Source of the DNA: Gammaproteobacteria bacterium | GTDB lineage: Bacteria > Pseudomonadota > Gammaproteobacteria > UBA4575 | Length of the DNA stretch: 64,000 nt | Direction: 5' to 3' | NCBI GenBank assembly: GCA_965221955.1 | Contig: CBDCTA010000029.1 | Location: 1 to 64,000 of the forward strand | In this document: positions 1 through 64,000 of the stretch, piece by piece | Position numbering within the stretch: position 1 is the stretch's first letter | Layout of the letters: each line of letters begins with the position of its first letter | Made by a program: the position numbers and the translations under genes | Notes under the pieces: generated by a model | What the model was told of the DNA's origin: nothing | Database searches by the model: none | Seen by the model: the letters and a program-made list of their open reading frames with translations, nothing else

Positions 1-301
1 AGCGCAAAGATTGATAGATACTGTCATGCTTTATTGTGAGATTGGTGATAATTTCGAGTTGCTTTATGGAAAATTGGATAATATTGCCCATGTTCATATT
101 AATCATAATGTAAAAAATGAATATTACCCTTTGATGCAAAAAGCGTTTATTAAAGCATTATGTGAGACGCTTGAGATTAAAGAATCTAGTGAACTCGCGC
201 AGGCTTGGAGTTTCGGATTTAAACGGCTTAGTGATGAGCTAATTCATATAGAAGATTTAATTAGGAAATACTCAACGGAAAAAAGTATTGAAAACGCATA
301 A
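1..301 (+). CDS. Globin-domain protein, 5'-truncated by the window edge
   Basis: Frame is open from position 2. The pattern IAHVH..HNV..EYYP.MQKAFIKAL...AQAW..GF..LSD.LI matches the F-G-H helices of single-domain globins. Confidence 0.7.
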   Translation, partial: AQRLIDTVMLYCEIGDNFELLYGKLDNIAHVHINHNVKNEYYPLMQKAFIKALCETLEIKESSELAQAWSFGFKRLSDELIHIEDLIRKYSTEKSIENA

Positions 302-323
302 AGAATAAAAACAAAATATTTAA

Positions 324-587
324 CTAAATGCCTATATTCGATATCTTTATCATTATTTCACTTAGAATATTTGTCATCCTTGGGTGCTCAGCTTCAAATT
401 TTTCTATGTAAGTTTTAATATTATCTAAAAGATGGCCATGAGTTTTCTCTATCTCATAAGCATCAGCTTGATCTTCAATTTCTTTTATCAATGAACTTAA
501 TTCTTGTTGCGCATCAGATTTGATCTCTAAATCTTCTACTTCTTCTTGTAGCTTGCGAATAAGTTGATGTAATTCTTTTTGGCTCAC
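324..587 (-). CDS. DUF4404-like small helical protein
   Basis: 87 aa ending FEAEHPRMTNILSEIMIKISNIGI, the typical C-terminus of this family. Confidence 0.7.
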   Translation of the reverse strand: MSQKELHQLIRKLQEEVEDLEIKSDAQQELSSLIKEIEDQADAYEIEKTHGHLLDNIKTYIEKFEAEHPRMTNILSEIMIKISNIGI

Positions 588-603
588 TATGTGAATTCCT
601 TAT

Positions 604-1056
604 CTATAAATTTGGATTTGCTAAATATTTAGGCAAATGATTACGTATATCTTCAGCCGTCATTTTAGCAATATTTTTATTAAGCACATAAGTAATATTC
701 TCCTGGATATTACTGCTTAATTGCTTCTTAAGCATGCCTAATAATTTTGGTGCTGCAATTAAGATAAGCTGATTTAAGTCATTTTTACTTTTTAAAGAAT
801 TTAAATAATGATCAATTTCGTTAACAAATAGTTTTGTTTCATGTTCTTTAGGGTCTTCGCTTTTAGACAGTGATCTTCGACCATAACCGGAACTAGAAAA
901 TGAATAACCAGGCCTATCACTCGCCATATCTTTATCTTGCAGTCGATTTTCTGGGTGAGTGAGTACCGTTTCTTCTTGTAAAGGGCCTTTTGAAGAAGTT
1001 GCACGAAATATACGAGCACAAGTAGTGTCTGCTGCAATAACAAGTATATTTGACAT
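604..1056 (-). CDS. Host attachment protein (AtsE / baeRF12-like release-factor homologue)
   Basis: Motifs ILVIAADTTCARIF, SDRPG and LILIAAPKLLGMLK. Confidence 0.8.
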   Translation of the reverse strand: MSNILVIAADTTCARIFRATSSKGPLQEETVLTHPENRLQDKDMASDRPGYSFSSSGYGRRSLSKSEDPKEHETKLFVNEIDHYLNSLKSKNDLNQLILIAAPKLLGMLKKQLSSNIQENITYVLNKNIAKMTAEDIRNHLPKYLANPNL

Positions 1057-1120
1057 AAACAGTACTCCTGATTCCTTGCTTTTGTGTTAATTAAGTAATG
1101 TAGTAAAAGTCATTAAGTAT

Positions 1121-1510
1121 TTAGCCCATCAGTATTTCTCCTACACCCCAAGCAAGCAGTAAGAGCCACACCAACACATATAGCCACAACTCTTTTAGTA
1201 TAAACACCATATCTTGTTGTTTTGCCCAAGCCACTAAACTACCCGCATATTTCGCCACCCCCGTAGCGATTAGAAGCATAATAAATAAACTAACTGCCAA
1301 TATTTCTGTAACAGTCACCCCTGACGTAATAAGAAAATACAACACTATGCCTGCTAACAATAAAGCTACAATAGAAATAATCTTGGGTTTTGCATATAAC
1401 TTTTCAACAAGGCTATACCAATAGTTTGCATTGACAAAAAATATAACCGCTTTAATTACAGCAAGTGCTATGAGTATTAAAGCAAGTATCTCTAAAGTTC
1501 CAATATTCAT
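1121..1510 (-). CDS. Membrane protein with about 4 TM helices, function unknown
   Basis: 129-aa ORF with several hydrophobic segments. Confidence 0.7.
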   Translation of the reverse strand: MNIGTLEILALILIALAVIKAVIFFVNANYWYSLVEKLYAKPKIISIVALLLAGIVLYFLITSGVTVTEILAVSLFIMLLIATGVAKYAGSLVAWAKQQDMVFILKELWLYVLVWLLLLAWGVGEILMG

Positions 1511-1573
1511 ATGTCTCCAATAACTTAGTACTTGAATAACACGCGTAGTTTACTTGGAATATTCTTTTTAGAA

Positions 1574-1587
1574 TTGATATCTATCAA
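1574..1587. promoter_or_regulatory. FNR/ANR-type binding site
   Basis: Perfect TTGAT-ATCT-ATCAA in a divergent intergenic region, 64 bp upstream of the 1510 start. Confidence 0.75.
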
Positions 1588-1751
1588 TAAATCTTTACGC
1601 TTTAAAAACTAGTATGGTGCTTACTATAAGCTTCTTTCTCTCGCTATGGTAATGAAACCATTGGGTTTTCAGTATATGGAAAATCCTACAATGCGTAAGC
1701 CTGATATATAGTTAACAAAGTTTGTATATTGGTTTCCAGTTTAAATAACTT

Positions 1752-2366
1752 ATGACTCAAATTAAGAAGGCAAATATGAATTCACGGATCGGTGAACTAT
1801 TAGAAGAAATTAGAATTAGAGAAGAAGAACTTGAAGATGTAATTAAAACTCACGAAAAAGAGTTTTTATATCGGCTCGAGGGCAAAAAAATTAAGTTTGA
1901 GCATGCAGTAGAGCAAGCCCATCTTAAATTAAAAGTTGGGATGATTAGTTGGCTAAGTAAAAGCCACCCATTAAATGTTCTATCAGCACCGATTATTTAT
2001 TCAATGATATTTCCGTTTCTGTTTTTAGATTTGTCGATTTCAATTTATCAAATGATATGTTTTCGTTTATATGGAATCCCAAGAGTAAAGAGGGAAAAGT
2101 ATATTGTTATCGATAGACAGCACCTTTCCTATTTAAACGGTATGGAGAAATTGAATTGCATGTATTGTGGCTATGTAAATGGTTTAATAGCCTACTCGCG
2201 TGAAATTGTGGCACGAACCGAACAGTATTGGTGTCCAATAAAACATGCTAAAAAAATATTAGACTCACATAGGCGTTATTCAAAATTTGCAGATTTTGGT
2301 GATTATGAAAACTATCCGCAACATGTTAAGCAGATGAGAAAATTGCTAACTGAAGAAGGAAAATAA
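1752..2366 (+). CDS. Conserved hypothetical membrane-associated protein
   Basis: 204 aa with one TM segment and Cys/His motifs KLNCMYCGY and YWCPIKHA. Confidence 0.7.
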   Translation: MTQIKKANMNSRIGELLEEIRIREEELEDVIKTHEKEFLYRLEGKKIKFEHAVEQAHLKLKVGMISWLSKSHPLNVLSAPIIYSMIFPFLFLDLSISIYQMICFRLYGIPRVKREKYIVIDRQHLSYLNGMEKLNCMYCGYVNGLIAYSREIVARTEQYWCPIKHAKKILDSHRRYSKFADFGDYENYPQHVKQMRKLLTEEGK

Positions 2367-2453
2367 TAAGTAGTAATATAGCTAACTTAACCATCATAAG
2401 TAGGCCTACTCTTTTCTTATCTTTGAGGGAGAAGCATTAACTTTGTAATTTAT

Positions 2454-2500
2454 TGGTGGGCCCGGTAGGACTCGAACCTACGACCAAAGGATTATGAGTC
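2454..2500 (-). repeat. att direct repeat (displaced 3' half of tRNA-Ile2)
   Basis: TGGTGGGCCCGGTAGGACTCGAACCTACGACCAAAGGATTATGAGTC matches 20570-20616 at 46 of 47 positions. Confidence 0.95.
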
Positions 2501-2618
2501 GTAACTACTTTCTACTATTAACACTCGTTGAAAGACCTTTAAACGAATATAATACGTTGATTGAAAAGTATTTTTTTCAATTATGTTAGGTTAATCGGTA
2601 GCACAAAGGTGGTTGAAA

Positions 2619-3908
2619 ATGAGTTCAAATGTGGTGGACATAGCGGTGGAAAAAAATTCATCAAATTTTTCACTAAAAACAAATAAAATTTTATTAAATA
2701 AAAATAATCTCAAAAAAATTCCTCTACCCGTTAAAGGCAAATTACGCATATGGGATGCTGAGCTTCACGGCTTATACGTAAGTCTTCCTCCTAGCGCAAA
2801 AGCAGTCGCATATTTTCGTTACCGCATAAACGAAAATCAACGTGATTATAAACTGGGACGACTCGACCGACTTAGTTTTAAAGCCATACGTGATCAAGCC
2901 AAAAAAGTGGCTGCCATGGTTGAGCTCGGAGAAGATCCACAATTACAACGTATGCAAGAGCGCCAAGCGCAAAAAGACGCAAAACGAAAAGAAGCCATCG
3001 ATAAACTTTCTACCTTGGGCAACTTTTATTACAGCTATTATATCGACTACGTACGTGCTAATTTAAAAGATTCTGAGCAACGTCTTAAGACTATTGAACG
3101 TAATTTTGGTCAATGGTTTGAGTGGCCGATGGACGAAATAACAGTGTCTGTTGTGAGTCAATGGCGAAATCAAAGAATGAACACTCCTGTTATTCGTGGG
3201 AAAGGCGAAAATCGAAAAGAGAGCAAACGTAGACCAGGAGCAGTCAATCGACCTATTGCGTATTTGCGTGCATTGTTATCCGTGGCTTGTGACGAAGCGG
3301 AAATTATTCGTAATAACCCACTCGCAAAACTAAAACAGCTAAAAGAACCTAAAAATCCTCGCAAAAGATTTCTGACAGACGAAGAGTATATGCGCTTGCA
3401 TAATGCGTTACGCGAACGAGATGATTATCTCCCCGTATTCATTGAGCTTGGCATCCATACCGGTCTACGTATGAGTGAAATGTTAACGTTGAGATGGGAT
3501 TCCATCGACTTCAGTAACAATACTTTATGCGTGGAGTCGCAATTTGCTAAGAGTAAACGACGTCGATTTGTGCCGCTAAACCCACAAATATGCACCATGC
3601 TTAAAGAATGGAAAATGCGTTCTCAACGCTTCGGTCCATGGGTATTTACAAACCCTGAAACAGGGTCTCACTACGTCTCTATAGTACGGGCATGGAATTC
3701 CGTTATGAAAGCATCACAAGTCCAGGATTTCACACGACAAGATTTACGAAGAACCTTTGGCAGTTGGTTGGCCGAGCGTGGTGAAAGTATTTACGTCATA
3801 AAAAACTTATTAGGGCATTCGTCGGTGGATGTAACGGAAAACCATTATGCGTACCTGCAAGATGAATCACAGCGCAATGCAGTCAATCGTTTAGTGGAAA
3901 ATGCATGA
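2619..3908 (+). CDS. Tyrosine recombinase/integrase with N-terminal arm-binding domain
   Basis: IWDAELHGLYV arm-domain motif; catalytic motifs TGLRMSE, QDLRRT, LLGHSS and HYA; adjacent to att. Start uncertain (TTG 2613 or ATG 2619). Confidence 0.92.
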   Translation: MSSNVVDIAVEKNSSNFSLKTNKILLNKNNLKKIPLPVKGKLRIWDAELHGLYVSLPPSAKAVAYFRYRINENQRDYKLGRLDRLSFKAIRDQAKKVAAMVELGEDPQLQRMQERQAQKDAKRKEAIDKLSTLGNFYYSYYIDYVRANLKDSEQRLKTIERNFGQWFEWPMDEITVSVVSQWRNQRMNTPVIRGKGENRKESKRRPGAVNRPIAYLRALLSVACDEAEIIRNNPLAKLKQLKEPKNPRKRFLTDEEYMRLHNALRERDDYLPVFIELGIHTGLRMSEMLTLRWDSIDFSNNTLCVESQFAKSKRRRFVPLNPQICTMLKEWKMRSQRFGPWVFTNPETGSHYVSIVRAWNSVMKASQVQDFTRQDLRRTFGSWLAERGESIYVIKNLLGHSSVDVTENHYAYLQDESQRNAVNRLVENA

Positions 3909-4306
3909 CGGACTCTACTGATGATTCAGATTCGCTCGATGTAAATAACTGGCATTTTACGCTCGGTCGATTACAGTCTGGGCGTACTCCTTATCCAGAC
4001 TTGCTAGCAAAAGAAATTCTTTATCACGAAGAACCCATGCCACAAAGTGTGCGTGAGTTTTTATCTGATTTTGTTCTAGCACGATTACAGCCCGATATAC
4101 GTAATCTGCCCTATGAACAATTAAATCCCGAAGAAAAGATTCGTTATCGAAGACATGCTGTGTATTTGGCATGGTATGGCTGCATGTACGGAACCGATAC
4201 ACGAAGCTGGTACGAAGTTAAAACTGAATTAGCTAACGAATTTAATAAAAGCGAAGAAACTATAGAAAAAGACATTCGTGAACGACGAAACAAACCCAAG
4301 TTCTAG
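3905..4306 (+). CDS. Hypothetical protein with possible C-terminal HTH
   Basis: ATGA overlap with the int stop; ELANEFNKSEETIEKDIR resembles an HTH. Confidence 0.65.
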   Translation: MTDSTDDSDSLDVNNWHFTLGRLQSGRTPYPDLLAKEILYHEEPMPQSVREFLSDFVLARLQPDIRNLPYEQLNPEEKIRYRRHAVYLAWYGCMYGTDTRSWYEVKTELANEFNKSEETIEKDIRERRNKPKF

Positions 4307-4328
4307 GACGTCCCCTCCTATGATCGGT

Positions 4329-4357
4329 TCGCTAATCTCAACAAATTAGCGACTTTT
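4329..4357 (+). terminator. Possible intrinsic terminator after the int operon
   Basis: TCGCTAAT-N8-ATTAGCGA followed by CTTTT. Confidence 0.35.
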
Positions 4358-4504
4358 GCTAGCATTCAATCGCTTGCACAATCTTTTCCACCTTATTTCC
4401 ACCTAAACTGTACAAATTCAGCCTCGATTTTGTACGTACCCATCATCGAAGTATTGGATTAGCCTACACCCTCTTATTCACTCAGTAGATAAAGAGGTAC
4501 AACG

Positions 4505-4768
4505 ATGCAAGAACAAGCTATACAAGAAGGTTCTATCCAAAATGGCGAAATATTTACGCATGATGAAGCCGCACAATATTTAGGGGTCAGTCGATGTTCA
4601 CTTCGAGACTCACGTCAATCCAATAAACTCTATGGTCGACCTGCTCCCAAACATATTCGTTTGAACTACCGAACCGTTATCTACAAAAAAACAACGCTAG
4701 ATGAATGGCTCAGTCGGTTAGAAGAATTTCAAACAGGTGCTGAGGCGACGAACTTATTGTACAAATAA
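4505..4768 (+). CDS. AlpA/excisionase-like HTH protein
   Basis: FTHDEAAQYLGVS...PKHIRL..RTVIY....LDEWL; AGAGGT RBS upstream. Confidence 0.8.
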   Translation: MQEQAIQEGSIQNGEIFTHDEAAQYLGVSRCSLRDSRQSNKLYGRPAPKHIRLNYRTVIYKKTTLDEWLSRLEEFQTGAEATNLLYK

Positions 4769-4789
4769 ATTATTTGTCTAACTTTTTAG

Positions 4790-5203
4790 ATGGGTGATCG
4801 TTGGGCTCTGCAACAGTCAAAAAAAGGTAGAAAAAAGAGAGCAAAAGACAAATTTAGTTATCTACCGTTTGATGTACTTACTTCAGAAGCATTTATTACA
4901 TTGTCCAATTCTGCAAAATGGGCGCTCATTGCATTTTGTGCTCAATATCGTGACCATAACAACGGTAATTTAGTATTTTCCAGAAGTTACTTCAGAGAAT
5001 TTGGAATTACCAGTCATGGTTCTATCGATCGTGCGCGAAAGAATCTCCTAGAGCGAAAACTAATAATTAAAACTGCACAGGGTTCAATGCATCCTAAGAG
5101 ATCAAGTCGATTTGCTACTGGATGGGGGGACATATATTTCAGGCACTACAAAGAATTAGATTATCCAGAAAAAACAGATTCAAAATATTTGTATTGGAAT
5201 TAG
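4790..5203 (+). CDS. Winged-helix protein typical of integrated-element cores (possible replication or regulatory role)
   Basis: FSYLP.DVL.SEAF..LS..AK.ALI.....Y...NNG.L and RARKNLLERKLI; follows the AlpA-like gene. Confidence 0.65.
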   Translation: MGDRWALQQSKKGRKKRAKDKFSYLPFDVLTSEAFITLSNSAKWALIAFCAQYRDHNNGNLVFSRSYFREFGITSHGSIDRARKNLLERKLIIKTAQGSMHPKRSSRFATGWGDIYFRHYKELDYPEKTDSKYLYWN

Positions 5204-5481
5204 TGCATGCGTCAAGAATATTTTTAATACTAAAGTTGTAAAGAACCCAGACTCTTAGATAAAGCCCATAAATGAGGCACAAAAATATTTAAAATGAATA
5301 CCTATGTGGGGTACACTGCATACCACATAAGGGCACATTTATGTAAATATGTGCCCATCTTTGGGGCACAAATCTATTCAAATATTTTGCTAATTAATTT
5401 TTCCATCTAGAACAAAATATTGTTTAAGACCAATGTTCATTGATATGGGTGTAATCAAATAATCTGGGCCTGATTACTATT

Positions 5482-6636
5482 ATGCTTTTCGATCAATATC
5501 AATCACAAACTGATGTATCAGATATAACAATTCAACAGGGTTTATTAGTCCCAATTCTTGGTCTTTGTGGGGAAATTGGAGAAATTACTTCAGTTATTAA
5601 GAAACGAGTTAGAGATCAAAGAAATTACAAAGATTTTTCAATGGATCTAAGAGAAGAATCAGGTGACGCTCTGTGGTATCTCTGCAGCATCAGTAGGCAT
5701 TTGGGAGTTCAATTTAGAAAAGTTGCCACTGATAATTTGCAGCACTTAAAAGCTATACCAGTTTCCCATATTTGTACTGATTTAACAGACTATCAAACTC
5801 AAGCTTTATCTACTTTAAAAGTTAGCGATAGACATAGAGAATTTGTACTTGCTGGACTGATTAAAAATGCAGGAAATCTTTTAAAATTATATAAAAATGC
5901 AAATGAAGAAGAAAGAAAAACAGATGCATTTCATGACAGCTTAGTAAAAGAAGTAGGCGACATATTATGGTTTCTAGCGATTCTTTGTAAGTTTTACTTT
6001 CTGGATCTAAGTCTTGTAGCCCATGAAAATATAGAAAAAATTACTTCAATCCATGACGAAGGAGTAACTTGTAATTTTGACAAAAATTTCCCTCCTGAAC
6101 AAAGCTTTCCTCGTAAAATGGAGTTTACTATATTAGAGGTAGCCGAAGGTGGAGATTTACAAGTTAAATTATTTGCAAATAACGATCCAATTGGCAATCC
6201 ATTAAAAGATAACACATATAAAGAAGATCAATATCGCTTCCATGATGCTTTCCATATAGCCAATATGGCAATCCTTGGGTGGTCTCCCAACATGAGAATG
6301 TTTCTTGATATCAAACGCAAGAATGACAAAAAAACAGATGAAGTTGAAGATGGGGGACGCGCAAGAATCATCGAAGAAGCTGTTTTACATTTTGTATTTG
6401 TAAAAGCACAAAGGCTTGATCTATTTGAAAACAAAATATCTATTGATAGCTCAATCTTGAAAGAAGTTAAGGAACTTACTGGTACTTTAGAAGTTAAACA
6501 GTGCACCTTTAAACAATGGGAGAGAGCTTTGCTTGAAGGCTACAGAATATTCCGGCTTTTATGTGAACATCATAAAGGGAAGATAAAAGTTGATTTAGAT
6601 GCCAAGACTATTACGTTTGAAGAGATTAATGACTAG
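5482..6636 (+). CDS. Tandem MazG-like NTP pyrophosphohydrolase with MazG-C domain
   Basis: GLCGEIGE..REESGDALWY; a second degenerate repeat ending KEVGDILWF; C-terminal DQYRFHDAFH (DxYRxHDxxH), GWSP and DEVEDGGRA. Confidence 0.85.
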   Translation: MLFDQYQSQTDVSDITIQQGLLVPILGLCGEIGEITSVIKKRVRDQRNYKDFSMDLREESGDALWYLCSISRHLGVQFRKVATDNLQHLKAIPVSHICTDLTDYQTQALSTLKVSDRHREFVLAGLIKNAGNLLKLYKNANEEERKTDAFHDSLVKEVGDILWFLAILCKFYFLDLSLVAHENIEKITSIHDEGVTCNFDKNFPPEQSFPRKMEFTILEVAEGGDLQVKLFANNDPIGNPLKDNTYKEDQYRFHDAFHIANMAILGWSPNMRMFLDIKRKNDKKTDEVEDGGRARIIEEAVLHFVFVKAQRLDLFENKISIDSSILKEVKELTGTLEVKQCTFKQWERALLEGYRIFRLLCEHHKGKIKVDLDAKTITFEEIND

Positions 6637-7435
6637 CTACATAGTAATCAATGAATCCAATTGTATTGATGCTTGGAAAGCTGCATCGGACTATTTATTA
6701 AATAACAATAAATCATGCTTTAATCTTCTTATTGGGATTGATAGCCCCACAGAATGTGAAGATAAATGGATTGAATGTTATAACCCAAAACTGTTTAACA
6801 TTTCATCAACTAGAAAAGGTGACGATTTAAGAGATGTTATTCACACAATATTCCCAGTTAAGCATTATCGAAACATCAAGAATAGAACAGAGCTTTATAG
6901 CAAGTATTTAAAGACCCATCTAAGAAGCTCTAAGATAAGCGGTAAAAAGTATGACCGTTGGGGAACATATTTCACGAGGCTAATATGGTTTGATACAATT
7001 GACCAAATTAAATTACATATTAATTCCTCTGATTCACTAGAACAAATTGGTAAGATCGTTAATAGTTATCCTGGGAGGCTTAATCAATTAGAAAGCGTTA
7101 TATCTGCGCTGACTAACTGGAAATCAAATGAAAAAGCAGCTTTGTATTGCCATATCTCTTCCCCCATGCTTGACACCTTACAACCTTTAGGTTTGCCTTG
7201 TCTTCAATTTATTCAGTTTACTAAAGCTAATGATGGGTCTATTGACTTAACTGCAGTGTATCGTAACCATGATTATTTCAACAAAGCTCTAGGAAACTTT
7301 ATTGGGCTTGGTCAGTTATTAGAATTCGTATGTAACGAAAGCAACAAAACAGCAGGAAAACTAAACTGCCATTCTATTAGAGCATATTTTAGAACATCAA
7401 AAACTGTATTGAGAGAATTATTGAATAATGAGTAA
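6629..7435 (+). CDS. Divergent thymidylate-synthase-superfamily protein
   Basis: GTYFTRL, NQL, catalytic PCLQ and YRNHD...GN motifs; ATG overlaps the upstream stop (ATGACTAG). Confidence 0.75.
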   Translation: MTSYIVINESNCIDAWKAASDYLLNNNKSCFNLLIGIDSPTECEDKWIECYNPKLFNISSTRKGDDLRDVIHTIFPVKHYRNIKNRTELYSKYLKTHLRSSKISGKKYDRWGTYFTRLIWFDTIDQIKLHINSSDSLEQIGKIVNSYPGRLNQLESVISALTNWKSNEKAALYCHISSPMLDTLQPLGLPCLQFIQFTKANDGSIDLTAVYRNHDYFNKALGNFIGLGQLLEFVCNESNKTAGKLNCHSIRAYFRTSKTVLRELLNNE

Positions 7436-8519
7436 ATCAAATAGTAAAAAGTTATTACAGCTGTGCGGGGAGGTTAAAAAATGTAAGCTATGCGCCAGGA
7501 TGAACAATAGCAAACGTGTTTTAAATGGCTCATGTGGGCCAATTAATGCTCAAGCATTTTTTATCGGAGAGGCGCCTGGAAGACTAGGTGCTGACGGATC
7601 TGAAATTCCTTTCCATGGCGATGTTGCTGGAGACAACTTTGAGAGATTGCTTAATCAAGTCGGGTTAAGCAGATATAACATCTACATTACTAATGCAGTT
7701 TTATGTAATCCAAAAGACGATGATGGAAATAACGCAACACCAAATTTAAATGAAATTAAAAATTGCACAAATTACCTGCAACAACAAATCGAGTTAGTTA
7801 ATCCAAAAATAATTGTTACTTTAGGCGCTACAGCATTAAAAGCTACATCCATAATTGAATCTCATAAAATTAGTCTAAAAAAAGATGTGAGAAAATCTTT
7901 CAATTGGTTTAATAGGAAATTAATACCGTTATATCATCCAGGACAAAGAGCAATGGCGCATCGAAGCTTCTTGAACCAACTTGCTGATTACCAGTTCGTT
8001 GCTGAAAAGATAAGAAGACTAAATAAGCCAGTTCGCAAGGTGTCTGCTTATATGAATGAGGACGTAGTCTCAATTGTAGACTACATTACACACTTAAAAC
8101 CTAAAGTTTCATATTTTTGGCTTCACAAAATATTTTATCTGATTGAATATGAAGCCACTAAACAATCTGGAAGTAAACTAACAAACTCATATTTTATCAG
8201 ACAAAAAGATGGGCCATATTGTACTGATTTAAATATCAAAAAACTTAAAAAATACTTTGGGGATCTCAGAGTTGAACAAAATAAAAATAAGCTCATTATT
8301 AGCAGAAGCGCGCCCGACCTATTTGGAAATAAAACAACGAATATTGGTTCACTTTCAAGAGATCAACGTGAGTTAATTATGAGGGTAATTGAAAGGCATG
8401 GTAACAAATCTGATTCACAGTTAAAGACTACTGTTTACCTTACAAAACCAATGAAAAAAATTATTAGACAAGAAGAAAAAAATATAAATCTATTTAATTC
8501 TCCTGTAGTTTTTAATTAA
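7428..8519 (+). CDS. Family-4-like uracil-DNA glycosylase fused to a Panacea/DUF4065-like domain
   Basis: CKLC Fe-S ligands, GEAPG, NAVLCNP and YHPG; C-terminal LHKIFYLIE...QKDGPY; ATG overlaps the upstream stop (ATGAGTAA). Confidence 0.8.
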   Translation: MSKSNSKKLLQLCGEVKKCKLCARMNNSKRVLNGSCGPINAQAFFIGEAPGRLGADGSEIPFHGDVAGDNFERLLNQVGLSRYNIYITNAVLCNPKDDDGNNATPNLNEIKNCTNYLQQQIELVNPKIIVTLGATALKATSIIESHKISLKKDVRKSFNWFNRKLIPLYHPGQRAMAHRSFLNQLADYQFVAEKIRRLNKPVRKVSAYMNEDVVSIVDYITHLKPKVSYFWLHKIFYLIEYEATKQSGSKLTNSYFIRQKDGPYCTDLNIKKLKKYFGDLRVEQNKNKLIISRSAPDLFGNKTTNIGSLSRDQRELIMRVIERHGNKSDSQLKTTVYLTKPMKKIIRQEEKNINLFNSPVVFN

Positions 8520-8692
8520 TTTGAGATGTGAAAAGTTCCTTTATATTGCAGCTATGAAGATTCCCAATCCTTATAGCATCACACACGCATTATATACTTT
8601 TCGTTAGTTTATAAGTTTTTTTGGCTCATAATTAATTCTTTCCACCTAATTTCCACCAATATACTATTTAAACGAATAGTGTGTTTATGGCA

Positions 8693-9031
8693 CTAGTATT
8701 CGATCTCATGTTCTGGCCAGTGATATAAGATGATAATAGACAATGCAATAGAAATAATTACGATGGGTATGTAAATCAATGCTTGATCTACAGTTATGCC
8801 TTTTTTTTCTGTATTTCTAAGGAAATACTTTTCTGTGCTAGATATACAAGTAAAGGCAATGAGAATAAATATAACAACTGCAACATAATGAAAAAACCAC
8901 CATCCTAGAAATTCATATAACGAACTCCACATGTATACTCTATATTGAACGACATTACGTACATAAGCTACTACAAGCCCTGTAACTGCAAGTAACATTG
9001 TTTTTCTCAATTCAAGAGAAATTTTCTTCAT
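8693..9031 (-). CDS. Membrane protein with 3 TM segments
   Basis: 112-aa hydrophobic ORF. Confidence 0.6.
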   Translation of the reverse strand: MKKISLELRKTMLLAVTGLVVAYVRNVVQYRVYMWSSLYEFLGWWFFHYVAVVIFILIAFTCISSTEKYFLRNTEKKGITVDQALIYIPIVIISIALSIIILYHWPEHEIEY

Positions 9032-9058
9032 AATTAAATATATATCTTCTAGTATTGA

Positions 9059-9084
9059 AGACTATAGTCCGTAGACTATCAGTC
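9059..9084 (+). promoter_or_regulatory. C-box (operator of R-M controller proteins)
   Basis: AGAC-TAT-AGTC-CGTA-GACT-ATC-AGTC fits GACT-N3-AGTC-N4-GACT-N3-AGTC with one degenerate half-site, directly upstream of an XRE gene. Confidence 0.75.
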
Positions 9085-9106
9085 ACACAAATATATGGTC
9101 TACCCT

Positions 9107-9343
9107 ATGGTAGGTCAAGAAAAGCTACAGAAAAATTTTGGCAAGGTGCTTAAATCTGTGCGTACACAAAAATCCTATTCTCAGGAAGGATTGGCTTTAG
9201 AATGTGGTTTGGATCGGACCTATATATCTTTATTGGAACGTGGACTTAGACAACCCTCATTAGCAAGTATCTTTTCTCTTGCGCATGCGCTAGATATCAA
9301 GGCGTCTTCTTTGATTAAAAAAGTTGAACGGGAAGTAAGCTAA
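9107..9343 (+). CDS. XRE-family HTH regulator, R-M controller (C protein)-like
   Basis: FGKVLKSVR....SQEGLALECGLDRTYISLLERGLRQPSL. Likely leaderless start at 9107; alternative ATG at 9095. Confidence 0.85.
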   Translation: MVGQEKLQKNFGKVLKSVRTQKSYSQEGLALECGLDRTYISLLERGLRQPSLASIFSLAHALDIKASSLIKKVEREVS

Positions 9344-9619
9344 GCTTTTCCATTTCGTAATGAATTTACTACTCGATCCCTTTCTTTTTCAAATATTTCT
9401 GTCGCTTCACGTACAGTAATAAAATCCTTTGTCAATCTGAACACATAACGCTTTGCGTAAATTGTAAAGACCGATTACATCTGAATTGTTGATTGCACGT
9501 TCAGCAATGGACTCCCATTTAGCGTTAGTTGCTTCATCATAGCAGTAGTTAGGTATTTCCTCTGCTAAGCTCAGGACAGGAATTGAACAGAAAATAATCA
9601 ATACAGAAGCTTTCATCAT
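9340..9619 (-). CDS. Small secreted protein with an apparent +1 frameshift near 9421-9424
   Basis: Signal-peptide-like N-terminus; removing one T extends the frame (..KGFITVREATEIFEKERDRVVNSLRNGKA) to TAG at 9340. Confidence 0.5.
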
Positions 9620-9638
9620 TCCTTATTATAATAACTAA

Positions 9639-10292
9639 ATGTGCGGTAGACATTGGTTAGATAGTGCTCCAGTAATGCTTGAAGAGTGTTTTGATTTATC
9701 CATAAAACACTGGACGAAGCCACGCTATAACATCTCACCGCAATCAAATGTACTCAGTTTATTCCAAAGCGATACAAGGATTGAGATTACTGAGATGCAT
9801 TGGGGGCTTATTCCTCCTTGGGCTAAAGAAGGACAATTTAAAAGCCCTTTAATCAATGCACGTAGTGAAACCGTTTGGGAGAAACCTTCTTTTCGGAATT
9901 TAATAAAAAATCAACGTTGCATAATTCCTGTTTCAGGATTCTTTGAGTGGAAACGTGAAGGGAAAACGAAACAACCCTATGCCATTAAAGTAAACAATCA
10001 GCCATTAATGTTAATCGGTGGAATTTATCAAATCAGCAAAGATGGAGAGATGCAACATTGCATCGTTACAACCCCATCCAATTCTAAAATGGACCAAGTA
10101 CATGGTCGTCAACCTGTCATCCTTAATCTAGAACAAGCAAAGAATTGGATGACTTATGATAATCAAGACGATAAAGGTGACTTGGATGATCTAATGAACT
10201 CCTGCCCAACAGATTGGCTAGATATTTACCCCGTCAGTAACTATGTGAACAATGCTAGAAACCAAGGGCCAGAATGTATCGCAAGAATATAA
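9639..10292 (+). CDS. SOS response-associated peptidase (SRAP/YedK/HMCES family)
   Basis: N-terminal MCGR, RYNISP, WGLIPPW, LINARSET, GFFEW and HGRQP. Confidence 0.92.
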   Translation: MCGRHWLDSAPVMLEECFDLSIKHWTKPRYNISPQSNVLSLFQSDTRIEITEMHWGLIPPWAKEGQFKSPLINARSETVWEKPSFRNLIKNQRCIIPVSGFFEWKREGKTKQPYAIKVNNQPLMLIGGIYQISKDGEMQHCIVTTPSNSKMDQVHGRQPVILNLEQAKNWMTYDNQDDKGDLDDLMNSCPTDWLDIYPVSNYVNNARNQGPECIARI

Positions 10293-10609
10293 GATTTATA
10301 AACACATTCCGTGATTTAGATTTAATGGAATACGTTATACCTTACTGCATGAGCTGTGGGCATGCAGGTAGGCATCTAGTGCATTCATATTTACCTGATG
10401 ACAGTAAATTGGATGATTTAATTATTGAGCGCAAAGACAAGCTCTATTGCATTCAATGTAAATGTAAAGAGGTTGGATTGAGGCTTGAATCCAATCCATA
10501 CATGCCTGGAATCAGTCGAAAGTATCTATTCTCAGATAACATCTGTCGGATGTATCGAATTAGTCGTGGCAGTTGTCGATTACCTTTTGAGAAGACTACA
10601 TTGCATTAA
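10274..10609 (+). CDS. Cys-rich hypothetical protein, possible zinc ribbon
   Basis: CMSCGH and CIQC pairs; start uncertain. Confidence 0.5.
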   Translation: MYRKNIRFINTFRDLDLMEYVIPYCMSCGHAGRHLVHSYLPDDSKLDDLIIERKDKLYCIQCKCKEVGLRLESNPYMPGISRKYLFSDNICRMYRISRGSCRLPFEKTTLH

Positions 10610-10693
10610 TGCTAATCATCACTGCATATGATGTCCTAAGAGTCTATGGTTGGTTATTTAGAAAGTTAGTAGGTTTATTTAAAAGGAAAAAGC

Positions 10694-10963
10694 ATGACTG
10701 AGGAATGGCAACAACATTTACACAGTGCAGAATATGCGCTCGAAAATCTCTCACATGAGCAAGTTAGCACAGTTGCCAAGATGTTGGCTTTGGAAGTTGG
10801 AAGCTACCGAAGAAAGTATGGAGACTCAGAGCTTGAGGAAGCAGAACAATTTATCAACGTATCAGAAATGACAGATGATATGAAAGAAATCTTTGTAAAA
10901 GGAATGGAAGCGTTATTGGCTGTTGTTAGACAAATTGAAATGAGTGGTGCTGAGAGGCATTGA
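10694..10963 (+). CDS. Acidic helical hypothetical protein
   Basis: AAGGA RBS; 89 aa. Confidence 0.65.
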   Translation: MTEEWQQHLHSAEYALENLSHEQVSTVAKMLALEVGSYRRKYGDSELEEAEQFINVSEMTDDMKEIFVKGMEALLAVVRQIEMSGAERH

Positions 10964-10965
10964 AT

Positions 10966-10993
10966 ATGTCCGCTAACGACCCAAAGCGGACAT
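10966..10993. repeat. 28-bp palindromic site R1
   Basis: ATGTCCGCT-AACGACCCAA-AGCGGACAT, perfect 9-bp arms. Confidence 0.8.
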
Positions 10994-11004
10994 TTAACTA
11001 AGTA

Positions 11005-11274
11005 ATGAATAATAAGAGAAAGCCTTTCATACCAAAAAATTTACCTAAATCTTTGGTGATTAGCTATCTATCATTACTAATTGGTTTAGGATTTGGAGTG
11101 ATTGGATTTATTTCTGGATTCCTAGATTTAATTGTGATTAAAAACATTTGTGCTATTACATTCATTTGTAGTGTCATTGTTTTTCTTGTGAGTTATATAT
11201 TTCATACCGAGAGAACGGTCAGAGGGAAATATTCAAATATAGAATCTAAAGATTGGAAAGACCAGATTTGGTGA
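11005..11274 (+). CDS. Two-TM membrane protein, cassette-like
   Basis: 89 aa; fills the space between R1 and R2 almost exactly. Confidence 0.65.
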   Translation: MNNKRKPFIPKNLPKSLVISYLSLLIGLGFGVIGFISGFLDLIVIKNICAITFICSVIVFLVSYIFHTERTVRGKYSNIESKDWKDQIW

Positions 11275-11302
11275 ATGACCGCTATTGGCCGTAAGCAGAC
11301 AT
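11275..11302. repeat. 28-bp palindromic site R2
   Basis: ATGACCGCT-ATTGGCCGTA-AGCAGACAT, same arms and spacer length as R1. Confidence 0.75.
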
Positions 11303-11334
11303 TTGCATATGGTGATCGGATCACATACTCATTT

Positions 11335-11727
11335 CTACTTAACGATTCCGTAGACTGACAAAATCAATGCGATGATTGATAACGTAATCGGCAACCAAAA
11401 CTGAAATTTTCGCTCTGAAAGATGCGCAATTATGCCCTCTAACAGTGGAAAGTTGACTGCATGCAGATCTTCTCCTACCTTGAAAGCAAAAAGGTGAACC
11501 TTAGATCCATCATCTTGCGTGTAGTTGTATTGCTTATCTAAATCGTAGTAAAGGCGACCAAATAGAAGCTGAGGATCAGCCTTCAGTTGGTTCGCGATAT
11601 TCTCTACATCAATAGGCACATAGATGACCGAGCTTCGATTGAGTTTGTCTAATTTGTATTTGAGAAACTCATCTATATAGCTGTGATAGATTGTTTCCAA
11701 TATTTTCAAATTTGTAATTGGGCGCAT
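11335..11727 (-). CDS. Hypothetical protein with C-terminal TM anchor
   Basis: 130 aa with a hydrophobic C-terminus. Confidence 0.7.
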   Translation of the reverse strand: MRPITNLKILETIYHSYIDEFLKYKLDKLNRSSVIYVPIDVENIANQLKADPQLLFGRLYYDLDKQYNYTQDDGSKVHLFAFKVGEDLHAVNFPLLEGIIAHLSERKFQFWLPITLSIIALILSVYGIVK

Positions 11728-11751
11728 TATGAAAACGTCAAGCTTCTCAGT

Positions 11752-12288
11752 TTATAGGCGTCTACTTTTTGGAACATCATGTTTGAGCTGATTACTAGAA
11801 ATGCATTTACAAAAGTTTTTCATATCTATTTTACAATTATGCCAATCCTTACTAACAACTTCATATACTGTTACTTCATTAGAGATGTCTTGCACTGCGC
11901 ACTGTAGCAAACGGTGATTTCCATCTTTTACTACACGGACGCTACATGAATCGCAATAGAATGTAATTACATTTTTACTTCTAAAATAGTCATTAGTTGG
12001 ATTGAATCTAATTTCAGAAAATAGAGCAGGAAGTAATGAGAGTTCATGAAATGAGATTGGAAAAGCCTCCGTTGGTGGTGTTTCAAATGAACCGATATAT
12101 CTTGTGCGCTCCCTGTTTGTGCGCCATGTTGGATAAGCATTGCCCTCAATTAATTCTCTTGTTTGACTTGTATACTTAATATAGCTAGGCGCAACTGCGT
12201 CACAGCGCTCACTCAAATTTGCTGTGCATTGTTCTTTTATGGTAATTGAAACAAACTCCTTTTCGTCGATATTTTCAAGATTTTTCAT
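11752..12288 (-). CDS. Hypothetical protein with ParB/sulfiredoxin-like motif
   Basis: VVKDGNHRL matches the DGxHR motif. Confidence 0.55.
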   Translation of the reverse strand: MKNLENIDEKEFVSITIKEQCTANLSERCDAVAPSYIKYTSQTRELIEGNAYPTWRTNRERTRYIGSFETPPTEAFPISFHELSLLPALFSEIRFNPTNDYFRSKNVITFYCDSCSVRVVKDGNHRLLQCAVQDISNEVTVYEVVSKDWHNCKIDMKNFCKCISSNQLKHDVPKSRRL

Positions 12289-12354
12289 ATCTGGAAATTT
12301 TAAATATTAGATAGTTTAAATACATTTCTACTCGCTATTTATATAATGCCTGCA

Positions 12355-12381
12355 ATGTCCGCTTTGGGTCGTAACAAACAT
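12355..12381. repeat. Degenerate palindromic site R3
   Basis: ATGTCCGCTTTGGGTCGTAACAAACAT; the first 18 nt equal the reverse complement of R1. Confidence 0.7.
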
Positions 12382-12398
12382 TTATTCGTCAGAAAGCG

Positions 12399-12980
12399 CT
12401 ATATTTCTTTCTGAACAAAGTTAGCACTACCAGTTTGCATACTACTTTGAAATAGTTCGTCCTTATTAAATTCTGTCTTGTCCCAAATTATTTGGCATAT
12501 TTTTTCCACATTTTCCCGAGCACATTCGGCATTTTTATCGGTAGCATACTTCTGCCAATCAGCACGAAGCATTTCGCCCATTCGCTCGTCATAGTTGTCA
12601 ATTGAAAGCATCTTCTCGTCTCGTAGCAATTCGTTTTTACCATGCGCTACTTTATTCCGAATACCAAATATTTCTGGTGCGATACGCCATGGTGTCTCTC
12701 CAAAATTGGGTTCGATTTCCAACTTTTCACAAATGATATTAATTTTACCTTTTGGACTTAGGCGCTCTAGGTCACTCCATGATTCGAAAATTGCGTTTCC
12801 CACGTGGTTTAAAAAAGCTTCTAAGGTGAACGCAGTAAACACGATACTGCCAAGGAATTGATGATAAGACCCTACTTGGTTTTCTTTCCCGTGTTTCAAA
12901 AAGATTCTCGATGAGTGCCAATGTTCAGCATATGTAATGATTTCTCGTTCGCTAGTTTTATGAACTTTATTAATATTCAT
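12399..12980 (-). CDS. HEPN-domain protein (putative RNase)
   Basis: AFTLEAFLN helix and RNKVAH (RxxxxH). Likely start is ATG 12980 with a purine-rich RBS. Confidence 0.7.
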   Translation of the reverse strand: MNINKVHKTSEREIITYAEHWHSSRIFLKHGKENQVGSYHQFLGSIVFTAFTLEAFLNHVGNAIFESWSDLERLSPKGKINIICEKLEIEPNFGETPWRIAPEIFGIRNKVAHGKNELLRDEKMLSIDNYDERMGEMLRADWQKYATDKNAECARENVEKICQIIWDKTEFNKDELFQSSMQTGSANFVQKEI

Positions 12981-13281
12981 ATGCTCTCTTGTTTCCCTCT
13001 TGGAAATCTCTGCGTTGAGTAATGAGTATCTGTTCAAGTGTGTTGATCTTCCAGCCAATCAGGAAATCTATTTGTTTCTTTGAGTCGGTGATTGCAAAGT
13101 CGTAATCGGTGAAATCTTCTGTAATGAATTGGCGTGCTGCGGCCTTTGCGGATTTTTCTAATTCGATGATTCCAAAGATATCTGGATCAGCTGCTCGGAT
13201 ATGATCTACAACATCATCTATACGGGCTTGGCTTTCGTCTCTAAACTTTTGAACATTCCAAACGAGAATAGAGAAACTCAT
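12970..13281 (-). pseudogene. Truncated endonuclease/exonuclease/phosphatase (EEP) family gene
   Basis: ILVWNVQKF and DPDIFGIIE motifs present, but only 103 aa and the C-terminal catalytic motifs are missing. Confidence 0.6.
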
Positions 13282-13502
13282 ATATATGAGTATTAAACGA
13301 TTACATTAATGGATTGATCAATATTCATACGAACTTCTAACTATTCCGTTTTAAACTATATGTTTAACTAAATTGCGTAAGGCACTCAATTTGATAGGCG
13401 ACATTTTCTAATTTCTACATTAGCAATAATTACACTTGACGATTATCTCATAACAAGAGCAATATAAATCCTAATAAGAATAAAATCTGTTGGGAGAGTG
13501 CT

Positions 13503-16500
13503 ATGCGCATACGTGCTGTTCTGGTTTCTGTCGTTTTATTTCTTTTCACAAACTCAATGGTGCATGCCAATCTGGTGGCCTCGACACCGGGTGAGTTTTC
13601 AGTCAGCAGTACGGGTGCTGCAACTTACTCTGTTCCAATTGTTGTACCACCAGGTACAGCAGGTGTAGAACCCAAACTTTCCCTAAATTATTCCAGCCAA
13701 GGTCGAAATGGTTTGTTAGGTGTGGGTTGGTCCATTGGTGGTCTCTCAGTAATACATAGATGCCCTGCCAATTTAGTGAAAGATGGATTTATTGATGGCA
13801 TTGATTTTGATGACAACGATCGTTTTTGTTTAGACGGCCAACCTTTAATAGCAATCAATGGCACCTACGGTGCCAACAATACTGAATATCGTACCGAGAT
13901 TAACAATTTCTCCAAAATTATTTCCTATGGCAGCACGGGCAATGGTCCCGAGATGTTTAAGGTTTGGACCAAAAGCGGTGAGATTATGGAATATGGGTAC
14001 ACAACTGATTCCAGAATTAATCCCCCACTTGCAGATGGAACAACACAATCTGATGCACTTTGTTGGTTACTAAACAAAGTAACGGACACCGTTGGCAACT
14101 TTATGACAGTTACCTATTTTGAAGACACCTCAACTGGTGAAAACTATCCACAACAAATAGATTACACAGGTAATACAGGCTTAACTCCATACAACTCAGT
14201 AGAGTTCACATATGAGGCCAGAACAGATTCAGGAACGCGTTATCTTGCTGGGTTAAAAATGGAATCCACAAAACGATTGAAAACCATTACCAGCAAAGAA
14301 GGCGCAAATAAAGTAAGAGAATATAAATTAACTTATATTGAAACTACAGAAACTAACCAATCACAAATTTCATCTTTTCAAGAATGTGATGGTAGTGCAA
14401 ATTGTATTGCAGCTACGAACTTAACCACTCCTCATGAAGCAGATGGAACAACGACTCAGGCATTCCTGCAACAAGGTTCTTCACAAGGACCAGTTTGGCG
14501 AGATGGAAATGGGCATGATTCATTTTTAGGAGAATTTAATGGGGACGGACGCACGGATGTAGTACAGATCGCGCGTGATAACTATAACGCACAAACTTTA
14601 TTCACAAATACAAATGGATCCTTCACACAAGCTTTTCATGATACAACGAGTTTAATTTGGCGAACGGGTGATACAGGTTATGGAACCTTCCCAGGTGATT
14701 TTAACGGAGATGGCTTAACCGACTTATTACAACTTCAGCGATCAAATTATTATGGTCAAACTCTGTTAGCAGATGGAAATGGATCTTTTACACAAGCGCA
14801 CCTTCAAAATAATTATCCAAATGATGGATATTTTTGGGATGGTGGTCCCGTGAATAATACTGGAACAGATACCTACATGGGAGATTTCAATGGTGACGGA
14901 TTAACGGATGCTGTTCAAATTCAAAGAGATTACTACCAATCTCAAACGTTACTCTCAAATGGAGATGGAACGTTTTCTCGTGCGCATTTACAAGACAACT
15001 ACCCTACAAATGGAACAATTTGGAGAACTGGTACCGCAACAGATGCATATACAGGAGACTTTAATGGGGATGGATTAACAGACATTCTCCAGGTAATGGA
15101 AGGATATTATCAAGCACAAACCTTACTTTCGAATGGAGACGGAACATTTACTCAAGCGCATCTTCAAGATAACTATCCTAACGATGGTGTAATTTGGAGA
15201 GTGGGAAGTGCAAGTGAAATATTTACAGCAGATTTTAATGGAGATGGTCTAACTGACATTCTCCAAATTATGAAGGATTATTATTTAGCACAAACGTTAC
15301 TCTCAAATGGAGATGGAACTTTCACACGTGCACATTATCAAGATAATTATCCTAATGACGGCGTAGTTTATAGAGTTGGTAGTGGATATACGACTCACCT
15401 AGGAGATTTTAATGGCGATGGCATGTCTGACATTTTGCAATTGCATCGTACTCTATATGAAGGACAAACTTTATTTTCAAATGGTGACGGGACTTTCACT
15501 CGTGCACATTTGCAAAGTAACTACCCTAATGATGGTAACTATTGGGATGGCGGGCCTGAAAATAATACTGGTACTGATACGTTTGTTGGTGAATTCAGTG
15601 GAGATGGTTTGTCAGACGTATTACAAATTCAACGAGAATACTATTACGCACAAACACTTTTCTCGAACGGTAATCAATTTGAGTTAGCTTCAGCCATTAT
15701 CAATGGCCTTGGTGTTGACATAGAAATTGACTACACGCCAATAACAAACAACACCATTTACACCAAAGGCAGTGGTGCGAGTTTTCCTGAGATTGATTTA
15801 CAAGCCCCGATGTATGTGGTGAGTGAGTCTAGAACTAATAATGGATTGGGGTCAAATGAATTTAATACACTTACCTATGAATACGAAGGTGCAAAGGTAC
15901 ATGTACAAGGGCGTGGGTTATTAGGCTTTAGTAAACGTACGGTGACCGATGTCGATACCAACATCGTCATTGAAACTAACTATAAACAAGCGTTCCCATA
16001 CATTGGCCAAGTTGAATCAACCAAGACTACAGTTGATGGCACACTCGTTTCAGAAGAAAGTAACACCTTTGCTGCATTGGGTAACACTACAACGGGACCC
16101 GCGTTCCCTTATGTCGATCCTGCCGTGAGCAAAACCTATGACGTAAATGGCGGTGCATTACTGACTACCGTTACAACCGACAGCACCTATGATAGTTATG
16201 GCAATCCAACCAATATAACGGTGACGACTGCGGATGTAGGCATTGATACCTACACCACCACAACTTTAAATACCTATACCAACGATACAACGAAATGGCA
16301 TTTAGGCAGATTAACTCAAGCCGTCGTTTCCAAAACCGGTGGTGCACAAACTAGTCCATCACGAACTTCTACGTTTGAATATGATTCCACAAATGGTTTA
16401 CTCACCAAAGAAACCATTGAGCCCGGTGGTTCGTTTGAACTTGTTAAAACCTATACACACGATGGCTTTGGTAATCGCATCAGTGTCACGGAAAGTGGTT

Positions 16501-19500
16501 CAGGTATTACAAGTAGAACCACCACTACGAGTTATGACAGCAAAGGTCAGTTCCCAACGACGGTTACCAATGCATTGGGTCACAGCGAATCCCGTGAATA
16601 CAATGATCCTTACGGTAACGTCACAAAGTTAACTGGACCCAACTTATTAGACACCACTTGGGAATACGATTCATTAGGACGCAAGAGTCGTGAAATGCGT
16701 GCTGATGGGACCGAAACGAATATGACCTATGCATTTTGTAATGGTAGTTGTCCGTCACAAGTCAGTAGTTTGGCTTCATACAAAATCACAACCACTACTA
16801 CGGGTGCCGCCACCTCTATTGCTTATTATGATGCCGTAAACCGCGTCATTCTCACGGAGACCCAAAGCTTTGATGGCACCAGTGTGTATGTTGAAACAGA
16901 ATATGATGCACAAGGTCGAGTGGATCGAAGATCCAATCCTTACTTTGGTACTTCAACAACCTATTGGACCGACTACAGCTATGATGATTTAGGTAGAGTA
17001 ATCCAAGAAGATTCCCCGACTACAGGTTTAACCACGATGACTTACAGTGGTTTCATCACAACAGTTACTGTACATCGTGATCAAGGTGGAACAATTACTC
17101 AACTTGATAACAAAGAACAAACCAACAGTTTGGGCCAAACCCTATGGACCGAAGACGATAATAATAATCAACTTACCTTTGCCTATGATGCACAAGGTAA
17201 TCTTATTACGGTTACGGATAGTGAAGGCAACATCACTAGCAACACTTACAACCTCCGAGGCTTTAAAACCACCATGTCTGATCCTGACATGGGCGATTGG
17301 AAGTACGAATACAATGTACTGGGTGAGTTGACCGCACAATGGGATGCAAAAACCAGTCATACTGGTCCTGCAACGGTCACCATGAGTTACGACAAACTCG
17401 GAAGACTTATCAGCCGAACGGAAAATGAAGGAACGACTACATGGACCTATGATACGGCTACCAAGGGTAAAGGCAAACTTGCCAGTGTCTCGCATTATGG
17501 GGGTTACAGTCGAAGTCACACCTATGACAGTGTAGGCAGACCGAGTTCGACCACCACCGTCATTGGTGGCAGTAGTTACACCGCCACTACAACCTACGAT
17601 CCTTCAGGCAGAGTGGATGATGTGAGTTATCCAGGTAGCAGCAACTTCAAAGTTGATCACGTATACAACATACATGGCTATTTAGAAAAAGTACGTAATG
17701 CCAATAACACCTCTGAAGTGTTTTACACCGCACTCGCAGCTGATCAATTTGGCAATATCACCTCACAAACACTTGGAAGTGGTGCCGCTGCCATTACCAC
17801 CTTTAGAAGTTATCAACAAAACTCTGGACGTATCCAACACATTGATAGTGTCGTACAAGATTTAGAGTACACCTTTGACTCTATCGGTAATCTCACCCAA
17901 CGCAAAGATCATGATCAATCTGCACTTACCGAAGACTTTACCTATGACAACTTAAATCGACTTAAGAAAGCCGATGTATTGACAGTAGGATATGTAGACT
18001 TCACGTATGATGATCTTGGCAACATCACGAATAAGTCCGATGTAGGCAATTACACCTATGGTGCAGGTAATGCTGGACCGCATGCGGTGACCAGTGCAGG
18101 TGGAAACACGTACACCTATGACAACAACGGTAATCAAATCACAGGGGACGGTAAAACCATAACCTGGTCCTCCTTTAATAAGCCTACACAAATCACAAAA
18201 GGTAGTAGTACCAGTTCATTTACCTACGGACCGGATCGTGCGCGTTATTTACAAGTCACGACAGAAAGTTCAACGACCACTACTACAACTTACATTGGTG
18301 GCTTATATGAAAAAGTAGAAAAGACCGGACAAGCCACACAAGAGAAACACTTTATACGTGCTGGAAATCAGACCATTGCAATCTTTACGGATCGAAGCAG
18401 TGGCACCGATACTACTGAATACTTACATCGTGATCACCTAGGTTCCATTGACACCATTACCGATGCAAATGGAGCCATTGTAGAAAAACTTTCTTTTGAT
18501 GCGTTTGGTAAACGCAGACTCAGCAACTGGAACAGTGGTGTACCAAGCATTGTAAGCAACAACACGCGCGGTTACACCGGCCATGAGATGTTAGATGCGG
18601 TGGGACTGATTCACATGAATGGTCGAGTCTATGATCCGTTGCTTGGAAGGTTCATGAGTGCGGATCCTACGATGCAATTTCCTAAGAACATGCAGAATTA
18701 CAATCGGTATTCTTATGTACTTAACAATCCGTTGAGTTATACCGATCCAAGTGGATTCTTTTTGAAATCAATTAAAAAAGCTTTTAAGAAATTAGTTAAA
18801 GGAATTAAAAAAGTATTTAAGAAGATTGCACAGAATGAATTACTGAGTGCATTAGTTACGATAGGTGTCGGATTTGGTGTATTTACACTTGCGTCAAAGT
18901 TTATTGCAAGCAAAGTAATTGCTGGCGCGATAGGCGGATTTGCTGGTGGTTTTGTAGGGAGTGGAGGTGATATTAGAGCTGGTGTAATTGGAGGTTTATC
19001 TGGTGCGGCATTAGGCGCTATAGGTGCTAAATTTGGGAAACCACAATTATTTTCACCAAAACATTTTATTAAAATTGGGTTGCATGGTTTAGTAGGAGGA
19101 GCTGCATCTGCTGCTCAAGGTGGGAAATTTGGTAGAGGCTTTTTATCCGCGGGAGTAACTCAAGCGTTCGCTCCTGGTATTGACAATATTGATAGTGACA
19201 ACCTGGGAATAAGCCTAGAAAGAACTTTAGTTGCAGCAGTGGTTGGTGGTACAACATCAGAGTTAACTGGCGGTAAGTTTGCAAATGGAGCTGTCACCGG
19301 TTCCTTTTCAAGATTGCTTAATGATGAATACACCAAGCAATTAGCTGAGGATTTAAAACAGAAAATTGATGTATTACTTAAAATGTCAAATAAAGAGCTG
19401 AAAGTTGCATTGGGTGTCACTGCTTCAGATTTACCAATAGTAAAACATCAATTAGGGGTAATTTATGGTGCTGCGAATGGCCAACAATATATAGACACTA

Positions 19501-19724
19501 TTATAGAATTTGAAAAAGATTTAATAGAACTAGGAATTAGAGCTCCGATAACAAAAGGTGCAAAAAAATGGTGGAATATTTTTAGTATTCATGAACCCGA
19601 ATACGATTTTTCGGGTTTTAAAATTAATTGCAACGGAATTAATTGTGGAATTTTACATGAACCCACTGGAAAATTTACGCCAGCATGTAGATCCCAAAAT
19701 GCTAATGGATTTGCTTCGTGCTGA
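13503..19724 (+). CDS. Secreted RHS/YD-repeat polymorphic toxin (SpvB/TcB-like N-terminus, FG-GAP propeller, RHS core, unknown C-terminal domain)
   Basis: Signal peptide; GAATYSVPIVVPPG..GLLGVGW; seven GDFNGDG-type repeats; YD repeats; RGYTGHE..MNGRVYDP..NPLSYTDPSG core. Confidence 0.92.
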   Translation: MRIRAVLVSVVLFLFTNSMVHANLVASTPGEFSVSSTGAATYSVPIVVPPGTAGVEPKLSLNYSSQGRNGLLGVGWSIGGLSVIHRCPANLVKDGFIDGIDFDDNDRFCLDGQPLIAINGTYGANNTEYRTEINNFSKIISYGSTGNGPEMFKVWTKSGEIMEYGYTTDSRINPPLADGTTQSDALCWLLNKVTDTVGNFMTVTYFEDTSTGENYPQQIDYTGNTGLTPYNSVEFTYEARTDSGTRYLAGLKMESTKRLKTITSKEGANKVREYKLTYIETTETNQSQISSFQECDGSANCIAATNLTTPHEADGTTTQAFLQQGSSQGPVWRDGNGHDSFLGEFNGDGRTDVVQIARDNYNAQTLFTNTNGSFTQAFHDTTSLIWRTGDTGYGTFPGDFNGDGLTDLLQLQRSNYYGQTLLADGNGSFTQAHLQNNYPNDGYFWDGGPVNNTGTDTYMGDFNGDGLTDAVQIQRDYYQSQTLLSNGDGTFSRAHLQDNYPTNGTIWRTGTATDAYTGDFNGDGLTDILQVMEGYYQAQTLLSNGDGTFTQAHLQDNYPNDGVIWRVGSASEIFTADFNGDGLTDILQIMKDYYLAQTLLSNGDGTFTRAHYQDNYPNDGVVYRVGSGYTTHLGDFNGDGMSDILQLHRTLYEGQTLFSNGDGTFTRAHLQSNYPNDGNYWDGGPENNTGTDTFVGEFSGDGLSDVLQIQREYYYAQTLFSNGNQFELASAIINGLGVDIEIDYTPITNNTIYTKGSGASFPEIDLQAPMYVVSESRTNNGLGSNEFNTLTYEYEGAKVHVQGRGLLGFSKRTVTDVDTNIVIETNYKQAFPYIGQVESTKTTVDGTLVSEESNTFAALGNTTTGPAFPYVDPAVSKTYDVNGGALLTTVTTDSTYDSYGNPTNITVTTADVGIDTYTTTTLNTYTNDTTKWHLGRLTQAVVSKTGGAQTSPSRTSTFEYDSTNGLLTKETIEPGGSFELVKTYTHDGFGNRISVTESGSGITSRTTTTSYDSKGQFPTTVTNALGHSESREYNDPYGNVTKLTGPNLLDTTWEYDSLGRKSREMRADGTETNMTYAFCNGSCPSQVSSLASYKITTTTTGAATSIAYYDAVNRVILTETQSFDGTSVYVETEYDAQGRVDRRSNPYFGTSTTYWTDYSYDDLGRVIQEDSPTTGLTTMTYSGFITTVTVHRDQGGTITQLDNKEQTNSLGQTLWTEDDNNNQLTFAYDAQGNLITVTDSEGNITSNTYNLRGFKTTMSDPDMGDWKYEYNVLGELTAQWDAKTSHTGPATVTMSYDKLGRLISRTENEGTTTWTYDTATKGKGKLASVSHYGGYSRSHTYDSVGRPSSTTTVIGGSSYTATTTYDPSGRVDDVSYPGSSNFKVDHVYNIHGYLEKVRNANNTSEVFYTALAADQFGNITSQTLGSGAAAITTFRSYQQNSGRIQHIDSVVQDLEYTFDSIGNLTQRKDHDQSALTEDFTYDNLNRLKKADVLTVGYVDFTYDDLGNITNKSDVGNYTYGAGNAGPHAVTSAGGNTYTYDNNGNQITGDGKTITWSSFNKPTQITKGSSTSSFTYGPDRARYLQVTTESSTTTTTTYIGGLYEKVEKTGQATQEKHFIRAGNQTIAIFTDRSSGTDTTEYLHRDHLGSIDTITDANGAIVEKLSFDAFGKRRLSNWNSGVPSIVSNNTRGYTGHEMLDAVGLIHMNGRVYDPLLGRFMSADPTMQFPKNMQNYNRYSYVLNNPLSYTDPSGFFLKSIKKAFKKLVKGIKKVFKKIAQNELLSALVTIGVGFGVFTLASKFIASKVIAGAIGGFAGGFVGSGGDIRAGVIGGLSGAALGAIGAKFGKPQLFSPKHFIKIGLHGLVGGAASAAQGGKFGRGFLSAGVTQAFAPGIDNIDSDNLGISLERTLVAAVVGGTTSELTGGKFANGAVTGSFSRLLNDEYTKQLAEDLKQKIDVLLKMSNKELKVALGVTASDLPIVKHQLGVIYGAANGQQYIDTIIEFEKDLIELGIRAPITKGAKKWWNIFSIHEPEYDFSGFKINCNGINCGILHEPTGKFTPACRSQNANGFASC
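14520..15672 (+). repeat. Intragenic ~180-bp coding tandem repeats (FG-GAP blades)
   Basis: Seven ~57-63 aa units of the form G(D/E)FNGDGLTD.LQ...YY.QTL.SNGDGTF; boundaries approximate. Confidence 0.8.
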
Positions 19725-20215
19725 TAAGTTTGAGCCTAAAAAATATTCTGATTATATTGCTAATTACGTTATTAGTCTTTTATACAAATGTAGTATTTGG
19801 AGGTTGCGCAACAAGTGTAAAAGTATTTGATGGATTTATATTTATCCCAAATGATGAATACTTTTTAGATAGTAGAGAAACTGAAAAGATTCTGTTTCGA
19901 TCTATGGATCTTTTAGATCAAATATCATATGGCCCTTATACAAATGATATAAATATCGAAACACAAGAAGGGGAAGTTAGTTGGGAGAATTATTTTCTTC
20001 TTAGTAAAGATAAATATGAAAATTTAAATGTAAATATCATGACCCCAGATGAGGGAGTTCCATTTCATAAAGAGTTATACGTGGTTGTAATACATAATAA
20101 AAAAACTTATTTATTAATAACTAGCAAAAATTCTGATAAATGGAAATATATCATGGATACCTATAGGCAAATATCGATTTCAGACTTTGTAGATTTGCCA
20201 AATCGAATAAAATAA
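19718..20215 (+). CDS. Candidate immunity protein for the RHS toxin
   Basis: Overlaps the RHS stop codon, is AT-rich and has an N-terminal signal/TM segment. Confidence 0.6.
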   Translation: MLISLSLKNILIILLITLLVFYTNVVFGGCATSVKVFDGFIFIPNDEYFLDSRETEKILFRSMDLLDQISYGPYTNDINIETQEGEVSWENYFLLSKDKYENLNVNIMTPDEGVPFHKELYVVVIHNKKTYLLITSKNSDKWKYIMDTYRQISISDFVDLPNRIK

Positions 20216-20381
20216 ATCAACAACACCAAATTCGATTGAATTATTGGCAGGGGTAACAATTCACAACAAACTTATTGCCTGACTTATAGTGCTCTGTTGT
20301 GCTTTGTTTGAAAATTTTTAGTAAAAGTATGTTGTGATCGCCCAATGCGTTTCAATAAAAACAATTACTTAAAAAAGGAGA

Positions 20382-20440
20382 TGATGGCTATGGTTGGACT
20401 TGAACCAATGACCCCAGCATCATGAATGCACTGCTTTACC
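20382..20440 (-). pseudogene. Degenerate 3' fragment of an elongator tRNA-Met-like gene
   Basis: Minus strand GGTAAAGCAGTGCATTCATGATGCTGGGGTCATTGGTTCAAGTCCAACCATAGCCATCA has a CAT loop, a GGTTCAAGTCC T-arm and a TAGCCA end; the 5' acceptor strand is absent. Confidence 0.65.
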
Positions 20441-20569
20441 TTATCCCAAAATCAGAAATTGTTGAGGTTTATGTAAATTCAAATGTATATATAGTGGTGG
20501 AAAATTGGTGGAAATTAAAAATTTTGGTGAAATTTATTCGTATTAGTTTAGCTAACCTTTTGATCCTAC

Positions 20570-20646
20570 TGGTGGGCCCGGTAGGATTCGAACCTACGAC
20601 CAAAGGATTATGAGTCCTCTGCTCTAACCAACTGAGCTACAGGCCC
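20570..20646 (-). tRNA. ileX: tRNA-Ile2 (CAT anticodon, lysidine type)
   Basis: GGGCCTGTAGCTCAGTTGGTTAGAGCAGAGGACTCATAATCCTTTGGTCGTAGGTTCGAATCCTACCGGGCCCACCA folds as a cloverleaf. Ile2 is preferred over Met from the acceptor stem and the position downstream of rpoD. Confidence 0.88.
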
Positions 20647-20700
20647 TAAAGGAGTGAAATTTGAATAGAGAATTTTACCCTAATTCTCTAAGGAATTTCC

Positions 20701-22518
20701 TTATTCTATTTCTAGAAAGCTGCGTAATTGCTCAGAACGACTTGGATGACGTAATTTGCGTAATGCTTTGGCTTCGATTTGACGAATACGTTCACGCGTA
20801 ACATCAAATTGTTTACCTACTTCTTCTAGAGTGTGGTCGGTATTCATGTCAATACCAAAACGCATGCGCAGTACTTTTGCTTCTCTAGGTGTGAGCGAGG
20901 CAAGTATTTCACGTGTGGCTTCGCCTAAACCTTCAAAAGCTGCAGAATCGACCGGGGATTCAATAGTGGCATCTTCAATAAAGTCGCCAAGATGTGAGTC
21001 TTCGTCATCACCGATAGGTGTTTCCATGGAAATCGGTTCTTTGGCAATTTTTAATACTTTGCGAACTTTGTCTTCAGGCATTTCCATGCGTTCCGCGAGT
21101 TCTTCTGGTGTTGCTTCACGACCCATTTCTTGAAGCATTTGGCGTGAAATACGATTAAGTTTGTTAATCGTTTCAATCATATGCACAGGAATTCGAATTG
21201 TGCGTGCCTGGTCGGCAATTGAACGTGTAATTGCTTGACGAATCCACCATGTTGCATAAGTAGAAAATTTATAACCACGTCGATATTCAAATTTATCTAC
21301 GGCTTTCATTAAACCAATGTTGCCTTCTTGGATAAGGTCTAAAAACTGTAAGCCACGATTGGTGTATTTTTTTGCAATTGAAATAACCAAACGTAAGTTT
21401 GCTTCGACCATTTCTTTCTTGGCTCGACGAGCTTTTGCTTCGCCAATCGACATACGACGATTGATGTCTTTGATTTCGCCTACAGTCAAACCTATTTCAT
21501 CTTCAATAAGTAATAGTTTCTCTTGTTCTTTAATAATTTCAGGTTTTAATTCCTCTATTGCTTTAGAGTACTTAGCACGAGCTTTTGTTTGATTGTCCGC
21601 CCATTTTAAATCGGTCTCATTACCCGCAAAAGTTTCAATAAATTTGCTGCGAGACATTTTTGCATCGTGTACACAAATCTGCATGATACCTCGCTCGTGA
21701 GAGCGGATACGGTTCATCATTTTGCGTACGTCTTCAGTAAGAATATCTACAATTTTTGGCACTAACTTGACCATAGTAAATTCTTCAGCGAGTTTTTCGC
21801 GTGCCTTGCCTAACTTTTTGTCATCATTGGCGACTGTAGTGCTAGAAAGTTTTTTAAATAATTTTTCTAAGCCTTTAAAAAATGCACGAGCTTCTTCTGG
21901 GTCAGGACCAGTGTCGATCTCTTCCTCATCTTCTTCGCCTTCTAGTTGGTTTCTCTCTCTTTCTGCTTGCTGTTGAGCGGCGGGAGGTGGAATCGCATCA
22001 GTGTCTTCATCTGGATCAACAAAGCCTGTGATTAAATCGGTTAGTCGTAACTCTTCGGTTTCAACTTTGTTGTACATGAAGAGTAATTTTTCTATCGTGG
22101 CGGGGTAGTGCCCGATTGCGAATAAAACCTGGCGTAGACCATCTTCAATACGCTTGGCAATTTTAATTTCGCCTTCTCGAGTCAATAGATTAACAATACC
22201 CATCTCACGCATGTACATACGTACTGGGTCTGTTGTGCGTCCAAACTCACTATCAACGGTTGCAAGTGCAGCAGCAGCTTCTTCCGCTGCATCATCATCG
22301 GTCACGCTATCATCAGTTAGCACTAAGCTATCGGCATCGGGTGCTTGTTCATGGACTTTTATGCCCATGTCATTAATCATGCTTACGATGTCTTCGATTT
22401 GCTCGGGATCAACAATGCCACTAGGCAGGTGGTCATTTACCTCGGCATAGGTGAGATAACCTTGCTCTTTACCTTTTGCGATAAGTTGTTTGATGCTGGA
22501 TTGTTGATCTTCGTCCAT
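20701..22518 (-). CDS. rpoD: RNA polymerase sigma factor RpoD
   Basis: [28 protein letters not shown] and [22 protein letters not shown]. Confidence 0.99.
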
Positions 22519-22590
22519 TTGCTAGTGCCAGATTTGAAAGCTATTGAGTGAACCGGAAAGTATATCAGAAAAGACTGATATAGATAGTAT

Positions 22591-24294
22591 CTATGATACT
22601 TTCTGATGAAGTAAGTTCTTGAATTCTTGAAGTTCATCATCATTTAGGCCGCCAGAACGCTGTTTTTCAATGAGTTCCTGTACCCGAGTTTTCTGAGATT
22701 TACGCTCGATCCAGCCTAGGGCATCATCTAGAGCAGCCTTAGGATTTGTCAACTCTGGTGGATTCCAGGACATTAGTTTCTGAATTTGTTGTTCCTCTTT
22801 TTGGCCTCGAAAACGTTCAATCAAGGCCGCATGATTGAGCGCTGGCTCTTGTTGCCAAATGGAAATAATTTTTGAGAGTAACGGCACACCCGATAGAGAG
22901 CTGTTTTCAAGATATACAGTAGATTCTATTTCCAAAGCTAATGATGGTTGATGTAGCAATGCCGCTACTGCTAAACGTACTGGTGTTACTTTATTATTTG
23001 AAGTGGCCAAAGCTGTATTCTGTGTTCTTGAAGAAGTGGTGTATTGAATAGGCGCACCAACTTTTTTTTCTAATTCTTCGAAAATTAATTTTTTGTAAAT
23101 ACCTTGAGGAAATTTTTCTAATAAAGGTTTTGCAATTTGTGCTAGCCTGGCTTTTCCCGATGGGGTTCGAATGTCAATGTCTTCGCATAACTTTGAATAT
23201 ATAAAATTCGATAAAGAATCACCTTCACTAACATACTGTAAAAATATTTCTTTACCACGAGTACGAATTAAACTGTCAGGATCCTCGCCTTGTGGTAGAA
23301 ATAAAAATTTTGCTTCAAGACCATCTTTAAATAGAGGTATGGTTTGCTGTGCTGCACGCCATGCAGCATCTCGACCTGCACGATCACCATCAAAACAAAA
23401 AATAATTTCTTGAGTGCAGCGATATAAATTTTGTATATGTTGAGAAGTAGTTGCAGTACCTAGTGTTGCGACAACATTTTCTATGCCATGTTGCGCAAGA
23501 GCAACAACATCCATATAGCCTTCAACGACGATAAGTGACTTTGAAGTTTTTTTTGCTTTGCGAGCCTCATATAAACCATATAGCGATTCACTTTTGTGAA
23601 AAACAGGTGTCTCTGGCGAATTTAAATATTTAGGTATTGCATCGTCTAGAACTCGACCGCCAAATCCAATCACACGTCCACGGCGATCTTTAATTGGAAA
23701 CACAATGCGGTTACGAAAACGATCGTATAGACTCCCTTTATCGCTTTTTTTAATTAAACCAATTTCGATCAATTGTTCTTGTGTAGCAGCGTTATCAAAT
23801 TGTTTCAGCAAGTTTTCAAAGCCATCTGCGGCATAACCCAAATCATATTTGGCAGCGATCTCACCACTCACACCTCGATTTTTTAAATAATCAATTGCGT
23901 GTTGATGTTGTCGTAAGTTTTTTTGAAAGTGGGTATTTGCTTGTTCTAATAGTACATAAAGTTCTTGGTGGCCATCTTTTACATAGTTAGTATCGTCATG
24001 AGGTACTTCTAAGCCATGTTGTTGAGCAAGAACTTCTACTGCTTCAATAAAATCTAAGCGCTCATATTCCATTAAAAAACCCAGTGCGGTGCCATGTGCT
24101 CCACAGCCGAAGCAATGATAAAATTGTTTTTCGGGGCTTACCGTAAATGAGGCTGTTTTTTCATTATGAAATGGACAACAAGCGGCATACTCTTTGCCTT
24201 TCTTTTTTAATGAAACATGGCTATCTATGAGCTCAACAATATCTGTGCGATTGATGATTTCATCAATAAAGGTTTGGGGAATTCTCGAGGACAC
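22591..24294 (-). CDS. dnaG: DNA primase
   Basis: CPFHNEK zinc finger, KYLNSPET, VEGYMDV and FDGDRAG. Confidence 0.98.
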   Translation of the reverse strand: MSSRIPQTFIDEIINRTDIVELIDSHVSLKKKGKEYAACCPFHNEKTASFTVSPEKQFYHCFGCGAHGTALGFLMEYERLDFIEAVEVLAQQHGLEVPHDDTNYVKDGHQELYVLLEQANTHFQKNLRQHQHAIDYLKNRGVSGEIAAKYDLGYAADGFENLLKQFDNAATQEQLIEIGLIKKSDKGSLYDRFRNRIVFPIKDRRGRVIGFGGRVLDDAIPKYLNSPETPVFHKSESLYGLYEARKAKKTSKSLIVVEGYMDVVALAQHGIENVVATLGTATTSQHIQNLYRCTQEIIFCFDGDRAGRDAAWRAAQQTIPLFKDGLEAKFLFLPQGEDPDSLIRTRGKEIFLQYVSEGDSLSNFIYSKLCEDIDIRTPSGKARLAQIAKPLLEKFPQGIYKKLIFEELEKKVGAPIQYTTSSRTQNTALATSNNKVTPVRLAVAALLHQPSLALEIESTVYLENSSLSGVPLLSKIISIWQQEPALNHAALIERFRGQKEEQQIQKLMSWNPPELTNPKAALDDALGWIERKSQKTRVQELIEKQRSGGLNDDELQEFKNLLHQKVS

Positions 24295-24435
24295 TGTGCG
24301 CTAGCTAATTATATATGAAAGTAATTTTGTAAGCAGACAATGATGAACCTTTCGCATTAAAACTTAAAGGTTTTAAGTTAAACCCTAGAGCTAAACTCTT
24401 AAAGCTAAGCCAAGATACACTATATTTATTCGGGT

Positions 24436-26037
24436 TTATTGTTTGTTGATGAGTTCTTGTAGGTACTTAATTTGGATAGGGTAAGGGGTATTTTTTTTCA
24501 GCGCATCTGAAAGCTGTTCGATACCTTTCAATGCCTCTTCTCGTGAAGTGTAGGAGCCATGTACTAAAACATACCAAGTTTTGTCAGCAGAAGATTTTTG
24601 ATAGTAAGCAGTATTTTCTATTAAGGAGTGTTTATTGATAAAATCTAAAAGATTTTTTTCATTAGGTGAAGCGACTATTTGTATCGTATATGAGCTAGGG
24701 TCTTGCTTGATTATCCAATCCGAAGAAAAGTCTGAGTTTTGAGTCGTTTTCTGTTCAAGGGCTTCTGTTGTTTTAGTTGTAATAGTAGGTTTTTCTTTGG
24801 GCTTTTTATTTGCTTTTGCATCCTTTTCAACCTCAGACTTATCTTTTTGTAGAGGACCTAGTACCAGTGGCGCTACATAGGGTTTTGCAATAGGTTTTTC
24901 CGTTTGCTTTTCTTTTTCTGCAACTTCAAGTTTTTTAGTTTCAGTAGTTGGGGTTTTTTCAGATTTATCAGCTAATTTGGGTTTCTCTATCTCCTGCTCA
25001 AGTTTTGGTTTCGAAATATCGAGTTCTATGGGCTCATCTGAATCATCGGAATTTTTAATTAAGGCAGAGAAGATAACTGCCAGTCCAATTAGTCCAGCTA
25101 GTATTAGTCCTAACCGCATACCAGGGCTGGATTGAAATTTGTGAGATTTGTTATCAGTAGAAGATGGATGCTCACATTGATAAGAAAGTTCTTCACGCGC
25201 CAATTTATTAATATATTTAGGTAAGCCTTTTGACTTTGAATAAATCTCTGTAATTTTAGAGGGGCTAAAAATATCTTGGCTAGAAGCGCCGGCTTGCTCT
25301 AAACGATAGTTAAGATAATCTTCACATTGACTTGCATCAAAAGAACGCACATTCACTTGGTATATTTGAGTTGCAGCGGGATTTGTTTGTTCTAGTTCAG
25401 ACAGTTGAGTTTGCACATTGGGTTCAGCGGCAAGTACCAAACCCATGGCTTTGTCAGATTGCAAGCCAACATGATGCTTTAGTTTTAATAGTTCATCGAG
25501 TACATTATTTTCAAGTCGATGTGCATCATCAATGATGAGTACAGGATGCTTTTCGTCTTCTATATATTGTTTTATATGCTCGCTTGTATTCAGCGGTTCA
25601 TTATCAGTATCTAACAGGTCGGGGTCTTCATCTGCATTTTTTGATAGCTGCCAACGCTCTTTAATCTTTTGTTCGATATCAGCAAAAGTGGTCTTTGGCT
25701 TAGCTCTCAAGGTGCAAAAGTTAAACTGTTGGTAACCTTTACGCAGTAGCATGCGTAAATGTGTGGTTTTGCCTATACCTACTTCTCCAAGCAGCACGAT
25801 CGTTGAGTTTTGATTTAATAAATAGTCCATCAAAACATTCATGGACATTTCGAGTTGCTTATCTATAAATATAAAAGGATCTCGTGCATGATCAATAAAT
25901 GGGTTTTGTTCAAGGCCTAATTTTTCAAGACATTCGATCGATATAAAATCCATATCCATATCTTCAATTGCATCAGCGTTATAGCGATTTTCAAATGGTT
26001 TTTGCATTGAATATCCGTTCGTGTTCAGCAATCGCAT
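24436..26037 (-). CDS. AAA (ExeA-like) plus SPOR-domain protein, DamX-like
   Basis: [15 protein letters not shown], one TM segment and a C-terminal [17 protein letters not shown] motif. True start may be downstream. Confidence 0.8.
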
Positions 26038-27181
26038 AACGATCAGTCATGCCGGCAATATAATCTGCAACAGTACGTGCTCTGCCTTGAGAGCCTTTTA
26101 GTGATTCAGCAGTTGATGCATACATTTGATATTCATCGGGCATAAGCTTGATGTCATTATAAAATGAAGTATATAAATCTAAAATTATATTTTTTGCCTT
26201 TTGACTCATACGGTGTACTTTGTAGTGTTGGTACAGATTCTTATTTAAGAAAGATTTGAGCTCACGGTTTTTTAAATACATCGATTCACTGAATTGGATT
26301 AAAGGCTTAGTTTCAGAACGCACGTCATCGATTGTTTTAGGTTTTTTATGCATTATGGCATCTGAACTTTTGGTTATTAAGTCAGTAACAAGTTCATTAA
26401 TTATGCTGCGAATACTCTCATAAACCTTGCGGCGTTCACTTAGTTCAGGAAATTTTGTGGTTACCTGTTCAAACTTACCGTTAAATAATTCGATTTCACT
26501 CAGTTGTTTGACCGAAATAAGACCTGCGCGTAAACCGTCATCTAGGTCATGATTATTATAAGCGATTTGGTCTGCGATATTGGTTAATTGTGCTTCTAGG
26601 CTGGGCTGTTTACGGTCTAGAAAGCGTTGCCCCAAAGAGCCAAGCTTCTCTGCATTTTTGCGCGAGCAGTGTTTAAGAATTCCTTCTCTGGTTTCAAACA
26701 TTAAGTTCAAGCCTTCAAATGTGGGATACTTCAGTTCTAGCTTATCGACAACACGTAATGATTGTAAATTGTGCTCAAACCCACCATGTTCTTGCATACA
26801 TTCATTGAGAGCGTCTTGGCCGGCATGGCCGAACGGTGTATGACCCAGGTCATGAGCTAAGGATATTGCTTCACATAAATCTTCATTAAGATTTAATGCA
26901 CGTGCGATAGCGCGTGCAATTTGCGAAACTTCAATAGAGTGAGTTAGCCGTGTTCGAAATAAGTCGCCTTCGTGATTAACAAAAACTTGCGTTTTGTATT
27001 CTAGCCTGCGAAATGCAGTGCTATGAATAATTCTCTCACGATCACGCTGGAATTCAGTTCGATATTTTGTGCCTGCCTCGTTATATTGTCTACCTGAACT
27101 TTTGTCGTCATGCGCAGCATAAGGAGCTAAACCTTTAAAAGAAATTGCCTCGTTAGTCCTTATCGCAGATTGCACATTCAT
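25991..27181 (-). CDS. dgt: Deoxyguanosinetriphosphate triphosphohydrolase
   Basis: [30 protein letters not shown] and DYIAGMTD. Confidence 0.95.
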
Positions 27182-27185
27182 ATCT

Positions 27186-28271
27186 CTATTTATTACAAAA
27201 CTCTTTTAACGTTTCTTCAAGCAATGTTGGCTCATAGTTTGCAGTTAAAGTGGCATCTCCAATACTTTTAAGCAGTACTAAAAATAGTTTTCCAGCACGG
27301 ACTTTTTTGTCTACAGACATATGCGCCATAAACTCATCGATGCTCATGCTATCTGGTACAGTAGTTGGTAAATTTGCTTTTTCTAAAAGCGCTTCGACAC
27401 GAGAATAATCCTGTTCTGTTATCCATCCTTGTTTTATGGATAAGCGCATGGCCATTAACATCCCACAAGCAACCGCTTCACCATGCAGCCAATTACCATA
27501 CCCAACGCCTGTCTCAATGGCATGCCCAAAAGTATGGCCAAAATTTAATAGTGCGCGTGTACCCGTTTTTTCTAACTCATCTTCTGCAACAATTTCTGCT
27601 TTATTTTTACAAGAGCATTGTACTGCATAGGCAAGTGTTTCAGGATCACGGTTGATGAGTTTTTGAATGTTCTTTTCTAACCAAACAAAAAAATTATCAT
27701 CTCTTATTAATCCATACTTTATAACCTCAGCAATACCGGCACTTAACTCACGGTCATCTAATGTGTTTAGCGTACTAAGATCGGCGATCACACACTGAGG
27801 TTGATAAAAACAACCAATCATATTTTTACCAAGTGTATGGTTAACACCGGTTTTACCACCTACAGAAGAATCTACTTGTGCAAGTAATGTGGTGGGAATT
27901 TGTAGAAAATTTACACCACGTTGATAGGTTGCGGCTGCAAAGCCTGTAATATCACCAACCACACCTCCCCCAAGTGCAATTAAAGTGGTATTACGATCAC
28001 AATGCTTTTCTAAAAGAGAAGTGTATATGGCTTCCATTGTGGAGAGATTTTTATATTTCTCTCCATCAGGTAAAATCAGATTATTACAATTAAATCCCTC
28101 GTAGATTTCCAAAAGTTTATCAAGATATAGAGGCGCAACTTTTTCATTACTCACAATAAAAACATTTTTACTAGGGATGTGTTTAGTAAGTAGTTCAACA
28201 TCCGAGAGTAATTTTTCGCCAATGTAAATCGGATAACTTCTTTTACCAAGTTGAACATCAAATGTTTTCAT
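27186..28271 (-). CDS. aroB: 3-dehydroquinate synthase
   Basis: [24 protein letters not shown] and [12 protein letters not shown]. Confidence 0.98.
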
Positions 28272-28779
28272 TTTGAATAATTTTTAAAATTTGTTCAGTT
28301 GTCCATTTAACTGTATGTCTGTCGGTAATAATAGTGTGACTTGCAATAGACTCATATAGTGGTGTTCGTTGTTCTAATAGTTTGCAAATTGTCTCGCGTC
28401 TATTTGATGTTTTAAGTAGTGGTCTTGAGCCTTCGTTTTTAGCTCGACTGAGTATAGTTTCAATAGAGGCTTTTAAATAAAAAACAATTCCGGCTGATGA
28501 CAATAATTGTCGATTTTTCTTCGACAAAATTGCACCACCACCAGTTGCTAACACTATGTTATTCAGTTGGCAAAGCTCATAGATTACTTTTTCTTCGCGT
28601 TTACGGAACCCTTTTTCACCTTCATATTCAAAAATAGTAGCAATATCAACACCGGTACTACTAATAATTTCCTGATCACTATCGTGGAATTCTCTTGAAA
28701 GTTTTCTAGCCAGCCTTTTCCCAACAGTGGACTTGCCTACACCCATAGCGCCGATAAGAATAATGTTTTTTGTATCCAC
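28258..28779 (-). CDS. aroK: Shikimate kinase
   Basis: GAMGVGKSTVG, GEKGFR and ATGGG. Confidence 0.97.
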   Translation of the reverse strand: MDTKNIILIGAMGVGKSTVGKRLARKLSREFHDSDQEIISSTGVDIATIFEYEGEKGFRKREEKVIYELCQLNNIVLATGGGAILSKKNRQLLSSAGIVFYLKASIETILSRAKNEGSRPLLKTSNRRETICKLLEQRTPLYESIASHTIITDRHTVKWTTEQILKIIQNENI

Positions 28780-28846
28780 TTGCTTTTGAACTTTCTCAGA
28801 GCACTGTTGTTCCTATATAGCTAGCAAAAAGAGTATAGACCAAAAC

Positions 28847-28876
28847 GAAAAAACCCTCTTTATTGCAAAAGAGGGT
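28847..28876 (-). terminator. Intrinsic terminator after pilQ
   Basis: ACCCTCTTT..AAAGAGGGT stem followed by a T-run on the minus strand. Confidence 0.7.
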
Positions 28877-28901
28877 CAAAAAATATGAAATAACAACGAG
28901 G

Positions 28902-31028
28902 TTAGCGAACTAACTTTAATTGCTCACTAATGATTTTAGGAGTAATAAATACTAATAATTCAGACTTGTTGTTTTCACGCAAAGATGTATTTCTGAAGAG
29001 TACGCCAACAAATGGCAAGATCACCAAAGAATGGTACACGGCTTATTGAGTCGGACTCTATCTTGCTGATATACACCTCCTAAGGACAATAGTTTGTCCA
29101 TTATCGACTAACACATCAGTTTCAACTTCATTCGTGTCAATAGAGGGTATAAAGCCACCAAAGCCTGATGGAACCTCTTCGCCTACACTGTCATTGGTGA
29201 CAACTAAGCTTCATAGATACTCGGTCATCTGGCGTAATTTGTGGAGTGACTTCAAGAGATAGAACCGCCTTCTTGAACTCAACATCTGTTGCACCACTTG
29301 AGGTAGCAGACTGAAAAGGGATTTCAGTACCTTGTTCAATTCTTGCGGTAGTTTGATTCGAGGCTATCACTCGTGGAGTTGATACAACTTCAGCTCTACT
29401 TTCTGCTTGAGCTGCTGATAATTCTAAATCAAGTATTAAGCCTAAAGGTAATTTAGCAAGCGCTAAACCAATACTTCCTGTTGACCCAGCAGCAGGTAAA
29501 TTTACGTTTAGTCTATTGTTAAGAGATATGTTTCCACCACTCAAGGCTTGATCTGTTCCTTCAAGGTTTCCAGCAATAGCATCAAAGTCATCATCACCAG
29601 CAAGATTGCTATCTTGATTTGATATACCAAAGCGTACACCTAAGGATTTACTAAAATCATCGTTAGCAACCACAATACGTGATTCGATTAGTACTTGTTT
29701 AACTGGAATATCTAATTTTTCGATTAAGCGTCTAATTTCATTTAGCTTAATAGCGGTATCTTGAACTAATAAATTATTAGTACGATCATCCACAGTTACG
29801 TTACCTCTTTCTGATAATAACGAGTTATCTGAGGATTTTAATAATGCGGCGAGATCTCCTGCACGCGCATAATTAACTTGAATAAACTCGGAACGTAGTG
29901 GTGCAAGTTCTTGAACTTGCTGTTGAGCTTCGAGCTCCAGTTTTTCGCGCGCCGCAATTTCTTCACTAGGCGCAACGTAGATTACATTACCATTTTCACG
30001 TTTACCAAGGCCTTTAGTTTTTAAAATAATGTCTAGAGCTTGATCCCAAGGTACATTCTTTAAGCGTAGCGTTAAGTTTCCTGATACTGGCGTCGCTAAC
30101 TACCATGTTGAGATTGGTGAAGTCGGCGATCAGCTGTAGCACAGATCTCACTTCAATGTCTTGAAAGTTTAAGGATAATCGCTCGCCCTCGAAAACGTTC
30201 TTTTTGCGTTCTTCGATAATTTCTTCAGGGATCTCTCTTACTTCAACGACGTATTGATTATCAGATTTGGTAAGCAAGATGCTCAAATTCTTTGCTTGCA
30301 TCTGGAGAGATAATCATTTTAGTGTCTGCACCGTCAGCAAAGGTTTCAAATAATTGCACAGGGGTTGCAAAATCCACTACATCCCAACGCTTACTAAGAT
30401 TACTAGGCAATGATGTATTTGCAAAATCGACGTGAATACGGCCACCTTGTTCTCGCAAATTAATGGGTATGTTTGGATTGGATAAATTAATAATAATACG
30501 TCCAGTACCGTCATTTCCTCGACGGAAATCTACATCATTAATACTGTTTCCAGATGAAGGCTTAGATGAAGAGGTTAAGGCAATAGTTTGTGCCACATTT
30601 TCTGAGCTAGAACCAATAGTCAAGATATACGTGTTACCAGAAACTCTTGTTGTATAGTCTTCCATACGGGTTAGATTTACAACAACGCGTGTACGACCTT
30701 TTGCTTCAGCAGTGTTTACGCTTTGTGCTGTACCAATACCTATTTCTTGGAAACGACTAGCTAATGCATTATTTGTGGAGGGGAAATCAAGTGCAATTCT
30801 TGCAGGGTTATCAATAGTGAATGCGAGTGGTTCAGTTGGAGCACTAGAAAATTCTAGTGATAATTGAATTTCATCATTTGGTAGGCTTGCAACTTTAATA
30901 TCTTGTAATGCATTTTGAGCATGTAAAACAGTCGTAAGCATGAACATTGTCAGTATCACAATAGTTCGTAATGCAGTTACCAGTAATTTTTTATGCTGGC
31001 AATTTAAATTATGTAATATTTCGTTCAT
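28902..31028 (-). CDS. pilQ: Type IV pilus secretin PilQ, split by at least six apparent +1 frameshifts
   Basis: AMIN domains, SLNFQDIEVRSVLQ and ELLVFITPKII. Frames rejoin if single bases are deleted near 30268, 30090, 29207, 29083, 29053 and 29020. Confidence 0.9.
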
Positions 31029-31117
31029 GGCATAATGCCCCTTGTGTAAGCTTTCCCTGTTAATATTTTTAATAATTAAAAATTCTATATTCAATTTTGT
31101 AGTTTAAGTGTTTTTTG

Positions 31118-31669
31118 TTACTCACTTAGTCCTATGGCCCCATCGCGTTTTCGCCAGCCACCAAATCCATCTGGAATAATTTCCTCAAGCTTGATCCCTG
31201 CATCTGATACTTCTAGAACTTTTCCATTATTCTGGCCTAAATAGTTTCCGGCTGATATGCGCTGAATAGTTCTTTCAGGAGTTTGAATTAATGCCCACAA
31301 CGTACCACTCTGCTCTAGTGTGCCGACCATGCGTAAGGTATCCAATGGAAAATTTTCTAAAAACTCAGGTGTTCGATTAGGGTCAGGCGATACAGATGAA
31401 TTCGATTTTCTTATGTTTTGTACAATTTTTGCTTGAAAAATAGATGCATCAAATGGGTTGCGCGCGTTACTCGCTTGGTATTTGAAACTTTGATACGGCT
31501 TTACTTCAGGTATAGGGTCTATGCCAGGGGGTTCGCGCGATTTTACCTCTTCGACATAGTCCTCTAAGTCACGCATTTCTCTTCCACAACCAGACAAAAA
31601 CAATGTAGCTGAGACTAGAAGAAGTACCCAAATTACATTTGTTACTCTGTTTAGCTGAGCTCTTATCAT
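31118..31669 (-). CDS. pilP: Type IV pilus lipoprotein PilP
   Basis: Lipobox LSGC; RNPF; LENFPLDTLRMVG; GNYLGQN. Confidence 0.93.
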   Translation of the reverse strand: MIRAQLNRVTNVIWVLLLVSATLFLSGCGREMRDLEDYVEEVKSREPPGIDPIPEVKPYQSFKYQASNARNPFDASIFQAKIVQNIRKSNSSVSPDPNRTPEFLENFPLDTLRMVGTLEQSGTLWALIQTPERTIQRISAGNYLGQNNGKVLEVSDAGIKLEEIIPDGFGGWRKRDGAIGLSE

Positions 31670-32247
31670 TCTTCATCCTCTTCGAGATAACGATAAGTTT
31701 TAGCTATAGCGGTCATTGTCATGTTACTGTCAGTGGGTTTTAAAGATATATTATGCAAAGTAACAATTCGGGGTAGCGCTGCAATTTCACTCGCGAAGGC
31801 GCCGAACTGATGGTAGTCACCTTTCACACGTAAGCTAATCGGTTTTTCAGCATAAAATTCTTTGCGTGATTCTGCCTCAGGCTTAAATAGTTCAATCTCC
31901 AAACCACTTGCAAGGCCTGTTTGTGAGATATCTACAATTAGAGCAGGGATTTCAGTTTTACTGGGCAACTGACGCAATAGAGTCCCAAAAGTGCGACGCA
32001 TTTCCTCGAGCTGAACTTTATATAATTCTAAATTGGCAGCTTTTTCGGCCTTGTTTTCAAAAGTAGTTTTAAGCTCAATTTCTTTTGCTTGAACTCTTTT
32101 TAGGTCTTCTAATTGGTTCTTATGATGCAACCAATAGCCAGCAAACAGGATGGCAATACAAACCAAACCTATTAGTAACACCTTTACCCATAAAGGCGAG
32201 GTCCCAATATTGGTTAGATTAACATTCTTTAGTTCTGCAAAATCCAT
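31666..32247 (-). CDS. pilO: Type IV pilus protein PilO
   Basis: LLRQLPSKTEIP, FYAEKPI and LPRIVTLHN. Confidence 0.94.
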   Translation of the reverse strand: MDFAELKNVNLTNIGTSPLWVKVLLIGLVCIAILFAGYWLHHKNQLEDLKRVQAKEIELKTTFENKAEKAANLELYKVQLEEMRRTFGTLLRQLPSKTEIPALIVDISQTGLASGLEIELFKPEAESRKEFYAEKPISLRVKGDYHQFGAFASEIAALPRIVTLHNISLKPTDSNMTMTAIAKTYRYLEEDEE

Positions 32248-32811
32248 CTATTCTTCTTGCTCTTCAATGTTTGGGTTGATCTGCTGAGCAGTCATATTGA
32301 ATCTACTAATGCGTGCAAGCTCTGTTTCCTTAGTTTCGATCACACCTAAGCTTGGTTTAGCCAACCATTCAGAGTCTTCGATTTTGCGCATATAAGATGA
32401 CACACGCGCATTGGACTCAGCTTGTCCTGATAATTGCAAGTTATTGCCAGACTGTTTAAGACTAGAAAGATGCAAGCCTTCAGGCAATGTTTTCACTAGC
32501 TCATCAAACAAATGCACTACACCAGGACGTGCAGCTTGTAGATTTTGAATTACATCCATACGCTCAATCAGTGCTTGTCTTGTAGAATCTAATTTTTTGA
32601 TTTCTGCAATTTGCCCATCTAATACTTTAATTTCATTGGTAATGAATTGGTTGCGTTTTTCTTGATGTGAAATTCTGCCATTGATTTCAAAATGTGTGAG
32701 CAAAACCACAGCAGCACAAAGTGCACCTGCTAAACCCATTAGAGTAAAAAATTCTTTTTGTTGCTCTCGTCTGCGCGTTTCTCGCCAAGGTAATAAATTA
32801 ATTCTAGCCAT
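32248..32811 (-). CDS. pilN: Type IV pilus protein PilN
   Basis: MARINLLPWRE and AESNARVSSYMR. Confidence 0.95.
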   Translation of the reverse strand: MARINLLPWRETRRREQQKEFFTLMGLAGALCAAVVLLTHFEINGRISHQEKRNQFITNEIKVLDGQIAEIKKLDSTRQALIERMDVIQNLQAARPGVVHLFDELVKTLPEGLHLSSLKQSGNNLQLSGQAESNARVSSYMRKIEDSEWLAKPSLGVIETKETELARISRFNMTAQQINPNIEEQEE

Positions 32812-32825
32812 TACGTTTTATCCCC

Positions 32826-33887
32826 TTAATCAAACGCTCTAAGAGCTAGGCCACATGCGATTAACATCGAAGCGGCATCACTACCTAATGATTGCGGATT
32901 AATTTTGGAGCCAAGTGAAAGATGACTAAAAGGATTTGCGACAGTGGTTTTTATACCAGTTTCGTTAGCAATTTTTTCATCTAATCCAGGAATCGCAGCG
33001 CAGCCCCCCGCCAGTAGCAAATGATCCACGGTTACATGTTGGCTGGCTGAATAATAAAATTGTAAAAAACGGTTCGCTTGTTGTGCTGCAGTATTTTTAA
33101 ATGGCTCAAGTAAATCTGACACATAGTTTTCTGGTAAACCACCTTCTTTCTTGGCCAAGCCTGCTTCTTCAAATGTCAGACCATATTGATGCATAATTTC
33201 TTCGGTGAGCTGTTTACCTCCAAAAGGTTGCTCACGGGTGTACACCATTTTATGGTCATCTAATACATTTAGACTTGTCATGGTGGCACCAATGTCAAGT
33301 ATCGCAACAGTTTTGTCGCGACCGCGATCTTCAATGCCTTCGGTTAAGATGGGGAATACATTTTCTATTGCATAGGCCTCAACGTCCACAACGATAGGCG
33401 TGAGACCGGCTGCTTCTGCTGCTGCTACACGCATATCGACATTTTCACTACGAGATGCAGCAAGTAATACGTCAATTGTTTCTGGATTGTCTTCAGTAGG
33501 ACCTAAGATATCAAAATCTAGGTTGACCTCTTCTAAGGCATAGGGAATATATTGATCAGCCTCTAATTGAATTTGGCCTTCAAGATCTTCTTCGCCTAAA
33601 TTAGCGGGCATAGTAATGACTTTGGTAATTACAGCGGATCCTGCTACTGCTAAACAGCAGTTTTTTGCTTTGGAACTAGACTTCTTCATCACCTGTCTAA
33701 TGCTTTCACCGACGGCATCTACATCTGAGATGACTTTTTCAGTAACCGCATTTGACGGCAGGGGTTCTACGCCATAATGATCTACTCGATAGCCATTACT
33801 CGTCTGAGAAAATTCCATCGCCTTAACCGATGATGAACTAATATCTAGTCCAACAACAGGGCCTTTATTTCTATTGAAAAACAACAC
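32826..33887 (-). CDS. pilM: Type IV pilus protein PilM
   Basis: GLDISSSSVK, EADQYIPY and ACGLALR. Confidence 0.96.
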   Translation of the reverse strand: MLFFNRNKGPVVGLDISSSSVKAMEFSQTSNGYRVDHYGVEPLPSNAVTEKVISDVDAVGESIRQVMKKSSSKAKNCCLAVAGSAVITKVITMPANLGEEDLEGQIQLEADQYIPYALEEVNLDFDILGPTEDNPETIDVLLAASRSENVDMRVAAAEAAGLTPIVVDVEAYAIENVFPILTEGIEDRGRDKTVAILDIGATMTSLNVLDDHKMVYTREQPFGGKQLTEEIMHQYGLTFEEAGLAKKEGGLPENYVSDLLEPFKNTAAQQANRFLQFYYSASQHVTVDHLLLAGGCAAIPGLDEKIANETGIKTTVANPFSHLSLGSKINPQSLGSDAASMLIACGLALRAFD

Positions 33888-34070
33888 TTTGCTAATAAAT
33901 TATTTAAAAATTGCGATGCTTATAGTTGGCTTATGCATATGTATGTTAGAAACTGTTCGTAACTCTATATCAAATAGAGGGTTTAGCAAAATACTTGCTG
34001 AACCGTCCAATTTAGGTTCTGATACCCAGCTCGTAAGATAACTCACTACAACAGTGTTAATTGTAAGCTT

Positions 34071-36594
34071 ATGCCATTGTTTTTAAAGCTATTCCGCCTA
34101 GTATTCATCGGAATTTTCGGGATTTCCGTCGCAGCGAGCATCGTTATACTTGGTGCGTACCTCTATTTCGCGCCGGGTTTTGCCAAGCGTAGATACCTTA
34201 AAAGATGTCGAATTACAGGTACCTCTCAAGGTCTATAGTCGTGATAGCAAGCTTATCGCGGTTTATGGTGAAAAGCGCCGACAGCCTCTCAATATCGAAG
34301 ATTTCCCAACCCCTGTCATCCAGGCCTTTTTGGCTGCTGAAGATGATCGTTTTTATGAACACCCTGGCGTGGATTATCAGGGTTTGCTGCGTGCCGCTGC
34401 TGAATTCATAAAACACAGGGAAATCAGATCCGGTGGCAGTACCATTACTATGCAATTAGCACGCAATTTTTTTCTAGGTAGTGAAAAAAAACTCGTGCGA
34501 AAAATTCGCGAAATATTCCTCGCGCTTGAAATCGAGCATGTTTTAAAACTCAGTAAAGATGAAATCCTGGAGTTGTATTTAAATAAAATTTATTTAGGGA
34601 ATCGGTCTTATGGAGTGGCAGCTGCGGCAGATGTGTATTACGGCCTAAGTGTTGATGAACTAAATTATGCACAGGTGGCGATGATTGCGGGTTTGCCAAA
34701 GGCCCCTTCGAAATTTAATCCCATAATTAATCCAAGCCGTGCATTGGAACGTCGTGCTTATGTGTTGAAAAGAATGTATAAGCTAAAGTTCATTGATCAA
34801 GAAACTTTTGAGAATTCTAATGCTGCACCCGTAACTGCATCCCGACACTATCCTAAAGTTGAAGTGGATGCACCTTACATTGGTGAAATGGTACGTGCGC
34901 ATATTGTCGATAAATACGGGACTACGGACGCTTATAATAAAGGCTTTCGTGTCTATACTACTATCGACACGCGCCTACAGGCAGCCGCAAGAACAGCATT
35001 GGTAAATGGTTTGCGTGCCTATGATCAGCGCCATGGTTATCGTGGCGCCGAGGCCAGGCTTGATACCATTACGACTGAAGTGGATGAAATTGACGTTGAA
35101 AAACTTGATGAAACGTTAAGTGAAATGTTGGAAGTGGGCGGCTTGATTCCGGGTGTCATTACTTCCGTTACCAAAGACGTAATTCATGTCTATATTGGCG
35201 CAGAACAAACAATCGAAATTACATTGAGCAATGCACTCTGGGCGCGGCCATATTTGAATGAAAATGCAGTTGGCGAGGAGCCAAAAGATTTTACAAAATT
35301 ATTTTCGCAAGGAGATGTTATTCGTGTTGCCACAGAAGATTCAAAACAGTGGCACTTGGCCCAACTTCCAAATGTATCAGGTGCATTGGTTTCGGTGGAC
35401 CCACATGACGGTGGAATTATAGCTTTAGTGGGAGGCTTTGATTATTACTACAGCAAATTCAATCGTGCTATCCAAGCGAGACGTCAACCCGGATCGAGTT
35501 TTAAGCCTTTTATTTATTCGGCCGCGCTTGATTCAGGATATACGCCGGCGAGTATTATTAATGATGCGCCTGTAGTGTTTGAAGATGTTGCATTAGAAGA
35601 TACTTGGCGCCCGCAAAACTACAGTGGAAAGTTTTTTGGGCCAACTCGTTTAAGAGTTGCATTATTCAAGTCGCGCAATATGGTTTCGATTCGCTTATTA
35701 AATGATATGGGTCGACGCCATGCGATGCAGCATGTAACCAAATTTGGGTTTGATCGAGAACGTTTGCCTTACGATTTAACACTGGCATTGGGTTCGGGTG
35801 TGGTGACACCATTGGAATTAGCAACCGGGTATACCGTATTTGCAAATGGTGGTTATTTTATCGAGCCTTACTTAATTGAGCGCATCGAAAGTGACAAAGG
35901 TGAAATTTTATATCAGTCAAGCGAACTCTCTTTTTGTGAGTCTGGTTGCGAAACCTTGCAAAATAATTTAGACGAAGAATTCAGTAAAGTAAGTGATATT
36001 CAAATAACAGATAAACAAGTTAACACTACAACAAAAAGCATTGAGCCATCAGAAGAAGACATAAGTGAAGAACGTGTCGCGATGCGGGTGTTAAAAGAAG
36101 AAAATGCTTACCAAATGGTGAGTATGATGAAAGACGTTATTAAACGAGGAACAGGTACAAAAGCGCGTGAATTAGGAAGGGACGATTTAGCTGGCAAAAC
36201 GGGTACTACTAACGAGCAACATGATGCTTGGTTTAGCGGTTTTAATGGCGATGTAGTGGCTACGGCTTGGGTAGGTTTTGATCAAGATCGGCCTTTAGGT
36301 AAACGCGAAGTCGGTGGCACCGCAGCATTACCGATTTGGATGGAGTATATGCGTGTGGCATTGGAGGGTAGGGTTGAAAATACTTTACAAACTCCGCAAG
36401 GAATTGTAACCATGCGTATTGATCCAAAAACGGGCTTGTTGGTAGATCAAGATAGTAACCGCGGTATAGAGGAAACGTTTCGTGTGCAATTTGTACCCAC
36501 GACAAGTGTTGAAATGGATACTCAAATTACTTTCCAGCACGATAATGACGAACCGAGTGGTGATGTAATAGAGATTCCTGAACAATTATTCTAA
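34071..36594 (+). CDS. mrcA: Penicillin-binding protein 1A with an apparent +1 frameshift near 34180
   Basis: EDDRFYEHPG, GGSTITMQLARN, RQPGSSFKP and GKTGT. The N-terminal TM frame from ATG 34071 joins on removing one T. Confidence 0.93.
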
Positions 36595-36633
36595 CTATAA
36601 AATCTTAGAAAGCTTTTATCTTTATAGTAAAAA

Positions 36634-37248
36634 GTGAAAGTCGATAAAAAAACCAATCGTTTTAAAGTTGACCGCTTGAGACAAGCGCTTGCAAATGAAA
36701 CTGCAAAAATTATCACGCTTGAAGGGGTTAAAGATTTTCACCGCGCAAAGATAAAAGCCAGTGAGCGTTTAGGGAATTCTCAATACGGTTCACTGCCAAG
36801 CAATTTCGAAATTGGACAAGCCATTACTTCATTTCAAAATACTTTCCTACCTGAATTCCAAGAAATAATTACGAGCCAACGCCATGTTGCCTTAAAGGTA
36901 ATGCAATGGTTACAAAGTTATACGCCTTTTTTAGTGGGGTCAGTTTTAGAGGGTAATTCTGGTGTGAGTAATCCTGTTAGCCTCCATGTTTCAAGTGACA
37001 CGGTAGAGTGTGTTATAGATACTCTTCAGGATAAAGATGTAAATATAGAAATTACTCAGCGAAGATTAAAATTAAATAATGACTTTGTATTCATACCAAC
37101 GATAAATTTTGAATATCAAAATTTTGAAATAGAAGTGTTGGTGTTTTCTTTGCGTCAACAACATCAACATCCAAAAAGTAAAAGTCAGAATGGTGGTATG
37201 AAAAGGATAAATATAAAGGGCTTGGAGCAATTGCTTGCAGAAAATTAA
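36634..37248 (+). CDS. Conserved hypothetical protein, possible nucleotidyltransferase-like fold
   Basis: AKIKASERLG..LPSN and PFLVGSVLEG. Confidence 0.65.
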   Translation: MKVDKKTNRFKVDRLRQALANETAKIITLEGVKDFHRAKIKASERLGNSQYGSLPSNFEIGQAITSFQNTFLPEFQEIITSQRHVALKVMQWLQSYTPFLVGSVLEGNSGVSNPVSLHVSSDTVECVIDTLQDKDVNIEITQRRLKLNNDFVFIPTINFEYQNFEIEVLVFSLRQQHQHPKSKSQNGGMKRINIKGLEQLLAEN

Positions 37249-37259
37249 ATTAGAACGCT

Positions 37260-38322
37260 TTAATGATAGGCGGGACTAAATTCCTTCACGGCTTCAACCA
37301 AAACGGTGACTTTTTCTGGATCTACATATTGTTGAATACCATGACCTAGGTTTAATACATGACCATTTCCCTTGCCAAATTTATTCAGCACCTTTTTAAC
37401 CTCATCACGAATTACGGCATCACTACCGTATAACACACAAGGATCTAAGTTACCTTGTAAGGCTACTTGGTTGCCGACTTGCGCACGAGCGAGATCAATT
37501 TCCGTAGTCCAATCCAACCCTAGTGCATCACAACCTGTGGCGGCCATTTCATTTAGCCAATTACCTCCACCTTTAGTAAATAAAACAATCGGTATATTTT
37601 TTGCTGAAGACTTGGCTTTAAGTTCTTGCACAATTTTCTGCATTGGAGCAAGGGAATACTGAAGATATTTTTCTTTTGATAGCACTCCACCCCAAGTATC
37701 AAAGATCATTACCGCTTGTGCGCCAGCATCAATTTGCGCTGCTAAATAATTTGTCACCGAATCACTTAATACATTTAATAACTTTTCTAAGGTTTCGGAT
37801 TCTTGGTACAGCATACCTTTTACTTTATGAAATTCTTTGCTGCCTTTACCTCTCGACCATATAAGTTGCTAATGTCCAGGGGCTACCTGAAAAACCAATC
37901 AATGGCACACGGCCATCAAGCTCTTTACGGATTAAGCGGACTGCATCCATCACATAACTCAATTCATTAACAGGAGTTAGAGTGCTTATGCGTTCTACAT
38001 CAGACATGCAAGTGATAGGCGTTTTAAAGCTTGGTCCTTCACCTTCACTAAACTGCAAACCTAAACCTAAAGCATCCGGAATCGTTAGGATATCTGAAAA
38101 TAAAATTGCCGCATCTAATTCATAACGGTCAATCGGTTGCATAGTGACCTCACACGCCAACTCTGGAGTTTTGCATAAAGCTAAAAAATCACCAGCGCGT
38201 TTTCGTGTGGCACGATATTCAGGTAGATAGCGGCCTGCCTGGCGCATGATCCACATAGGTGTTCGTTCTACAGGTTTGCGTAGCAATGCACGTAGAAAGA
38301 GGTCATTTTTTAAATCTGACAT
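37260..38322 (-). CDS. hemE: Uroporphyrinogen decarboxylase with an apparent +1 frameshift near 37852
   Basis: [23 protein letters not shown] and NLGHGI, split over two ORFs. Confidence 0.95.
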
Positions 38323-38398
38323 GATTAAGAGATTAGAAGCTTAGCCCTGAAATTGTAAGGGCTACTATATCAATGTTGATGAATAAATTAGAGCTTGC

Positions 38399-38845
38399 TT
38401 AGGATAAGGCAGATTTGATCTTGGCACTAACGGCACCCATATCTGCTCGTCCGGCTAATTTGGGCTTCAATAAACCCATCACTTTACCCATATCTTTAAT
38501 GCTTGTAGCACCTGATTCCGATAGTGCATCCGCAATCAAACTATTAATTTCGGTAGTACTAAGTGCTTCAGGTAAATATTCGCTGATTACTTCTAGTTCC
38601 TGATTTTCTTTATCGACTAAATCTTGTCGACCGGCTTTTTCAAATTGACTAATGGATTCGCGACGTTGTTTTTGCATTTTTGTGAGTGATGCAATGACGT
38701 CATCATCTGTTTGTTCTTTGCGCGTATCTACTTCTTGTTGCTTAATCGCAGAAAGAATAAGGCGGATGGTTTGTAAGCGTGATTTATCACCATTGCGCAT
38801 AGCGGATTTCATGTCTTCGGTAAGTTTGGCCTTGAGACTAGACAT
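38399..38845 (-). CDS. GatB/YqeY domain protein
   Basis: KQRRESISQF and KDMGKVMG..GRADM; lies downstream of rpsU. Confidence 0.93.
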   Translation of the reverse strand: MSSLKAKLTEDMKSAMRNGDKSRLQTIRLILSAIKQQEVDTRKEQTDDDVIASLTKMQKQRRESISQFEKAGRQDLVDKENQELEVISEYLPEALSTTEINSLIADALSESGATSIKDMGKVMGLLKPKLAGRADMGAVSAKIKSALS

Positions 38846-38883
38846 GCTGGGATAGGCACCTGGTGGTGCTAAAAAGTTTTGCT

Positions 38884-39099
38884 CTAGTAAAGACGGCGCC
38901 GGCGTAAGCTAGTACGTGCTACGCGCTTAAGATTACGCTTTACCGCAGCAGCAGCTTTACGCTTACGGATTTCAGTAGGTTTTTCATAGGCTTCACGGCG
39001 ACGTACTTCGGTCACTGTACCTGCTTTTTCACAAGAACGACGAAAGCGTCGTAGTGCGAAATCAAAAGGTTCGTTCTCTTTTACGCGAATACCAGGCAT
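38884..39099 (-). CDS. rpsU: 30S ribosomal protein S21
   Basis: [27 protein letters not shown]...YEKPT. Confidence 0.98.
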
Positions 39100-39269
39100 A
39101 TGAATAACTGTTCTGCTCAATTAAAAAATGAGCCGCGATTATACAGACGGTACCCCCAATATCAAATTACACCTAAGAGTATGGGCTTGATTATCCAATT
39201 TGGCCCTATAGATAGGTATAAATGCGTTAAATATATGCCAAATTTCTTAATTAACGTGATAATGGCTTA

Positions 39270-40295
39270 ATGCATGTACTAGGAATTGAAACTTCATGTG
39301 ACGAGACGGCAGCAGCCATCCTCAGTGATACGAAGGGACTGCTCGCCAATCAACTCTATTCGCAAACAGCCCTACACAGCCCATATGGTGGGGTGGTGCC
39401 AGAGCTCGCATCGCGTGACCACATTCGCAAATTAGGCCCACTAGTAGAAGAAACACTGTATTCAGCAGGGCTGCAATTGAACCAAGATATTGATGCGATT
39501 GCGTACACCTCGGGTCCAGGCTTAATGGGGGCTTTAATGGTGGGGGCTGGATTTGCGCGCAGTTTAGCTTGGTCAATTGGGAAACCCGCTGTTGCCATTC
39601 ACCATATGGAAGCACATCTTTTGGCACCGCTGATTGAAAATATTGCACCGCAGTTTCCATATGTGGCCTTGTTGGTTTCGGGTGGGCATACATTATTAGT
39701 ACAAATTAATGCCATCGGTAATTATAAGATTTTGGGTGAGAGTATTGATGATGCCGTGGGTGAAGCCTTTGATAAGGCAGCACAAATGCTGGGGCTACCT
39801 TATCCAGGTGGTCCGGAGATTGCGCGCCTAGCTTTGCAAGGAGATCCACAACGGTTTTCATTTCCTAGACCGATGACGGATCGACCAGGATTAGATTTCA
39901 GTTTTAGTGGAATAAAAACGCATGTATTAAATACACTAAAACAACTTCCTAAAGTAGATGAACAAACACGTGCAGATGTGGCTTGTGCATTTGAAGACGC
40001 TATCGTTGATACATTGAGAATTAAATCTTTAAGAGCGCTAGAACAAAGCCAAGCTAAGACATTAGTGGTTGCGGGAGGTGTAGGTGCGAATAAAAAATTG
40101 CGGCAACAATTAAAGTTAAAACTTAAACAAAAAGGTTTAGAAGTTTTTTATCCCGCACCTGAATTTTGTACGGATAACGCTGCGATGGTAGCGCAACTAG
40201 GATTGCTTAGGTTAGATAAAATTCGTTCAGAGACTAGTTCTTTATCAGAACTAGCAATCCATGTTCACCCACGCTGGTCCTTAGAAAATATATAA
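39270..40295 (+). CDS. tsaD: tRNA threonylcarbamoyltransferase TsaD
   Basis: [21 protein letters not shown] and CTDNAAM. Confidence 0.98.
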
Positions 40296-40321
40296 AAAAT
40301 AGTTTCAAAACTCTATCGCTG

Positions 40322-40942
40322 TTATTTTTTTGCCCCAATTCGTGATTCATTTCCGGATAATAAATTTTTAATATTTTCACGGTGTCGCCAAAATACAAAT
40401 ACAGTAATAACCGCAATTGCAGCAACAATTAAAAAATTATTTTCACGATAAGCTGTCCAGCTCTCCATTGTGAACCAACTTGTTCCCAGTGTTATCAGAG
40501 TGGCTACGAGTGCCGCAAGAGAAGAGTATCGAAACAGCAGAGCAACGAATAACCAAAGTGAGATCCAAATGATTGCTAAAAACCAATCGAATCCAAATAA
40601 CACGCCCAAAGTCGTTGCTACACCTTTGCCGCCTTGAAATCGGTAATACAATGGGTACATATGTCCGAGTAATGCAGCGATTCCAGTTGCGGCTACAAGC
40701 ATTGTGTTTGCTGTTAATAGCTCAACCAGCAACACGGGTAGCAAGCCTTTGAGTAAATCACCCATTAAAGTAATCGCAGCAGCTAATTTATTGCCGGTGC
40801 GTAACACATTGGTTGCTCCAGGATTACCCGAGCCTAAACTTCGCGGGTCAGGTAAACTAAACACTTTGCTGACAATGATGGCGCTATTAATCGAACCTAA
40901 TAAATAAGCGCCTAAAACATATAAAATTTGTAAGCTGTCCAT
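40322..40942 (-). CDS. plsY: Glycerol-3-phosphate acyltransferase PlsY
   Basis: GSGNPGATNVLR, GGKGVAT and HRENI. Confidence 0.97.
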   Translation of the reverse strand: MDSLQILYVLGAYLLGSINSAIIVSKVFSLPDPRSLGSGNPGATNVLRTGNKLAAAITLMGDLLKGLLPVLLVELLTANTMLVAATGIAALLGHMYPLYYRFQGGKGVATTLGVLFGFDWFLAIIWISLWLFVALLFRYSSLAALVATLITLGTSWFTMESWTAYRENNFLIVAAIAVITVFVFWRHRENIKNLLSGNESRIGAKK

Positions 40943-40948
40943 AACACC

Positions 40949-41719
40949 ATGTCTACGTTACATGTTTCAAAGTTTGTCGAATCTGAGCGTGCACCTATTT
41001 TAGTATTGTTACATGGATGGGGCTCTAATTCTAAAATTTGGCACTCTTGTATTGCTACGTTAAGCAAAGAATTCCAAATATGGTGTATAGATCTGCCAGG
41101 ACATGGAAAATCACAGTCTCTATCTTGGGATGCTAGTATCGATCAAGGCTTGGACTTATTATCTAATGCTTTGCCTAAAGAGAGTTCTATAGTGGGCTGG
41201 TCTCTTGGCGGCTTATTTGCACAATTGTTTTTAAAACATTATCCGCAACGTGTGCAAAACTTGATGTTAATTGCGAGCACACCTAAATTTGTTGCGAGCA
41301 AGAATTGGTTGCATGGCATGCCTACAAAAACATTTGAGAAATTTTCTCAAAGCTATACGACTTCACCTCAGAAAACTTTAAAAAAGTTTCACGCATTGCA
41401 AGCCTTACATGGTTTGAATGCCAGGCAAGTTATGCAACAGCTTAATCAATCATTGGAAACTCAATCAATGCTAGAAATTGCTTGGGGCTTGCAATGGTTA
41501 GCTCAAGTAGATTTGCGTGAAAGTAATCTTGCAGAAAATATTATTGTTCATATGCTACAAGGAGAGAATGATCAGGTTGTATCTGTAGACGCTGCAAAAG
41601 ATGCGGCATGCCTATGGGATAATATTACATTGCATAAAATTGCTGGCGCTGGACACGTGCCCTTTTTGTCGCACCCAAAAACTTTTATCGAGAAAGTGCA
41701 GTTGATGATGCAAGCCTAA
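40949..41719 (+). CDS. bioH: Pimeloyl-ACP methyl ester esterase
   Basis: LHGWG, DLPGHG, GWSLGG and GHVPFLSHP; next to bioC. Confidence 0.88.
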   Translation: MSTLHVSKFVESERAPILVLLHGWGSNSKIWHSCIATLSKEFQIWCIDLPGHGKSQSLSWDASIDQGLDLLSNALPKESSIVGWSLGGLFAQLFLKHYPQRVQNLMLIASTPKFVASKNWLHGMPTKTFEKFSQSYTTSPQKTLKKFHALQALHGLNARQVMQQLNQSLETQSMLEIAWGLQWLAQVDLRESNLAENIIVHMLQGENDQVVSVDAAKDAACLWDNITLHKIAGAGHVPFLSHPKTFIEKVQLMMQA

Positions 41720-41732
41720 TATACTTATATTG

Positions 41733-42572
41733 ATGTCGATGTTGAGTAAAAAACGTATACGCGAAGATTTTTCTAAGGCTGCAAATACTTATGATGCAGC
41801 AGCAGTGGTGCAAGAAGAAATTTGCGATCGGGCCCTAGAGCGCTTGCAAATGCTAAAGCTACAACCCAAGACCATATTAGATGTAGGCAGTGGGACTGGT
41901 AGGAGTGTTAGTGGCCTACAAAAATTATTTCCACACAGCAAGGTCATTGCATGTGATCTTGCTTTACCCATGTTGTTGCAAAATCAAACTGCATTATCAG
42001 TTTGTGGGGATGCAGAGCATCTTGCGATAAAAAAATCATCAGTTGATTTAATTTTCTCAACCTCAACGTTTCAGTGGTGTGAAGATTTGGCACAAGTGTT
42101 TAGCGAGTGTTTTCGAGTGTTAAAAAAACAAGGCGCAATGGTTTTTTCCACTTTTGGACCTGATACCCTGGTTGAGTTGCGCCAAAGCTGGATGCAAGTT
42201 GATCAAAGTCATCATGTACATAGCTTTATCGATATGCACCATATTGGCGATATATTGTTGGCAAATCGCTTTATGGATCCAGTAGTGGATAGAGAAACGA
42301 TCATCATTGAATATCAGAAATTTCGTCAACTGCTCGCAGATTTAAAAGACACAGGCAGTCGAGGCAAGTTCTCTACAAGAGAGGATAACTTCTCAGCAGG
42401 GCTTACTGGCAAGGCAAAATTTCATCAGCTACAAACTGCGTACGAAACCTTTCGTCAAAAAAACGGCTTGTTGCCGGCTAGTTACGAAGTCATTTACGGC
42501 TATGCGTGTAAACCAAATGTACAAGCATCAGCAAGTGGAGAAATAAGAATCTCGGTCGATAACATTCAATAG
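41733..42572 (+). CDS. bioC: Malonyl-ACP O-methyltransferase
   Basis: FSKAANTYD, LDVGSGTG, STFGPDTL and FIDMHHIGD. Confidence 0.93.
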   Translation: MSMLSKKRIREDFSKAANTYDAAAVVQEEICDRALERLQMLKLQPKTILDVGSGTGRSVSGLQKLFPHSKVIACDLALPMLLQNQTALSVCGDAEHLAIKKSSVDLIFSTSTFQWCEDLAQVFSECFRVLKKQGAMVFSTFGPDTLVELRQSWMQVDQSHHVHSFIDMHHIGDILLANRFMDPVVDRETIIIEYQKFRQLLADLKDTGSRGKFSTREDNFSAGLTGKAKFHQLQTAYETFRQKNGLLPASYEVIYGYACKPNVQASASGEIRISVDNIQ

Positions 42573-42793
42573 CTTTACGAGGCTATAGAATAGTATCCAG
42601 GCTTATAACTGACATTAATGGCAATATTAATGATCGGTAGAACTATCTCTATTGCCCTGGGGTGCTAGGCATGACTTTTTCTGATTGAGAGATACAATTG
42701 TAGCGCGGGAAATTGTTAGATTTATCATCGCTCAAAGATTTAAATCGAGCTGTATTTTTTGGAAAAGGAATTTACAACTAAGGGAATTATGAT

Positions 42794-43285
42794 TTGGCCA
42801 CAGCTACTGATATAGATCATGAACTTGAAGGTCCAAAACAGTTTATAGTTCGGCACAATCAGTCCCTTTCGTGGCACGGTAATAAAATTTTCATACTCTA
42901 TATCGGTATTTTGTCGCTCGGTATCGCAGGTATATTTGCTTTACAAGGATTATGGCTGGTTCTACCCTTCGCAGGGCTAGAAATAATCGCGTTAACTATT
43001 GGTTTGTATATATGTTGTTTGCGAAATCGCCGTCAAGAAGTTATCACTATTGATGAAAGAGCCCTTACTGTAGAGAAAGGAGCGCAACAGCCTCAAGAAG
43101 TTTGGAAATTTGATCGAGCATGGGTCAACTTGGAGCTACAAAATGCAAAGTTTCAAGGTCATCCGAGCAAGTTATTAATACGCTCAAAAGGTAAACAAAT
43201 TGAAATTGGTGAATATTTAACGAATAAAGAGAGAAAAAGTTTAGCGATCTCCTTAGGCAAAGCTTTAAACACTACACTTAATTAA
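42794..43285 (+). CDS. DUF2244 membrane protein
   Basis: NQSLS, LPFAGLE and EIGEYL; upstream of the cox cluster. Confidence 0.8.
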   Translation: MATATDIDHELEGPKQFIVRHNQSLSWHGNKIFILYIGILSLGIAGIFALQGLWLVLPFAGLEIIALTIGLYICCLRNRRQEVITIDERALTVEKGAQQPQEVWKFDRAWVNLELQNAKFQGHPSKLLIRSKGKQIEIGEYLTNKERKSLAISLGKALNTTLN

Positions 43286-43317
43286 AAGTTAACGATTTTC
43301 ATAATAGGAAGTAATAA

Positions 43318-44181
43318 ATGAAACAAAATACTCTGAAACACTCATTCCGCTACATATTGCTGGGCAGTTTGATTGGAGTTTTTTCGCAAAATGCCTGGGC
43401 CGAGATTCAGCCTTATAACCTCACACAAGGCGTAACAGATACCAGCAAGGATATATACGATTTGCACATGATCATTTATTACATCTGTTGCGCAATTGGA
43501 GTGGTGGTGTTTGCAGCCATGGCAATTTCACTATTTAGAGATCGAAAATCAAGAGGTGTAACCCCTGCAAAGTTTCATGAAAGCACTTTCTTAGAGTTCA
43601 TCTGGACTGCAATACCTTTTGTAATTCTTATAGCTATAGCAATACCTTCAGCAAATGTGTTAATTCACTCAAAGGATATTAACGATGCAGAAATGACTAT
43701 TAAAGTAACCGGTTACCAGTGGTTATGGCGCTATGAATATATTGATCATGATATCGATTTTTATAGTGTACTGAGCACGCCTCGTGCTGAAATCTATGAT
43801 CAAGAATCCAAGGACGAAAATTATTTATTAGAAGTAGACAATGAACTCGTTCTTCCTACTAATCGTAAGGTCAGATTTTTAATAACTTCAAATGATGTAA
43901 TTCATTCATGGTGGGTACCTGAACTTGCTGTGAAAAGAGATGCAGTGCCAGGCTTTATTAATGAGGCATGGACAAAAATTAATAAGGCGGGTGTCTATCG
44001 TGGCCAGTGTGCTGAACTGTGTGGGCGTGATCATGGTTTCATGCCAGTCGTTGTGCGCGCATTACCACCGGAAGAATTCGACACTTGGGTACTACAGCAG
44101 AGTAATAATAATGTGGCAAATTCTGAAAGAAGTTCGACTTCTGTAGAGCAAAATAGTCCAAATAAAGTAGCTGCCTATTAA
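43318..44181 (+). CDS. coxB: Cytochrome c oxidase subunit II
   Basis: GYQWLW, DVIHSWW and CuA motif CAELCGRDHGFM. Confidence 0.97.
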   Translation: MKQNTLKHSFRYILLGSLIGVFSQNAWAEIQPYNLTQGVTDTSKDIYDLHMIIYYICCAIGVVVFAAMAISLFRDRKSRGVTPAKFHESTFLEFIWTAIPFVILIAIAIPSANVLIHSKDINDAEMTIKVTGYQWLWRYEYIDHDIDFYSVLSTPRAEIYDQESKDENYLLEVDNELVLPTNRKVRFLITSNDVIHSWWVPELAVKRDAVPGFINEAWTKINKAGVYRGQCAELCGRDHGFMPVVVRALPPEEFDTWVLQQSNNNVANSERSSTSVEQNSPNKVAAY

Positions 44182-44250
44182 CACGAATGCAGTGAATTAA
44201 GCCCAAAAAGATTTTTTAAAAAATTTAGAAAAATATTCGGAGTAATAAAT

Positions 44251-45879
44251 ATGTCAACGACGACAGCTGGCGATCATCACGAAGAACATCCATCTGGCAT
44301 CATGCGTTGGATTACAACGACCAATCATAAAGATATTGGTACATTATATTTGTGGTTTGCACTCATTATGTTTTTTGTGGGTGGTTTTATGGCATTGATC
44401 ATTCGTGCTGAATTGTTTCAGCCTGGAATGCAGTTTGTCGATCCGCAATTTTTCAATTCTATGACCACAATGCATGCGCTTATTATGGTGTTTGGTGTAG
44501 TGATGCCTGCCTTCACTGGATTTGCAAATTGGATGATACCTTTGATGATTGGTGGTACCGATATGGCGTTGCCACGAATGAACAACTGGAGTTTTTGGAT
44601 TTTACCATTTGCATTTGCAATGATGGGTTCCACCTTATTTATGGATGGTGGTGGTCCAGCAGGTGGTTGGACATTGTACCCACCACTTACTTTGCAAACA
44701 GGTGATGCGTTACCTTTTGTTGTGTTCTCTATTCATTTTATGGGGATGTCTTCAATTATGGGTGCAATTAATGTGATCGCAACGATTTTGAATATGCGTG
44801 CACCTGGTATGACTTTAATGCGTATGCCATTGTTTGTTTGGACTTGGTTAATCACTGCATATCTATTAATTGCTGTTATGCCTGTCTTTGCAGGTGCGGT
44901 TACGATGCTACTTACAGATAAGTTTTTTGGTACTAGTTTCTTTAATGCTGCTGGTGGTGGTGACCCGGTTTTATTTCAGCATATTTTCTGGTTTTTTGGA
45001 CATCCTGAAGTATACATATTGATTCTGCCTTCATTTGGTGTGATTTCTACTATTATTCCAACATTTGCCCGTAAACCATTATTTGGTTATTCATCAATGG
45101 TATATGCAACTGCATCCATTGCTTTCTTATCTTTTATTGTTTGGGCCCACCATATGTTTACTGCAGGTATGCCTCTTGCTGGAGAGTTGTACTTCATGTT
45201 TGCCACGATGTTGATTGCGGTTCCAACTGGTGTAAAAGTATTTAATTGGATTTCCACTATGTGGCGTGGAGCAATGACGTTTGAAACACCTATGTTATTT
45301 TCTATTGCCTTTATTGTTTTATTTACGATAGGTGGTTTTTCTGGCCTTATGATGTCCATTGCACCTGTAGATTTTCAATACCATGATACGTATTTTATTG
45401 TGGCACATTTTCACTATGTGCTAGTACCTGGCGCAATTTTTGCGATTATAGCAGCAACATATTACTGGTTGCCGAAATGGACTGGGAATATGTATAGCGA
45501 GACGTGGGGTAAAATTCATTTCTGGACATCTACAATTTTTGTCAACATTACTTTTTTCCCAATGCACTTTTTAGGTCTGGCTGGAATGCCGCGCCGTATC
45601 CCTGATTACGCACTGCAATTCTCAGATTACAATATGATAGCTTCTATTGGCGCATTTGGTTTTGGTTTTGCTCAGATCATTTTCTTAGGAATTATAATTG
45701 CTACGATACGTGGTGGCGCAAAAGCAACTGACCGTGTATGGGAAGGTGCACATGGGTTAGAGTGGACTTTAAGTTCTCCACCTCCATACCATAGCTTTAC
45801 TACTCCACCAAATGTTGAAAATGAATGGAACTGGTTCACTCGTGTAGTAAATGAAGATGCAATCAAAACGCGCAGCTAA
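44251..45879 (+). CDS. ctaD: Cytochrome c oxidase subunit I (A1 type)
   Basis: NHKDIG, GHPEVY, WAHH and AHFHY. Confidence 0.99.
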   Translation: MSTTTAGDHHEEHPSGIMRWITTTNHKDIGTLYLWFALIMFFVGGFMALIIRAELFQPGMQFVDPQFFNSMTTMHALIMVFGVVMPAFTGFANWMIPLMIGGTDMALPRMNNWSFWILPFAFAMMGSTLFMDGGGPAGGWTLYPPLTLQTGDALPFVVFSIHFMGMSSIMGAINVIATILNMRAPGMTLMRMPLFVWTWLITAYLLIAVMPVFAGAVTMLLTDKFFGTSFFNAAGGGDPVLFQHIFWFFGHPEVYILILPSFGVISTIIPTFARKPLFGYSSMVYATASIAFLSFIVWAHHMFTAGMPLAGELYFMFATMLIAVPTGVKVFNWISTMWRGAMTFETPMLFSIAFIVLFTIGGFSGLMMSIAPVDFQYHDTYFIVAHFHYVLVPGAIFAIIAATYYWLPKWTGNMYSETWGKIHFWTSTIFVNITFFPMHFLGLAGMPRRIPDYALQFSDYNMIASIGAFGFGFAQIIFLGIIIATIRGGAKATDRVWEGAHGLEWTLSSPPPYHSFTTPPNVENEWNWFTRVVNEDAIKTRS

Positions 45880-45955
45880 GCGAACAGCAATCATCTTGGG
45901 CCTTGTTGCACTGATAATTTATATCGGCTTTTATTTCCTGATGAATGCTAAATAA
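45851..45955 (+). CDS. Small single-TM protein (34 aa), not in the ORF track
   Basis: MKMQSKRAAKRTAIILGLVALIIYIGFYFLMNAK fills the ctaD-ctaG gap. Confidence 0.55.
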   Translation: MKMQSKRAAKRTAIILGLVALIIYIGFYFLMNAK

Positions 45956-45967
45956 GAGAATAGATGA

Positions 45968-46525
45968 ATGAGTTCGGTCAATAGTAAAAGTGCATTTAAA
46001 CTTTGTTTGGTTGCGGCTGCCATGTTTGGTTTTGGGTATGCACTCGTTCCTCTCTATGATGTCATATGCGATATCACTGGTTTGAATGGCAAATCTGATT
46101 CAGTTACACAGCAGCAAGAAGCAAATTTTGATGTAGATGAATCACGAACCATTACTGTAGAGTTTATCGCTAATTTAAACCAAAGTATGGCTTGGGACTT
46201 TAAGCCTGAGGTTGCAAAAATGGTGGTACATCCAGGTAAATCTTATCAAACCAGTTTCTTTGTCAATAACAAAACTGAACATTCGATGATCGGACAAGCC
46301 ATTCCCAGCGTTGCGCCTCCAGATGCTGCTAGTAAATTTATTAAAACAGAATGTTTTTGTTTTACTAGTCAATTATTAGAAGCAGGGCAATCGATGGAGA
46401 TGCCACTAGTATTTGTGATTAGTCCAACACTACCAGACCATATAAAAACGGTTTCCCTTTCTTATACTTATTTTGATGTCAGCAATCGAGTGGATAGCTT
46501 ACAAAATAATACAGATAACACTTAA
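45968..46525 (+). CDS. ctaG: Cytochrome c oxidase Cu chaperone CtaG/Cox11
   Basis: VPLYDVICDITGLNG and KTECFCF. Confidence 0.95.
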   Translation: MSSVNSKSAFKLCLVAAAMFGFGYALVPLYDVICDITGLNGKSDSVTQQQEANFDVDESRTITVEFIANLNQSMAWDFKPEVAKMVVHPGKSYQTSFFVNNKTEHSMIGQAIPSVAPPDAASKFIKTECFCFTSQLLEAGQSMEMPLVFVISPTLPDHIKTVSLSYTYFDVSNRVDSLQNNTDNT

Positions 46526-46541
46526 ACACTAAGAGAAAATT

Positions 46542-47414
46542 ATGGCACAAGCAGAAAGTAACTATTTCATTCCCCACGGCAGTCACTGGCCATTTGTAGG
46601 ATCGATAGCAGTTTGCAGTTTAATGGTGGGATTCTCAAATCTCTTGAATGGGGCAGACTGGGGCAAATATGTGATGATGTTTGGTGGCATTGTATTGCTA
46701 GTCATGCTGTTTGGTTGGTTTGGGGCAGTGATAAGAGAAAGTGAATCGGGTACTTATAACCAACAAGTAGATACTTCATTTCGATGGGGGATGTTTTGGT
46801 TCATTTTTTCAGAAGTCATGTTCTTTGCAGTTTTCTTTGGTTCTTTGTTTTATATAAGGACTTATTCACTACCTTGGCTTGGGGGTGATGGTTCTGGTGT
46901 ATCTACGAATGCTTATTTATGGCCAGGTTTTGAAGCCATTTGGCCGCAAACCGGTAATGGACCGGGACAAGTTGGTGGTGAATTTAAGGCCATGGCATGG
47001 AATGGTTTGCCATTGATCAACACAATTTTATTGCTCACCAGTGGTGTGACCTTAACTTGGGCACATCACGCTCTTAAAGCCAATCACCGTACACAACTCA
47101 TCATCGGGCTGTTTTTAACCGTATTGCTAGGCGCAATCTTCATGGTTTGCCAAGGAATCGAATACTACGAAGCCTATGAACATCTTGGTTTAACCTTAGG
47201 CTCTGGGGTATATGGATCTACCTTCTTTATGTTAACCGGTTTTCACGGCATGCATGTCACCATAGGGGCGATTATTCTATTTGTGATTTTAATCAGATGT
47301 ATCAAAGGGCACTTTAAACCAGAAAGTCATTTTGGTTTTGAGGCAGCTGCTTGGTATTGGCACTTTGTGGATGTGGTGTGGTTAGGCTTATTTATATTTG
47401 TTTATATTTTGTAG
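46542..47414 (+). CDS. ctaE: Cytochrome c oxidase subunit III
   Basis: FIFSEVMFF, TGFHGMHV and WYWHFVDVVW. Confidence 0.97.
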   Translation: MAQAESNYFIPHGSHWPFVGSIAVCSLMVGFSNLLNGADWGKYVMMFGGIVLLVMLFGWFGAVIRESESGTYNQQVDTSFRWGMFWFIFSEVMFFAVFFGSLFYIRTYSLPWLGGDGSGVSTNAYLWPGFEAIWPQTGNGPGQVGGEFKAMAWNGLPLINTILLLTSGVTLTWAHHALKANHRTQLIIGLFLTVLLGAIFMVCQGIEYYEAYEHLGLTLGSGVYGSTFFMLTGFHGMHVTIGAIILFVILIRCIKGHFKPESHFGFEAAAWYWHFVDVVWLGLFIFVYIL

Positions 47415-47432
47415 CACAAATTCTCGACTGTA

Positions 47433-47460
47433 AAAAAACGCCGCGATTGCGGCGTTTTTT
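47433..47460. terminator. Bidirectional intrinsic terminator
   Basis: AAAAAACGCCGC-GATT-GCGGCGTTTTTT between convergent genes. Confidence 0.9.
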
Positions 47461-47502
47461 ATTTCCAGATCTAATTTTTTTAATATTGGAGAAAGAGTTT
47501 AG

Positions 47503-47712
47503 TTAACCACCAAGACCATGTGGTTGAATCAAACCCGTATAATAACCGAGTATTAATAATAAAATTATCGAAATAGAAACCGCGATTCGTATAGTTAATG
47601 CATTAACTGTACGTTTAGTCTTTCCTTTATCTTCGATTAAATAATATAGCGCTGCACCTAGACTAATTAGGATAATTAGAAATAATACAATAATGATAAT
47701 CTTAATGGTCAT
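47503..47712 (-). CDS. Twin-transmembrane small protein (DUF2909-like)
   Basis: SLGAALYYL..D..RTVNALTIR..GLIQPH; start reassigned to ATG 47712. Confidence 0.85.
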   Translation of the reverse strand: MTIKIIIIVLFLIILISLGAALYYLIEDKGKTKRTVNALTIRIAVSISIILLLILGYYTGLIQPHGLGG

Positions 47713-47734
47713 AAACTCAGCTGTGGAAGTATAA

Positions 47735-48457
47735 ATGTATTGGCACAAACCTTCATGGTTGATTTTGATTGTGACAGCAGTCGGAGTATTTTGTCTTAGC
47801 TCATTAGGTGTTTGGCAACTGCAGCGTGCAGAAGAAAAAAAACAAATTCTGCGTGATAGCAAAGCGCAAAACAACAATACTCCGCAATCTATCCGTTTAC
47901 CAGTCGTAGAACCAGAGAAACTACGCTATCAACGAATAGAGCTACAGGGGAGTTATATTTCAAGCAAACAGTTTGTGCTGGACAATCAAATACAAGATCA
48001 TAAAGTTGGCTACAATATTCTCACACCGTTTCGAGTTAGCAATACAGATTTTGTAGTATTAGTGGATCGTGGGTGGGTAGCGCTTGAAAATTCGCGTCAA
48101 CAATTGCCGGAAGTGAACGTATCTGAAGAACTACGTACGATAACAGGAACCGTTTACGCACTATTTGGCAAACCCTATACACTGGGAGAAATTGATAATG
48201 GTAATACTAACTGGCCAAGGTTAGTTCAGTATTTAGACTTTGATGTTTTAGGGAATCGCTTGGGAAAAACACTACAGCCTTTCACCTTACGACTAGATGG
48301 TGACCAACAAGATGGCTATTTGAGAGAGTGGCAGATTTTTGCATTTTCACCAAACCGAAATTTAGCCTATGCGGTACAGTGGTTTGCTTTAGCGTTAGCC
48401 TTGCTGGTGATCTTTGTCGTGCTACATATATCTAAATCAAAAAAACCAAATGGATAA
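47735..48457 (+). CDS. SURF1 family protein
   Basis: LGVWQLQRA, LVDRGWV and YAVQWF. Confidence 0.93.
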   Translation: MYWHKPSWLILIVTAVGVFCLSSLGVWQLQRAEEKKQILRDSKAQNNNTPQSIRLPVVEPEKLRYQRIELQGSYISSKQFVLDNQIQDHKVGYNILTPFRVSNTDFVVLVDRGWVALENSRQQLPEVNVSEELRTITGTVYALFGKPYTLGEIDNGNTNWPRLVQYLDFDVLGNRLGKTLQPFTLRLDGDQQDGYLREWQIFAFSPNRNLAYAVQWFALALALLVIFVVLHISKSKKPNG

Positions 48458-49040
48458 AAAAACACAAAGTAGAAGCTATTTAGTTGGCTTATTTATCGTA
48501 TTTTTTGGCCCACTATTTTTTGCCATGTGGCTATTTTATGTACCCAATAGTTGGCTAAGTTCAAACACACAAAATCATGGCACCTTAATTCAACCGGCAA
48601 AACCGTTGGATGATTTGAGTTTAACCACATTAGATGGTGATAATTGGGATAAACAACAATTTATGGGGAAATGGACACTGTTATATATAGGCGATGAAGA
48701 TTGTGACCTGTATTGCGAGGCAAGTTTGTTTAAAATGCGCCAAGTGCGATTGACGTTAGGCCGCGATAGCCAAAGAGTACAACGTAAATATTTAGGGATT
48801 GACCATGATAAAAATAAGAAACAGATCAATGCTGTTTTAGAACGCTATCCTAAAATGCAAATCAGCTGGTTTAATTTTGATAAAGTAAGCAATGCGTTAT
48901 CTTTATATGACTTGCAAAAGTATTCTATTTATTTAATTGACCCACTGGGAAATATAATGATGCAATATTCAAAAGATGCTACCTCAAAAGGCGTGAAGAA
49001 AGATCTGAAACGTTTGTTAAAGGTCTCCAAAATTGGTTAA
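48450..49040 (+). CDS. SCO/thioredoxin-like cytochrome oxidase assembly protein
   Basis: TM anchor, GKWTLL, CDLYC, IDPLGN and KDLKRLLKVS. Confidence 0.8.
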   Translation: MDKKTQSRSYLVGLFIVFFGPLFFAMWLFYVPNSWLSSNTQNHGTLIQPAKPLDDLSLTTLDGDNWDKQQFMGKWTLLYIGDEDCDLYCEASLFKMRQVRLTLGRDSQRVQRKYLGIDHDKNKKQINAVLERYPKMQISWFNFDKVSNALSLYDLQKYSIYLIDPLGNIMMQYSKDATSKGVKKDLKRLLKVSKIG

Positions 49041-49083
49041 ACAAATCCCTATTTATCTAAATTAATTAGTAAAATAAAAACAA

Positions 49084-50067
49084 ATGTTTAGAAAGATTGC
49101 ACTCCTTTCCACATTATTAGCCCTAATAGTGGTGGTAATGGGCGCTTATACGCGGTTATCTGATGCAGGTTTAGGCTGTCCGGATTGGCCAGGTTGTTAT
49201 GGGCATTTACTGGGCGTTCCCGAAACCAATGCTGAAATTGATCGTGCCAATCAAGCATTTCCTGAGCGTGCGGTTGAATCTGCTAAAGCCTGGAAAGAAA
49301 TGATACACCGCTACTTAGCTGAAGGCTTGGGGTTGTTGATATTGATCTTAGCTATTGTGGCAATCAAGAATCGAAAAGATGAGAACCAAGCTTTGTGGTT
49401 ACCTCTAGCTTTAGTAGCTTTGGTGATCTTTCAAGGTTTGTTAGGTATGTGGACGGTCACGTTATTATTAAAACCCGTTATTGTGATGCTGCATTTGTTA
49501 GGTGGCTTATGTATTTTAGCTTTGCTCTGGTGGCTCGTGTTACAGAGTTCGCCACAGCAAACTTTAGGCACACAAAATTCTTTAACATCAATTTTAGTAG
49601 TCGGTTTGATACTTTTAGTTGTACAAATATTGTTGGGGGGTTGGACTAGTGCGAATTATGCTGCCTTAGCGTGTCCAGATTTTCCAACTTGTCAGGGTGT
49701 GTGGTGGCCAGCGACAGATTTCAAAGAAGGCTTTGTTTTTTGGCGAGGGCTTGGGCAGAACTACGAATTTGGAGTGTTAGATAGTCCTGCACGTACCGCG
49801 ATCCATCTTAGCCATCGCATGTTTGCTATTGTTGTTGCTGTTTTTTGGTTAGCGATGTTATTGCGCATCATGGTAGGTCATAAGTCGTCATCGAATATGC
49901 GCCAAATAGCGACCATTACGCTGGTTTTTTTGATCGCTCAAATTGCTTTAGGCATTTCTAACGTAGTGATGAAATTGCCGATCAGTGTAGCTGTGATGCA
50001 TAATGGTGGCGCAGCGTTACTACTCTTGAGTGTAGTCACGCTAATTTTCTACGCTAGACGAGAATAG
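49084..50067 (+). CDS. ctaA: Heme A synthase COX15/CtaA
   Basis: GLGCPDWPGC, EMIHR and HLLGG. Confidence 0.93.
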   Translation: MFRKIALLSTLLALIVVVMGAYTRLSDAGLGCPDWPGCYGHLLGVPETNAEIDRANQAFPERAVESAKAWKEMIHRYLAEGLGLLILILAIVAIKNRKDENQALWLPLALVALVIFQGLLGMWTVTLLLKPVIVMLHLLGGLCILALLWWLVLQSSPQQTLGTQNSLTSILVVGLILLVVQILLGGWTSANYAALACPDFPTCQGVWWPATDFKEGFVFWRGLGQNYEFGVLDSPARTAIHLSHRMFAIVVAVFWLAMLLRIMVGHKSSSNMRQIATITLVFLIAQIALGISNVVMKLPISVAVMHNGGAALLLLSVVTLIFYARRE

Positions 50068-50075
50068 ACTTATAT

Positions 50076-50942
50076 TTAAGCAGCAATTGCTGACTTTAGC
50101 TTTTTAATCGCGTTATTTTCTAATTGGCGCACACGCTCTGCAGATACCTGATATTTTTCTGCTAAGTCTTGCAAAGTAGTTTTCTTTTCAGTTAGCCAGC
50201 GCTTCGCAATAATATCTCGACTACGTTCATCTAATTCCTGTAGAGCAATTTGTAGTTGTTGGGTTTGGTGAGCTTGCCAGTCATTTTGTTCAAGTTGCTC
50301 AGCAGGTGAAGCACTTTGATCCGTTAAATACGCAGCAGGAGAGAAGCTGCTTGCACCCTCTTCATCATCTGCATGGTCAGGCAAGTCAAAGCCTAAGTCA
50401 GGGCTAGATAAGCGTTTTTCCATTTCTAACACTTCAGCAGGTTTGACGCCCAATTCTTTAGCTACATTTTCAACTTCTTGTTGATTTAACCAAGCTAGTC
50501 TTTTTTTACTACTACGTAAATTAAAAAACAATTTACGTTGCGCTTTAGTCGTAGCAATTTTAACAATACGCCAATTGCGTAATACAAACTCATGAATTTC
50601 TGCGCGTACCCAATGCACTGCAAAGGAAACTAGGCGTACCCCTTTGTGCGGATCAAATTTTTTAACCGCTTTCATTAAACCTACATTACCTTCCTGAATT
50701 AAATCAGCTAGAGGTAGTCCATAACCGCTATAACCGCGTGCAACCTGCACAACGAAACGCAAGTGGTGAACAATGAGCGTACGAGCTGCGTCTAAGTCAT
50801 CTTTTTCATATAGACGTAAGGCAAGCTCATGCTCTTGCTCAGCATCTAATACGGGTATTTGATAGGCAGACGCAATATAGCTGTCTACATTTGCAGTAGA
50901 CACCGATAAATTGCCCTGTGTTAGCATCATTGACTTTGACAT
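50076..50942 (-). CDS. rpoH: Heat-shock sigma factor sigma-32
   Basis: RpoH box QRKLFFNLR, plus [14 protein letters not shown]. Confidence 0.98.
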
Positions 50943-50991
50943 GATTTTTAATTTCCCCTTATCGGATCATTAACTGTTCTCGAGTATAATT

Positions 50992-51018
50992 TTAGCACTC
51001 TTGGTCTTAGAGTGCTAA
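50992..51018. promoter_or_regulatory. CIRCE element (HrcA operator) upstream of rpoH
   Basis: Perfect TTAGCACTC-TTGGTCTTA-GAGTGCTAA, 50 bp upstream of the rpoH start. Confidence 0.92.
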
Positions 51019-51500
51019 CCAGCCAAAACGTTCAATTTTGACCCCTTATTGGCTAAATTTAAGTCCTAGAACCGCACTATATGCTCTATTTTTAGGGCTC
51101 TATCCCCCTCACAAGATCTCGAGTAGAGGAGATCAATAGTATTGATACAGTGAACTGAGTAAGCTCATGAACAGCTTCAATTTTTGGGCTTTCTAAGCGT
51201 TGAAAAGTATGTTTTGAGGCTAGGCAAAATGGCCCTATATCTCGATTGGTTATTACGTCGCTCTGTCAGGGCGCTTCACCCGGAAGCGTGTTGTTTCAAA
51301 TTTCTGAAACCGTATCGTTAACACGTATACAGGCGTTGAGTAGTTTTCAATACAGGAAGTATTTAGAGAACCGTTTACTAAAATACAGGATTGGAGTTGC
51401 TGCCCTTTTATCGGTCTATATTTGGACTCTGTCTTTTACAAATACGCCTAAAAATATATATCCATACAATTTTAAAGATTACGTTTCTAAATATAAATAC

Positions 51501-51734
51501 ATGCCTGGCGTACAAGTAAGTAAATCTGATCTCGCGCATATTTTTGGTGTAGATCAACCCACTATTGATCATTGGATACAACGAGGCTTGCCCTACATTC
51601 GTAAACGATTAGCTGTGTCAGGTGGAGACACCATGGTAAGCCCAAACAATACAATGGAACGAGAGCTTATTTTTGATACTGCTGATGCAATTAATTGGCG
51701 ATTGTCAGTATCTAATCTAGAACACGAATGGTGA
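51501..51734 (+). CDS. Stand-alone lambda gpNu1-like (small terminase) DNA-binding domain
   Basis: VSKSDLAHIFGVDQPTIDHWIQRGLP...IFDTADAINW resembles the gpNu1 N-terminal winged HTH; start reassigned to ATG 51501. Confidence 0.65.
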   Translation: MPGVQVSKSDLAHIFGVDQPTIDHWIQRGLPYIRKRLAVSGGDTMVSPNNTMERELIFDTADAINWRLSVSNLEHEW

Positions 51735-51751
51735 CTTGACAAACACAATAT

Positions 51752-51997
51752 TTGAATTTCAACCCTCGGCAAGTAAACTCAAGGATGAGTACACACATCA
51801 AACCCGCTTTATCTTCTCAATCTACTTACTATGTGATGAACATGAAAAATGATCACTGGGTAAAAATCAGTGATGTTTATTTTGATTTAGAAGAAGCAAA
51901 TAATGTTTACCTCAAATTATTACGAAGACACCCTTTCGCACGTCTTGGCGGTAGTAAGCACTTAGCCGTCAAACATAGCGTTCATACTAAGCAGTAG
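51752..51997 (+). CDS. Small hypothetical protein
   Basis: ORF fills the gap before the ftsX stop; start uncertain. Confidence 0.45.
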   Translation: MNFNPRQVNSRMSTHIKPALSSQSTYYVMNMKNDHWVKISDVYFDLEEANNVYLKLLRRHPFARLGGSKHLAVKHSVHTKQ

Positions 51998-52012
51998 AAA
52001 AATAGAGCGCTT

Positions 52013-52981
52013 TTAACTTGGTTGTATTTTACTGATGCGGCGATTGACCGCCAGCCAAGATCCAAACAGTCCTAGAAAAATACTTGCAAATACCAAAGTT
52101 AAACTCTGTGCGAAGCTTGGTAACATAAGTTTGAAGTTGCTGTTGTAAAGGCTAACTAAGTTTTGAGCAGGTTGGCGAATCACCAATAAGACGATGAAAA
52201 CCAATAGCAGTGCTAATACGCCTCCCAATAATCCATACCACATGCCACCATACAAAAAAGGCCTACGGATAAAGCGGTCACTTGCGCCAATTAATTTAGT
52301 CACTTCAATTTCGTCACGACGATTTTCAATATCGAGGCGTATACTATTACCTACAACGAGTAAAACAGATAGGCCTAGCATTATGCCAATCGCTAATATT
52401 GCACGTTGAATTATATTGGTAATCGCTTGTAAGCGTTGTAACCACTGCATGTCCATTTGCACTTGCTCAACCTGTGTAATGTTTTCAAACTCATTCTTGA
52501 GCTTATTTAGGCTCGTGCTTTGTTTGGCGTGTGTAATCGGGGTTACGACTAAAGAAGGAGGTAGCGGGTTAGAAACTAAACCTTCTAACAAATCGCTAAA
52601 TTCACTTCGCTGTTTAAATTCACTCAATGCTGTGTCCGCAGGAATATAGCTGACATTTTCTACTTGGGAATTTTTTTCAAGTTGCTGTTGAATTTTTTTG
52701 ATTTGTTGTTCAGAGGTGTTGGTATGCAAAAATAAGGTTATCTGCCCAGCGTCATCCCATTTTTGTGTAACATTTTGTAGGTTATTAAGTAATACATAAA
52801 GGCAGGTAGGTAAAGCTAATGCTACGGCAATCATCAAAATGGTCATGATGGTAGCAAAAGGTGTGCGGTATAGTTTGCCTAGGCTGAACAACAATACCCG
52901 TATATGATCACGCACGTAGGCACGCAAACGTGTTTTGAGTTTTGGTCTGGCTAAGGGTTGTGGGGATCTTGTTTTGGCCAT
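52013..52981 (-). CDS. ftsX: Cell division permease FtsX
   Basis: NPLP and EIEVTKLIGASDRFIRRPFLY. Confidence 0.96.
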   Translation of the reverse strand: MAKTRSPQPLARPKLKTRLRAYVRDHIRVLLFSLGKLYRTPFATIMTILMIAVALALPTCLYVLLNNLQNVTQKWDDAGQITLFLHTNTSEQQIKKIQQQLEKNSQVENVSYIPADTALSEFKQRSEFSDLLEGLVSNPLPPSLVVTPITHAKQSTSLNKLKNEFENITQVEQVQMDMQWLQRLQAITNIIQRAILAIGIMLGLSVLLVVGNSIRLDIENRRDEIEVTKLIGASDRFIRRPFLYGGMWYGLLGGVLALLLVFIVLLVIRQPAQNLVSLYNSNFKLMLPSFAQSLTLVFASIFLGLFGSWLAVNRRISKIQPS

Positions 52982-52984
52982 GGG

Positions 52985-53680
52985 TTAATTAATCATTTCA
53001 TAATCTTGTATGGCTTGGACACTTTGAGAATCGATGCATTCACCCGCGCGCAAACGGATGATACGTTTTTGCAAACGCGTGATCAGGTCAAGATCGTGAC
53101 TTGCAATCAATACCGTTACACCAACTTGATTAAAGTCGCAAAATAATTGCATGATTTCTGCTGAAAGCTCAGGATCTAAATTTCCTGTAGGCTCGTCGGC
53201 CAATAAGATTGCAGGCTTATGTACCACGGCGCGTGCAATGCCTACACGCTGCTGTTCACCGCCTGACAAGGTAATAGGCATCATCTGTTCTTTATCTAAC
53301 AAATCCACTTTGTCTAATGCAGCACGCACGCGACGGTTAATATCGACTTGTGCAAAGCCTGCAATTTGTAGCGGTAACGATACATTGTCAAAGACATTGC
53401 GGTCATATAATAAGTGGTGATCTTGAAATACGACTCCCATGTGTCTACGTAGTGCAGGTATTTTGCGTTTCGGAATATGAGTAATATTTTTGCGATTAAT
53501 AAAAACTTGTCCGCGTGTAGGTTTCTCAATTGCCGCTATGAGTTTTAATAAGGTGCTTTTGCCAGCTCCTGATGGCCCAGTTAAAAATGCCATCTCACCT
53601 TGTTCAATGGTTAAATTAAGATGAGTGAGCGCCTCGCGATTGCCCGGATAACGCTTAGTAACATTTTGTAATTCGATCAT
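52985..53680 (-). CDS. ftsE: Cell division ATPase FtsE
   Basis: GPSGAGKST, LSGGEQQRVGIARA and ADEPTGNLD. Confidence 0.97.
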   Translation of the reverse strand: MIELQNVTKRYPGNREALTHLNLTIEQGEMAFLTGPSGAGKSTLLKLIAAIEKPTRGQVFINRKNITHIPKRKIPALRRHMGVVFQDHHLLYDRNVFDNVSLPLQIAGFAQVDINRRVRAALDKVDLLDKEQMMPITLSGGEQQRVGIARAVVHKPAILLADEPTGNLDPELSAEIMQLFCDFNQVGVTVLIASHDLDLITRLQKRIIRLRAGECIDSQSVQAIQDYEMIN

Positions 53681-53684
53681 ACTA

Positions 53685-54632
53685 TTAAGTAATTTCAGCA
53701 GTGATCGGTTCGCGTCCTAGTAAAGCGCCTGCATATTGTTGTGCATTAAATACGCGTAAATCTTCTACAGCTTCGCCTACGCCAATATAACGGATTGGTA
53801 GCTTTAGTTTATCTGCAATCGCTAGCACGATACCGCCTTTGGCACTACCGTCTAATTTAGTAATCGCGATACCAGTAACCCCTATGGCTTGATGAAATTC
53901 TATTGCTTGGTTGATTGCATTTTGTCCGGTGCCACCTTCTAGCACTAACAGCGTTTCATGTGGTGCATCAGGGTCTATTTTTTGCATCGCACGTTTAATC
54001 TTTTGTAGCTCTTGCATTAAATTTTGCTGTGTATGTAAACGTCCAGCAGTATCGGCAATGAGTACATTCACATTACGCGCTTTTGCTGACTGAAAAGCAT
54101 CGAATACGACTGCAGCACTATCAGCACCACTTTTTTGTGCAATGACAGGAGCATTAATACGCTTACCCCATTCTTGTAATTGCTCTACTGCTGCAGCCCG
54201 AAAGGTATCGCCCGCGGCTAGCATCACGGACTGTCGATATTCAACTAAGCGTTGTGCAATTTTTCCTATGGTAGTGGTTTTGCCTGCACCGTTTACTCCC
54301 ACGACTAAAATTGCAAATGGCCGAATTTTTTGCATGATTAAAGGCTTATTACAAGGTAAGAGAATTTCCGCGATGCTTTCTTGTAGGGCGTCATAAAGTA
54401 CATCAACATCCGTCAGCTGTGTGCGGCTCACTCTATCCGTCAAATCAGTAATGATTTTGTTTGTGGTTTCGATCCCTACGTCGGCCATCACCAAACGATC
54501 TTCGATTTCAGTGATTAAATCATCATCCAGCTCTTTTTTGCCTAATACTGCAGTAGCTAAACCCTCAGTGAGTGCATCGCTGGTTTTAGACAAACCTTTG
54601 CGCAAGCGTTGGAAAACTCCTACATCGGTCAT
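53685..54632 (-). CDS. ftsY: SRP receptor FtsY (NG domain only)
   Basis: GVNGAGKTTT, DTFRAAA, DTAGR and TKLDG. Confidence 0.97.
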   Translation of the reverse strand: MTDVGVFQRLRKGLSKTSDALTEGLATAVLGKKELDDDLITEIEDRLVMADVGIETTNKIITDLTDRVSRTQLTDVDVLYDALQESIAEILLPCNKPLIMQKIRPFAILVVGVNGAGKTTTIGKIAQRLVEYRQSVMLAAGDTFRAAAVEQLQEWGKRINAPVIAQKSGADSAAVVFDAFQSAKARNVNVLIADTAGRLHTQQNLMQELQKIKRAMQKIDPDAPHETLLVLEGGTGQNAINQAIEFHQAIGVTGIAITKLDGSAKGGIVLAIADKLKLPIRYIGVGEAVEDLRVFNAQQYAGALLGREPITAEIT

Positions 54633-54773
54633 AAAACCAACCCAAGAAATATTAACTGTGGCAGTGTGAATTTAGGCATAGATTTGGAACAAAAGTTTAT
54701 AGTATGGTCTAAACAATAATGCTGTACATAAAACGGCGCTAATCCTAACATCAAGTAGATTCACACGTAACAA

Positions 54774-56186
54774 ATGAAGTTAATAAAATTTTTGCCACTT
54801 TGGCTGTTGGTCTTAGTTGGCTGCGCCAATATTTCTTCTGATTCTTCTGAGCAGAATCCGAGCTCAGTTGAGACCGCTATCATCAGTGATACTGCGTTAA
54901 AGGTCCACGAAAAAACTTTTGCTAATGGTATGAAGGTGATCATTAAAGAAGATCATCGTGCACCTGTGGTGATCTCCCAAGTTTGGTATCAAGTCGGTTC
55001 GGCGCAAGAGCACAGTGGCATTACTGGCGTGTCTCATGTGTTAGAGCATATGATGTTTAAAGGCACTGAAAAATATCCTTCGGGTGCTTTTTCATCCATG
55101 GTTGCTGAAATTGGTGCACGTGATAATGCATTTACCGGTCGTGACTATACGGCTTATTATCAACTGATGGGTAAGCAGCATTTAGAACTTAGTTTTGAGC
55201 TCGAAGCAGATCGCATGTTGAATTTAATTCTTGCAGAAGAAGACTTTAATAGTGAAGTAGAAGTGGTCAAAGAAGAGAGGAGACTGCGAACCGACGACAA
55301 TCCTAACGCTCGTGTGTATGAGCAACTCTATTCGACTGCATTTATTAACAACCCTTACCATCATCCTATCATTGGTTGGATGAATGATTTAGATAATCTT
55401 GAAATTGCCGACTTAGCAGACTGGTACCAGCGTTGGTATACCCCAAATAATGCTACTTTAGTCGTGGTGGGCGATGTGGAGCCTATGCAAGTATTTAGTT
55501 TGGCAGAAAAATATTTTGCTAGCCTACCGAGTCGTGAAGTTAAAGCCAGTAAACCGCGTCTTGAGCACCCACAAACAGGTACACGCAGAGTAACTGTCAA
55601 AGCGGTTGCAAAGTTGCCTTACATCATGCTGGGCTACAAAGTGCCTTCTCTCGCGACTGCACAAGAAGATTGGGAGCCGTATGCATTGTCAGTGCTAGGT
55701 GGAGTGCTCGATGGTGGTCGCAGTGCTCGCTTGAGTAAACGTTTAGTGCGAGAAAAAGAATTAGTTTCTGGAGCAGGTGCTGGTTATAACTTATTTGCGC
55801 GATACTCAACATTATTTTTATTTGATGCAACCCCAACAGAAAAGCACAACATTGAAGAGGTAGAGCAAGCCCTATATGGGGAAATTAAAGATCTACAGCA
55901 AAACTTAGTGAGTGATCAAGAACTAAATCGTGTTAAAGCACAAGTAATTGCTAGTGAGGTTTATCAACAAGATTCTATTCAACGTCAAGCGACCGTGATC
56001 GGTAGTTTGGAAACTGTGGGCTTGGGTTGGCAATTAATGGGCGAATATAGACAACGCATTAATTCGATAACGGCTGAACAAGTGCGTGAAGTCGCACGCA
56101 AATACTTAGTTGAAGAGGGTCTTACCGTTGCGTTATTACAACCAATCGAGCGTGTGGCGGAAAATAAATCGCCCAGTCATAAATAA
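54774..56186 (+). CDS. M16 zinc peptidase, active subunit, lipoprotein
   Basis: HVLEH (HxxEH) motif; lipobox LVGC. Confidence 0.93.
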   Translation: MKLIKFLPLWLLVLVGCANISSDSSEQNPSSVETAIISDTALKVHEKTFANGMKVIIKEDHRAPVVISQVWYQVGSAQEHSGITGVSHVLEHMMFKGTEKYPSGAFSSMVAEIGARDNAFTGRDYTAYYQLMGKQHLELSFELEADRMLNLILAEEDFNSEVEVVKEERRLRTDDNPNARVYEQLYSTAFINNPYHHPIIGWMNDLDNLEIADLADWYQRWYTPNNATLVVVGDVEPMQVFSLAEKYFASLPSREVKASKPRLEHPQTGTRRVTVKAVAKLPYIMLGYKVPSLATAQEDWEPYALSVLGGVLDGGRSARLSKRLVREKELVSGAGAGYNLFARYSTLFLFDATPTEKHNIEEVEQALYGEIKDLQQNLVSDQELNRVKAQVIASEVYQQDSIQRQATVIGSLETVGLGWQLMGEYRQRINSITAEQVREVARKYLVEEGLTVALLQPIERVAENKSPSHK

Positions 56187-56210
56187 GCCATAAATAAAAA
56201 TCTAAATCTT

Positions 56211-57539
56211 ATGAAATTCAAAATTTTCTTATTGAGTCTGGTCGGGATTAGTTTAATTCAGCCGGTCATTGCCGCACCTCAAATCGAACAATGGCAAACC
56301 TCCAACGGAGTTAAAACTTTATTTGTTGCAGCACCTGAATTACCAATGTTGGATATTGCGATCACGCTTGATGCGGGCAGTGGTCGTGACGGTGAACTTG
56401 CAGGACTTTCGCAGTTAACACATAGCATGTTGAATGCAGGTGCAGGCGATCTCAATGCTGACGATGTTGCGGAAAAATTTGAACAACTAGGCGCACAATT
56501 TGGAGCCAGTGCAAGCCTGGATCGTTCCAGCGTTACATTACGAAGTCTTACCGATGCAGAATTATTTACGCCAGCCTTAGAAACATTTATCGCAATCGTA
56601 ACTCAGCCAAGCCTTCCTAAAAAAGATTTTAAGCGTTTAAAAAATCAGGCACTAATCGCGATTAAAGATTCCTCGCAACGACCTGGCGACATGGCAAGTC
56701 GAGCTTTCTATAAAGCGATCTATAAGGATCATCCCTATGCTCATCCAGCGTTGGGGTATAAGCAAACGATTGAAGCGATTCGTTTGCAAGACATAAAAAG
56801 CTTCCATCAACAATACTTTGTAGCTGAAAATGCTTTAATTGCTATGGTCGGCGGCATTGATGTTGCGCAAGCAAAAGAAATTGCTGAAAAAATATCAAGC
56901 AGTTTCAAACAAGGTACTAAGCCAATTCCTCTTCAGGCGCCACAAATTACTGAAGAAGTAGCAGATATTTACATTCCTTTCCCATCACAACAGGCGCATG
57001 TGTATTTAGGGAAATTAGGCATACCACGTGGTCATTCTGACTACTTTTCATTATATGTTGGGAATCATGTATTGGGTGGCGGAGGGTTTACTTCACGTCT
57101 AGTAAAGGAAGTGCGAGTAGAACGAGGACTCTCTTACAGTGTATATAGTTATTTTTTTCCACTATATGAAGCAGGGCCGTTTACCTTGGGCTTGCAAACG
57201 CGCACCGATCAAGCTCAACAAGCCGCAGAAGTTTCATCGCAAACCATTAGTCAATTTGTGAGTGAAGGCCCAACAGACAAAGAACTTAGTTTAGCAAAGA
57301 ATAATATTGTCGGCGGATTTCCATTACGTATCGACAGTAACCGCGATATTTTAGGTTACTTGTCTTTGATTGGGTATTATCAGTTGCCTCTCGACTATTT
57401 AGAAACGTTTACTCAAAACATTTCGAATGTGACGCAAGAGCAAATACGTGATGCGTTTACTAAGCACTTAGATACTAAAAGACTCGTCAAAATTATTGTT
57501 GGCGGACCAGAAATTGAATCAAATCCTGGTGGCGAATAA
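56211..57539 (+). CDS. M16 peptidase, inactive partner subunit
   Basis: Lacks HxxEH; has SRLVKEVRVERGLSY. Confidence 0.9.
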   Translation: MKFKIFLLSLVGISLIQPVIAAPQIEQWQTSNGVKTLFVAAPELPMLDIAITLDAGSGRDGELAGLSQLTHSMLNAGAGDLNADDVAEKFEQLGAQFGASASLDRSSVTLRSLTDAELFTPALETFIAIVTQPSLPKKDFKRLKNQALIAIKDSSQRPGDMASRAFYKAIYKDHPYAHPALGYKQTIEAIRLQDIKSFHQQYFVAENALIAMVGGIDVAQAKEIAEKISSSFKQGTKPIPLQAPQITEEVADIYIPFPSQQAHVYLGKLGIPRGHSDYFSLYVGNHVLGGGGFTSRLVKEVRVERGLSYSVYSYFFPLYEAGPFTLGLQTRTDQAQQAAEVSSQTISQFVSEGPTDKELSLAKNNIVGGFPLRIDSNRDILGYLSLIGYYQLPLDYLETFTQNISNVTQEQIRDAFTKHLDTKRLVKIIVGGPEIESNPGGE

Positions 57540-58089
57540 AAATAGTCTGCGTATTATCGGCGGTAAATGGCGTAGTCGTCGCATTCAATTTATCAACTCA
57601 GAAAAGATTCGTCCCACTCCTGACCGTGTGCGTGAAACGGTTTTTAATTGGTTAACTGGGTATATTAATGGTGCGAATTGTTTAGATTTGTTTGCTGGCA
57701 GTGGCGCACTCGCTTTTGAAGCCATTTCGCGCGGAGCACAACACGCAGTACTGGTTGAAGACGATGTAAAAATTGTCACGCAACTAAAGCAACAAAAAGA
57801 ACTACTACAAGCAGATACAGTTGAAATTAAACAGCAGAATGCACTGAGTTATGTGCGAGAGCTTAATCAGCAATACGATGTTATATTTCTTGATCCTCCC
57901 TTTAATACTGATTTTCTAGATAAGGTGATCCCCGTGATTTTGAAAAAACAATTAATTTCGCCTAGCGGTTTATTGTATGTAGAATCATCTTCTAGTAAGC
58001 CAGCTTGCAAAGACTTAAATTCATTAAATTGTGTGCGTGAAAAAGTCACTGGTGAAGTACGCTATGCGCTTTATTCATTACAACATTGA
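57529..58089 (+). CDS. rsmD: 16S rRNA m2G966 methyltransferase
   Basis: RIIGGKWR, RPTPDRVRE, LDLFAGSG and DPPF; GTG start inferred. Confidence 0.96.
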   Translation: MANKNSLRIIGGKWRSRRIQFINSEKIRPTPDRVRETVFNWLTGYINGANCLDLFAGSGALAFEAISRGAQHAVLVEDDVKIVTQLKQQKELLQADTVEIKQQNALSYVRELNQQYDVIFLDPPFNTDFLDKVIPVILKKQLISPSGLLYVESSSSKPACKDLNSLNCVREKVTGEVRYALYSLQH

Positions 58090-58127
58090 TTGCAAAGTAC
58101 AAAATTAATTGTCCTTCTGGTGGGTAA

Positions 58128-58631
<504 letters not shown>

Positions 58632-58647
58632 TCTTATTTGCTTTTTC

Positions 58648-60408
58648 ATGAGCAACGTTAGGCAGTGTGTATTAGATAAGTTATTTTATTTAATACTTTT
58701 TATATCGTTGTCGTTTACGGCTTGTGACAAGTCTTCTCAGACACCTTCAACGTCATCTGAAAACCAGACACAAAAAGAATTCGCTGTGGCAAGCGCACAC
58801 CCATTAGCCACTCAAGCTGGGATCGAGATCTTGCAACAAGGAGGTAACGCCTTCGATGCTGCGGTTGCAGTTACGGCTGTGTTAGCAGTGGTTGAGCCCT
58901 ATGCTTCTGGATTAGGTGGTGGTGGTTTTTGGTTATTGCATTTTTCTGATGAAGGTCATGATGTAATGATTGATGGCCGCGAAGTGGCGCCATTGGCAGC
59001 TACGCGTGATATGTACATTGGTGCGGATGGCAAACCTACAAAACAGTCGATAACCGGGCCTTTGGCAGCCGGTATACCAGGCACTCCTGCAGCGATTGTG
59101 CATGTTGCAGAAAATTATGGTCGTTTACCTTTAACACAAAGTCTCGCGCCAGCCATTCAGTTAGCACGTGACGGATTTGAACTCTCTGACTTCTATGCAA
59201 AGCGTGCCAAAGTAGTATTCGAACGCTTACAAAGTTTTCCACAAACTACAGAAATTTTTTTACCGCAAGGTGAAATACCACAAGCCGGAACTATTTTGCA
59301 GCAAACAGACCTTGCAAATGTATTAGCACAAATTGCAAAACAAGGCACTGATGGATTTTATCGTGGTGAGGTTGCAGAAACTTTGGTTGCAAGTGTGCAG
59401 CGAGCTGGAGGTATATGGCAATTAGAAGATTTAGATAATTATCAAGTTGTAGAGAGGCAACCAATAGTAGGCAAATATAAAAATTTAGAACTTGTGAGTG
59501 CGGCCTTGCCTTCTTCAGGCGGCATTGTGATGTTACAGATTTTAAATATGTTGTCACAGCTTGATTTACAAGCGATGAATGATGTGCAGCGCAAACACAC
59601 TATTATTGAAGCTATGCGACGTGCATATCATGATCGTGCGCAATTTTTAGGTGATCAAGATTTTATTGATGTGCAAGTAGATGAGTTGCTCTCAATGCCC
59701 CACGCAAAAAAACGTTGGACTGACTTTAGTGCAAAACATGCAACTGAGAGTGAAAGTTATTTGCAACATAAACCGGTTGAACTTCCCTCACTTAAACCTT
59801 CATCAATTAAAGAAGAAGCGCAGAACACTACGCATTTTTCCATATTGGATCAGCATGGTAACCGTGTTGCTGCTACGCTCTCGATTAACTATTACTTCGG
59901 TTCTGGATTTGTCGCGGAAGGCACTGGTGTGTTACTGAATAATGAAATGGATGATTTTTCCATTCAACCAGGGCATGCTAACTTATGGGGTTTAGTGGGA
60001 ACTGAAGCCAATGCCATAGAACCAGGCAAGCGTATGTTATCTAGTATGTCGCCAACCTTTTTAAGTGACGGTCAACGCGTTGCAATTTTAGGCACACCTG
60101 GCGGCAGTCGGATTATTAGTATGGTGTTGTTATCTTCGCTTGCCTTTATTGAAGGCGCTACAGTTGAACAGATGGTGAATTTGCCACGCTATCATCATCA
60201 GTTTCTACCAGATGAAATTCAATATGAAAGTGGTGCGTTGCCGAATAACTTGATTCGCGAGTTGCAGTCTATGGGGCATCGCTTGAAAGATCTTGGACGT
60301 AGTTATGGAAATATGCACGCGATTGTGTGGGATGCAAAAACCAAACAAGTTACAGCTGCTAGCGACCCTAGAGGCATAGGCACAGCAATCGTTGGATCAA
60401 ATCCGTAA
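58648..60408 (+). CDS. ggt: Gamma-glutamyltransferase
   Basis: GGNAFDAA, TTHFS, NNEMDDF and PGKRMLSSM. Confidence 0.96.
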   Translation: MSNVRQCVLDKLFYLILFISLSFTACDKSSQTPSTSSENQTQKEFAVASAHPLATQAGIEILQQGGNAFDAAVAVTAVLAVVEPYASGLGGGGFWLLHFSDEGHDVMIDGREVAPLAATRDMYIGADGKPTKQSITGPLAAGIPGTPAAIVHVAENYGRLPLTQSLAPAIQLARDGFELSDFYAKRAKVVFERLQSFPQTTEIFLPQGEIPQAGTILQQTDLANVLAQIAKQGTDGFYRGEVAETLVASVQRAGGIWQLEDLDNYQVVERQPIVGKYKNLELVSAALPSSGGIVMLQILNMLSQLDLQAMNDVQRKHTIIEAMRRAYHDRAQFLGDQDFIDVQVDELLSMPHAKKRWTDFSAKHATESESYLQHKPVELPSLKPSSIKEEAQNTTHFSILDQHGNRVAATLSINYYFGSGFVAEGTGVLLNNEMDDFSIQPGHANLWGLVGTEANAIEPGKRMLSSMSPTFLSDGQRVAILGTPGGSRIISMVLLSSLAFIEGATVEQMVNLPRYHHQFLPDEIQYESGALPNNLIRELQSMGHRLKDLGRSYGNMHAIVWDAKTKQVTAASDPRGIGTAIVGSNP

Positions 60409-61028
60409 TGCAGCTGGTTTATTTCGCAAGCCCGATGTGTTCCTGGTGTTGGGGGTTCTCGCCAGTGATACAACAATTAGAGGCTAGTTATGGCATGGAT
60501 AAAATTCGTTTGGTGTTAACGCCTTTTCGAGTCGATACTACCGAACCTATGGACGATGCATTACGGAATTATGTATTGGGACAATGGCATAAGGTACATC
60601 AAGCAACAGGACAAGCTTTCGATTTTCGTTTTGCGATGCCGGATGATTTTATCTATAACACTACTTTAGTGTGTTTGAGTATTAAGGCTTTTTGTAAGCA
60701 ACTTCCTGCGCAGGAATTAGAATATATGCGCGTGTTGCAGCAGGCGTACTATACTGAAAACCAAAACCTGACTAGCAAAGCCGTATTGTTACAAATTGTG
60801 CAAGGGTTTGATTTAGATATCAAATCGTTTAAGCAAGACTTGTTTGGCCAGCAAGTAAAGCTCGAGCTCAACGAAGATTTTTCTTTATGCCAACAACTTG
60901 CAGTGCAAAGTTATCCCACGCTTATGCTGCATCAGCAAGATGACTATCATCTGATCGCTAACGGTTATTTGCCGTTTGAGCAAGTAAATCAGAAGCTTGA
61001 ATATTTGCTTACTAAGCAGATGTGCTAA
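60408..61028 (+). CDS. DsbA-family thioredoxin-like protein
   Basis: PMCSWCWGF and SYPTL. Confidence 0.85.
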   Translation: MQLVYFASPMCSWCWGFSPVIQQLEASYGMDKIRLVLTPFRVDTTEPMDDALRNYVLGQWHKVHQATGQAFDFRFAMPDDFIYNTTLVCLSIKAFCKQLPAQELEYMRVLQQAYYTENQNLTSKAVLLQIVQGFDLDIKSFKQDLFGQQVKLELNEDFSLCQQLAVQSYPTLMLHQQDDYHLIANGYLPFEQVNQKLEYLLTKQMC

Positions 61029-61049
61029 CCAAATGAGGCGAATGTGGGT

Positions 61050-61220
61050 TTATTTGTTATCTGTAACAGAACTATTTTTCGTGGACTCGGTTTCATTATC
61101 TTTGTAGGAGTTACGCAGAATTTCGATCTGCCAAGTTTGTAAAGTATCTGCATCTGTGAGCACAAAGGTGTCCTCACCAACTTTGCTAATTGAATAGCGC
61201 TCTTTATCCGAAAGATCCAT
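61050..61220 (-). CDS. Possible 56-aa small protein, not in the ORF track
   Basis: MDLSDKERYSISKVGEDTFVLTDADTLQTWQIEILRNSY...; ATG-to-TAA frame within an intergenic gap. Confidence 0.4.
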   Translation of the reverse strand: MDLSDKERYSISKVGEDTFVLTDADTLQTWQIEILRNSYKDNETESTKNSSVTDNK

Positions 61221-61385
61221 GAAAGTTTAAATATATTTAACACAAGTGATTCAGCTCATTATTTTGAAGGCTTTCACAAAATTTCACTCGCGGAGAATGA
61301 TGCGTGGCAGCATCCCAGCAACGAATGACCATGCCATATGACAGCCGGTCATAATTAAGATTCCAATGGGTGGGCAATGATGTAA

Positions 61386-62255
61386 CTATTTCTTTTTTAG
61401 AAAGGTTTTGATCTTTTCGCACACAGGATTTGCGGCCAAAATACGAAAGTGCCCTTTATGCTGGGTAGTAAATAATTCTGCATTGATGCTTTGAGCCACA
61501 GTTTGCGCTTCAGCAAAGGGTACGATGCGGTCTTGCTTGTCATGAATCACCAAGCTTGAGCCAGAGAATTTCTGCATAAACGCAACTGCAGACATCGTTT
61601 CGATGTCTCGATTAGCCATTTTTTTCAGTCTTCGACGAAAGATTTTAAGCACGCTTGTAGGTAATCGCATAGCTTGTATGAATGAAGCAAATATATCACT
61701 CAGCTCGTTTGGGCCAGCAATAAGCACCATTTTCTCAATCATTTGCGCTTGCGATGTTCTTGTTAAGTGCTCAAATGTATAGGCATTTGCCAGGGTGCCA
61801 AACGAATGACCTATGAATGCAGAAACGGGTGGGCAACTTTCCAGCACAGTTAATAATGCCTTGGTATTACACAACAAATTAGTTTGTTTACCAGAAGAAT
61901 TTCCATGTGCAGGGCTATCATGTGCCACTACATCAAAGCCATTATTAATTAAATGTGAAATGATAGGTGCAAAGTTCAGCGCATGACCTCCCCAGCCGTG
62001 CGTAAATAATACGGTTTTTGCGTTATTTAAGTTATCTGTATTTTTCCAGCGATACACTGCAATTTTATATTCATCGCTGTGAACAAAAAATTGTTCGGCA
62101 TTGTGGAGCAACTTCGTTTCAATTTCACTGAGAGGTTTTTTGCGTATTCTAGGCCTACAAAAAAAAGACCAAGCTAGTTTAGCGGCTAACTTGGGAGAAA
62201 ATATCGCAACCGTTCTAAGAAAGCTGCTTAAAATTATTTTTAGTATGTTTTCCAA
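61386..62255 (-). CDS. Alpha/beta hydrolase
   Basis: HGWGG, GHSFG, HDKQD and GHFRIL. Confidence 0.9.
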   Translation of the reverse strand: MENILKIILSSFLRTVAIFSPKLAAKLAWSFFCRPRIRKKPLSEIETKLLHNAEQFFVHSDEYKIAVYRWKNTDNLNNAKTVLFTHGWGGHALNFAPIISHLINNGFDVVAHDSPAHGNSSGKQTNLLCNTKALLTVLESCPPVSAFIGHSFGTLANAYTFEHLTRTSQAQMIEKMVLIAGPNELSDIFASFIQAMRLPTSVLKIFRRRLKKMANRDIETMSAVAFMQKFSGSSLVIHDKQDRIVPFAEAQTVAQSINAELFTTQHKGHFRILAANPVCEKIKTFLKKK

Positions 62256-62273
62256 AAAAGGAGGTTGTTGTGA

Positions 62274-63086
62274 TTAGTGTTGACACTGTACACAAAAGAA
62301 GCTGCTGCGTTGACCGATTGTGCGTACTTTTATTGGATTTTTACATACTGGGCAAGGTTTTCCGGTTTGGTTATATACATTTAATTGGTTGGCAAAGTAA
62401 CCGGGCTTACCGTCTTCACGTACAAAGTCGCGCAAAGTAGTGCCCCCTAATTTAATAGCATTAGCGAGGACTGTTTTAATATTATTTGCAAGAACATTGT
62501 AGCGTGCCAAAGAGATTCTACCTGCTGCACGTTGCGGATGTATGCCACTTAAAAATAGAGATTCACTAGCATAAATATTACCTACCCCGACGACAATATG
62601 GCTATTCATAATAAAATTTTTAACACTTACTTTTTTAGCCCGGGCAAGACGATGCAAGTGTGTACCATTAAAATCTTCGCTCAACGGTTCAGGGCCTAGC
62701 TTTAGTAACAATTTATGTTGCAATGGATCTTTATTTGTCCATAAAACCGCACCAAAACGCCTAGGGTCATGAAAGCGTAATGTTTTTTTATCAAATACTA
62801 TATCGACGTGGTCATGTTTGCGTGGTTCGGTTTGTGGTTTAATCATGCGCAAACTACCTGACATACCCAAGTGAAGAATTAAGTGTCCTGTTTCAGTTGC
62901 AAACAATAAATATTTCGCACGGCGCTTAATATCTAAAATTTTTTGGTGTTTAAGTTTTTGTTTGAGGTTGCGGGGCACAGGCCAACGCAAATTGGTTTGA
63001 CGGACAACTACATTTTCAATTTTTTTGTTTTTTACATACGGTGTGATACCGCGACGAGTTGTCTCTACTTCGGGTAATTCGGGCAT
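62274..63086 (-). CDS. mutM: Formamidopyrimidine-DNA glycosylase
   Basis: MPELPEVE, HLGMSG, GNIY and a C-terminal zinc finger. Confidence 0.98.
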   Translation of the reverse strand: MPELPEVETTRRGITPYVKNKKIENVVVRQTNLRWPVPRNLKQKLKHQKILDIKRRAKYLLFATETGHLILHLGMSGSLRMIKPQTEPRKHDHVDIVFDKKTLRFHDPRRFGAVLWTNKDPLQHKLLLKLGPEPLSEDFNGTHLHRLARAKKVSVKNFIMNSHIVVGVGNIYASESLFLSGIHPQRAAGRISLARYNVLANNIKTVLANAIKLGGTTLRDFVREDGKPGYFANQLNVYNQTGKPCPVCKNPIKVRTIGQRSSFFCVQCQH

Positions 63087-63109
63087 TTAGGATAAATCAA
63101 AGTTTCCTG

Positions 63110-64000
63110 TCAGGCTTGGTAAAAGGCTTCAATTTCAACTAGTAGATTCTCTCGACACATATCACCGAGTAATAGTGCGCGTGGTGTAGTATTAGAGAGC
63201 CTCGCGGCTAACACTTGCTTAATCTGCTCTACGTCTTCACGGTGACGGATGTAGACCTTCATATATAACAGATCATCTTGTGCATTCAGTTTGGTTTGAA
63301 ATTTATCGTTCGCATGCGCCACTAAAGTTTCGACATTGTTAATAGCCTCATTTAATTGCGCACAAACATCATCAATATGTAAAGTTTCATGTCCAACAAT
63401 GCTTGCCGTGCCTGACACATAAAAATGTGTGCGTGGGCCCCAGGTTTTAATCAAGCCGCGGGAAAATAATGGTTGTGTATGGCGATCTTCTACTGGGTAA
63501 TCATATGCGCTGGTTTGGCGTGGGTTCTCAACCGCTGTACCTGGAGTGTCGCTGGCTAAAAAATAAATCTGAAATTTATCTTCATGATTACCGATTACAG
63601 TTGCTGCCGGATAGATCTTGGTTTTAACGCCGCAGGCTTGCATCGCTTGCAGTCTGCCACGACAAAAGGTTTCATAGCGATTTAGTTCGGGTTGTTGTCT
63701 ATCTACAATGGTGATGCCTGGAAAGAAATTCCATGTGCGCAGTAAATGTTTACAAGTCGTATTCTTTAGGCATTGATAAATTTCACTATAGGCTTGCTCA
63801 GTCAAGGTTTGTAAATCTGCATCCGCAGAACATGCTAGTTCGATAAAGCCAAACAACATTTGTGGAGTACAGGCATAACGAATATTTTTATAGCTATCTT
63901 GGGCAACACGCTGATCAGTGAACCAATATTGCGCAAAAAGATTGGCGCCTAGCAGCTCTAATTCGGTTTGAATCGATAAGCAATTTTGCTGCTGGCTGGC
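63110..64000 (-). CDS. FkbO/Hyg5-family chorismatase-like (XanB2-like) protein, 5' end beyond the window
   Basis: LLRTWNF, PAATVIG, ENPRQTSAY.YP, VSGTASIVGHE and CRENLLVEIE; frame open to position 64000. Confidence 0.8.
   Translation of the reverse strand, partial: ASQQQNCLSIQTELELLGANLFAQYWFTDQRVAQDSYKNIRYACTPQMLFGFIELACSADADLQTLTEQAYSEIYQCLKNTTCKHLLRTWNFFPGITIVDRQQPELNRYETFCRGRLQAMQACGVKTKIYPAATVIGNHEDKFQIYFLASDTPGTAVENPRQTSAYDYPVEDRHTQPLFSRGLIKTWGPRTHFYVSGTASIVGHETLHIDDVCAQLNEAINNVETLVAHANDKFQTKLNAQDDLLYMKVYIRHREDVEQIKQVLAARLSNTTPRALLLGDMCRENLLVEIEAFYQA

Follow-up and report, generated by a model that had tools for sequence, protein, structure and literature searches.

A probable REP/BIME-like family of 28-bp palindromes that may punctuate accessory genes and delimit exchangeable single-gene cassettes in Proteobacteria

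Three palindromic sites, R1 to R3, that bracket small genes in a 64-kb window of a gammaproteobacterial genome (the window being the whole stretch of DNA analysed) are members of a family of 28-bp palindromes whose joints, as comparison of genomes shows, are places where single-gene cassettes are apparently gained, lost and exchanged between strains and species. With slightly better than even confidence, we regard R1 to R3 as part of a REP/BIME-like family that punctuates accessory genes, with cassettes exchanged at the joints by host functions or by functions acting in trans. We infer the exchange from compared genomes and not from an excision or exchange event seen directly.

R1 (10966..10993, plus strand) is a B-type site with the loop AACGACCCAA; it is a perfect palindrome with 0 mismatches and lies 11 nt 5′ of cassette gene 1. 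The A-type site R2 (11275..11302, plus strand) has the loop ATTGGCCGTA and 2 mismatches, both in the arms, and forms the 3′ boundary common to two convergent cassettes. R3 (12354..12381, minus strand) is a B-type site in reverse orientation, a decayed 27-nt copy in which the gene-proximal arm and the loop are intact (19 nt the same as in R1) and the distal arm has decayed and is shorter by one base. Only R1 and R2 matched the pattern ATGTCCGCT-N10-AGCGGACAT at ≤3 mismatches in the window, where 0.03 matches are expected by chance and none of 100 shuffles gave two. A previous reading of the sequence by itself (hereafter the sequence-only reading) had reported three palindromes, and all were found, R3 inverted and decayed; the complementarity that it noted between R3 and R1 also held, but it extends over 19 nt from 12354 (12354-12372 against 10976-10994, 100%) and not over 18 nt from 12355. 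Folded alone, R1 forms a 9-bp hairpin (z −5.6), and R2 and R3 give no hairpin (z +0.6 and +0.7).

The distances between genes and sites given by the sequence-only reading (2, 11, 0, 32 and 17 nt) were borne out. An 89-aa flanking ORF (10694..10963, plus strand) ends 2 nt 5′ of R1; it has homologues in three congeners (G004, G002 and G012), and the similarity stops at R1 (10965). Cassette gene 1 (11005..11274, plus strand) encodes an 89-aa hydrophobic protein and runs from a B site to an A site, with its TGA abutting R2. Cassette 2 (11335..12288, minus strand) holds two ORFs, of 178 aa (11752-12288, minus strand) and 130 aa (11335-11727, minus strand), and runs from R3 (B) towards R2 (A), the 130-aa ORF ending 32 nt from R2. 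A further ORF (12399..13058, minus strand) ends 17 nt from R3. This arrangement, B>gene>A<genes<B, is that of two convergent cassettes placed inside an integrase-bearing island. Neither cassette had a DNA match at E≤1e-10 in the 25 relatives searched, and cassette gene 1 and both ORFs of cassette 2 were without a Pfam family; the labels “ParB-like” and “HEPN” suggested for genes here were left unconfirmed by Pfam, which gave no match at E≤0.01.

Across the genome (G000; other G numbers denote the genomes of relatives, and C numbers contigs), there are 153 copies at 45 loci, and a reversed control pattern gave 0. These copies, together with those in distant Proteobacteria, refute the initial view of the sites as a feature of the island. 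Each unit is a 28-bp palindrome made of 9-bp arms, ATGTCCGCT/AGCGGACAT, and a 10-nt loop, the loop being 10 nt long in 117 of 119 matches at ≤2 mismatches, and the copies fall into two loop classes (75 A and 78 B). Only 2 of the 153 lie inside ORFs of at least 150 aa, compared with 120±5 expected for random 28-mers, in agreement with the proposal that the sites fall at gene boundaries. The scatter typical of REPs, which had been named at the outset as an argument against a cassette system, is seen in 18 singletons and 14 pairs, but not in the arrays, in which 107 copies stand in groups of at least three.

The two classes differ in their placement relative to genes: an A unit is located at the stop codon of a gene and a B unit 12-45 nt before the start, and in 48 of 50 B..A intervals the longest ORF points from B to A. 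Within arrays, neighbouring genes are separated by a joint that begins with an A unit and continues through a fixed spacer to a B unit; joints are 101-112 nt long, with one of 87 nt. The spacer in the 26 A-spacer-B joints of G000 measured 44-46 nt (14 joints), 54-56 nt (11) or 31 nt (1), and the A-then-B order was strict in every short-gap pair. The sites bracket single-gene units, as originally described; the cassettes carry a single ORF, are co-oriented and promoter-poor and span 226-730 bp, and lone B...A cassettes end in half-joints. Judged by eye from the translations, the cargo includes acetyltransferase-like proteins, small membrane proteins and lipoproteins.

Gene-proximal arms are far better preserved than distal arms; genome-wide, the right arm of B sites matches the consensus in 53 of 78 sites and the left arm in 10 of 78, the same asymmetry as in R3. 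Compensatory arm changes were absent (0-6 both-side changes per position, Fisher p≥0.38), so no selection for a hairpin in itself is visible. At minimum energy, a joint folds into a single long, imperfect hairpin, with pairing between the outer arms and between the loop halves TTGG/CCAA (z −3.3 and −6.1); because tandem copies of one palindrome can always fold in this way, the joint fold does not constitute independent evidence, and no covariation supported either it or the single-unit fold. T runs come after many of the B units and terminal A units, and not after A units within joints. A consensus scan called no promoter or terminator at the joints, its 8-nt loop limit excluding 10-nt loops by design; a −35/−10-like pair seen by eye in the spacer is weak, and the scan called no promoter there. 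Rfam scans gave nothing at the sites or at element E, just chance-level matches (E 0.05-4). The flanks of the 153 copies lack an unpaired GTAG or CGTC tag, and TGTC, or CGTC in G038, belongs to the paired arm.

The arms, the loop cores and the order of A before B are found again in Alpha- and Betaproteobacteria and in further Gammaproteobacteria; the carriers, Lysobacter and Pseudoxanthomonas isolates among them, span marine Gammaproteobacteria, soil Alphaproteobacteria and Xanthomonadales-type genomes. Copy numbers are 68-189 in the complete genomes G001, G010, G014 and G019, and 1 in G013. G002 and G004 are also rich in the repeat; next to none are present in some close relatives, namely G013, of the same genus, and G016, G017, G018 and G023. 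The arms are letter-for-letter the same in genomes of 35-69% G+C from several proteobacterial classes, and this conservation, unlike that of lineage-specific REP families, points to a specific recognising factor. Spacer lengths are discrete, 17 or 63 nt in other lineages versus 45 or 55 nt in G000, and the units of other lineages form A-17 nt-B and A-17-C-17-B mosaics. The joints from these other lineages number 45. In E. coli, 3 of 5426 genomes had a weak match, one of which falls in a lambdoid prophage and has another site at a distance of 1.9 kb, and a plasmid search returned only 17 matches, weak and unannotated.

Gene content between the sites was found to vary among relatives and between two haplotypes, with break points at or inside the sites, as the sequence-only reading had anticipated. 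A single peptidase gene, together with its B and A sites, recurs in three array contexts that differ from one another, and the copies are similar only as far as the sites. Next to xerD/RDD, the space between genes is empty in G001, G019 and G022; in G010, in G014 and in each of two G000 haplotypes (4.4 kb and 12.8 kb) it is occupied by arrays, which differ. What sets these two haplotypes apart is exactly one cassette and one A site, and the crossover lies within that site; this crossover is the only one mapped, and it rests on just 28 bp of imperfect homology. In a comparison of C10 with C29:132-136 kb, the flanks are 97% identical, but the cassettes are unrelated and number three in C10 and four in C29. 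Contigs from read sets X1-X4 on the C23 array were low-depth and short only, and their apparent joints (22-38 nt on the shorter side) fall on repeated sites and are indistinguishable from repeat cross-matches; 6 sequencing runs in 2 studies carry the sequence, with no RNA run among those listed. Of the suggestion that recombination sites capture and shuffle cassettes, the variable content and the position of the break points are upheld, and site-specific recombination is a putative part.

A recombinase co-occurring with the sites, which the sequence-only reading had proposed to look for, was not found in G000 or its relatives. The only recombinases in G000 are XerC, XerD, one island integrase and one large serine recombinase, the last of which (C26:~86 kb) is not tied to the arrays. 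Tyrosine recombinase-like proteins account for 2 of 559 ORFs near sites (117 foreign stretches), and no recombinase was enriched near the sites elsewhere. The best IntI (TIGR02249) score in G000 was 83 bits against a cut-off of 265, in line with the claim that these are not canonical integron sites. IntI exceeded the cut-off in 6 of 41 relatives, unrelated to copy number, and in 2 of 24 family genomes (G013 and G015); it is absent from the complete genomes G001, G010, G014 and G019, and in G015, the sole high-copy relative with IntI, the 20 kb around intI (G015:C29:1-20000) are free of sites. RAYT/Y1 (PF01797) had no match in G000 and was present in 1 of 14 congeners and 4 of 24 family genomes. 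Other mobile-element models were rejected for G000: IS200/IS605-type ends (no Y1, no TnpB), palindromes as insertion targets of a group II intron or of IS110 (neither an RT nor an IS110 transposase present) and a DDE/rve transposase (none). Terminal inverted repeats with target duplication were rejected as well, there being no sites with other loop lengths and hence no “empty” 24-bp target. The dif candidate of G000 (C4, minus strand) has 4 mismatches to the gammaproteobacterial consensus; the dif/pdif geometry first ascribed to the sites agrees in length, but the A and B arms are unlike those of this candidate.

In the REP/BIME-like reading, a B unit closely precedes a small gene or a pair of genes and an A unit stands at the stop codon, and A, fixed spacer and B make up the ~101-112 nt joint between array neighbours. 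Cassettes would be exchanged by recombination within or between conserved joints, through host functions, i.e. short-homology or hairpin-stimulated recombination after DNA uptake, or alternatively through a trans-acting factor encoded away from the sites; neither an integron integrase nor a RAYT would carry out the exchange. Several observations weigh against this reading. The identity of the arms across classes is unlike that of ordinary lineage-specific REPs, and plain homologous recombination predicts no bias by which gene-proximal arms outlast distal ones. Moreover, the homology used at the crossover, 28 bp and imperfect, is little for exchange of the RecA type, compensatory changes are lacking in the arms, and two hallmarks of the described REP superfamilies, the tag and the RAYT, are missing.

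GTAG- and CGTC-tagged REP superfamilies are described in PMC3733652. Like REP and BIME elements, the sites are short (28 bp) extragenic palindromes in high copy number, are of several unit types joined by fixed linkers into mosaics and stand mostly downstream of or between co-directional or convergent genes; as in the account of CGTC REPs in PMC3733652, they have no dedicated transposase, 9-bp stems and A-T at the first two stem positions. Unlike the REPs of that account, they carry TGTC/CGTC inside the stem in place of an unpaired GTAG/CGTC tag and have a loop fixed at 10 nt versus 2-5 nt (PMC3733652). They also differ from REPs and BIMEs in having no RAYT, arms identical across classes instead of lineage-specific, and a strict polarity, B before and A after the gene, with units that bound cassettes of variable content. 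A second likeness is to PeSLs, the promoter-early stem-loop regulatory cassettes of T4-type phages (PMC2839356, PMC4122927). As reported for PeSLs in PMC2839356, hyperplastic regions hold small non-essential ORFs flanked by composite, conserved motifs between genes, and insertions, deletions and replacements between close relatives end in the motifs, with no dedicated recombinase needed. However, PeSLs belong to phage genomes and the present sites to bacterial chromosomes, the counterpart of the strong sigma-70 promoter, which PeSLs combine with a terminator stem-loop, is here a weak resemblance in the spacer, seen by eye and not called by the scan, and mini-circles belong to the PeSL side of the comparison.

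A dedicated, integron-like but IntI-independent site-specific system, in which a folded attC-like joint or heterospecific A/B sites would be acted on by a putative trans recombinase, is possible, though we consider it rather doubtful. As in integrons and CALINs, the arrays consist of small, co-oriented, mostly promoter-less single ORFs with cargo typical of integrons and content that varies between strains, and after each ORF comes a joint of ~100 nt that is an imperfect palindrome, within the attC range of about 57-141 nt. Such a system would fit the long hairpin of the joint, the strict A-then-B order with discrete spacer lengths, the conservation of arms and loop cores whatever the G+C content and the one crossover inside a lone 28-bp site; proximal half-sites kept beside decaying distal ones are expected if half-sites travel with the cassette. 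Against it, G000 holds no candidate enzyme, IntI does not co-occur with the sites (nor does the intI of G015 have one nearby), recombinases are not enriched around them elsewhere, any tandem palindrome pair would be expected to fold as the joint does, and covariation is absent for both folds. There is, in contrast to integrons, no attI/Pc platform, and the joint consists of two palindromes conserved in sequence, whereas attC sites share a structure but vary in sequence; here, single cassettes end in half-joints. The pdif/dif sites of Acinetobacter plasmids, as presented in PMC6449649 and PMC13141974, resemble the present ones in that 28-bp sites flank small accessory modules and two forms alternate, but the present sites are chromosomal, number in the hundreds, have the same sequence in both arms and bear no likeness to the XerC/XerD arms of this genome's dif candidate. 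The wider version, a pan-proteobacterial cassette system in which heterospecific A/B sites, alike in their arms and unlike in their cores, flank the cassettes, the joint folds like attC and a putative conserved trans factor exchanges cassettes between arrays and genomes, we hold to be unlikely; such A/B exchange, if true, would be a natural recombinase-mediated cassette exchange.

A role at the RNA level only, with A as a 3′ stabiliser or terminator and B as a 5′ hairpin of accessory genes that are expressed individually, and with break points that are incidental to an intergenic position, appears improbable. The strict position of both units relative to genes and the T runs agree with it, as does the description in PMC3733652 of REPs as generally downstream of genes and thought to be RNA elements. 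However, neither compensatory nor G-U-biased changes are seen in the arms, R2 and R3 give no hairpin, and the consensus scan called no terminator at the sites, although its loop limit excludes them. An RNA role also leaves unexplained one cassette that retains both sites in three contexts, the crossover inside a site and the letter-perfect arms across classes. True attC clusters served by an IntI supplied from elsewhere (CALINs) are very improbable: array organisation and cargo do resemble sedentary integron arrays, and the family has IntI in two genomes, but IntI is rare and missing from the high-copy complete genomes, G013 has IntI and a single copy, G015 has no site near its intI, lone cassettes end in half-joints and not in whole attC sites, and the 9-10-9 arms do not, by eye, appear to carry the attC core triplets.

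In Neisseria, dRS3/RS mosaics and minimal mobile elements comprise short inverted repeats in intergenic mosaic clusters where gene cassettes differ by strain; exchange there reportedly proceeds by way of the conserved genes on either side, following transformation, and dRS3 is also a target of phage integration. The sites described here are likewise short inverted repeats in mosaics at intergenic places where cassettes differ, but their sequence is different. dRS3 corresponds to CGTC-1 in the classification of PMC3733652. A full-text search of the literature returned no described non-integron, palindrome-bounded cassette system, and one may still be in print. If the joints mediate exchange, they would provide a large unannotated route for small accessory genes within and between Proteobacteria, one that needs no integrons, transposases or phages; letter-perfect arms at 35-69% G+C call for a recognising factor, which makes the question testable. 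The 28-mer also offers a simple search key for flexible-gene hot spots in metagenome-assembled genomes, and metagenome assemblies break at such arrays. In G000, arrays were found at contig ends and haplotypes were assembled twice.

The family pattern, ATGTCCGCT-N10-AGCGGACAT, occurs as an exact palindrome at R1 (10966-10993) and with two arm mismatches at R2 (11275-11302), confirming both sites where the sequence-only reading had placed them, and the 64-kb window contains no further match at ≤3 mismatches. A shuffled window is expected to yield 0.03 matches, and two matches were obtained in 0 of 100 shuffles. R3 (12354-12381) is, as proposed, a copy of R1 in reverse orientation, decayed and 27 nt long; its opening run, previously given as 18 nt from 12355, is 19 nt from 12354 onward and is perfectly complementary to 10976-10994. 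The distances reported from the sites to start and stop codons were correct. A Pfam search assigned no family to the ORFs between and beside R1-R3, which leaves the labels 'ParB-like' and 'HEPN' without confirmation. R1 and R3 carry the B loop and R2 the A loop (classes described below), giving the layout B>gene>A<gene,gene<B with one A site common to two convergent cassettes. Three relatives (G004, G002 and G012) carry homologues of the ORF upstream of R1, with similarity that stops at 10965, one base short of the site; for the genes enclosed by R1 and R3, a DNA search of 25 relatives found no match.

Directly upstream of the sites lie a uracil-DNA-glycosylase-superfamily and SocA/Panacea fusion (7428-8519, + strand), a small HTH protein (9095-9343, +) and an SRAP peptidase (9639-10292, +), and the 437-aa frame of the island integrase is at ∼3.3 kb. 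A 2073-aa ORF with SpvB, FG-GAP and RHS-repeat domains (13503-19724, +), which starts 1.1 kb downstream of R3, is built like a polymorphic or Tc-like toxin.

The sites had been taken as a feature of the element in the window; instead, the source genome (G000; 2.69 Mb in 29 contigs, completeness 96.6%, contamination 4.3%), of which the window is C29:1-64000, holds 153 copies at ≤3 mismatches, spread over 45 loci (107 in groups of at least three, 28 in pairs and 18 alone), and the reversed control gave 0. Their location at gene boundaries held genome-wide, with 2 of 153 copies inside ORFs of ≥150 aa compared with 120±5 for random 28-mers. The loop was 10 nt in 117 of the 119 matches at ≤2 mismatches, and two loop classes were distinguished, A (ATTGGCCGAA; 75 sites) and B (AACGACCCAA; 78 sites). 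When genes were called as longest ORFs, without a gene finder, the longest ORF ran from B to A in 48 of the 50 intervals that a B and an A site enclose, starting 12-45 nt past B and ending at A or within a few nt of it. Neighboring cassettes in arrays are separated by A-spacer-B joints with spacers of 44-46 nt (14 joints), 54-56 nt (11) or 31 nt (1) that contain a conserved GGTTGGAWTCAAT motif; the largest arrays (C5:676-8626 and C23:10825-23303) have 23 sites each. Cargo read by eye included small membrane proteins, lipoproteins, and acetyltransferase-like, peptidase-like and stress-protein-like products, the Pfam scan of cargo having covered ORFs of the window only. At C22:320050-320743 and C11:2700-3273, predicted cassette ORFs start at the opening ATG of the palindrome and begin with MTAIGRK, which may be an artefact of choosing the longest ORF.

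Close genomes differ in the cassettes that these units enclose, the variation in gene content between sites that the sequence-only reading had set as a check, and break points fell at or inside the units at every place tested. One peptidase gene, together with its B and A sites, is present at both C5:749-1535 and C26:69642-70429, where similarity begins in the B loop and stops directly after A; another species has a homologue of 80% identity that is likewise enclosed by a B and an A site, in a different array. The space from an RDD-family gene (beside xerD) to the next core gene is empty in three relatives (G001, G019 and G022). In G010 it spans 2.8 kb and includes 5 sites; in G014 it spans about 6 kb and includes a single site and a single copy of a companion element (E). 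The source genome has two versions of it, of 4.4 kb (contig C14) and 12.8 kb (contig C23). Because their flanks are 95-100% identical in translated segments, we read C14 and C23 as two haplotypes. At one end the difference between them is precisely a single 1031-bp cassette and a single A site. The lone C23 site there joins the left arm of one C14 site to the loop start found in the other, which places the one crossover mapped in five left-arm bases, CCGCT. Likewise, C10 and C29:132-136 kb have flanks, E and the first B site in common at 97% DNA identity and enclose 3 and 4 unrelated cassettes, respectively.

On sequence identity, we read the same loci as assembled twice with different cassette arrays (C14:1-12300 and C23:7000-28000; C10:1-5500 and C29:131000-138000); xerD is among the doubled loci in two copies, and the arrays stand at or close to contig ends. 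The doubling probably reflects strain heterogeneity of the source sample.

Element E, ∼65 nt long, bounds many arrays and single cassettes as inverted copies, such as the pair flanking the array on C23 (10745-10810, +; 23319-23384, −). It gave 62 nhmmer matches in the source genome, the first on C29 at 72535, and none in the window or near R1-R3. An alignment inspected by eye shows two short hairpins with a common WGGA loop and stems that vary between copies with pairing kept. In many cases a half-site, consisting of left arm, loop and then AG, comes before E, and its type matches that of the full site after E. 'Empty' inverted pairs with one decayed site inside (C22:45725-45933 and C29:575430-575617) look like a ∼200-bp MITE.

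Within the genus, the pattern was found in 14 of 14 genomes (1-211 copies); elsewhere in the family five genera had 12-189 copies, one had 2 and four had none, and one genome of another family had 45. Control patterns gave 0-5 matches in relatives. A wider scan requiring exact arms, with one genome per species, returned at least 117 stretches. Most of the matches listed came from Alphaproteobacteria (Pseudolabrys, Hyphomicrobiales, Sphingomonas, Rhizobium), others from Lysobacter, Pseudoxanthomonas, Dyella, Luteimonas and a betaproteobacterium, and still others from individual MAG contigs with the labels Acidobacteriota, Verrucomicrobiota, Chloroflexota and Flavobacteriales, which may be binned wrongly. 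G+C of the listed stretches ranged from 35% to 69%, and E was found only in low-G+C relatives (2 of the 117 stretches among the matches listed). Listed high-G+C stretches had the same A-B order, with gaps of 17 nt (18 pairs) or exactly 63 nt (21 pairs; 27 units of 62-64 nt were collected), and most of the listed long gaps held a third palindrome. No short-gap pair ordered B then A occurred among the matches listed, and in 31 of 39 listed B-A intervals with a dominant ORF that ORF ran from B to A.

Joints in Alphaproteobacteria (e.g. L046, L035 and L135) often have three palindromes 45 nt apart, with loops that contain TTGGCAC, a G run such as TTCGGGGGTAA, or TTTGACCCAA, and 17-nt linkers with TGCACTGCAC ends; loops of a hybrid type (TTGGGCCAAT/A) are frequent there too.

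Copy number, extragenic placement and mosaic build liken the family to REP/BIME elements, as does the absence of a dedicated transposase, a trait of CGTC-tagged REPs (PMC3733652). The family lacks the tag and RAYT hallmarks, and its conservation across classes and strict B-gene-A polarity are unusual. With moderate confidence, we favour a reading in which host functions or an unlinked factor would exchange cassettes at the conserved joints, on the model of the modular shuffling mediated by PeSLs in T4-type phages (PMC2839356).

An alternative is a dedicated integron-like or cassette-exchange system with a putative recombinase of its own; no other reading accounts easily for the invariant arms and conserved gene-proximal half-sites. 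Gene-proximal arms are kept: the left arm of A sites is consensus in 39 of 75, the right arm of B sites in 53 of 78. Distal arms are decayed, with the consensus in 23 of 75 right arms of A and 10 of 78 left arms of B, and this asymmetry is repeated in the 26 joints and in R3. The only tyrosine recombinases in the source genome are XerD (on both haplotype contigs), a XerC-like protein and the island integrase; there is one large serine recombinase, and searches found no Y1/RAYT, reverse transcriptase, IS110 transposase, rve or TnpB. RAYT occurred in 1 of 14 congeners. Near the sites in the foreign stretches, 117 among the matches listed, ORFs resembling solute-binding proteins by eye formed the largest cluster (32 ORFs from 21 stretches), and 2 of 559 listed ORFs were tyrosine recombinase-like. 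No co-occurring recombinase of the sort envisaged earlier emerged from the source-genome searches, from IntI and RAYT in relatives or from ORFs near foreign sites. The proposed dif/pdif likeness holds for length only: the best dif candidate of the source genome (C4, position 89618 of the reverse-complemented contig, minus strand) is canonical, with 4 mismatches to the gammaproteobacterial consensus, and is unlike the A and B arms. We regard a dedicated system as a tentative, minority possibility.

Roles of the units in RNA only appear improbable. R1 folds in silico (z −5.6) and R2 and R3 alone do not, and among the 153 sites both-side changes in a pair were rare (0-6 per position) and unenriched (Fisher p≥0.38). 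A whole joint is predicted to form one long hairpin, with outer arms, then TTGG with CCAA, then inner arms paired (z −3.3 and −6.1), which is not independent evidence, since two copies of one palindrome in tandem can always adopt such a fold. That the units are true attC sites or a CALIN is very hard to credit: the source genome has no integron integrase (best 83 bits versus a cut-off of 265), and IntI exceeded its cut-off in 6 of 41 relatives, including one with 152 copies and no site within 20 kb of intI (G015) and one with 1 repeat copy (G013).

A weak match was also found in 3 of 5426 E. coli genomes. On the chromosome of strain EC43, two family-like palindromes 1.9 kb apart (L167:2112-2139 and 4004-4031) bracket three hypothetical genes of small size close to hokD and ydaT, within the accessory region of a lambdoid prophage.
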